Shown: positions 1-64,000 of the stretch, one piece after another
Position numbering within the stretch: position 1 is the first letter of the stretch
Layout: each line of letters starts with the position of its first letter
Source of the DNA: Anolis carolinensis
Lineage: Eukaryota
Reading direction: 5' to 3'
DNA: 64,000 nt
NCBI RefSeq assembly: GCF_035594765.1
Contig: NC_085842.1
Coordinates: 243,113,747-243,177,746 of the forward strand
Notes under the pieces: generated by a model
Databases searched by the model: none
What the model saw: the letters and a program-made list of their open reading frames with translations, nothing else
What the model was told of the DNA's origin: nothing
Made by a program: the position numbers and the translations under genes

Positions 1-9
1 GGTTTAGGA

Positions 10-120
10 TGTGCAATTTACCCAAGGTCAACCAGTGGATTTCCATAGCTTAACAGGGTATTGAGTCCTGATCTCCAGAGTTGTAGTCCATCACTCAAAC
101 CACTACAACATGCTGGCTCT
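10..120 (-). mobile_element. tRNA-headed CORE/MIR-like squamate SINE fragment
   Basis: cccaaggtca..cagtggatttccat..ctccagag..aaaccactacaaca is the reverse of a tRNA A/B-box head plus CORE. Confidence 0.65.
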
Positions 121-252
121 TGCCAGATATAGGATAAATAGTTCCTATTTAGTCTATCTTCAGATGAGACTCTCAACTGTCCCATCATTCATATGACTCT
201 CTTTTAAACACACACACAAAATACTTTATACTGTTAACAGTGTTATACTCGG

Positions 253-512
253 TTTTTTATTATGTCAGAAGCAACTTGAGAACATACTGCAAGTTGCTTC
301 TGGTGTGAGAGAATTAGCTGTCTACAGAGACGTTGCCCAGGGGATGCCTGGATGTGTTAGCTGGAAGGCTTATTCCCGAAAGCTAGAGCTGACAGGTGGG
401 AGCTCACCCTATCTTGTGGATTTGAACCGGCAACATTTAGGTCAGCAACCCAACCTTCAGGTCAGCAGTTCAGGCAGGACAAGGGTTTAACCCACTGCTC
501 TACCACGGCTCC
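253..512 (-). mobile_element. Anolis tRNA-derived SINE (ACASINE2-like)
   Basis: Tail tgtcagaagcaacttgagaac..gcttctggtgtgagagaatt; head ggtttaacccactg..ggctcc. Same family at 24825, 37917, 43310, 50451. Confidence 0.8.
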
Positions 513-1254
513 ATGCTATAGTTGTGTGTACTGTATATTAATATACTAGAAATACAATAATGTTGATAGTATGTGTAGTGTTTTATGGTACCATCTCAAA
601 AGTAAAACCATTTTCTCTTGATTTCTTCTGGAGTAAATTATACCAAACTGGAAAAGTTAAAAGGATCATTCCTTTAGAAGTTAATTTTTGAAATTAACAC
701 CCAAACAGTTTGTAGTACTTCAACAAAATTGTTCAAAGACACTGACTCCTTTCCTTCAACCTTCCTCACTGCAAAAACGTGCACTAAAAAAACCACCAAA
801 CTCAGCATGGTGTATCAGCCAGTTTAGCATGCAAAATAGGTACCTTGTTTGCCATCTTTGAGGCAAAGCTTTGGATTTTGCTACAAGTCGTTCTATGGCT
901 GCCCTCTATTATGATCATCATTATAATCATTATTTCCTTCTCCTTACCTTTCTCTAAAACAAAGTCAGGCCGCTCACAATTCAAATAAGAAGACCTTTAG
1001 AGCAGGCAGTTATAAAAACTAAGGGACATTTTAACAAACAAGCTATAGCTCAAGCCACACTAAGCTAAAATCAGTTTGTCTATAACTGTTACACAAATGT
1101 ATTCCCTGTTGCTTTTTCTTTTGTAAAAAAAAGTAACAACAAAGGATAAAAGAGTACAATAAAATGCAAAGTCACAGAACACCTATACTTCTATTGTGAC
1201 AATCAAAAGGCACAAAATACATCATGCAAAATTTCAAGGCACAAAGTTCAAATT

Positions 1255-2042
1255 TCAAAATGAAGTTCAACAGGGACAAATGCAAGATACTTCACTTCGG
1301 CAGAAAAAATGGAATGCAAAGATACAGAATGGGGGACACCTGGCTAGACAGCAGTACATGTGAAAAAGATCTTGGAGTCCTTGTGGACAACAAGTTAAAC
1401 ATGAGCCAGCAATGTGATGCGGCTGCTAAGAAAGCCAACAGGATTCTGGCCTGCATCAATAGGGGAATAGCGTCTAGATCCAGGGAAGTCATGCTCCCCC
1501 TCTATTCTGCCTTGGTCAGACCACACATGGAATACTGCGTCCAATTCTGGGCACCACAGTTGAAGGGAGTTGTTGACAAGCTGGAAAGCGTCCAGAGGAG
1601 GGCAACTAAAATGATCAAAGGTCTGGAGAACAAGCCCTACAAGGAGAGGCTTAAAGAACTGGGCATGTTTAGCCTGCAGAAGAGAAGGCTGAGAGGAGAC
1701 ATGATAGCCATGTACAAATATGTGAGGGGAAGTCATAGGGAGGAGGGAGCAAGCTTGTTTTCTGTGCCCTGCAGACTAGGACACGGAACAATGGCTTCAA
1801 ACTACAGGAAAGGAGATTCCACCTGAACATCAGGAAAAACTTCCTCACTGTGAGGGCTGTTCGGCAGTGGAACTCTCTCCCCCGGACTGTGGTGGAGGCT
1901 CCTTCTTTGGAGGCTTTTAAACAGAGGCTGGATGGTCATCTATCGAGGGTGCTTTGAATGCGATTTCCTGCTTCTTGGCAGGGGGTTGGACTGGATGGCC
2001 CATGAGGTCTCTTCCAACTCTACTATTCTATGATTCTATGAT
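1255..2042 (+). mobile_element. CR1 LINE, 5'-truncated 3' end
   Basis: ORF 1224-1826 encodes the CR1 ORF2 C-terminus ([33 protein letters not shown]) with a frameshift near 1763; 3'UTR ends in (ATTCTATG)n. Confidence 0.95.
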
Positions 2043-2217
2043 AAGGCTTCACATGCTTCTTCATCAGACAAAGATGTTATAAATCATACAAAAGAAGAAT
2101 AGTTGTGACGCTAAGAGACATGGGCCAGAGTTTCATACAGAGGATAAAAGCAATGTGTCTCATATCATGCAAGACCTGTATGAAGAAATATGTAACTACT
2201 TCAGTGGGCTACTGATA

Positions 2218-2517
2218 CAGTAGAGTCTCACTTGTCCAAGTCTCTGGATTATCCAAGCCATTTTTGTAGTCAATGTTTTCAATATATCGTGATATTTTGG
2301 TGCTAAATTCATAAATACAGTAATTACAACGTAACATTACTGCGTATTGAACTACTTTTTCTGTCAAATTTGCTGTATAACATGATGTTTTGGTGCTTAA
2401 TTTGTAAAATCATAACCTAATTTGATCTTTAAAGATCCTTAATCCTTCATTATCCAAGATATTCGCTTATCCAAGCTTCTGCCGGCCCATTTAGCTTGGA
2501 TAAGTGAGACTCTACTG
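2218..2517. mobile_element. Tc1/mariner-superfamily (pogo/Tigger-type) MITE, family 'cagtagagtctcacttatccaa'
   Basis: TIRs cagtagagtctcactt / aagtgagactctactg, TA on both sides; six copies in the window. Confidence 0.9.
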
Positions 2518-2893
2518 TATTTCCATAATGGTACCATGAGTCTTGCATCTGAGATTCTGTAAAAACACAAGGCCTGTTTTGCTTTTGTTTTTCTGTTGCA
2601 TTGGAACTTTGTTTGCCATTACAGTATCAAGAATGCAATTTACATATTGGATTATTAGCTAACAGTTATCTTGCAGAAACCAACAAGACTCAACCAATAT
2701 CCTTCACAAGAAAATCACAATATGGCAAAAATAAGTTTTAATTTCAGTTTCCAAAATAAGAGGGAGAAAAAGATAACAGTGCTCACAAAACATTCCAAGA
2801 TTGGTTTAAAAAACACTTGAAAATATAAGATTGGAAGCCATTAGGAACAGTTTTTCTGGAAAAGAGTTTTCTTCTGATAGAACAAGACTTTAC

Positions 2894-2930
2894 CTGTGGA
2901 ACCTCCATTAATATTCACTGGGTGGGCCAT
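2894..2930 (-). CDS. KANK1: First coding segment (37 nt, phase-1 donor) of probable KANK1: MAHPVNINGGST+G
   Basis: ATG at 2930 in strong Kozak context (GGCATGG); 12 codons + 1 nt, then donor CAG|gtaaag at 2893. Peptide and 37-nt length resemble my recollection of the human KANK1 N-terminus (MAHTTKVNGSASG). Too short for the ORF track. Confidence 0.8.
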
Positions 2931-3008
2931 GCCTGCTCACTGACAAATCCAGAAACAGATTGTTATGAGTCATGCAAATCAAGCATCAAGTCCAACCAGG
3001 CATGCAAC
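2894..3008 (-). other. KANK1: Complete 115-nt exon (78 nt 5'UTR + 37 nt CDS) of probable KANK1
   Basis: Acceptor ttttaattgctcctctccttttctgtttcag|GTTGCATG at 3009/3008 with a pyrimidine tract and branch-like tttaat; donor at 2893. Confidence 0.8.
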
Positions 3009-5529
3009 CTGAAACAGAAAAGGAGAGGAGCAATTAAAATATAGTTCAAACATCAGTGTCCGTTTGTTAATAAAGGATAAAAAAATACATACACATATAC
3101 AATCCTACAATTCAAACATGAGAGGTCCTTAAAAGGAAATTATCAACAATGCCAAGAGATATTAAGAAACTTAACCCCTTCTCAAGCCCCAGATCAAGTA
3201 TTATTATTCTTAAAAATGTGTCATGGGTGCTTGTTTGACCTGTTTATATAGACAAATGTTGGTTAACACCACTATATAAAAAAGCCCTTTCGCTACACAA
3301 GCATATTTGCAAAGAGAACTACGGTTTTGTCAGAGGGAAAGTAAGACCGTGGACGTAATGAGGGGAAGTATGTGAATACACAAAAATATCATAAACACAT
3401 AGGAATTCTAAACACTTATTTTTAATTGCCTCGAGTTGTTTCAAAGTGCTGCAGTCCAGAATCTATCAGCATTAAATGTGTTATTTTTGATATAATGCTA
3501 TAATGGGAATTCACATATAAAGACAGAGGCTGTTTCAGGTCCCCAGGTCCTATCCTGCTGAAAGAGTTGGGTGGCCCCACTTTCTCATGCCAGAGGGCTA
3601 GTCTAAATAGGAATGAAAATCCAAACTCACCCTGAACTAGCTCCTGGCAGTCTTCACAACATTTTATAACTCTCAGTGAATTTTGCAGAGTAAACTGGCT
3701 TTGCCCTGCTTCAGGAAAAGTTGTGGGATGCTCCAGATTTTCCTTGAAACACTGGAGTATCCTGCACCTCAAGGCAGTGTTGACAGCTGCACTGGGTTAG
3801 AGACAGACTAGTCCCCTGTACAGTCAGCACACTACCACTATCAACTTCCCCTTGCATTTAACAGCTCAGGGAAAATGGGATGATTGTGTCCATGTCACCA
3901 TTGTTGCCACCTCCAGAGCTCCATACAACATCAGCAGGGGTGCCCACACATCCCTTCCTTCTTCCTGGTTGTGTAGGTGCCTCTCCAGAAGTCAAAATGG
4001 GGCTACCGCAATGGCCAGACACTTGCACAGAGCTCTGTGGGTAGCTAGGAGCCGGCAACAGTGATACAGGAGGTTATATGACAGCCCAGACGAGGCCAAT
4101 GAGACCTCAACCCTGCTGGGTCATAGGAACTCCAACACGCCACCACGGCAAGTTTGACCAGTGAATGTGGCTATGTCTGGGGTAAATCTGGAGCATTTCT
4201 GTTGTTGACCAGCTGCTATTTTTTGCCATGCAGACTTGACTAGGTATCAGCCTGTCTGAAAAGTGTACTATGAAATGTGATTGTGAATACCAAGTAACAC
4301 TTCTATAGTCCCAAGTATGAAAATGACTTCCGGATTGTCCAACTGGATTGTCTTCTTAAAGAAAGCACAGCTAGACTTATATACTAACAAAAATGCCCTG
4401 ACTGTCAGTTCGGTAAACGCAAATAATACAACACAGTATATCGTTCCCACATCAACAATTACAACAGCAAAAAGTTGCTTCTTAAAGTTGCTTTATAAAT
4501 GGCAAACAGCACACAGCACAGCAATAACTACAACGTGTTTTGTCATTCAGCAGCACTGAGGCTAGCAGTAGGTGGCTGTAACATAAACCAAGCACTAGCA
4601 AGATTATCAAGTGAAATTGATTTGCAAAAAACAATATAAACAGTCCATCGTATTTATAGGTAACACCCAGGCTATTTCTCTCTATATGGGTGTGTACGTA
4701 TGAAATGAGTATACATTGGGGCTTAGGTGTTCTCACAGAACAGGTACATGAGAAGACAGAGTGTTTCTCAGGACAATCCTTCAGGGTTCTTGCCCTTACA
4801 AATCCCATGGTTTTACGTGCTTGTCTCATACCTGCCTGAGATTACAGACTTGTGAAGACTTCAGGGCAAATGTAAGAACAAGTAAGGACTGGTTAGAAGT
4901 ATTATTTGCTAATAGAAGATGCACTTGGGAGTGGGAGAAAGCTTTATTAATTCAGTATTCAAACTTTCTTTCTATATAGAAAGCTAGTGCCAAATGTCTT
5001 GATGTTTACATCATTTGGCAGCATATGAATAGTTGCCCATAAATTCCTTTTCCACATACAGCCAAGTGTTTATTCACCAATGCACAAAGCTGATGAAAGC
5101 CTTTGACCAATGCACAAAGCTAATGAAAGTTAAAAGGATGAACGGGGACAGAGGCAAAGGAGAACATGCTTGTTCTGTCATACACCTTATAAGCTGAGGC
5201 CAGGAAATCAGAAGATGACATTGAGTTAGGGTCTCTGTAGTGTGGTCTTTGTTGTCTGCATTTATATCCTGTGAAATAAGTGAAATGGGTACATAATACG
5301 AAACTTTATATGTGTACTCAGATAGCCAGAGAACACGTCATTATGGATGCACAGTAAAATAAACCGGTACCCTAAGTGCAATGAAAGCTCTGACAGAATG
5401 GGGTGCAAATTTCTACACATAAACATAAAAATGAATGCATCTGCCTCTGTAGTGCAGGGTGCGCTGTGGGTGTATGCAACTGTGCTCACCTTATGGTTCA
5501 AATTTAAACCAAGCCATCAATTGAGATTA

Positions 5530-5770
5530 AAAGTCAGCATGATATTATGGTTAGTGTCAGTCTAGGATTTAGAAGGTGAGGGTTTGCATCTTCACTCATC
5601 CATAAGCTCAGAGGGTGCAGTTAGGCAAAGCACAAGCTCTTCACCTAATCTACTTCACACAATTGTTGTAGGAATAAAAATAAAAATGGAGAGAAAGAGA
5701 TCCATATGCTGTACCCAGAGCTTGTTGAAGGAAAAGACAGGTATAAAAGTGACAAAGAACAATATATGAA
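5530..5770 (+). mobile_element. Old degenerate CORE SINE with L2-like tail (Squam3/MIR-like)
   Basis: Decayed tRNA head and cacctaatctacttcacacaattgttgtagg CORE-like segment. Confidence 0.45.
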
Positions 5771-5885
5771 ATAAATTCACTGGACAGCATGAAAAATAAA
5801 CTTTCTCAATGTCACCCATTTTTACTGTAGTATCAAGAGAAAATAATGGTCTAAGGACTTGGCCATATTGTCATGTGTAACATGA

Positions 5886-6054
5886 GTGTTTAATATTATC
5901 ATCATATATAACGGCGCTCCATGCAGTCATGCCGGCCACATGACCTTGGAGGTGTCTATGGACAATGGCGGCTCTTCGGCTTAGAAATGGAGATGAGCAT
6001 GAACCTCCAGAGTCGGACACAACTAGACTGAATTTCGGGGAAAACTTTTACCTC
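5886..6054 (+). mobile_element. Sauria SINE, 5'-truncated
   Basis: gccggccacatgaccttggaggtgtc..gcttagaaatggagatgagca..tttacct tail; 10-bp TSD tgtaacatga at 5876-5885 and 6055-6064. Confidence 0.85.
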
Positions 6055-6858
6055 TGTAACATGAACCTAAGCCTTCAGAAGTGAACATTTAACTATAACA
6101 CTGAGATGCAAATACCACATGGAACAGTCATTTATGAAGCATAAGGCTTATGACAGAGAAAGCACATAGAAGGAAAGATAATTAAATTGCAAAATCGTAA
6201 GTGTTGAAAGGATTCTTCTCATGCTGAAAATTTGCTAAATAGAAGCTCTCATATGGTTTTCACATTCATGTGCGGGAAGTTTTAGTTTATTCACAATTCC
6301 AAGTGTACACTGCCTCCCTGGGCTTCCTACCACAGTATGAAGATGTTTTACTGGGCAGCTAGCCAAGGTACAATGTTTAAGCCAAACACAACCCTGAGTG
6401 TTAAGAGCAAACACACAAAAAAGGCCCTTTCCTAGGTTAAATAATCATATGGCACATGTCACCAGGGAGTTCCTCCTGAACAAACAGCACTGAAAGGAAC
6501 AGCATTTGTATTTATGTTCATGTACCACCCACATCAGGACAGAGAGGCCACTTCTATTGCCATGTCCCACACCAAAATGGGTAAGACAAAATATTACAAT
6601 TTGTCCAAGATTCAGGATAGTTTCCCTTTTGTAAGAATAGAGTTGTTACTGCGACACAATACAAGGTAAAAGTTGAAAATGGCCTCTCAATGACCTGTGG
6701 GTCTCCTTCCCTTGCTAATCAGTTTTGTTTTTAAGCTTCTTATAGCACAAACTGTAAGGCAGAATTGTTCTTTATCCCATTTAAAGAGAGCAGAAATAAT
6801 GATATTTTTAGACGTACAAGATTTCTAATACTATCAACCACTGGTTACACCGCAAGTA

Positions 6859-7024
6859 CAGTCTGCCCTCTGTGTGCATGGATTCAACCCATGCTTGAAT
6901 TTAAAAAACAAAAACGTAAAACTTGATTATGTCAGGGACATTATTTTACTAAGCCATTAATAGGGCTTTGGTATCAACAGGGGGACCTGGAACCAAACAC
7001 TAGTGAATATCAAGGGCCCACTAC
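6859..7024. mobile_element. Degenerate Tigger/MER2-like MITE
   Basis: cagtctgccctc..atggattcaacc start; ggacctggaaccaaac..aagggcccact end. Confidence 0.55.
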
Positions 7025-7534
7025 ATATCATACAATTTCAAAACCTCAAATTATAATTGCAATGGAAGTTGTCCCAGTCCCTTATCATTTCTGCTCCATC
7101 CTCCTTGGGTGATTTTATCTGATTTGTTGTAACATTAAATCAAGTGCCTAGGCATGCTTTGAACATGTCTTATCAGCTGCAGGAACACACCTGGAGCCAA
7201 TTTATTAGGAACTGCAACTTCTTTCAATATTTGTGGTATTATCATAAGTATTACAGACCAGCCAAAGATTACTGCTCAACTTATCTGTATGTTTCCCCCT
7301 CTCCACAGAGATGGTTTTTTCAACATTTTCAGTTCTCACGCAGGAAGAAATCTGCAGGTGTTTTCTACCCAGAGATTGGAAATAAAACCTGGGTCCAGTT
7401 GGGATTTCTGGTAACAAGGCCCCTTCATTCCACATGCCTTCTGTTCTTAAGTGCTCACCTGCCTCCATGTTTTGTCATAATCAGGAGATACTACATAAGG
7501 GTGTCTCACTTTAATTGTTAGCAAGTTTTATTCT

Positions 7535-7846
7535 ATGAGGTCCGTCTTCTTAAACTGGGGAACCTGACCCCAAATGTGGTCCCCTTAACTCAATGCTGGG
7601 GTCACAAAATATTTCGCAACAGGAAAAGGTTTCCATCACCACCCATTTACATAAATCTGTTAGCAACAAAGTGCAGTCTTTACAGTGGACTCTTCAGAAA
7701 ATTCTTCAGCTGTGCTTCATAAAAAATTAAAACCAATCCATTTAGCAAGTCTTGCAAACAATGGCTTGTTATCAGTAAATGCTGGGGTCACATAAAAATT
7801 TCTCAGGCAAAATGGGGTCACAATGGAAAAAGCTGAAGACGCCTTC
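7535..7846. mobile_element. Degenerate hAT non-autonomous element
   Basis: cttcttaaactgggg start, repeated ggggtcac subterminal motifs, aaaaagctgaagacg end. Confidence 0.5.
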
Positions 7847-7926
7847 TATAGGGTGCCTGAAAATTATCTTTAAATTTTCAGTTGCATGGAATTTATATTG
7901 TAAAGATAATTTTCAGACACCTTGTA
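7847..7926. mobile_element. 80-bp palindromic mariner-type MITE
   Basis: 26-bp arms 7847-7872 and 7901-7926 with 3 mismatches; TA ends. Confidence 0.7.
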
Positions 7927-8024
7927 CTCTTTGTTGTCATCTTTCTTAAACTGTATTATTTATTATTCTTACAATGAACAATATTATTAAGTCACCAAAA
8001 AAGGTTATTACAGACAGTGTTTGC

Positions 8025-8092
8025 CATCGGATGCAGAAAGCCTACAAAAGCTAAGACCACAGCAAATCTGTTAGTCTTTAAAGATGCCAGGT
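8025..8092 (+). mobile_element. Degenerate Penelope-like 3' end
   Basis: aaagctaagaccacagcaaatctgttagtctttaaagatgcca resembles the reverse complement of the 37513 copy. Confidence 0.4.
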
Positions 8093-9384
8093 GCCCCTAT
8101 GGAAACAGATTTTATTTCAAATGATATGTATCTTGCCAAACAAAGATTTAATAATGCTGTCAGAAACCATAAGACACAACTTCTTATCAGTTATTGCTTA
8201 TCTTAGCGAGGGCTTTATTGGGTTATATACAAGATATGGTGCATAAACTCACCAGATGCTGACAATAAAAATAAAGGTTGAAAACTTGGGGGGGGGGGGG
8301 GAGAGAGAATCCTTTGGAAGTTTTCTAAAAGGAGTCCATCAAATTCTGTATTGTTAAAATTAGACATCTAAACCACTTTCAGGAAGTAAAAAAAAGCAAT
8401 GTATATTATAAAACTGGAGGCGTCTGCCCAGTTTTTAAAAAAAATATGTATACACTATACAGTGGATTTTACAGTCATTAACCTGCAAAGAAGCAGAACA
8501 TAAGAGTAGCTTCTTTTGGAGTACAATTCCCAGAATCCCCCAAATGGCACGGCCAGGACTACATTGAACATTAGGGTTATTTCAGAGCCTTTGAGCAGTT
8601 AACAGCCTGTTTGTGAGGACCTATCTTTCTCCATAGTATTCAGTATCATGAATGGCAGAAGAACATCAGCAAAGATGTCATGTGAACAAAGTTTAAAAAC
8701 TCATGATTTGCCTTCTGAAAGCAGTTTTGTTGCAACGAACACAAGATGCATAGAAAGAGGGCACTTATCACTGTAATGCAGTTTTATAAATGTAATAGTT
8801 TTCATTGTACTAGTTCCTCTTCCTCATCTTGTCCACAGCGAACTAACTTAATTGGCAGTAAATGTAGGATGAAAAGGTAACAATATTTTGAGTTATCTTT
8901 AAAATTTTGTAGTAATTAAATGTTACCATTAGACACTATACTTTTATTGTGAAGATGATTTTTAGCAAGTTTTAATTAACCGCTGAATCTGAGGGTTCTA
9001 AGTATGTCTTTCAATAGACATGCCTGGAAAAGACAAAAGCCACTACATAAAATTTTGGTTAAAGGTTTTCCAACACTAAAACAACTGTAAAAATAAGAGC
9101 ATTCACCCTTTAAGGATTTATATGTAAGCCAGTCTTGGTCTAAAAAATTCAAAGAATCTTAGTTCTGACAATAGCCTGAAAACATCTAAAGTTCCCTTCA
9201 CTGTAAACTGAAGAACCTAAACAATAAAAAGATTAATAGGTAGCATACTTTCTATTTTATTTCATTTTTTATTTACTGCATTTTTAGCTGTATTGCAAGG
9301 CAAGGTAGGTTAACTATAAAATCTAAAGACGTGGTCTGGATTAAGGTTCACACACAAGGTTTTGTGGATGAATGCCTCAAGTAC

Positions 9385-9577
9385 TTTGCATTGTATTGTT
9401 TTAAATTTATTTATTGTATATTGTTAATCTGTTTAACAGTTTTAATTGTTCATGTTTTATCTTTTGTATTGTATATTGGCATCAAATTCTGCCGGATTGT
9501 GAGCCGCCCTGAGTCCCCTCGGGTGAGAAGGGCGGGATAGAAATGATGGGAAAAAATTAAATAAATAATAAATAAAA
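9385..9577 (+). mobile_element. L2 LINE 3'UTR/tail
   Basis: T-rich UTR, gtgagccgccctgagtcc..gggcgggatagaaat stem-loop, (TAAA)n tail. Confidence 0.8.
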
Positions 9578-9634
9578 TGGGTACCTATGAAATCACCATG
9601 TCATTGTTAAATTTTTGACACAATTAAACCAGAT

Positions 9635-10278
9635 TTCTAATGGGAGCCGGCTATAGGGAGCACACAATGCCCCTATTAAAGCAGCTCCACTGGCTGCCGA
9701 TAAACTGCCGGGCCCAATTCAAGGTGCAGGTTTTGACCTATAAAGCCCTACATGGCTCGGGCCCTACCTATCTCCGTGATCACATCTCCTCCTATGAGCC
9801 AGTGCGGACCTTGAGATCTTCCGGGGAGGCTCTTCTCGCGCTCCCACCACCATCTCAAGTGCAGCTGGTGGGGACGAGGGAACGAGCCTTCTCGGCAGTG
9901 GCCCCCCGGCTCTGGAATGCATTGCCAAAAGAGATCAGGCAATCCGCTACATTATCCAATTTCCGTAAGGAACTGAAGACCTGGTGGTGTCGGCAGGTTT
10001 TTGAGTAATTACATTGGACTACCGCCGATTTCTGGGCCTGAATATATTGCACAAGATTTCCCTAGCCTAAAATGATACATTTTAATATATTGGTTTTATG
10101 GTTCCCGTCCCCTTGATCTGGTCATGTAAGTGTGATTTATTGTTATAATTGTATTATTTTACTTTGTTTAATAATGTGTATTATGTTGTTATGTAATGTT
10201 TGTGTTTGCTTTTATGACTGTAAACCGCCCTGAGTCCCATCCGGGAGATAGGGCGGTATATAAATAAAATATTATTAT
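9635..10278 (+). mobile_element. L2 LINE, 5'-truncated
   Basis: ORF 9640-10008: LLKQLHWLPI..FKV..TYKALHG..P.YL..RAFS..APRLWN.LP (L2 ORF2 C-terminus); tail ccgccctgagtcc..gggcggtatataaataaa. Confidence 0.92.
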
Positions 10279-10619
10279 CAACACAACGATGTTGTATGGC
10301 ACAGCAAACAAGATAGATATGCTGGATTTCGTTTCACAAAATCACAAGTCGAACACTTCCCAAGTGTCTAGGACTGTGTGATGTATTTTCGGATGATGCG
10401 TGCAGATCCCAGCAGGGTGGCTTTTTGCAGTTGGCAGATCGTAATTTTGTCAATGCCTATTGTTTCCAAATGCCGGCTGAGATCTATCGGCACGGCACCC
10501 AGTGTGCCCATCACCACCGGGACCACCTGCACTGGTTTCTGCCAGAGTCTTTGCAGTTCAAGAACCTGCTTTGATTGAAGTCAAAAATCAGAAACTCCTC
10601 AAAGCACAGCAGACAAAAA
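10279..10619 (-). mobile_element. R4/Dong-clade non-LTR retrotransposon 3' end with a probable inverted 5' segment
   Basis: Minus frame 10559-10368 reads ELQRLWQKPVQVVPVVMGTLGAVPIDLSRHLETIGIDKITICQLQKATLLGSARIIRKYITQS* (restriction-like endonuclease C-terminus); flanked on both sides by (ATT)n. Confidence 0.85.

Positions 10620-10671
<52 letters not shown>
10619..10671. repeat. (ATT)n microsatellite
   Basis: About 17 units. Confidence 0.98.
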
Positions 10672-10757
10672 TTATAAAAAGATAGCTTAAAACCAGCCAG
10701 AGATGTAGCCAGAAAAAAGTAACATTGTTTTAAAAATTCAACAACAAATCAAGAATA

Positions 10758-11627
10758 AAAGGTAAAGGTAAAGATTTCCCCTGGACATTAAGTCTAGTTG
10801 TGTTCGACTCTGGGGGTTGGTGCTCATCTCCATTTCTAAGCCGAAGAGCCGGCGTTGTCCATAGGCATCTCCAAGGTCATGTGGTCCGCATGACGGAATG
10901 AAGCTCCATTACCTTCCCACCAAATTGGTACCTATTGATCTACCCACACTTGTATGTTTCCGAACTGCTAGCCACGCGTTCACTTCGGTCATCTGGAGAG
11001 GCCCTGCTCGTGATCCCGCCTGCGTCGCAAGCGCGGTTGGTGGGGACACGAGACAGGGCCTTCTCCGTGGTGGCCCCCCGACTCTGGAACACCCTCCCCA
11101 AGGATCTCAGACAGGCCCCTACATTGGCAGTCTTCAGAAAGAACTTGAAGACCTGGCTGTTCCAATGTGCCTTCCCAGATTAATAGGAAATCTCCAATAC
11201 CAAGTCCCATAAGCATTTTATTAGAATTAAGATCGCATATCGCACTCTGCACTTGCCCTATAAGCCTTATATATCACCTGTCACATCAGCACTTTTAATC
11301 TTGTACCCATTACTCTGGCCCGGCCCAGTTCTATTGTGTTTTAGCGTATTGCTATTGCTTGTGGTTTATACTGTTTTAATTCTTTAATTTGCCTTTGTTT
11401 TGTATTGTTATATTGTGTGTTGAGGCCTTGGCCTTTGTAAGCCGCATCGAGTCCTTCGGGAGATGCTAGCGGGGTACAAATAAAGTTTAATCATAATTAA
11501 TAATAATAATTGGCAGAAGCTGAGGCTAACAACGGGAGCTCACCCTGTCCACAGATTCAAACCACCATCCTTCCAAACAGCAAGTTCAGCAGTTTAGCGG
11601 TTTAACCCGCTGCACACCCACAGCCCC
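10758..11627 (-). mobile_element. Full-length Sauria SINE split by an L2 insertion (SINE parts 10758-10971 and 11510-11627)
   Basis: (AAAGGT)n tail; halves rejoin as gaactgctag|ttggcagaagct; imperfect TSD aaatcaagaata / aaacaaagaata. Confidence 0.9.
10972..11509 (+). mobile_element. L2 LINE, 5'-truncated, nested in a Sauria SINE
   Basis: TRSLRSSGEALL..RDRAFSVVAPRLWNTLP..LKTWLF; L2 tail with (TAA)n. Confidence 0.92.
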
Positions 11628-11880
11628 AAACAAAGAATACACATTGTGAAATATCTTAAAAACCAGACTAAGCCAGGCAATGGAAAAAGATGGGGAATGT
11701 CTTTTAATGCCATTTTTATAATGCAGTGGAAAGCAACTGTGGGTGGCCATGAGGGCTGCCTTGGTCTTTCAAGAGACCCTTTATGCCTGCAACCTCCTGT
11801 AAAGAAAATTTTAAAATCCTCTCCAAAACTTCCACACATCTGTGGAGATATTTCTGCCGTGTCTCCAGAACAGACACGAG

Positions 11881-11990
11881 CAGGTATTTTGGACTTCAAC
11901 TCCCACAATTCCTAACATCCAGTAAACTGGCTGGGATTTCTGGGCGTTGAAATTCAAAACACCTGGCAGGCCTAAGTTCGCCCATGCCTG
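11881..11990. mobile_element. hAT (Charlie-type) MITE, left end missing
   Basis: ggacttcaactcccacaattcc core; right TIR gttcgcccatgcctg. Confidence 0.8.
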
Positions 11991-12159
11991 TGCTAGAGGC
12001 TATCTGGAACAAGTTAAATCCAGGAAAGGCCTTTCAAAACTTCATTTAAGGTTTGGAATGTACTTCCTGTTTTTGATAAAGTTCTCTCTTGGACCTAACA
12101 TGGCCAAGCTCTCCTCAACATATCAAAAAATCCCCTCATGCCTCCTAGAAGGAATTTGG

Positions 12160-12187
<28 letters not shown>
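12160..12187. repeat. (GA)n microsatellite
   Basis: Direct reading. Confidence 0.95.
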
Positions 12188-12191
<4 letters not shown>

Positions 12192-12477
12192 AGATCACTG
12201 GATTCATGGGATGTACTTTGCCCAAATGCTGTTATAAATCAATAGTGTAAAACTGAGGGTGGGAGAGCTAGATGCTCTCCCTGCAACACTCTGCAGGCTA
12301 GATATAACTGGGGAACATGGGGCCATTCAAACCCACTGATTTTATAGCACTAAGTTTCAACTTTTGAACGGACATGATTCCATCCTATAAAGTTTGGGGA
12401 TTTGCAGTATGAATAACATTTACAATACAGATAACACTGGCCAACACACATTTTGGTGCATCAAATGTTTCTGGGTA

Positions 12478-13383
12478 CAGTAGAAACTCTCTTATCCAAC
12501 CTTCGCTTATCCAACGTTCTGTATTATCCAACGCAGTCAGCCTCCCACCTGGATCCACAACTGTTTCTCTAGGCAACAACGTGTAGTGGGCCAACATGCC
12601 CAACAACAACACAAGTACAGCTGTGCTGGTACAGCTGTACCAGAACCTTCTACTTTATTTTCTTTCTGCAAATGTTTGCAATTATAGGACAGGCCGCCTG
12701 TCAATCACCATTAAGTTTGGTTCCACCCCTTGTTCAGGGCTCTGGGAGGGAAGGAGCCATTTTTAAGTTAGTCTCACTTATGAAGCTCAGCTATAGGACG
12801 TAGACCAGCTCGTCTCGTAAAAAGCTTCATATTTCAAGAACATTAGGGATATAGACCGTCCGGGGATACAGAACAGCAGCACAGAAACATCTGTAAGCCT
12901 TGGCTGGTAGGTCCACTCGACACCCAGACACATTTGGAGTCGGCAGTGGGTCCCAGATCAGCTAGGCCCAGATAATAGACAGCCTGTGAGAGGTTATAAG
13001 AGGGTTTTCACAGTTATTCAAAGCCAATCGCCTGTCCCTTGGGGACAAGACTCCTTTGAAGATTTATTATTTGTTCGTCAATAAAGACTTTGTTATTTCT
13101 TTAAAGACTCAAAGGCCATCTTTTCAGGGAAATTCCTCAACAACCTTTCTTTAGGCACCCTGGCTTCCTGCTGGGTGTAAAGTGTACGTCCTATATAATA
13201 GACAATCAGTTACAGGCCCAGTGCGTGACAGAACAACAGCCATGCTCCCAAATGAGTGGCAGACTTGTTATAAAACATGTTTTGGTGCTTAATTTGTAAA
13301 ATCATAACGTAATTTGATGTTTAATAGGCTTTTCCTTAAACCCACCTTTTTATCCAATATTTTCGCTTATCCAGACTCTACTG
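12478..13383. mobile_element. Tc1/mariner-superfamily MITE nested in Chapaev3 and interrupted by an LTR
   Basis: cagtagaaactc.. / ..gactctactg with TA on both sides; right part matches the 2218 family. Confidence 0.85.
12622..13235 (+). mobile_element. Solo LTR, 614 bp
   Basis: TGTGCTG..CAGAACA termini; 5-bp TSD ACAGC (12617-12621, 13236-13240); AATAAA at 13080. Confidence 0.8.
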
Positions 13384-13800
13384 TATATTTGACCTGCTGA
13401 TTCCAAAAATGGGACCAGCCTTCCCCTATCAGCGCTAGTTTTTGAGAAACATAACATATACCATCTACCAGTCTTCATCTGCTCACCGATAGAAATTTTA
13501 TCTACCGCTGATGCAGTTGATTCAATGCAATTTTTGGAATCTACACCCCAAATAACCCCAGGAACAGGCCTAAAAACCAAGATACCAATAAACTTTTGTT
13601 TTGTTTTCCTGGGCTGTGTAATCAGTAAGTATACTTTTTTCACTTCTGCAGAACAGGGTCGTTTTTTTATCAGGTGGAAATCAAAGTTCAACATTACAAT
13701 GTTCTTGAAAAAATGCAAACAAAATAAAATGTATCTAGTTCTGCAGACCAATGACAACCTTCTAGATCATGAAGTATTTTGATTGTAAATTTTTTGGATA

Positions 13801-14147
13801 AGGTTGAGTATTCCTTATCCAAAAAACCGTGGAGCAGAAGTGTTTTGGATTTTGGGTTTTATTAAATTGTAGAAAACATGTATTTGCATATCTATATATA
13901 TACATAATACAATATTTTGGAAATGGGACCCAAATCTAAACTTTACTTTCATTTATATATACCTAATACACACAGCCTGGAGGTAATTTTATGCAACATT
14001 ATAAATAATTTTGTGAATGAAACAAGGTTTATTGTTCATCTAACCATCAGAAAGAAAAAGTATCACTATCTCAGCCATCTTTATAGATAATTTCAGGTTT
14101 TGGAATACTTCTGATTTTGGAATTCTGCATAAGGGATGCACAACCTA
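13801..14147. mobile_element. Tigger4/Zombi-like MITE
   Basis: TIR aggttgagtattccttatcc / gcataagggatgcacaacct; internal gggacccaaatctaaac..agcctggaggtaattttat..aaccatcagaaag..cactatctcagcca. Confidence 0.75.
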
Positions 14148-16638
14148 TACCAAACAAATTGCTTATGCTTATTATCAATGTGTATTAATATCATTTTAAA
14201 ACTCTTGACTATAGGTAACACATTGTCTCTGCATGTGACAACAAAACATACCAAAATCTGATCAAAATACCTTTTCAATCATACAGTTCCAGAACTCCAA
14301 AAACATTAAATTCAGGAAAACTGATTTAGAATTAAAGCTACAGCTCTATGCTGATATTAGCTAACATACTATTCAGAGAGTGCCCTGTATATTTGTGTAC
14401 ATTCCAAGCTATAATCAGACACCTATTCCTAACCAAAGTTCAGCTCTAAAGGTCAGATTTAATTGCACTGCTCTACAGGCCAAGACCAAATCCAGAGAAC
14501 TGCTGCCAATTTTTGCTGTCAACAGTTAACTTGCAGAGTCTGGATATATGATTCTTTCCAATTTATATTACAAAAACATTATTAATGTATTTTCTCTAGG
14601 TGGAGCTCACAGAAAGAAGACAAAAGATGCTGTGCTTGTTCACTGGTGAATGAATCCACAAAGAGCCACTGAAATAGGTAAAAAACCAGCCAAGTCAAGC
14701 TTGTTTCTGATTCCCAGTCCTAAAGAAAACGCCATGCACAACCACCTTACACTGTGCAATTAACTAAGTTCAGAAAATGAAAATTCACTACCCATACTGG
14801 ATGCATATGAAAAATTGTGTGAATCCCCCATCTGCAATTTAGTTACGCGTTCTAAGATGTCAACCTTAATGTTATTTCACGCCAACACAAAAAGTATTTC
14901 TTCACTCAAGTATTTATGATGGAATATACCTATGGATTTGTTTATTAGATTAGATAGATAAGACAGAACAGATTCATATGCATACACTTTTTATAGCTCC
15001 TAGTTCAGTGTAATTATTATTAAACCAGGGAACAACTGCCAAGAGTAACTGAGCAAGCACAGGTAGATTAACCTTCCTCGCAAATGGGGTAAAAAGACTA
15101 AATGGTCACCCCAGTGATAAAGAATGAAGCAATATACACATTTAGGGATCTTAGAAGTTTCTACTCAGGGTGTTTAATATATGAAATTCTGTCACATATT
15201 CTCATATTGAAAGCCCTAGTCAATGAAGTACTCCCTTCTACGTACTTGTCAACATATAGATATCAGAAGTTAAATGGAAGCAAGGTGTAGATAAAATAGA
15301 AGTATATTAGTTTTCCTAATCAGCTTTCTCTTTTGCTAATTCTTAGAGTGATGTTATATGCTTCTCTATTCACATTAGCCATGTTAGTACCTTAAATTAA
15401 TTCAGCAACATCTATTTTTAAATTCTGTACTCACATAACCAGAAAAAAAGATTTTATTCCCAAACAATCTATGTTCACTTAATATTTTTGCTTGTATAAA
15501 ACAGTAGAACATAATTGTAAATCTTTACCTTTTGAACAGGTGAAGATTTACCTATAGAATTAAAGTTTGTGTTTTTCAAAAATTGGTAAGATCAAACAGC
15601 TGTGGACAAATTTCGTTTCTTACCTGTTGCCATTACACCAAAAGTTGCATTGATTTTTAAAAACTTGTTAGAAGAGGAGGACAGCAGGTTAACACACCAA
15701 AATAAAGCTCTTGAATGCTGAGAACGACAGGACTACCCTCTTCTAAGTATAGCTAGAAGTTATCTCATATCATATGATAGCTAAAGCAAGCTGGCCTATT
15801 AGGGGACACTAACAAGCTATATTCATGAGGTGCTTGGAATTCATTCACTTTTGAAAAACCAAGAATGGATCAGTAGATAACTATGGAACAAGATCAATGC
15901 TAATGAAAATTTCACATTTTTCCATTCCCATCTTGTCACTAGTCTGATCAGGGGGTGATCAAAGTACAAGCGTTATTCAAACAATGTTTTCTTGGTAATG
16001 TTTGGTTTCAAAAAAAAAAAAAAAAGGAAAAAGTTTAACGAGTTATGTTTTAGCTTTAGCCTACTATTTGCTATTCCATTATTTTTAAAAATCAATATAA
16101 AATTAACAATCTAGAAGAACTTGGAAGATTAAAAGAAAAATTAATCAATTTAAAGAAATGGCATCTTGTTTGCCATCCGGAAACACACATATCCAAGATA
16201 CCATTAACTATGCCCCAAACTATTCCACAGCACTGTAATTCTCACTAGCTCTTAGATTTAATCTATAATTCGACCCTGAATGGGCTAATTAGAATTTGCT
16301 AAGTCCGTCACTTCATTCTATGTCTAGCCTAAGACTAGCTGGTCTCAAACAAAACAGAAAAGATGGCCAACCGAAAGCAACTTAGTATGTCATAAGATTA
16401 AATCAGATAAAGTTATTTTTTGGTTCTGGGTTAAGAACTACTATGACCCATCAAAAACATTTGGACTGCAATATCCATTAGATCTAGCAACACATGTGAG
16501 TGGTTATTGGAAGTTTAATGTAACAGTGTCTTGAGAAATACAGTAGCTCACCTCTGATGCAAGTAATTGCCAACAGTTCATACTCATTTAAGATGATGTG
16601 ATGAGACACAGTGAGAATCAACCATGCATACCTTATTC

Positions 16639-16755
16639 CAGTGTTTCCCAAACTTTGGACATCTAGATGTTATAGACTTTGGCACCCAGAATTCCTGACT
16701 GTTAACCAAGAGAGCAAGGGCTTCTGGGAATTGAAGTCCAAAATATCTGGAGGAT
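16639..16755. mobile_element. Degenerate hAT MITE
   Basis: cagtgtttcccaaactttgg..gggaattgaagtccaaaatatctggagg. Confidence 0.6.
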
Positions 16756-17937
16756 AAATGTTTTAGAATTACTGCCGTATTCCCTCTCAGCTCCACATGA
16801 AATAGCCTCTCCCTAGCTCATGCTTCGATGTGCCTTAGAACAAACATATCAGTAACAGGAGGAACCCATTCTTCTAGCACACTGTATTCCCATACAAATG
16901 TCACTCATGTCAAGACTAGTTGCCAGTGCCTAATTTTAAAATGCCATCCTGCAGGGCATAGCAAAGAGCCCTTCCCTGCGCCATAATTTTTTTTACTATA
17001 CTAACTCTCAGACAGTTTCCCAGGACATGTCAGTAGAAGAATGGCTGTCTGGAAACTCTATTTCACATGACTTTGGCAAAGTCTGCCAAAGCCCTGTTTA
17101 CATAAATTATTCTGTGTATTCAACCAATATATCAAAAGGAAGATATGCTATACAAGTGTATTACAAACTCCATTACAATACTACGACTACTATACGCGAT
17201 CCAACCACAATTATCTGGTTGTATCTATTGACTATTAGCCAATGGATGTGGGCAAACATTTTATTTTGTGGTCTTTAAATGGTCTTTGCTACAGGATAAA
17301 CGAAATTCCCAAAATGGAGGACAAAAGTGCAGTGACGCATGAAACTGCTTGCTGAAAGATTTACTTTATCTAGTTCTAAGAGACAAAACCAATGGAGGAT
17401 ATGGTTTCAAATGACACCACACATACTTGACAGGTGTTTTACCAATTACAATAATTTTTGACACAGCAGGAATTGTGTCAAACCCCACCTACGTTAATTC
17501 AATACCAAGTCTAATGCCGAAGAGCCACGGAAATAGTTGTAAATCAACAAGAATGACCACCAACTTGGCAACAATGGTTACATGGTTTGCAAATTCATTT
17601 GGAAGCCAATACCAAACCACACTTTCTGGCTTATTCCATGCAGACAGAGCGACTTCATGACAGAGCAATGTTCATGATTTTGAAGCCTTAAGCTGACATT
17701 TCTGATCACTGCATGTTGCAACATGTCAACAGCCAAGTCTTCTGCTTTTAACTAACCCTGAATAACCCCAACTAAGTTCTTCAAGCTTCATGTATCAAGC
17801 AGATTTGCATAGGAGAAAATAGCCAGTTGCCACTTTCCCCATCCCACTCACCAAACTTCTATGCATTGAAGACACATAGATTTGACTTTACTTAGGTATC
17901 TTATTGCTGTATCTACTTCCTTCTATTTTGATTGTAC

Positions 17938-18010
17938 TTTTCCTGCATCGCAGGGGGTTGGACTAAATGGCCCATGTGGTCTCTTCCAACTCGAATATTC
18001 TATTATTCTA
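17938..18010 (+). mobile_element. CR1 3' tail fragment
   Basis: gggggttggact..ggtctcttccaactc..attcta. Confidence 0.8.
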
Positions 18011-19113
18011 TTTTTTAAAGCTTTGAATGAACTTTAGAATAATTTAAACCAGATTAATAAATACAATTATTTAACCTACTTATATTATCTCTTTCCTGAA
18101 TTAACCAAAGACATTATTGATATACCAGTTTTCATTCTTTCCCATATTTAAAAAACTTTAAAGAAAGGTCATCACCACAAATATTTTGAAATTTATTTTC
18201 ATTGGCTTGTATCTCGAAAGAATCACCTTCTTTTTCTCCTTTTCCTTCTCTTTCCCTTTTTTTGCTACATTACTCTTAAGCCCAACACTGTCCCAGAATG
18301 AAATTATACTCTTATGCTAAATATTATACACAACTGACTTTCTTCAAACAAATACAAATCAATTTGGACGGATCCTACACTTCTCATAAAATATCAGAAA
18401 AACACCAAATTCCAAAAGCTCATATGCCAGTTCCCAACACATTTCTTTCAGATGCTAAACCAGGCAAATTCCGGATATAGGAACACCCCAGTTTTCTGTG
18501 CTTTAACACTGAGATTGGAAACACTCAACACCTGCCAACTGATAAACCACAGCCACATCATCTTTACACATGGACTTTGTTATCAATTCAGAACCAGAAT
18601 TCCACTCATATTTTCTATTATCTAATCTACTTCCAAATATGACTCTTCTCTTTTTCACATTTGTAGATAAAATAAGACACTTTTTTTAGCATAGTTACTT
18701 ACCGGTACTTTAAAAAACCTGTTGTTTGGTAGCAACAATCCCTCTTTCGCAGTCCAGAACTTATGGTTTATTCCTTGTGTGTGTGCAAGTGTAACAAAAG
18801 GAACCAAACAAATCCATTCTTAAAACAGGTGTATCTAACAAATACAACATATGCATCCTGTATGCAACATATGCATCCTGGAAGTTACAGTATGATATGT
18901 ATGTGTGGCTCCTGAAAGGAGACAAACTGGATTTTCCCAGCAACTGTTATGATTTATTCCTGGGCTAATCATTGTGAGATGTCTTGGGCATCAGTGGTTA
19001 TTAGCTTTACAAAAGACCTACCAATTATGGTGATGACAAATGCTCCAATTTGAGAGAGAAGGAGAGAAAAGAGATAAATCCAGCCTGCTTGTGTTTTTAA
19101 GACTATACATGTA

Positions 19114-19430
19114 CAGTGTTCCCTCACTTATTGTGGGGGTTAGGTTCCAGGACTACCCCGCAATAAGTGAAAATCCACGAAGTAGGGATGTTATATATTT
19201 ATACATTATTTTAGTAGTTATACACTATTTTAAGTCTTTATCAACCAATCGTGTGTTGATAAATCGCCTTCTTCTCCTCTTGTTGCCTGTTGGGCTCCTT
19301 TTTTCTCCTTGCTCCCTTCCTTAGGCTATAAATTGTAAATTTTTATGATTTATAATATTTATTGTTTATTGAAAAACCGCGAAACAGCAAATCCGCAAAA
19401 AGCGAACCGCGAAGTAGTGAGGAAACACTG
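19114..19430. mobile_element. Tigger/pogo-type MITE
   Basis: TIR cagtgttccctcact / agtgaggaaacactg with TA TSD; repeated aaccgcga motifs. Confidence 0.85.
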
Positions 19431-19649
19431 TATTGCTTTAGGGACCCCTGCTAGGTCACATGTTAGAAAATATCAATACACAGAAACACACTCTTTCCTG
19501 TACAAGAAAACAAAGAGATGTCTCTCTTTTTCAAAAGCAAAATCATATTACCTCTTCAGTTTCCTGGTTACAGGAAGAAAATTGATTTTTTAAAGGTTCG
19601 ATGCAATTTGTACATACAAACTAAGTGCATGTTTCTTGCAGTAGTTTTG

Positions 19650-19806
19650 TTTCAGAGGGTTGTAGACTCTCTGTTTTTAAAAGTCTTTTAACAAAGGCTG
19701 AATGAGCATATTTCAGGGGTACATTAATTGTGTGCTCCTGCAAAGCAGGAGGTTGAATCTGGTGGCCCTTACGTTCCCTTTCAACTCTTTTAATTCAAGA
19801 ATTCTA
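19650..19806 (+). mobile_element. Old CR1 3' fragment
   Basis: Degenerate match to 1890-2040. Confidence 0.6.
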
Positions 19807-21007
19807 CCTGCAGCCTAATGCACCAAGGAGGGCGAAACACAGAAACATGTGGCACAGAAGCAGTCAGAAGCAGACCTCATGGAGCCAACATCAGCAGTAT
19901 GAATCATAGGTTCTCCAGATGTTGGGCTGCAAAAGTCCCAGCAGTCTTATTTCATCTATAGTGAGATATGCTTGGGGGGGGGGGTTGTAATTCAATAATA
20001 TGTCTTAAGGCTGCATGATTCCCACTCCAGGATTACAACCAAATATTCGATAGTATCACAAACTCCTATGCAAATAAATGCATTATTTGCAAGCAGAAAA
20101 GCTCAAATTATTTATGAATTATATACACACACACACACATGTATATTGTTTGTCAAAGTGTTGTCTCATTCTTATTTCCTCCATCTTGTTTCCCTAAATG
20201 CCATGACATCTACTCATGTACAAATGAACATCTTATTTTAATTTGAATCTTTTCCAATTTGGAAGAAATACCAAGGGTTTGATGATGAATGACAAGTTAT
20301 TTAGAAAGGAAACTTAGAGACATTCAATTTTTTTCAGACATACAAGCATCAACATGTAGAAGCAATTCAGCACACACCTGTATAACCAAGTGGCAAGGAA
20401 CATCATTGGAGGCATGCATTTGTTTTCTGACTGATATGATTCTTGGAAAAAGACTTATTAATAAAAACAGGTCTAACAAAGTTCATGGGGCTTCAGATAA
20501 CAATCATTTTGTACATAATTTAGGACAAAGAGTGACATGTCCTCCTCTTTCCACATTACAATACTGTACAGAGGTTATCATTTACTACTATCCAAACTGC
20601 TTGGGGTAAGCTTTAATTAATTCCCAGTTTGTAAAATTTAACATGCTCAATAGTGAATACAAGGATCAATTGCTACACAGTGAACTTTTCTTCTAACTAA
20701 TCAATTTTTATTTTTGTATGCATCATTCATTTAGAGTACATCTCAAGGAGTGTTGGAAATGTTATCTTATATTGGGGAGAAGAATATTGAACTATAGATT
20801 TTAATGACAAGTGCTCACTCTTTTTAAACCTGGTTTCAGGTCATGACCTACAAGCTGAAGAAACTTTTCTACTATCAGCTATCACTTATTCATGTTCTGC
20901 AAGAAATACCTGAAAGCTTGAGAAAAGTAGACTAACTTTATTTAAAAACAAATGAACAGTTACATGCACAAATCCTTGAAATCTAGAAAGCAATAACATC
21001 ATTACAA

Positions 21008-21231
21008 AGGGTGCATCTACACTGTAGAATAAATGTAGTTTGACACCACTTTAATTGCAATGGCTCAATGCTGTGGAATCCTGGAAGTTGTAGTCTTTAA
21101 AGGTCTTTAACCTTTTCTGTCAAATAATATTAGTGTCTCACCAAACTACAAATCCCAATATTCAATAGCACTGGGCCATGGCATTTAAAACAGTGTCAAT
21201 GTGCATTAATTCTAGTGTGTTGCTGTACCCT
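21008..21231. mobile_element. PIF/Harbinger-type palindromic MITE
   Basis: agggtgcatctacactgtagaat arm versus attctagtgtgttgctgtaccct; long internal symmetry. Confidence 0.75.
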
Positions 21232-22014
21232 AAGAAGCATCTGTTATTACAATACACTTCAGGATGAAGTTGAATCAGGAGCTATCCAGTGAACAGATAG
21301 GCAACTAATAACATAGGACAACTGGATCATTTGCCAACTTAAAAAAAAACCTGAAATGTTCTGCTCTAGAACAGGAGTAGTATTTTGCTATGTAGTAAAA
21401 CCACAGCAGAAATACTGACTTGCTAACTATCATTTTGCCTTAAAGCTTCCTCAGCACTCGAAGACTGATAAAAGTCTATGCTGAAAACTAGAAAAATGCT
21501 GAAACAGTAGTAAAACCCAAACTCAAATATGCATACCAATATTTGCAATAAAGTTGAAAGTTCTCGTTTGTTTTATTTTATCTGCATTCATGAATAAAAT
21601 AGATTCAGCAGCACTTCTTTAAAAAATAAGAGGGACAAACACATGCATAAAACAAACATAAGAATAGCAGGATTGCGGTAACCCACAGGAATTTTGCAAA
21701 TTTCTCCCAGATGTTAGTTTAGCTGCAGTCATATGCCAGACCTCACTGGCTACTGTTGGAACAGTTTTGTTCTTATGGCTCCACCTATCATAGTGAATTC
21801 CCAAATGTCACAATTCACAAAAAAAAACTCATTATAGGAAAGTCCTTTCATTTTTATCCTTTGTAAAATGTAAGATCATTTCAAATTACAATACTGAATG
21901 GCACTATCTGCTGGTACATAGCTTTCCTCTAGTTGAAAATGTTTATTTCATAGAATAATAAAGTAACAGAGTTGGAAGAGACCTCCTTTTGGATAAAATA
22001 CTCATTCCAAACTA

Positions 22015-22332
22015 GTAAGATAAAGGTTTTCCCCTGACATTTAGTCATGTCTGACTCTGGGGGTTGGTGCTCATCTCCATTTCTAAGCCAAAGAGCCACC
22101 GTTGTCTGTAAATGCCTCCAATGTCATGTGGCGGGTATGATTTTATGGAGCACTATTACCTTTTTGCAGTACCTATTTATCTACTCACATTTGCATGTTT
22201 TGAACTGCTAGGTAGCCAAAAATTTGGGCTAACAACGGGAGCTCACCCTGCTCCCCGAATTCGAATCGCTGACCTTTTGATCAGCAAGTTCACCAGCTCA
22301 GTGGTTTAACCCACTGTGCCATTGGGGGCTCC
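22015..22332 (-). mobile_element. Full-length Sauria SINE
   Basis: Complete tail to head; TSD cattccaaa at 22003 and 22333. Confidence 0.92.
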
Positions 22333-22429
22333 CATTCCAAATAATGGAAAGTAAAAATATTTCCTATGCTGTTCCACATGAGGTAATGGGCATGTCACCA
22401 TAACACTGAAAGGAAGAGAAACTCTAAAA

Positions 22430-22517
22430 CAGGCATGGCAAACTTTGGCCCTCCAGGTGTTTTGGACTTCAACACACATAATTCCTAAGCTGGAGGGCCG
22501 GAGTTTGCTCATGCCTG
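22430..22517. mobile_element. hAT MITE
   Basis: caggcatggcaaact / agtttgctcatgcctg; imperfect 8-bp TSD ctctaaaa / ctcttaag. Confidence 0.85.
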
Positions 22518-35050: not shown

Positions 35051-36891
35051 TGGCCAAACTGCCTTGTGTTAGGGTGTAACAGGAAGCTAAAGTGACCAGT
35101 TAAGACTGTGGATTCCCAAATGTTGTTTTCTCCACAAACTGTTTGATTTGCAAAGGTGCACAGAAATGTCTTATCTATTAACAAGAGACTATTACTGTAT
35201 TAAGATTAGGAATAGTTCATAATGGAATAGGAAATGTTCAGCTAGGTGTGAATGGGCATGAGGTGACACAATAATTAGCACTTTCATCAAGACTCTTAAT
35301 AGCACATTTTCACTACAGCTAAATTACAAAAAATATTGTTTCTGGAATTCACAGAATGCTAATTAAAGTAGAAATCACAGATCGATTCCTACTTTTAGAG
35401 TTATAAAATGGCATATTATATATTTATTTCAAACTAAGTACATAAGCAATTGTGAGAAAGGGAAATTTACCTTGTATTGCCATTCTGTGTAATGGCAATA
35501 CCAAACAATAGATTCCAAATTACATTTTTTACAAGTTTTGAGTCATGCCAGATTGTAGCTTTCCAATTATTTACTTTAAGAGCCCTTCATATGGTTAACT
35601 CATGACCAATCATCCATCATCCAGGAAATAGAAGAAAGAAAAGCCTTACTAATTAATTCTTAACTCTTATCTTTACCCAAACATTTTTCAAAGTCAAGTG
35701 CCAGGTTCTAATCCCCTTTCCGCATTTCCTGTCCCCATCTCTCCTGCATTTCTAAACAGTTGTATTCAATGCAAGTACATGCTTTTAAAGAAGTATAGTC
35801 ATTTTTTAGTTTTAGAAAAATCTATTCTAATTAGTGTGCATGTGTTTACGTGCCTTCAAGTCACCTATCAACTTAATATAACTCCATGAATTTGACAGAG
35901 TTTTCTTGGAATAGTGAAAAGTGATATGAATAGGTTAATTAAAATTTATCAGGTTAGAATTGGTCAAGAACCAGCTAAAAGCAAAGAGATTTATTATTTA
36001 GAAATTAAGAAAAGTGCCTTAAGTTTCATAACTCTTGGAAGCAAAGGCAGGTATTTCAGTAATTTCTGGCATTTGTTGAAACAGAGATGGATTTATTTTC
36101 CATTTCTTCCTCTAAAACAAAGTTACCTGCACCAAAGAAAAGGCTGGAACTAAGGAATGGGAAGGAAAAATAATTACCATATGCTTCATTTCTCCTAAAT
36201 TGTCTTACATTTCCTTCATATGCATTTCTATTGAGTTGAAAGTCTTTGTTGAAATAAATGTACATCAAAGCCTTTCATACTTTATTTAACACTCTATACC
36301 TTAATAGTCTATCAAGAGAATTGTTTAGGTAAGGGTAAATCCGTTAAGAGATTTACAAAGTCAATAAGAAATCATAACTTCTGCATTTTAATCATACATA
36401 GCCACTATATTTGATTTACCCTCATAACTCCTAGGAGAAAAAAGAAAAAAAAGTTCTGAAGAATGAGTTATTCTTAATGTAAATCTCCAGCAAGCCTCTG
36501 TCAATCATATTAGCTAACTGTGGAAAGGGCTATTCCTGACAGAAACGACACAACCAGTTTAATTGCTTTGTGACTTATATTAAAAGTCAGCCAGCTATGA
36601 AATGCTAAAATGTGAATACTTTATCCCAGGTAGATCCTTGAGGCACAGCAGCAGAAACAAAGCCATTGCAGGGAGGCCACACATTTCTACATATGCGGTC
36701 CATTTAAGTTTGCATTATTTAACAAGTGAATACACAATATAAAAACAATTGTTTTTCATAACAATAACAATTTTTAATATTCATGGAAGAATCATGCATT
36801 TTTCTCCTTTTACGGGATTATGCAGTTTTGAATGTCATTATTTTAAAAACAGCAACAGGTAGCAAATCATTTCTAAAGGTAATTCATTATT

Positions 36892-37232
36892 ACAATTCAA
36901 CCCCTATACCTGCAGGACCAATACCCAAGGTTTCACGTACCCACATCTGATAAGATATGTCCACTCTAAGAATTTTTTAGGTCCTCGAGGCAATTCTATG
37001 GTATGCTCTTGCTGAAAGTTACCACAAAGTCACTTTGGGATCTGGGAAATTTCTAGAGATGATATCTGAAGAGAATACCTCACTTTAATTGTCTAGAATA
37101 CTCCAGGGTGACTCTGGTAATTTTTGGTGGAAGTTGTTCATTTCAACAGGGTTTACTTTTATCCATAGTTTCCTGCTTCCACTGTAAATTCAAGAATGTA
37201 TTGGGAATGTGGATACAAGGAGGAAGCACTAG
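36892..37232. mobile_element. Degenerate Tigger-like non-autonomous element; related copies near 40140-40770 and 49860-50245
   Basis: Shared ctaggtcctcc..gactct..ggaagttg..ggacctagag repeats and an atccatagttt..gtggatac end. Confidence 0.45.
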
Positions 37233-37512
37233 CATTTCCAAAAGACTATACACAGAAACATTTTATTTTATTTCAGCTACAAGATAAAGCCTCTTACTAC
37301 CTTTGTTCATTCAAAGACACAAATTGCCATTTTTATACAATCCAACTCCTGCTGATACAGATCTGAGAGCATCTTTGCATTTGAACTACCTCTCCAGAAG
37401 ACCCATTCAAGGATTTTTTTTAACTTGAATGCTTATTGATAGCAGTTAATGAGTAGCAGAAACTAATATTCAAAGACATAACTGAGTTAGTCTGGGATAT
37501 TAGTATGGAAAG

Positions 37513-37602
37513 GGATCTTGTAGCACCTTTGAGACTGATTGAGAGAAAGAAGTTGGTAGCATAAACTTTCATAGACTATGTCTACTTCTGCAGATGCATA
37601 GG
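37513..37602 (-). mobile_element. Second Penelope-like family 3' end with a minimal hammerhead remnant
   Basis: Minus strand: GCAT-CTGCAGA-AGTAGACATAGTCTAT-GAAA-GTTTA-TGC..cagtctcaaaggtgctacaagatc. Confidence 0.7.
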
Positions 37603-37916
37603 AACAGATCTTTATAGCCAGACTATGTGTGTGGCAGCCTGTGAAATGCAAAACTTGTGGGTATGGTAATAAGGTGACAAGTTCATTCATAACAATCACT
37701 AAGTGACAAAGACAGGAGGGAAGATGTTGCCTAAGGGCAAGAAGCGTAGTGTGATGCTGGCTGGGATTCAGAAAAGAGATGTGACAAACTGACCAAGAGG
37801 GCCCTCATGAGAAACGGTAACAATTCACTTCAGTCGGTAATGTAAATATGTAACCCTCCATACTTGTTCCATTTTGTGGAAGCATCATTGCAACTTATAC
37901 CACCATTATTTTAATA

Positions 37917-38055
37917 GTATCCAAAGCGACTTGAGAACATATTGCAAGTTGCTTCTGGTGTGAGAGAATTGGCTGTCTACAGAGACGTTACCCAGGGGAG
38001 GCCCGGATGAGTTACCATTCTGCTGGGAGGCTTCTTTCATGTCCCCACCATGACC
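37917..38055 (-). mobile_element. ACASINE2-like SINE, 3' half
   Basis: Matches 253-400. Confidence 0.8.
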
Positions 38056-38278
38056 ACCCAGAAGTAGACCTTTAAATATTATGATAGCTCCTGAGAAATA
38101 AAAGCGAGGAAAGTTACTTATATCCAAGACTTTATGCTGAATCCTGAGAAGATGGAGCTATCCTGTGATCTGCATGAATTTTTCTAGTAGAAAACTGAGA
38201 AATGAGAAAGAAAGAAAGGAGACAGCCATTCTAAGACTGAGTAGATACTAAGAGTGAACCAGACAAATGTGTCTATAT

Positions 38279-38536
38279 TAGAGATGTGTGTGGTATTTGT
38301 TTCATACCGCCCCTTCGGATTGCATGGTACGAAAGATAGCATTTTCAGATGAAACAAAAGGTGACACGAAAGAGAAAGCTGCACAGTCTTTTGCTTTTGC
38401 TTTTTCATTTTTTCGTACGTGAGACTAAAATCCCGTTCGTATAGGCACCCCATTTTCGGAAGCGGGGATAAATACGAAAACAAGACAAAACCAATGAAAC
38501 AAAACAAAACAAATTCCATATAAATGCACATGACTA
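38279..38536. mobile_element. hAT (Ac-type) MITE
   Basis: TIR tagagatgtgt / gcacatgacta; 8-bp TSD gtctatat / gtgtatat; repeated acgaaa motifs. Confidence 0.75.
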
Positions 38537-38600
38537 GTGTATATGTGTATATTCATAATGTGTTCATTTCCTGCTACCAAAATGACAGCTTCCTCCATCT

Positions 38601-38744
38601 AGGGCCTCTTCTACACTGCCATATAAAATCCAGATTTGAACTGGATTATCTGGCAGTGTAGATTTATATAATCTAGTTCAAAGCAAATAATCTGGATTAT
38701 CTGTTTTAATAATCTGAATTATATCGCCGTGTAGAACAGGCCTA
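38601..38744. mobile_element. PIF/Harbinger-type MITE
   Basis: ggcctcttctacactgccatataa / ttatatcgccgtgtagaacaggcc. Confidence 0.8.
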
Positions 38745-39289
38745 GGACTCCCACAATGGAGGGCAACATTGGTGCTACCAGGAGTAACCATTTGTTCTTA
38801 CGCAATGCAGGGCTTCCCACATGGTCGTCTCCCACCATCTTTCCTCGACTTCCATGATGAAGTGGCTGCCTCTGTGGAGATTCCTCTCCTTTTCATGGCT
38901 GCTTCCCTCACATTTCCCATGAGTCAGCCTTAAGAGCAAAGCAATACAGTGAATGGGCCCAGTCCAAGCTGTCAGCAGGGTAATGTGAGAACGAGGAGAT
39001 GGCCAAGGAAGACTTGTCAGGAGGGGTTCAGCGGAGGCTGCAGCAAGAAGGCATTGGTGCCCCTTGGTTTGAAAAGATACAAGCACTAATGCAACTGTGG
39101 GGTTGCATAAGCATAATGCCAGCTAAATACTGGGGTCTTCATAAGAGGTTTATCAGTAACTGAATACAATAATCGGCATATATAAAGATTGGAGATAACC
39201 TCTCACAACACTGAACCATCGGTTGATGGTTAATTAAACCATTAATTGAAAATGACTAGCTGGTACATAAGAACTAGTGTTGTATAACT

Positions 39290-39481
39290 GCATAAGGACT
39301 CAGAAAGACCATGGTTTGTATCTCTGCTCAGACATGGAAACTCAATGTATACCCTTGGGCATGTTATACTCTCTATGCCTAAGAGTAAGGCAATGGTAAA
39401 CCACCCAATCACATTGAATACATCTTGGCAAAAATAAAAATGGAAACTCAGGGTTAATTTTAAGGCACAGCACAACAGCAA
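39290..39481 (+). mobile_element. Degenerate tRNA/CORE SINE with RTE-like tail
   Basis: Reverse-complement similarity to 43620-43815; ends aaggcacagcacaacagcaa. Confidence 0.5.
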
Positions 39482-40301
39482 TTTGGATGATAGCAATACT
39501 TGAGGAATTTTATGTTTACGAATTCTCAAACTCAAGTAATCAACTGGTTTCCATATTTTCCAAACGTTTTGGCATAATCATCAGCTCAACATATATCATA
39601 GTGGTTTTTAAAGTGTGTTTATTTATTATTGTTTTAAAGAGAGATGTTTGCTGAATCTGAAAAACAAGTTAAGTTTTAATATCTTCCAAGCCCAGGTGTA
39701 TGTATACCACCCAGATCAAAAGGTGTTTTGGTGCCTGGGGCTAACTTCATTATCTTGGCATGAAGCAAATAATTCTACAGGCTTCTTTCCTCATCCCTGA
39801 CAATAACAACATAACAACACAATAAATAACTAACACTTTGATTATTCATACCTACTGCCTAAGACACAGTAACCTTTCTTTGCTCCTCAGTAGAGACATC
39901 ATGGTACCACCACTAAAGTCTCTGGTGGCTGTTTTTATTTCTGAAGCATTTCATGTTGATAAGGGTGGCAGATCAACAGGCAATATTTCACAAATATATT
40001 TAAGAATCACAAATTTGAATACAAGCAAATTAATTCTTACAGTGCATAAGAGGGTATCTATAACCCCAAACCATGTGGGGGCCACCCTCTGAGTCTTTCA
40101 ATTGGATCAGGTTTTATTTACAGCTCAACTGGACCACAGCTAGCTCAATGTGCATAGTCAACTGTCCAAATTGCAGGTTTAACTCTTATAGGTTTGATTA
40201 TTCCATGATTTAATATACTGTGTTCTATGAATCTCTAGATCCCCCAGCACTAAGTAATTCCACTGAAAGGTGATTACAGGGTTGCACTATAGGACCTAGA
40301 C

Positions 40302-40490
40302 CAGGCATGGGCCACCCTGGGGGAACTATAGAGATTTCTAGCAAGGTATTCTCTCTAGGAATGTCCAGGTCAGGCATGTGCAAACTTTGGCCCTCCAGAT
40401 GTTTTGAACTTCAATTCCCACAATTCCTAACAGTGAATTGTGGAAGTTGAAGTCCAAAACATCTAGAAGTCTGAAGTTTTCACATGCCTG
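40302..40490. mobile_element. hAT MITE carrying an inverted duplication of its right flank
   Basis: TSD acctagac (40294-40301) / acctggac (40491-40498); outer TIR stub at 40302, inner TIR at 40371. Confidence 0.85.
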
Positions 40491-40605
40491 ACCTGGACAT
40501 TCCTAGGGAGAATACCTTGCTAGAAATCTCTAGTTCCTCCTGGGTGGCTCAATGGCAAACTTCCACTAGAAGTTGATCACACAATTGAGCTTGAAGAATC
40601 TAGAG

Positions 40606-40740
40606 CAGTGACTCTCAATCTGTGGGTCCCCAGATGTTCTGACCTTCAACTCCCAGAAATCTTAACCACTGGTAAACTGACTGGGATTTCTGGGAGTTGT
40701 AGGACATAACACCTGGGGACCCACAGGTTGAGAACCACCG
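40606..40740. mobile_element. hAT (Charlie-type) MITE
   Basis: cagtgactctcaa / gttgagaaccaccg; perfect TSD atctagag. Confidence 0.92.
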
Positions 40741-41196
40741 ATCTAGAGATTCCAAAACAGATGTGCTCTCAGGGTTTTTTTTTATTTACCTTTTTTTCAA
40801 CATTGGGGGGAGTCTTGTGCCCATGTACTTGCAAAAGCGAGGGAGCATACTGTAAAAGGCAATGATATTTCTGAAAGATGACTGGGGACAACTCTATTAT
40901 TTGCCCACCTCCAGACACAACCTGACTGCAAAGCTCTAATGAAGACAAGATATTCTGGAAGATTGTCAAGTGTGGCACTTTCATTTCTTAAAGAAGAGAA
41001 GGCAAAGGAAAAGGAAAATGAGGTTGTGGTAGACTCAAGGGGAAACACTTAAAGAAAATTATTTTTCCTCCTTTATCCTTAGGATGAGAGGAAATTATTT
41101 ATTTTTGTAACTTTTTTCAAAAAAATGAGAGGTGTAGAAGTTATATATTTGTAATGAGCCAGGAAGAAAATTTACACATGACACCACACTTTAAAG

Positions 41197-41332
41197 CAGC
41201 AGTTCTCAACTTTTGAGTCCACAGACGTTTTGGCCTGCAACTCCCAGAAATCCTAACAGCTGGTAAACTGGGTGGGATTTCTGGGAGTTGTAGGCCAAAA
41301 ACATCTGGGGACCCACAGGTTGAGAACCACTG
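41197..41332. mobile_element. hAT (Charlie-type) MITE
   Basis: cagcagttctcaac / gttgagaaccactg; perfect TSD ctttaaag. Confidence 0.92.
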
Positions 41333-42804
41333 CTTTAAAGCATAAAGATCGGGCAGGATCGAGAAAAGAAGCAAATAATCAGCCAGCTGTTGTGCCAAGC
41401 AATTGTGATGTTTTATTCTACCCTTTATCAATAATGCATGGGTGCACACAAACAATTTATAGTTTTTTCCATCACAGGTGTAACCTGCGATGCTAAATTA
41501 AGTCCACAATATTCAAGGACAGTCCACCCACACAGCTACTGTTAACAAGGCATACCATTTTACATTTTAAAGAGTTTTGTGAAATTTTTATTAGAATCTT
41601 GTGGTACACAGCTAATTGGGAAGCTATTTTTTTTGCTTTAAAAAGAACATTTACTCTTTTTGCAACTGAAAGGGAAAAGGTCTGAAATTCTGCCTATACT
41701 CCCTTCCTCCATCTCTCACCCTGTCAACAAGAATGCAGGCAAACTAGAATAGAGAGCTTCCCATTACTTCCTTAGCAAACAATTGGAAGGCTTGTGCTCT
41801 AATTCCTAAAACTTTCCCAAGCCATGGTGTTTTTATATGGACTAGGTGTACTGAAGTGGTTGAGACAAGGGTAGTACAAAATTCTGCTTCATAACAAAAA
41901 GGTTTTTGTTTGCTTTTTGCAAAGTTTACTCTTAAAACTTAGCACCTGCATACTTCCATTTAAAAAACTGAACAAAGAACAATACATCATTGTCAAAGCT
42001 TTACTGTAGAAAACTAAGTGCAAATGTAATATTAGAATCAGATTGTGTCGTTGCCTATATAGTCCTAAATCCAGTTGCTTATTCCAAGTAAAGGAAACTC
42101 ATTAAATCAATGGGATTTACACTGGTGAAAACAAAAAGTACAGGTCATATAGACCAGTGTTTTATTTTCTAACTCTGCCTGATCAACCATACAATAAATT
42201 TAGTTAAGAAACACACATGGTTACCATTAACTAGTGTCCAAAGCTTTTTGACCTAACCATAATGGAATGCAAGCAAGATTAAAATTCTTAACAAGTCAGT
42301 GGACACTGAAATTAAGCCACATTTTGATGCTCCCAATTGCTATCCCCGTCTTGATGTTAAACTCCTGTTTGTCACAGAAGTGCAGAGCTTCTAAAATTCT
42401 CTTACTCTCTTTTTCCCTCATACGCTGAAGAGGAGAGAGACAAACCAAGGGGTGAAGTTTCCTTTCTTTTCTTTCATAAACCTTCTGGAAATATGGGTAT
42501 ATCAGCAGCATGTCAGAAAAAGACCTTCCCAAAGTAAGGATGCTGAGAAAATCCTGAAAGGATTGTTGTACGTTCTACAGAAGATATATATTTCAGGACC
42601 TCTTCTGTGAAAATCCCAATATTTTCTAAAGTCAAAACACTTACAGTGGGATATTTAAAATCAGTGATATGATGCTAGAAGCAGGTGCCAATATTTCTTT
42701 GGAAATATGCAATACAATTATCTGTTAACACATTAAAATTAGCATCTAATCTGTAGTAACGGCCAAATACTGATAATTTAAATAGCAACGAAGGTCTGAT
42801 TAAT

Positions 42805-42937
42805 TAAAGCAATGGTATTTCCTGTAGTAACCTATGGATGCAAGAGCTGGACCATAAGGAAGGCTGAGCAAAGGAAGATAGACGCATTTGAACTGTGGTG
42901 TTGGAGGAAAATTCTGAGAGTGCCTTGGATCACAAGA
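42805..42937 (+). mobile_element. RTE-BovB LINE internal fragment
   Basis: Translates KAMVFPVVTYGCKSWTIRKAEQRKIDAFELWCWRKILRVPW. Confidence 0.88.
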
Positions 42938-43304
42938 CCATAATATATAAACATATACACTGTGCTGCAGATACAGTTACACCAGTGCTACTAAAGGTAT
43001 CTTATCTAAGGAAACAGGAATGTTTTGCCCCAGTGTATCAGTTTACTGTATTTGTGTCTTATTTCTTTCTTAGACCTTTTTCAGGGAGTAGTATTGGCCA
43101 CAGACCTACTTTGACCAGACCTGCCTTAGGTCAATCCTGGATATCCAAATACATTCTGAAGCTTTTCTTTGTATCAAAACCCATCCTAAATTATGAAGTA
43201 GCAAGCCTTGTTCCAAAAAACAACAGGTTTATCTCAAATGTCAGTGGATAAGACTAGCTTTGTGTGAATAGCAGAAGGAATTCTGAATTCTTTAATGCTT
43301 TTTA

Positions 43305-43543
43305 AAAATCGTGTCAGATGTGAGATGAGGCAAGTCGCGTCTGGCGTGAGAGAATTGGCCGTCTTCATGTTGCCCAGGTATACCTGGATGTGTTACCATC
43401 CTGTGGGGGGCTTCTCTCATGTCCCCGAATGGAAGCTAGGGCTGACAGATGGGAGCTCATCCATCTCACGGATTCGAACTGCCAACCTTCAAGTCAGCTG
43501 ATCGGTCGGCACAAGAGTTAAACCCATTGTGCCACCATGACTC
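43305..43543 (-). mobile_element. ACASINE2-like SINE
   Basis: atcgtgtcaga tail; ggattcgaac B-box; ttaaacccattgtgccacc head. Confidence 0.82.
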
Positions 43544-43619
43544 AATGCTGGAAAGTTACTACTTTCATTGCTGGAAAGCTACTACTGCAATTTTCTTGTC
43601 AGTATACAAGGACTGCATC

Positions 43620-43815
43620 TTTGTTGTATGCCTTAAAGCCATTTTGATCTATAGTGATCCTAAGGCGACCCTATTACAGGATGTTCTTATCAACAATTTC
43701 TTGAAGAGGTCTACTATTGCCTTCTTTGGGGAGGAGAGAGTGTGACTTGCCCAAGGTCACCCAGTGGGTTTTATGGCCAAGTGGGAATTTGACTCCTAAT
43801 CTCCAGAGTCGTAAT
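43620..43815 (-). mobile_element. tRNA/CORE SINE with RTE-like tail
   Basis: ttgttgtatgcctt tail; gtgtgacttgcccaaggtcacccagtggg. Confidence 0.7.
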
Positions 43816-45006
43816 TCATCTGCCCTCCCTTAATTCAGAAACCCCTTTTCTTGTGAAAAAGAAGCTTTCATGAAGATAGAATCCAGTGATCAACACCTTC
43901 CTGAGGTCCAGGGGCTACCTGTAGTGTTCACTGGACCTTGCCCTGTCCCATCATCAAAGCCCATCCCCAATTTTGATTTTTTTAAAAACACTCAAAATAG
44001 CATCTTGTGCCTACTAGGAGACATGGAAGAAAAATTTACCATAACATGGGGATGGGGTTTTTAAGGCTAAAGAGAGGCTTTATCCAAACAGGAGATGGCT
44101 GGAAGTCTACAGGGGAACCATTTTAGATTGTGAGGGGAGAACAAAACTGAGGAAAGTTAGCAGTGACTTAGAAAAGTTACTTTTTAGTGGAATGTGGATT
44201 CTGAGAGTTGCAATCGAAAAATGATAACTCTGAATTTAAGACTATCACATAGGATTAAAAAATAGGCTTTATTTCTCATGGTATTTCAGAAATTACTTTT
44301 CTACATTTCCACTATGCAGAGTCAGTGTATGTTTTTTTTAGATGAAAGCAAATTGTACAGTATGTTTGTATACTATACACATTCTTATACCTCTTGCATA
44401 CTTCTCATACTTTCAATGTACTATCACTGTGTAGTCTGCATAAGAAACAGGTTTGTTTTTAAAGAAAGAATGTAAGGCTTACTATAAAAGGCACATCTTA
44501 CTCATTACACAAAGGAGAACGAGTGAGTGACTACAGCTATAAAATCCCAACTTTGAAGACAGTTCTAGCTGTCGTTTATGCGACTGACCTCTACGCTGCA
44601 AGTGTTGCAAGTTTAGAATTATCAATTTGTTCTTAGCTGTAAACAGAAGAGCAGTGCTTCATTCCACAGAATTTTTCATAACATGTGGCCAGTTCATGCA
44701 CCATCTTAAATTGTAATTTAATGTTATTTGTAGGAACCTGTGCAAAACAAAACAAATCAGAAAAGCCAATCCAGTGTTTGATGTTGATTTGTTTATCAGC
44801 TGATTAAGAGTGGGGTTTTTTCTCTCCAAACCACAACTCCTGATTTATGGGTAATAAACCAGTAATTTACTGAAATGAAACTAAATTCTTATGCATTCTT
44901 TTTTGCAGGTTGCATATGAGAAGGAGAAATAAAGGTGGAATTTCATGAGCCACACATTTTGTTCAAATATATTTCTGCTCCTGCATAATATGCTAAAACC
45001 TAGCAT

Positions 45007-45102
45007 AGGTCCTATCTACACTGCCATATAATGCAGTTTGAAACTGCATTATGTGGTCAGTGTAGCATCATATAATGCAATTAGTCCACTGACCATATAA
45101 TC
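45007..45102. mobile_element. Harbinger-type MITE fragment
   Basis: tctacactgccatataatgcagtttgaaactgcattat. Confidence 0.7.
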
Positions 45103-45231
45103 TTATTGAAGCATTCCTATCCTATCCGATTTGTCATTGATCCATTCCTTTGGGCTTCACACAAATCTACCATTTGCCACAATATATGGTCGTGTGCTTT
45201 TCTTTTCTATTTCTGGCTGAATGGCTTAACC

Positions 45232-45368
45232 ATGGTTCGTCCCATAGAGTATGAGGTCTGCCCAAGGGCTGCTTGTGATCTCTTGGTATCCAGTTCATTA
45301 GTCAACATGTCCATCGGTTGTCTTTTGTTCTTGCTATTGCCTTACCCATCTTCTTTTTGAAGCATTAT
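45232..45368 (-). mobile_element. Old RTE LINE 3' fragment
   Basis: Degenerate reverse of the IML..EG..RP motif at the RTE C-terminus. Confidence 0.4.
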
Positions 45369-46999
45369 CAACAGCCAAATTAAAGAACACTTTAAAAGGA
45401 AGGAAGTGTCAAGAAAGTAACATTCCTGTCCATTCAAGGTACCTGCCAAAGCTGCTGATAATCAAGATAAGCTTCACAATATTTTCAAGCTCAATGGCCT
45501 ATATTCTCATAACCCCTTTAGTCCTCCATTTCAGTATTTGTGGGGCTCCAAAATTGGGAATTTGCCTCATTATCTGTTCTTTATATTCTGAACCAGGAAC
45601 TAAATTTTGGGAATCTATTTTGCCTTGCCTACACTCTAATACCATTCTAGACACAATGTTTTATTTGCTGTCTGATACTGACCCTATGGTATCTTATCTC
45701 CTTTGCAACTTTGAAAATCTGAGCAAGACTTATTGCTGATATTGTAGTTTATTGCTTTTTAGATCTCATTTGTTTTGTATTTGAATGAACTATGGTCTAA
45801 GTAATTACTACTGTTGTCATTATTTTGAGCCAACAAATATGAACAGTAACATCTTTTTCAAGTAAAATCGTAAAATAAAAACACTAGAAAGCAGATGTCC
45901 AGGAAATGGGAAGCAAAAGTTTCCAATGTCTATTATATCTATCCTCAGATAGGACAAAATCCAACAGTACTCCCAACTACAAAAGACTCACTGAATCAGC
46001 AGGAACTTGGAAAGTCAACACTAATGCAAATCTCAGTGATTTTAGTTGGTAGTAGTAACTGGATTTGTTCAAATTTAACCTACTTGAACTCTGAAGGCTA
46101 AGGCTACATCATGAGTAACATATTCACTCTTTAATAAACAAAGCTACACTCCTCTGTTCAAAAGTAACACTTGCATACTTGGAAAAACCTTACACAACCC
46201 CCATTTGCTAAAAGCCATAGCTAGTGCTACACATCATATTAGAAATCAAAAACTAACAGTAGACAGTATACTATTTACTGCCCTCTTAAGTATTTTGCAC
46301 TAAGGATAAAAAACAGAATCCTTTAAGTTCCTTATGGCTTAAGGAGAAAGGACATTCTCTTGACTGGCCATTTCACATGGAATTTGTTATACCAGATGGC
46401 CCATCTACAGAGTATCAAGCTGTTGTGGGCTGACATTTGCAAGAACATAATAGGCATATGTCATTATAGCTTTAAGAATACTAAATGGGCATTTCAGGAA
46501 GCTCATAATATTAAATAGCTTTTGCCTGGCAGTTGAAGTGATGGAACCACAAGACAATTTATCTAGTAAGATTTTCTAAAACCTTCTTTACAAAACACCA
46601 TGCAAAGGCAATTGCTAGACGTGCTAGACTGCAACTAGTATCGATTCCATGCAACGTAGCTAATGTTCAGGACATATACTTTTGTTGAGAGGGCACCAGG
46701 TTGCCTACTGCTTATCACAAAGCAGAGGCAAAAATCATGCTACCTTCCTGCTGTGGCTGGCCTAAAACTTCCAGCATTTCTCACTGATTATATTGGCTAT
46801 GGTGGTTAGAGCTGATTTGATCTATAGTCCAGCAATATGAGGGAGGCACATGATTCCTGTTGAAAAAAACTGCTCCAATAAAACATCCTCTTCTCATGTC
46901 TCTCTGCTGTTTGCCATTGGAGAAAAGTGATTTTAAGTTAGTACAAGGCTTTCCTACATACTTCTATTTTACAGTTTTTCAAGCTCCTCCCATTTGCTC

Positions 47000-47165
47000 A
47001 ATTGTTGAGGTTCTGGCTTTTAAATTGCTTCTGATTTATGGCAACCCAAAGGCGTTGCCAAGAAAAATCATGGGATTTTTCTTGGCAAGATATGTTCTGA
47101 GAGGTTTTACCTTTGGCTTCTTCTGAGGAAATGTGATTTGCACAAAATCAACTAATGGCTTTCCA
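47000..47165 (-). mobile_element. Degenerate RTE-tailed SINE
   Basis: Similar to 43620-43815. Confidence 0.5.
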
Positions 47166-47327
47166 CCACTACTAAAATCTCGCTCTCTTGCTCAGTTTCA
47201 GACTCTACTGCATGGTTATCAAGTGTAACTACACAAATCTCACAAAGACTCATTCCTTTTCTCTTTCTTATTTCTATTTAGGTCACAGCTCTAATGGACA
47301 ATTCTTCTACCTCAAAGCTTCTCTTAG

Positions 47328-47445
47328 ACAATGCCATATAATATCTGCTTATCTGCTTTGAACTGGATTATATGAATCTACACTACCATATAATGCAGTT
47401 CAAAGCAGATAATCTGGATTTTATATAGCAGTATAGAAGAGGCCT
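47328..47445. mobile_element. Harbinger-type MITE fragment
   Basis: Reverse-complement match to the 38601 family; ends gtatagaagaggcc. Confidence 0.75.
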
Positions 47446-47515
47446 TAGTTAAGTTAAGCAACCTGAATAGATGTTCTGATGTATGTTCAAATGCAACTAA
47501 TAAACTTTTCTGCTA

Positions 47516-47825
47516 CAGGTCAAGTATCCCTTACTCAAAACTCTTGGGAAGAAAAGTGTTTAGATTTCAGATTTTGGAATATCTGTATTTACATAGATGT
47601 ATATAATGAGGTACCTTGGAGGTAATGAGGTAAATTCGGGTTGCCCAAAATCTAAACACAAAATTCATTTATGTTTTATGTACACTTTATACACATAGCT
47701 TGGAAGGAATTTTATACAAAAAAATCTATAATTTTGTGCAAGATGTGTCATTATCTCAGCCATAGGTCTGGTCAATTTTGAATTTTGAGGTATTTCAGAA
47801 TTCTGGATAGGGTATACTCAATCTG
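47516..47825. mobile_element. Tigger4/Zombi-like MITE
   Basis: caggtcaagtatccctta / ggatagggtatactcaatctg with TA flanks; homologous to 13801. Confidence 0.75.
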
Positions 47826-48887
47826 TAATAGGATATGGTTGTTCAATGTATTTAGAAGCTACAAGGATATTCAACCTCTATATAGCTTGAATGTTGCCTG
47901 TTTGTCAAAGTTAGGCTTTAGAGGGACTTGCAAAAGATTCAGTACATTTCTTTGCAAATTCTGCTAAACTTCCTCTTAACTGAGTCCATCGGTCCCAAAG
48001 GGGCTAAAGACCTAAGAAAGTATAGCTAATCTGCCAATTCATTTCCTGGTTGCAAAAAATGTACTCTGTAAGTGGAGGAGTAATTTTGCTCAAACTATCT
48101 CGGAGCCCCCATGTTGAACAAGGAACTGGAAATAACTGCTCACCAAGCAGTAACCCCCATCCTCCAGGACTTTTCTATTAATCGCCCACTTGGGGATGTC
48201 CTTGACCTTAGAGAGATTTGCAAAACAGTAACCTTTATGTCCTGGGAATATCATCTGAAGAACCTGTACAATTGCATTGCTAAATACAGTCTCTGTTTCT
48301 AACACACAACACTCTTTTTTACTGTATTCCCTGGGGCAGAAACTTGACCCGTCTGGGAAGGTGGGTGGTATTTTACAGGCTGAAACATTAGAAAGCCAAC
48401 CTATAATGGATTGACATTTTCCACTTTCTTTGATGCTTGGACAAAGTATAATTATAGGCTGAATAAATGATACTCTGACACTAAGGGAGTGTGCATGCAA
48501 AATTCAAATGAATGCAAGTCTGGTTATCAGAAAACAATTCATAGAAAGCTTCCAAATTTCAATCTTCCCATCAAAGTAAGGTGGACATTCAAATAGGTAT
48601 TTCGAGATCAGAAAAACTACTTTCACTTTAAAACAACGACAGTGTTTCTGCAATATTTAAGCAGCTGTATCTATATCCTTACAATGGTGCTGGGAGGCAC
48701 AGAAATCCAGTATATACTTTTTATTTAAAAAATCTGCAAATACGCATGACAACTATTCAAGATTCAATAATAACAGTGATTTTGCACATATCCACTTTGT
48801 ATAATTAAACAAACTGCTATAGGAAACTATGGGAGCAACATAGTTTTATTAATAGTCTCAATTTCCTACAGCACTATTGTGAGATGG

Positions 48888-49678
48888 TGTCAGGAATCAG
48901 CCTGCTGCTCCTAGGCTACTGTCCTCCTTTATTGCTTCTCATCACAGGAAGAGGAACCCACCATCTGCTTGGCTGACCAGTGATGAGAAGAGGACTAGCA
49001 GCTGTGCAGATAATCGGTCAGCTAATATGAAGGAGGTACTAGAAATTCAGCAAATGGGGTGGGAAGCAACTCAGCTATAAAAGCAAAGATTGTAGCCATG
49101 TGGAAGCAAGCAAAAGATGACAAAACACAGAAGAGGTGCTGGAATTATCTCTAATTGGGAAGACTGCTTCAGGCAGAAGCAGAAATATAAGGAATTTCCA
49201 AAATCTCTACAAAGAGGTAAAGGCTTGCCCCAGGGGAGGAAGCCAAGGTGGGACTTGGTGGCAAGATCAGCTCAAGGATTTGATTCCTAACTGCAACAGC
49301 CACAGTTGGGTCAGTTTTTCTACTCTCCAGAACAACTCTCAACTCCCAAAGTGCTTAAACTACAAGGCCCTCGGTACCCCAAAAGGTCCACTTGATTTGC
49401 CTGCTACACCAGAAGTGGCAAGTGCTCCTGAGGGCTTGTCTACACGACCAAAAAATTGACTGTAATTCAGATTATTCAGCCCCAAAGCTGCCCCAGATTC
49501 ATCCTGTTAGCGCCACACTCACCACTAATAAACTTGTATTGTTGTCCATGCCCCGGATTTCAATCAGCACTGCTTCTATTCCTCTTATCTGCTCCGTAAG
49601 TATTTGCCTGCTGCTGTCTTTCAAGCAGAGTGCCATTGGGGAAGTTGCTTGCTTCAATGCCAAAAAAAAGTTCAGACA
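48888..49678 (+). mobile_element. Possible old solo LTR; right end uncertain
   Basis: tgtcagga start, higher GC, TATAAA near 49076, AATAAA near 49527; no TSD found. Confidence 0.35.
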
Positions 49679-50009
49679 TGAGGGAGCTACTTGGATGAGT
49701 TCATTACATTTTCAAGGTCTGTCAAGCAGAACCTGCTGAAAAATACTTGATATATATAGTCAGCACTCCACATCTTCTTGGGTTGGGGCTCAGGACCCTG
49801 TGGCCAACAAAAATCACAAATAAAGAAGTGTATGGTTTTTTTTAAAACTTGAGAAACCCGCTCTTTGAATTCTAAGTCCTCCAGTACACCTCGGTGGTCA
49901 TCTTCCACCATACGCTGACTAAAGAATCACACTAGTGGACCAATCTCTAGGACGGTCCATCACACTAGCGGACAAATCTCTAGGACGGTCCTTCATCGTA
50001 TCTTTATGG

Positions 50010-50120
50010 TTATTTATTTATTTTGTGTCAAAAGCATTGCATAACAAATACATTTTAAAATGATGGGGGGGGGAAAGGAAATCACAAGCAACTAAATAGT
50101 TTTAGACCAAAAACGGGCAA
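50010..50120 (-). mobile_element. Short LINE 3' tail, possibly Vingi-type
   Basis: ttatttattttgtgtcaaaagc resembles the ACASINE2-like tail; interrupts a Tigger-like remnant. Confidence 0.4.
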
Positions 50121-50451
50121 GTGCTGGAAGAGGTTTACCATATACACTGCAAGACCTAGAGATGTGTAGAAGAATATTTTAAGTACATTTATGAATTATC
50201 ACATCCATAAAAGTCAAACTTACAAATATGGAAGGCCAACTGTACTAAAGCAAGAAATACTGTACTTCTAAACCCAAGCTGTTGAATATCAGAATGTAAC
50301 TGAGGTCACAGTCATTTTTCTCTCTCTCCCTCTCTCCACACACACATACATTTCTGGTTGCTCGAACCTATATTATGTTTGTTTGTTTTCCACTTTTTCT
50401 CTCTAAAAAAGAGACTCAAAGTGGCTTATAGTAAAATGCAATTTAAAACCT

Positions 50452-50706
50452 GTGGCGCCGTGATGACTCAATGGGTGCCAGTGAACTGCTGACCTGAAAG
50501 CTGGGTTGCTGACCCAAAGGTTGCTGGTTCGAATCCGCGAGATGGGATGAGTTCTTGTTTGTCAGCTCTAGCTTTCAGGGACATGAGAGAAGCCTCCCAG
50601 CTAATACATTCTGGTGTCCCCTGGGCAATATCTCTGCAGACGGCCAATTCTCTCACACCAGAAGCAACTAGCAGTATGCTCTCAAGTCACTTCTGACACT
50701 ATTAAA
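50452..50706 (+). mobile_element. ACASINE2-like SINE, full length
   Basis: B-box ggttcgaatcc; caattctctcacaccagaagc..cttctgacactattaaaaa. Confidence 0.85.
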
Positions 50707-51229
50707 AATTAAAATCTAAAAACATACAAACATTAAACACAATTAAATATTAATATTATTAAAAATAAACAGCTAAAACCTTTAAGACAAATTAAAACCC
50801 TTAAAGCTGATTTCATTAATATAAAAATACATATTGAAAAATACATACACAAGAATGAAAAAAAAATCTGAATCCAAAATTTTGGGTACCAGAATTAAAC
50901 AAAAGTCATAGTCCTTCCACACTGACACGGAAATATCAATTCCATTAATGTAATTTAGGCAAAGGAATGTCTATCATCCATCTATCCTTGAAGCTCTCTA
51001 CAGACTTTACTTGTTTTTGGATGAAGCAAAGAATGACAAACTCTTGGCTTCAAAAAACATTCCTTTCTCATTTTTGATTAAAAAAACACCTCAATCTTGC
51101 TTCATGATTTGCCTTAAAGCTTTCAGAAATATGTGGTATTCCAATGCAAGTCTAGGCAATGTCACATTAGTATCTGTCATACACTGAAAACTGATAGGAG
51201 AACAAATATGGACAGGTAGACATTAAGTC

Positions 51230-51230
<1 letters not shown>

Positions 51231-51281
<51 letters not shown>
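51231..51281. repeat. (ATT)n microsatellite
   Basis: About 16 units. Confidence 0.98.
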
Positions 51282-51282
<1 letters not shown>

Positions 51283-51734
51283 CCAGTTGTAGTAATAGGA
51301 GACAGTGTTATCACAAGCTAAAATATGTAGCTTTGCTACGACACATACAAGTTTTGACATTAAAACTATTCAGTTAAGAATATTGCTGAGATTATGAATT
51401 AAGCTTACTGAAGTAACATAAACACATCTCTCTTCTTCATGTTCAACCTTCCAGTACCCTCAGTAATATATACAGTATTATACAAGTTTCATAACCGCGT
51501 TGCTGGATTTCTACTTTGTTGGGCTCTCACCAGAAGTACGGGAAAGGTAAGTTAGGAATTTGAGAAAATACTCTGTATAATCCTAGACTAAAATATAAAA
51601 CATCCACAACAACTCTGTATTTTACAGCATTGCATAAGGGGGGGGGGGGATAGTCAAGTGTCATGTATCACCAGGAACATTTAGCGGATGCTGTAATTTC
51701 CATTTCTGATTTTTTCCTATGTTATCTGTTACAT

Positions 51735-52779
51735 CAGTGGTTCTCAACCTTCCTAATGCGGCGACCCCTTAATAAAACTTCCGGATGTTGTGGTGACCGC
51801 CAACCATAACAGTATCTTTGTTGCTACTTCATAACTGTAATTTTGCTACTGTTATGAATCATAATGTAGATATCTGGTATGCAGGATGTATTTTCATTCA
51901 ATGGACCAAATTTGGCACAAATAACCAATACGCTCAAATTTGAATACTGGTGGGGTTGGGGGGATTGATTTTGTCATTTGGGAGTTGTAGTTGCTGGGAT
52001 TTATAGTTCACCTACAATCAAAGAGCATTATGAACTCCTCCGACAATGAAACTGAACCAAACTTGGCACACAGAACTCCTATGACCAACAGAAAATACTG
52101 GAAGGGTTTGACCTTGAGTTTTGGAGTTGAAGTTCATCTACATCCAGAGAGCACTGTGGGCTCAGAATAATGATGGATCTGGACCAATCTTGGCACAAAT
52201 ACTCTATATGCCCAAATGTTAACACTGGTGGAGTTTGGGAAAAATAGACCTTGGCATTTGGGAGTTGTAGTTGCTGGTACAGTAGAGTCTCACTTATCCA
52301 AGCTAAACGGGCCGGCAGAAGCTTGGATAAGCGAATAACTTGGATAATAAGGAGGGATTAAGGAAAAGCCTATTAAACATCAAATTAGGTTATGATTTTA
52401 CAAATTAAGCACCAAAACATCCTGTTATACAACAAATTGGACAGAAAAGGTAGTTCAATACGTAGTAATGTTATGATGTAATTACTGTATTTACGAATTT
52501 AGCACCAAAATATCATGATATATTGAAAACATTGACTACAAAAATGGCTTGGTTTATCCAGAGGCTTGGATAAGCGAGGCTTGGATTAGTGAGACTCTAC
52601 TGTATTTATAGTTCATCTACAATCAAACAGCCCCTTGAACCCCACCAACGATATAATTGGGCCAAACTTCCCACACAAAACCCCCATTACTAACAGAAAA
52701 TACTGGTCTTACATGACCCCTCTGATACCCCCCTCACGACCCTCCCAGGGATCCCAACCCGCCAGGTTGAGAAATGCTG
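51735..52779. mobile_element. SPIN/URR1-like hAT non-autonomous element
   Basis: cagtggttctcaaccttcctaatgcggcgaccc..gttgtggtgacc..gttgctacttcataactgtaattttgctactgttatgaatc; right TIR ggttgagaaatgctg; tgttacat at both ends (overlapping the right TIR by 2 nt). Confidence 0.85.
52280..52602. mobile_element. Tc1/mariner-superfamily MITE (orientation B) nested in the SPIN-like element
   Basis: TIRs with TA duplication; host rejoins as gttgctgg-ta-tttatagttca. Confidence 0.92.
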
Positions 52780-52783
52780 TTAC

Positions 52784-53000
52784 ATTTATACCCCACCTTT
52801 TTTCAAAGAAACACAAAGTGGTTTGTACATTTTCCCCTCATCGTGGTTTACATGTTATTTCCCGTCCTATTTTTATTCTCACAACAATATTGGGAGAAAG
52901 ATCAAAATAAAGGACAGCAACTTGCCTAAGGTCACCCATTGAAGTCACAGCCAAGTGGGGCTTGAACCCAGGCTTCCAAACATTTATCACTATCCCATGT
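52784..53000 (-). mobile_element. Degenerate CORE SINE with L2-like tail
   Basis: atttataccccacc tail; ttattctcacaacaa; acttgcctaaggtcaccca. Confidence 0.6.
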
Positions 53001-53454
53001 TAGCAGGTTTTTTGTAGTAGTACTGTACATCTTTTGAAAACATAACCACAAACCCTTTATAATTTTAATTATTCCTTCTCCCTACCTAAAAGGTATGTGA
53101 TGTTTGTTGGAATACAACATGACCTATTATGTTGTGTAACTTTATGTATATATAGCAGAGGTAGTAAGAAAACCCTTTACTGAATGACAGAGATCCATGA
53201 TGGGACAACAACCATGCCCAATGCACATTGGTGCCCAGTGCTCATCGGGATTGATGCACATACACTCACTGCGCGTTGTTCACCTTGCCACCTGTCAGGT
53301 AAGAACATAACAGCCCTCTACTGTATATAGAAATTATGTAATTACCCAATTCTAATTCCCACATATGTAAGTCTATAAGATCCCAACATGATTCTGCCAT
53401 GTATTATACCCAATAAATCTGGAAATAATTAAGAAATTTCATATGGAGGATCTG

Positions 53455-53640
53455 ACCAAACACACTAAAAGAACTGTCTGATCTTGGAAGCTAAGCAGGG
53501 TCAGCTTTGGAAAACTACCAACCAATACCAGATCCTGCAGGCTATTTTTCAGAGGAAGGAACTGGCAAAACCACTTCTGAATATTCCTTGCTTAAGCAAA
53601 CACTATGAAATTAATGGGGTTGCCATAAGTCAGACATGCA
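53455..53640 (+). mobile_element. 5S rRNA-derived SINE (5S-Sauria-like)
   Basis: gtctgatcttggaagctaagcagggtc is a 5S A-box region; followed by a non-5S body ending gggttgccataagtc. Confidence 0.75.
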
Positions 53641-53749
53641 TATAGGAATCTGCATTTCATGATCAACAGTTGCTTTAGAAAAACCAACATACACCATTAT
53701 TTAACTTTCAGTTTAATGTTGGGCATCTAGTTTTCTATGTAGCTACTCT

Positions 53750-54097
53750 GTGTGTGCATGCCTTCAAATCGCCTGTTCACTTATGGTGACACCATGAATT
53801 TCATAGTTTTTTTAGGCAAGGTATATTCAGAGGTGGTTTTGTCTGCTCCTTCCTCTGAAATATGGACTACACATCTGGTATTTGCTGGTGGTCTCCCATT
53901 CAAGTAATAACCAGAACTGATCCTGCTTAGATGGGATCCAGTACAGTGGTTCTCAACCTGGGCTCCCCAGATGTTTTTGGCCTTCAACTCCCAGAAATCC
54001 TAACAGGTGATAAACTGGCTGGGATTTCTTGGGAGTTGTAAGCCAAAAATATATGGGGACCCCAGGTTGAGAACCACTGATCTAGTGTATTTAGGCC
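53750..54097 (-). mobile_element. 5S rRNA-derived SINE, interrupted by a hAT MITE
   Basis: ggtggtctcccattcaagtaataaccag..cctgcttag is the reverse of the 5S internal promoter; body is the reverse complement of 53540-53630. Confidence 0.78.
53944..54079. mobile_element. hAT MITE
   Basis: cagtggttctcaacctggg TIRs; TSD atccagta / atctagtg. Confidence 0.9.
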
Positions 54098-54806
54098 CCA
54101 TACATAACTATATACCCTAGCATATAACTTCAGGCTTGAGGTGGAGATCTGAATACAAATCAGTCAGGCTCTGGCAACAGTTTAACCTCTACTGTTAAAC
54201 CTCTACAAATATCCCTCAGGACCCAGTTTGCAAACTGATTAAGAAATCAGGATTGATCCCATAGGGCAAAATATTGTCTTACCTGATGCTATCAGACAGG
54301 TAACTAGTGTTTATTTTACCCATTAAAATCCAAGCAGCTGTTTCATTATACAATAAGCATGTTGGCTGAACATCAATTATAAAGAATGATAACAGAAAGA
54401 GGTAATTATTATGCTTAACCTGATTCAGACCAAAGGCATATTGAAGCACAGCATTTTGTATCCCAAGCAATCAGAAACACAATGAACCAATAATCTTCTA
54501 CTCCTATTCTTTAGTAACTAATATACAGAGCCATGCTGCCCGCAATACTGGAAATAATATGTGGGCAACATGCCTAGCATCTACTGGGAGCTTTATCCTC
54601 CAAAAATCTGCTTGCTAGCTTGGTGGTCTTCATTTTGTGGTAGATAATTCCATGATTTAAGTGTATGCTGTGTGAGGCAGCACTTCCTTTTGTCTGCCTT
54701 CAATCCTTCGTTGCTCAGCTTCATTAGATGACACTAGGTACCAGTTTCATGAAAGGGGAATACAATATCTCTCTTCTTTCTCAACATCATAAACTTCTAT
54801 CACAAG

Positions 54807-55092
54807 GTTGTTGAGAGTTTTCTGGGCTATACGGCCATGTTCCAGAATCATTTTCTCCTGACATTTTGCCCACATCAATGGCAGGCATCCTCAGAAGTTT
54901 TGAGGTCTGTTGGAAACTAGGCAAGTGAGGTTTATATATCTGTGGAATGGCCAGGGTGGGAGAAAGAACTCTTGTCTGTTTGAGGCAAGTGTGAATGTTG
55001 CAATTGGCCACCTTGATTAGCACTCAATGGCCCTGTAGCTTCAAGGTCTGGCTGCTTCCTGCCTGAGGGAATCCTTTGTTGGAAAGTATTAG
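54807..55092 (-). mobile_element. Penelope-like fragment with a hammerhead remnant
   Basis: Same family as 33724; 10-bp TSD ctatcacaag (54797-54806, 55093-55102). Confidence 0.88.
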
Positions 55093-56146
55093 CTATCACA
55101 AGCTTCTTACTTTTCTATTGTTCAAGCTAAAAAAACTGCAAGCATTAAAACTTCCTAATCTGAGATGTTCCCTAGCATCTCATCAAATTGGCTGGCCTTT
55201 TTATTTATACTATTTTCAGGTCTACAATGTTCTTTGTGAGATTCATTGAGTAAAACTGTAAACATTTCCCATGTCCTCCAGTATTCAGCCCAAAGACAGT
55301 CACAGAGCTTTTTCTTAATATACTTAGTGATTTAGTTGGTTCAAATAAAAGTTTTCTCTCACATTTTCTGGAAAAATCAGAGATAAGCAGGATAGTTACT
55401 CAACTCACTAGAAGCTATTCAAAGTCAGAACCTTATCTTGAAAGAATGCAAACCCATTCAATAGCTCATCTTCTCATCCATTCCTGAATGCAGGTACTCA
55501 ACGTTTAAAATGAGAGAGATAAGACACAATTTAAAAAAATAAAGGAGGGGGATGTGAAAGAGCCTTAGGATTGTTTTCAATTTTCAAGGTCGTGATTTTA
55601 TGTGATTAACCTTTGAAGAACGTAGTTAGACTAGAGAGGGTTATTTTATCTGACGGAGGATCTAGGCAACTATGGAACGACCTACATTCAGGCAATGGCT
55701 TACAATATGATTGGTGCATTATGCTAGTGGCCACACTTTTTTCAGGGTCACACAGCAGTGACAAGGGAAGGCAGTGAAAATTAGCTGACTGTGAACAGCC
55801 TATTTCTCTCCTGCCTTCCTTCCTGGCTCCTTTACCCATGGCCTTGTTCTTCCTACCACTGACATAGCACACCAATACAATTCCAAACTAAGCCATCAAC
55901 CCTGCAGTCTTTGTGCTGCTGCATCAGTAAAGGAAAAAACGAGTCAGCTTCTGCACACAGCCAAGCCACACTGTCGTAACTGGACACTGCTTCTGTTATG
56001 GGACTGCACAAATATCCCGTTACAGCTGTTACAGTACATCCACTGTGCTATGAGCCTATCTGGCCTGATCACTGCATTCTGGGACCCGACGAAAATGTGA
56101 ATGTTTCTCAGACAGAGTGGTTCCCAAAGATGTCTAAATCAACCAA

Positions 56147-56253
56147 CAGGGGTGTCAAACCCATTTTCACCAAAGATCACATTAGACGTATGGTTGCCTT
56201 CAAAGGGCCATTTTAATTGTAAGACTATAAACCTGACTATGTTGCTCTGGTGT

Positions 56254-56284
<31 letters not shown>

Positions 56285-56932
56285 TTATGTAATACAAAGA
56301 TAAAACTACAGTATGTTGCTCTGGTATTGAAAGCCTAAAATACCTCCCACATAAAAGTCACTCACTGATGACCAAGGATGGTTTGAACCTCATGTATCCA
56401 ATTATCCCAGACCCTCTGTGGGGAAGATCAAAGTGGGGACACTATCTTTCTTCAAAATCCTATTCCTAATGTGTGCTATGGATTGAGGGCCACTGTGTTC
56501 CAGCTCGACTAGGAAGGGAATGGACCAGACATGGACACATCTTTTTAAAAGCATTCACCCTCAGCTTAAGCCCCTCAGGGAAAGACTGTCCTGGCCTGTG
56601 GACAAGGAGGGAGGGGCTGCCACCTGCCTTGTGTGCTGCCTTGAAGCCCCAACTGCAAGAGGCAATCCACATTCAGCATCCTCTCAGAGCAGCCAAAGCA
56701 ATAGCACTACCTTCTCCCCTGCGGGCTCTAGGACACCAGACACTGCGAGGAGAGCAATGATCTCCAGTCAGAAACACTCTCTCTTGCAACTTGGTTCCTG
56801 CTGTATTTGAAATGCAGAAGACACAATCAGCACTTGGCGGAGGGGGTAACACAAGCACAGAGAGCATCCGGACCACATAAAATGGTGTGATGGGCCACAC
56901 TCGGACCATGGGTCTTAAGTTTGACACATGAG
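56147..56932. mobile_element. Possible degenerate hAT element containing (CTA)n at 56254-56282
   Basis: caggggtgtcaaac .. gtttgacacatg ends; no TSD. Confidence 0.45.
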
Positions 56933-57014
56933 AGCTACAAAGACTACATCTACACACATTTGGAAGAATATATATGATAGCATAATATGAGATGCTCCAA
57001 GTAATTTTGTCGCC

Positions 57015-57262
57015 CACAGATGACAACGCAGGCTCCTTGGCTTGAAAATGGAGAAAAGGCACCTACCAGAGCTAGAGATGAGCACCACCTCCAGAAACCG
57101 GAAATGAAAGGAGAAGCCTTTGCCTTTGTTTATATTTGTGTCTCATTGTATGTGATTTTAAAGGCATTGAATGTTTGCCTATGTCTGCTGTGAATGCTGT
57201 AATCCACTCTGAGGTCCCTAGGGGAGAAGGGTGGAATATAAATAAAGTGTATTATCATTATC
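57015..57262 (+). mobile_element. SINE fragment: Sauria-like body with an L2-like tail
   Basis: gacaacgcaggctccttggcttgaaaatggaga..gagatgagcacc..gcctttgccttt, then gtaatccactctgag..gagaagggtggaatataaataaa. Confidence 0.65.
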
Positions 57263-58834
57263 ACTGTTGACTTTATAAGCATCTAAGTTATATTCTCTAA
57301 CATTATAGATACTGACATTATCCCTGTGATGTTTACATCGCATAGAGCTCTTTTAATATTACCTTAATAGAGGAAAACTGGTTAAAATGGGGGGGGGATT
57401 CACATCTACTTGGAATAGAAATAATGCATTTCTACATAGTGATGACATCTAAAATATCATTAGTTTCCTGATACTCTATGTCCATTGACCACAAGCTTCA
57501 CTAGTGTTTATGGATCAATGTATGAAATTGGACATGTCAGATTGTATGAAAGTCAGAAATCTTTCCAGTGTCAAAAGCACTGACAGGCCTCATAAATATG
57601 TCAGACAACATCAACATTCAGAATAAGCTTGTGCTTTGGTTTTTTTTAAAAAAAAATCAGCCATCCCACTGTGCTTTGATCTTTTGACAAATCATTTCCT
57701 GATACAAGTATAAACAACAGGCAAGGACTTTGGACACCAACCAGCTGTCACGGTTGCCCTGGGAATTGGCACTAGACTCTTTAGCAGGGAAAAAGGGAAA
57801 GTGAACAGATATCCAACATGTTTATACTCACAAAGCAGGAATGTTAAACTTTGGCAGGCTGGGAGAGAACACATGTGTAAAACTCTTTCCATGTTATTCT
57901 TGTATTGCTCCAGAGCACATATTTCAGAGGAAATTAGATAAAACTTTCCCCTCCAAGAATCGTAAGCAATATGTCAGGAACTCCCTCAACTTGAAATCAA
58001 TATAGCAGGTGAATTACATCGCAGTTCTATCTACAGCAAGACTAATAACCCACCTCACGTAACCAGTTCTCTTTCTATGTGTGTCTATAAAATGTATTTA
58101 TTGTTTAAATTAACAACAGATTAAATTGGATATGAAATATGTCAGAAAACCATTACATTGTTTAACAAGTTAGAAATTGAGGGAAATATATTCACTAACA
58201 TATACATATTGAAAAGGACTGACATATGAATACATGAAATGAGACAAAAAGAGATCCAGTGCATTTCCCTTGCCATATACCCATCTCTCCATTGTGTGTG
58301 CATTCTCTCGCCTCTTCCTCCCCACCTTTCTCTTTTTGTTTCAGCCATTGCCATTCTGAATAGTAATGAATTCTTCCAAGAAAAGAGTTTCTAACAGGTG
58401 TCAAGTATGGCTACCACTCATCCAGACTATGTCTAGAAGTAGAGAAATTGGTGTTTGGGTTTTGCAGGCTTGTGTTTTAATTTAATCTAACATGAAAAGA
58501 CCTCTGAACTTCTTACAAGCATAGCACTTATTCACAGTATTTTCCCAAACTCCCTTGTTGTGGGTGGCAGAGAACTACATTCCTTACTCCTACCATCATT
58601 GCATTTGTTAACTTCTAGCCATTTCTAATTAGAGAAATTTGCAACTCCACTACTGCTACCAGATAATTATGTGAGTATTCTGTCATAAAGCATAAAGCAG
58701 CTCCAGCATAAAACAGAGCAGGGAGAGGAGAGAGGTGTACAATCTTTCTTTAGAAGCCAGAAATGTTACAACAAAATGCATACTTTCTTTGCCTTAATGG
58801 TGAGAGCAAAGTACAAGTATGTATGCATTTTGTT

Positions 58835-58927
58835 AAAGCATTCAAGCGATTCCACAAAACTTGCAAGAGAGAGCAGTTAAAATGTAAAAGCATTCAAGCA
58901 ATTCCACAAAACTTGCAAGAGGCAGTA
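58835..58927. repeat. Tandem duplication, period ~52 bp
   Basis: aaagcattcaagc(g/a)attccacaaaacttgcaagag twice. Confidence 0.9.
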
Positions 58928-59545
58928 CAGATGAGAACACTGATTTTCAAAAAGCAAGCAAAATTGTTCAAAAGTTATAAGAAAACGAAAACATGCTCAG
59001 AATTAGATTAAGATGTGGTGTCTAAAATATAATCAATGGTTACTAAATGACTCATTTAACAGGTTCCTTATCTGAAGTTTTTACACTTTAACAAGAAAAT
59101 TATATTTCATCTTATACGTAGATTTATATTTTAACATCTCTGGAAGGAACATGGTGACGGTGGTGATTTTATTCATTTATATCCCACCTTCTCCCAATAT
59201 TGGGACTGAATGTGACTTAGAAATAAATGAAACCAATACCAATAAGTATGTGTGCTATTTAAAAACAATCAATCCAACATGTCAAAACCATTTGCAGTTA
59301 TTTTGAAGCTAAAATGCATCAATGTAAAATATTTTTTCTGTTGTTTTATTTATACATTTTTCAATCCACTGAAAAAAATTATTCAATAGGTCTGTAAATG
59401 TCATTAAAAAGGGAGAGTTGGGAACCATATGGTCTACTTGATATTCTAGGACTTTAAACTCCTGGAAGCATAGGAAATGTTAAGGCATACTAGGAACTGT
59501 CATCCAACAACATCTGGACACCTGCATGATTCCCATCCTACTAGA

Positions 59546-59661
59546 CAGGCATAGGCAAACTTCAGCCCCCCAGGTATTTTGGACTTCAACTCCCACATTT
59601 CCTAAGAATTGTGGCAGTTGAAGTCCAAAACACCTGGAAGGCTGAAATTTGCCCATGCCTA
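59546..59661. mobile_element. hAT MITE
   Basis: caggcataggcaaact / tttgcccatgccta; TSD-like tactagac / tattagac. Confidence 0.85.
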
Positions 59662-61950
59662 TATTAGACGAACAGCTGTTTCCATGGAGAAAAAAGCAGC
59701 ATCTTTCTAAATAGTACTTTAAGGAACACCATGATCAAGCATTAGTGATTTGCATTGTTAGGTGCACATACTTGATTTTGGGATGTAGAAATGTTACTTC
59801 CTTTTACAGTTTCCTAAACTATTTTGAAACTCAGAGCAGATATACTATATGGAGACTTAGTATTTGTTCTGTTTAGTCCAAAAACAGAAAATAAGTTAAA
59901 TCTGGTCTCCTAGCATTCATAATTTAACAATTTACTCTTATTCTCGAGCAGAAGCTTTTTCCCTGAGCATCAGCACGTGACTGCATTAATGACTTCCCTA
60001 TTTCTGATTTGTCATGCTGGGTGGACATGTAACTCATTGGATCTGACAGCTGAGTAGGTGACATGTGAGCTGTTTGTTTCAGATGCATACGATCAATGCC
60101 ATTTTCAGTTTCTGTATCACACCATTTTATTCAGATCTCCCAAAAGTATGATATGTGATTTTAGATACTTATAATTGCATATTTTACATAGATAATTTGC
60201 CATCCTAAGGTCTTATAATGAAGACCAGCATTTAAATCAAGTCAATGATTTAAAACATAAATAAGTGATGATGCATTAATATTCACAACTTGCTATTGAT
60301 ATTGATCACTTCACTAGATGTGGGAAATAACTCAGCCTTCAGTTATACTTAATTTTGGTAGCTATACTTATCATTAATCAAGATGCTGGTTGACAACTTG
60401 CCTGAAGTCTGTCTTATACATATGTATGATTAGTACCAGTCCTAATATTATACAGAAGATTCAGCAGCTGCCTTGAATTCATTTCCAACTTTATTCATAA
60501 TATCTCATGTGATATTTTAGTTGACTTGGCTGTTTCCACCTAGGTTTGCTATTCTTTTCCTCTGACACCTGTGCACAAATTATTCCTGGAATTTCATCTC
60601 AAGTGAAGCCACATCATGCAGACACACATACAAATGTACAAAAACGAACTAATTTCCTTTACTTGTGGCTAGCACCTCAAATATTTTCTTAATATTGCAG
60701 AGAATCAGTAAGGGTTGGCAACCACTAAACCTGTGTCTACTCACATGACACCATTATTCTCATTGTTGCCTTACTCTTTTCAAATGAAGCTAGGAATTTT
60801 ATTGTCTAGACATGGTTTAGTTCACAGAATCTATTCTAGTAATCAACAGTATCCTTAAGGCAGCAATAGGATTAGAAAAAGGGGGTCTTGTCACATGTGA
60901 GGATTTACTTGGATTACAAACCAGCTCCCCATAAAGAGTCAGCTTAAGTTCACTGGAAGTAGCATAAATTCGAGAATTCCTGAAGCATCAGGTCTAATTA
61001 AAAAGTTTGATGGTTTTTCAGAAGTCAGGAGAAAGTTTGAGCACACTGGCTTTAAACAAAGTAGCTTCACACAAAGGAAGAATTAATAGCATTCCATCAA
61101 GATTTGAGTTGTAACCAGTCACAACCTAATAGTATACTGCATTATGACCCTTCATGAAGATTTAAACCTTTAAGTAATTAGGTAACAGGACAGCGGCAAG
61201 CTAGACAATGCACTTCCACTGTTTAAATATGAACAGGGACACCCTAATAAAAACAAGATGGAGCCCACCTGAAAGTCACAAAGCAACAAGCTGCTAGAAC
61301 ACTGTCTCTGGCACAATTTTAAAGAAATCAGTGGGAAAAAGAAAAGGAAAAGCAGCCAATAACTGCATTCTTATCTAAAGCCATTTTGGATTTTAAATTG
61401 TAGATATCATCACCACTATGAATTGAGAAAGAGACTCATATAGAGTGCTTGCAATTACCCAACCCTTATATGTCACTACAGGGGGAATTCAGATAAATGG
61501 ATATATATAATGTATAGGGGTAATTCAGATATAAGAAGGTTGCATTGGTTAGCCTGTACCATTCATTGGTAGTTTAACATGATTTACACATGTAAGGATT
61601 CCTCCATGGTGAGGACATGCCTGGGAGATAAGATCATGGAATATGAGAGAGCTAGCCAACACAACCTTCTGTTATTCTTACATCTGTTTTCAATGTTGGA
61701 TGGGGAAGGTGTCATCTGAACCCACTTTATAACAAGTAGCTATTGTTAAGTCTGATTCTCCAGAAACAGGGAGAGTTAGTACAGTAGTTGAACTGGGAAA
61801 ATGCATTAATTCAGGACAAGAATTCAAGTTACAGTTTAGCTTTGCTAATTTTCATATAATGGCCCCCCAAATTAGATATGATTCCAATTTTCATACAAAA
61901 ATGCCCTCTTTACATAGACAGCACTGTGTGTTCTCTTTTTTATTTATATA

Positions 61951-62278
61951 CAGTAGAGTCTCACTTATCCAACATTCGCTTATCCAACGTTCTGGATTAT
62001 CCAACGCATTTTTGTAGTCAATGTTTTCAATATACGTATCGTGATTTTTTGGTGCTAAATTCATAAATACAGTAATTACTACGTAGCATTACTGCATATT
62101 GAACTACTTTTCCTGTCAAATTTGTTGTATAACATGATGTTTTGGTGCTTAATTTGTAAAATCATAACCTAATTTGATGTTTAAATGGGCTTCTCCTTAA
62201 TATCTCCTTATTATCCAACATATTTGCTTATCCAACGTTCTGCCGCCCGGTTTATGTTGGATAAGAGAGACTCTACTG
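61951..62278. mobile_element. Tc1/mariner-superfamily MITE (orientation A)
   Basis: TIRs with TA TSD. Confidence 0.92.
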
Positions 62279-62405
62279 TATGTGTTTTTGATACAGGGGA
62301 TACCTGAAATCAAATCATACTAGAAACCAAATCACTTACCTTGAGTATTTTAATTGAAAATCATGGAGTCTCTTTTATAGAGAGAAAGGGGGAATAAATA
62401 AGCAT

Positions 62406-62448
<43 letters not shown>

Positions 62449-62454
62449 GCAACA
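62406..62454. repeat. (AAC)n microsatellite
   Basis: Direct reading. Confidence 0.97.
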
Positions 62455-63302
62455 CTCGAGTCTTTCAAACAGATTAAGTCATCATTACCCTCCCCCAAAC
62501 CAAAACCACATTCAGGGCTAAGTACTCTCTACTGGTTTCTCAAAATCAGTTTAATCCTTGAAAAATGTTGTAGTAACTGGGTGTCTTACACATGCAGTGG
62601 AACTGACACGCACCACAAGCAGAGGAAGCAACCAGCAACAAAAATGCCTGTTTGTCAAGGGAGTCAGCCTGTTGCTTGTACTGTAAGGGAAGAGATAGTG
62701 GAATTTGGCTGATTAGTCATATAAATTGTGCAAACAGACATATAAAGATTAACCTGCCATTTATTTTGGTTTGAATTATGAAAATGTTGAAATCTGTTAC
62801 TTCACTGGAATGCTTACTACCCATTGAAGAATTTCCAAAATTCAGTTTATGAACCAACTAACTCAAGAGTTTTGGAAGTATAATTAGTGAAAAGGTGGAG
62901 AACATAATAGCTTGGGCATCCATGTCTCTCAAGTTCAGTTTTTTCTTAACAGTACTCACTTTAAGTTTCCTGAATCAATTATACATATTCCTTTAAAAAC
63001 AGATTATGCACAATGTATTTAAGGAAATAGCTTTCAAATGAACCTTCTTAGGTCAGCAAATGAATGTCTGGTTAGATTTCTACGTATCACACAAACGAAG
63101 TCTATAAGTACACAAAGTAATCTAGAATGCCCAACACTTCAAAAGCAGATCAAAGCAAGGGACTTTGCTTTGAGTTATAATTCATCAGGAATATTGCCTT
63201 TTTAAATCAGGAAAGCAGTTCCTTATCAGTGTTAAGTTTGCTCACTTGGGGCCAAGTTGTTTCTGTCATTTGCAACACCTTGACCCAATGTTAAGAATAT
63301 GT

Positions 63303-63730
63303 CCTATATACTCACGTATTAATCTAGAAATTTTAGCCAAAATACCCAACCAAAAACCTGAGTCAACTTAACCATGGGTCAATGTAAGAACAGCACCTTA
63401 GCTATTATAAAAAAAAATAACAATTCCCTTCTCTAAAAAGAATGGCAAAAGGCAAGAGCTTAGCCCATTCTGGGAGAGCCTGAAAGAAGCACCAACCCTC
63501 TCTACCGTATCCACCATGGCACCACTTCTGGACTTTTTGAACGCCCGGGTGGGAACATAGTTGCAGTAGTAGCCAGTCACTTGGCCCCTCTCAGATGACA
63601 TTGGTGCTTTCTCCTCGTTGTAGAATGATCCTTGATTTATATGCAGACCACATCAAAATTCACAATTCTGATTCCAAAGCCTGCCCATGGCTTATACATG
63701 GGGTTGACTTCTAGGACAATATATATAGTA
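63303..63730. mobile_element. Degenerate Tc2/pogo-type non-autonomous element
   Basis: ctatatactcacgtattaa start; gactt..atatatatagta end; repeated gactta motifs. Confidence 0.55.
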
Positions 63731-64000
63731 ACTTTCAAGGCCAGCACTCCCCACATTCAATTTTCCTCTGATCTCCCTAATTACATTTCTATGCTAATCA
63801 CACACTTATCCAAAATTCTGGATGGCAGTCCACGTATCTAATAAAGAGAACTATAACTCATGAAAACTCATGCTGTAATATTTTTCTAGTTTCTAGGGTG
63901 CTTCCTGTTGGCTTTGCTTTGTAATTTATTCACAATTTGGAATGACAAAATACTATATACAGGCTGGTTTTGCTGCATGAGACTCTGCACTGTATTTATA

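What the first reader, a model, noticed from the sequence alone, without database searches (positions are those of the whole stretch)
2906..3003. Three uORFs with two stop/start overlaps packed around the KANK1 start codon
Seen on the minus strand: uORF1 (3003-2986, MPGWT*) has its TGA overlapping the ATG of uORF2 (TGATG; 2986-2963, MLDLHDS*). uORF3 (2973-2908, MTHNNLFLDLSVSRHGPPSEY*) runs out of frame across the main ATG at 2930, and its TAA overlaps another out-of-frame ATG (TAATG, 2908). All three uATGs have a pyrimidine at -3, while the main ATG is strong. My unverified recollection is that the human exon has equivalent uATGs and an overlapping uORF with a similar FLDLS..HG core. Inference: a conserved leaky-scanning or reinitiation switch. 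It could set KANK1 dose or the ratio of long (KN-motif) to downstream-initiated isoform, and might encode a micropeptide.
Basis: partly seen in the sequence, partly recalled or inferred. Interest (0 to 1): 0.7.

Follow-up and report, generated by a model that had tools for sequence, protein, structure and literature searches.

The report
Old overlapping uORF before KANK1 start
In a lizard, the exon holding the KANK1 start codon carries three upstream start codons, one opening a short reading frame across the real start that matches a translated frame catalogued in humans; it likely just lowers KANK1 output, an ordinary kind of control, rather than acting as a switch or making a working micropeptide.

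Summary
All coordinates, peptides and contexts are correct. The 115-nt exon (3008-2894) is KANK1 exon 2 of Anolis carolinensis, spliced on both sides in contigs from three studies. The overlapping uORF3 has a human counterpart already in the GENCODE Ribo-seq catalogue (c9riboseqorf1): same ICMT and FLDLS blocks, same stop at +23. So the overlapping frame is likely amniote-old, although that table labels it young and de novo. The rest of the 'switch' is weak. Three ATGs in 78 nt are common (283 of 1306 intron tiles). uORF2's ATG is in another frame in human. The TAATG overlap is impossible in 16 of 51 sauropsid N-termini. Ten out-of-frame ATGs precede the next in-frame Met (M162), and KANK1 isoforms are reported or annotated as alternative-promoter products. 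A peptide role is unsupported (PhyloCSF -508, no MS study, both exon changes in a relative alter residues). New points: exon 1 likely adds two uATGs in frame with uORF1 and uORF2, and the uORF1 and uORF3 ATGs both sit in TGCATG, the RBFOX motif, a rival reason for their conservation. Best reading: a constitutive leaky-scanning damper. No lizard ribosome or reporter data exist here.

The parts
2894..3008 (-). KANK1 exon 2 (115 nt): 78 nt of leader plus the first 12 codons and one base
   Evidence: AG/GT borders; spliced both sides in contigs of X18, X19, X20
2986..3003 (-). uORF1, 5 codons; likely also the 3' end of a 54-codon uORF from an exon-1 ATG
2963..2986 (-). uORF2, 7 codons; ATG overlaps the uORF1 stop (TGATG); likely also the 3' end of a 71-codon uORF from an exon-1 ATG; its ATG corresponds to the start of the human overlapping ORF
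2908..2973 (-). uORF3, 21-codon out-of-frame overlapping uORF ending at +23; counterpart of human c9riboseqorf1 from its sixth codon
2928..2930 (-). KANK1 main ATG, strong context (G at -3, G at +4), inside GCATG
2906..2908 (-). Out-of-frame ATG at +22 (TAATG), made by the Ile-Asn-Gly codons of KANK1; opens an 11-codon frame that ends in exon 3
3001..3006 (-). TGCATG (RBFOX hexamer) holding the uORF1 ATG
2971..2976 (-). TGCATG (RBFOX hexamer) holding the uORF3 ATG
2979..2981 (-). Stop codon in the KANK1 frame upstream of the main ATG; the 2980 polymorphism keeps it a stop

Best explanation
Exon 2 of lizard KANK1 holds three weak-context upstream ATGs, one opening a frame that overlaps the KANK1 start, and these likely act as a constitutive damper: part of the scanning ribosomes would start upstream, and those on the overlapping frame would end 23 nt past the KANK1 ATG and be lost. 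KANK1 would be made by ribosomes that leak past all uATGs, plus some that reinitiate after the 5- and 7-codon uORFs (55 and 32 nt before the main ATG). Shown: the sequence layout, splicing of the exon, and a catalogued translated counterpart in human with the same stop. Inferred: translation in the lizard, repression, selection on the overlapping frame, and two further uATGs in exon 1. The peptides and the two stop/start overlaps are likely incidental.
For: Layout and contexts. Spliced exon. Human uoORF c9riboseqorf1 in a Ribo-seq catalogue with shared ICMT, FLDLS and stop position; the two indels between the MT ATG and the main ATG net to 3 nt and keep the frame (compared by eye); ICMT..FLDLS occurs once in six frames of 264 kb. 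A second species (organism B) keeps the three uATGs and the first two stops, and the exon changed less than the flanking intron: 2 events in 73 nt vs 16 in 103 nt, Fisher p=0.005; substitutions only 2 vs 11, p=0.08. 50 of 51 sauropsid N-termini are compatible with a stop at +21 (compatible, not shown; sequences are not independent). Out-of-frame overlapping uORFs typically repress and are bypassed by leaky scanning (PMC10275272 passages). A toy model with assumed parameters gives 0.17-0.39 of uATG-free output.
Against: No lizard Ribo-seq or reporter. Only two DNA species plus one human peptide were compared, so constraint on the ATGs beyond the exon's general conservation is not shown: the 3 changes seen would miss the 14 start/stop bases of 73 about half the time (hand estimate). 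The source table calls the human ORF young and de novo, meaning no peptide conservation in non-primate mammals. The stop lies inside KANK1 codons 7-8 and 'HG' is forced by the main ATG context, so both are partly free conservation (caveat also in PMC13275300 passages). Two of three uATGs sit in TGCATG and may be kept for splicing. One lizard N-terminus (Met7) cannot hold the +21 stop.
Confidence: 0.6

Rival explanations
1. The conserved letters are splicing signals. Two uATGs are by-products of TGCATG (RBFOX) sites that tune inclusion of this start-codon exon, which lies between 70-kb and 32-kb introns; any translation from them is secondary. Skipping would remove the main ATG and put an exon-1 ATG in frame with exon 3.
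For: 2 TGCATG in 115 nt vs 0.45 per kb in the introns (2 of 886 tiles; Poisson p=0.0013, found post hoc); 3 GCATG, 0 of 886 tiles. It explains T at -3 for uORF1 and uORF3. The Ile-Cys codons shared with human lie before the lizard uORF3 ATG and after a stop in that frame, so that conservation is at nucleotide level. Both hexamers show no listed change in organism B. TGCATG is the Rbfox motif, and an unspecified Kank1 exon is included more in Rbfox1-low FRG1 mouse muscle (PMC3536703 passages).
Against: No exon 1-exon 3 junction among the loose ends at this exon (those lays could not show a skip) and no matching N-terminus among 226 proteins viewed. No TGCATG within 700 nt downstream of the exon. 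The listing of 20 of 32 KANK1+RBFOX papers showed none on this exon. It does not explain the kept frame of uORF3.
Confidence: 0.2
2. Neutral passengers: the uATGs persist because the whole short exon is conserved and they leak enough to cost little.
For: 3 or more ATGs in 283 of 1306 intron tiles and 72% of shuffles; frame of uORF2's ATG differs from human; table label young/de novo.
Against: The human counterpart is translated; the overlapping frame survived two indels in frame.
Confidence: 0.1
3. A regulated switch: ATF4-like delayed reinitiation, or leaky scanning that shifts output to the KN-less form starting at M162.
For: Short uORF followed by an overlapping uORF resembles ATF4 in order. 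Human has a translated internal out-of-frame ORF in the next exon, c9riboseqorf2, so some ribosomes pass the main ATG. M162-type short forms are annotated in many sauropsids.
Against: uORF1's stop is only 12 nt before uORF3's ATG and 55 nt before the main ATG; in the toy model slower ternary-complex loading lowers KANK1 (0.72-0.93 fold) and M162/main stays 0.006-0.07, or 0.03-0.21 under stress (assumed parameters). Ten out-of-frame ATGs precede M162. Human variants come from alternative promoters (PMC4045674 passages); the lizard has an annotated alternative start exon in intron 2. No TGGGA in the leader.
Confidence: 0.06
4. uORF3 makes a functional or ribosome-stalling micropeptide with an FLDLS core.
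For: FLDLS is identical in lizard and human.
Against: PhyloCSF -508 (mammals) and -20 (primates), 0 MS studies for the human ORF; both substitutions in organism B's visible exon part change uORF residues, one in uORF3; no Pfam match; shared residues extend into bases not translated in that frame in the lizard.
Confidence: 0.04

Closest known systems
Human KANK1 uoORF c9riboseqorf1 (GENCODE Ribo-seq catalogue; row seen in Table S1 of PMC10032668)
   Same: Same gene and exon, out-of-frame overlap of the start, ICMT and FLDLS blocks, stop ending at +23
   Different: Human ORF is 27 codons and begins at the ATG matching lizard uORF2; in the lizard a 2-nt difference splits this into a 7-codon uORF and a 21-codon overlapping ORF
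Out-of-frame overlapping uORFs as repressors bypassed by leaky scanning (PMC10275272, passages)
   Same: Weak uATG, frame overlapping a strong main ATG
   Different: Function untested here; two short uORFs and likely two long ones precede it
ATF4 delayed reinitiation (PMC10275272 passages; spacing recalled)
   Same: Short uORF followed by an overlapping inhibitory uORF
   Different: Only 12 nt between the short uORF's stop and the overlapping ATG; all uATGs weak; toy model predicts a fall, not a rise, under stress
TURBS stop/start reinitiation of caliciviruses and influenza B (PMC10275272, passages)
   Same: UAAUG/UGAUG-type overlap
   Different: Upstream ORFs are tiny, downstream frames are 7 and 11 codons, no TGGGA motif in the leader

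Membership tests
KANK1 orthologue | KN motif and best match to KANK1 | tested here: met
   Pfam PF12075 E=5.7e-19; 96% to A. sagrei KANK1; N-terminus equals annotated A. carolinensis KANK1
Overlapping uORF (uoORF) | ATG in the mRNA leader, out of frame, stop inside the CDS | tested here: met
Overlapping uORF (uoORF) | Translated by ribosomes | not testable with these tools
   No lizard Ribo-seq; human counterpart is in a Ribo-seq catalogue
Overlapping uORF (uoORF) | Represses the main ORF | not testable with these tools
   Needs reporters; toy model only
Conserved regulatory uORF | Start, frame and stop kept above background across species | tested here: inconclusive
   Kept between lizard and human from the MT ATG; three ATGs kept in organism B, with 2899-2935 not readable; no many-species DNA alignment
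ATF4-type delayed reinitiation | Enough distance after the short uORF to reload ternary complex before the inhibitory ATG | tested here: not met
   12 nt; reported preferred reinitiation distances of 39-42 and 79-140 nt in two other mRNAs; ATF4's own spacing is recalled only
ATF4-type delayed reinitiation | Induction under eIF2-alpha phosphorylation | not testable with these tools
   Toy model predicts a decrease
TURBS termination-reinitiation | 18S-complementary motif upstream of the stop/start overlap | tested here: not met
   No TGGGA (motif recalled) in the 327 nt of exon 1 plus exon 2 scanned
Conserved-peptide uORF / microprotein | Amino-acid-level constraint and detected product | tested here: not met
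   PhyloCSF -508 and 0 MS studies for the human ORF; 2 of 2 listed leader changes in organism B are non-synonymous
RBFOX-regulated exon | UGCAUG sites in or near the exon | tested here: met
   Two in the exon
RBFOX-regulated exon | RBFOX binding and dependent skipping | not testable with these tools
   No CLIP or knockdown data; no skipped junction seen

The most novel reading that the evidence does not exclude
The KANK1 start exon carries an amniote-old dual code: the same TGCATG hexamers are RBFOX splicing sites and repressive start codons, so including the exon gives damped full-length KANK1 while skipping it removes the overlapping uORF and yields another N-terminus; and a human ORF catalogued as a de novo primate ORF is in fact shared with lizards.
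Probability: 0.12. Interest if true: 0.55.

Novelty: new member of a known kind. Interest (0 to 1): 0.3.

Why it matters
If the overlapping uORF is an old, selected damper, variants that remove or strengthen it would change the dose of KANK1, the adaptor that links talin to cortical microtubule-stabilising complexes through its KN motif (PMC4995097, abstract and passages). It is also a concrete case where a 'young, de novo' label on a catalogued human ORF may hide a frame shared with reptiles. The mechanism itself is common: 45.8% of catalogued uORFs show ORF-level constraint (PMC13275300 passages).

Tried and rejected
Orthologous DNA: a pattern scan of metagenome contigs anchored away from the uATGs gave 28 hits, all at chance level (best local score 42); the genome search has no relatives for this window. 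Runs X23 and X24 did not cover the exon (no evidence either way); the run search listed no holder on record as RNA. Exon folding is unremarkable (z=0.77). Searching the region for bird, turtle and gecko alternative N-termini gave only short chance matches; no MA[AE]-donor exon pattern was found. No homologue search of the uORF3 peptide was obtained. Literature: KANK1+uORF gave 1 irrelevant paper; KANK1+'upstream open reading frame' 0; KANK1+'upstream ORF' 0; KANK1 absent from the main texts of 10.1101/2025.09.16.676541 and PMC13275300; PMC9388029 passages mention KANK1 splicing without naming the exon. Earlier findings of this scan: none on this locus; the 8 word matches concern other genes. 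A likeness of FLDLS to an LD motif was considered and dropped (consensus recalled, not matched).

Full report
Observation. The three uATGs have T at -3; the main ATG has G at -3 and +4. The stretch is single-copy in the genome.

Gene and transcript. The exon is 3008-2894. In 3 of 4 runs laid (X18, X19, X20; three studies; RNA status is a guess by the tool, but the contigs cross junctions) contigs cover only this exon. One loose end equals the start of the large coding exon 32 kb downstream; the other matches an exon ending 70 kb upstream, in a CpG-rich stretch about 8.7 kb beyond the window end. Only 30 letters of the upstream loose end were shown; if the 156-210 further letters follow exon 1, the leader is up to at least 290 nt and has two more weak uATGs (-248 and -220; the first lies within two of the three contigs, the second within all three). 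They open 71- and 54-codon uORFs that end at the stops of uORF2 and uORF1, so those two ATGs are also internal Met codons. This is inferred.

Chance. Three ATGs in 78 nt occur in 283 of 1306 tiles of KANK1 introns 1-2 and in 72% of 20,000 dinucleotide shuffles; two stop/start overlaps in 4 of 1306 tiles and 8% of shuffles. The second overlap is written by KANK1's own Ile-Asn-Gly codons. Of the 120 homologues, 51 start with this exon's N-terminus; 16 of these 51 have Ser at position 8 or 9 and cannot carry an ATG at +22 (hand count). 50 of 51 are compatible with a stop at +21, which protein sequence cannot prove.

Conservation. Table S1 of PMC10032668 (three supplement rows and main-text passages seen) lists a 27-codon human KANK1 overlapping ORF, c9riboseqorf1. 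Compared by eye, it shares ICMT, FLDLS and HG with the lizard frame and also stops five codons after HG, i.e. at +23 (taking the human main ATG to lie in the HG codons, an inference). From the MT ATG the two differ by a net 3 nt, so the frame is kept. The human ORF starts 15 nt before that ATG; the lizard uORF2 ATG is 13 nt before it, so it is a separate short uORF in the lizard. The table labels the ORF primatomorpha-young and de novo, PhyloCSF -508 in mammals, 0 MS studies. 'Primatomorpha' is the oldest class that paper gives to ORFs without peptide conservation and it allows for presence in other lineages, so the lizard match qualifies rather than contradicts it. Human uORF1 and its overlap could not be checked. 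A second species (organism B, run X21) shows 2 substitutions in the readable 73 nt of the exon against 11 substitutions and 5 indels in 103 nt of intron (p=0.005; substitutions alone p=0.08); none hits the three uATGs or the first two stops, both change uORF residues; 2899-2935 is not readable because differences near contig ends are not listed. A polymorphism at 2980 (X14, X17, X18) changes uORF2 residue 3 and keeps the in-frame stop.

Mechanism. Out-of-frame overlapping uORFs typically repress and are bypassed by leaky scanning, while short uORFs ending before the main ATG allow reinitiation (PMC10275272 passages). Here ribosomes starting at uORF3 would finish past the main ATG; those leaving uORF1 or uORF2 have 55 or 32 nt to reload. 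A toy model with assumed parameters gives 0.17-0.39 of uATG-free output, a 1.1-1.6-fold gain on removing uORF3's ATG, a fall under slower ternary-complex loading, and 0.6-7% as much M162 product as full-length. This is an illustration, not evidence. An isoform switch is unlikely: ten out-of-frame ATGs precede M162, human variants come from alternative promoters (PMC4045674 passages), and sauropsid annotations show several alternative N-termini, one of which maps to an exon in lizard intron 2.

The uORF1 and uORF3 ATGs both lie in TGCATG and the main ATG in GCATG; two such hexamers occur in 2 of 886 intron tiles (noticed post hoc). TGCATG is the Rbfox motif (PMC3536703 passages). It accounts for T at -3, and the Ile-Cys codons shared with human are not translated in that frame in the lizard, which points to nucleotide-level constraint. 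Skipping exon 2 would place the -220 ATG in frame with exon 3, but no such junction or N-terminus was seen. That exonic RBFOX sites promote skipping is recalled.

Comparison and novelty. It works like an ordinary repressive overlapping uORF and meets the sequence definition; translation and repression in the lizard are untested. It fails the spacing test for ATF4-type control, lacks a TURBS motif and fails the peptide-constraint test. The human counterpart is catalogued; three searches found no paper on KANK1 uORF function in the library held, which lacks most subscription journals. Supplements of PMC13275300 and PMC13010147 were not seen and may already score this ORF's conservation. Verdict: real, probably old, ordinary in kind; interest 0.3.

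Noticed in passing
L023 / L010 (G000:C2, about 8.7-8.9 kb beyond the window end; window-scale 72723-72934, minus strand): KANK1 exon 1 in a CpG-rich stretch, with two weak ATGs in frame with uORF2 and uORF1; the second would be in frame with the whole CDS if exon 2 were skipped
   Followed up: partly
L003 (intron 2, window-scale -12204, minus strand): Alternative start exon encoding the N-terminus of annotated A. carolinensis isoforms P0126/P0127, which bypass exon 2 and keep the KN motif
   Followed up: partly
window 2894-3200+: A contig of run X17 is spliced to exon 3 but runs on into intron 1: partly spliced RNA or a start inside intron 1
   Followed up: no
window 2980: Polymorphism in runs X14, X17, X18; changes uORF2 Asp3 to Asn and turns the in-frame TGA into TAA
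   Followed up: yes
window 1200-1826, plus strand: 200-codon ORF resembling the end of a CR1-type LINE reverse transcriptase (family name recalled); a similar frame lies at window-scale 89857-89021
   Followed up: no
window 9501-10000 and 10751-11500: CpG-richer patches inside intron 1; repeats or a further promoter
   Followed up: no
L020 (window-scale 165405-164950, minus strand): Exon resembling DOCK8 (name recalled), the gene upstream of KANK1 in human, on the same strand
   Followed up: no
proteins P0146, P0149, P0182, P0193; P0041-type bird proteins: Recurrent alternative KANK1 N-termini joined to exon 3: a short MAA/MAE type in lacertids, a tortoise and an alligator, and a 23-residue type in many birds; not found in this region by simple searches
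   Followed up: partly
human KANK1 (Table S1 of PMC10032668): Two more catalogued ORFs: an internal out-of-frame ORF in the large exon (c9riboseqorf2) and a uORF in another leader exon (c9norep1)
   Followed up: no
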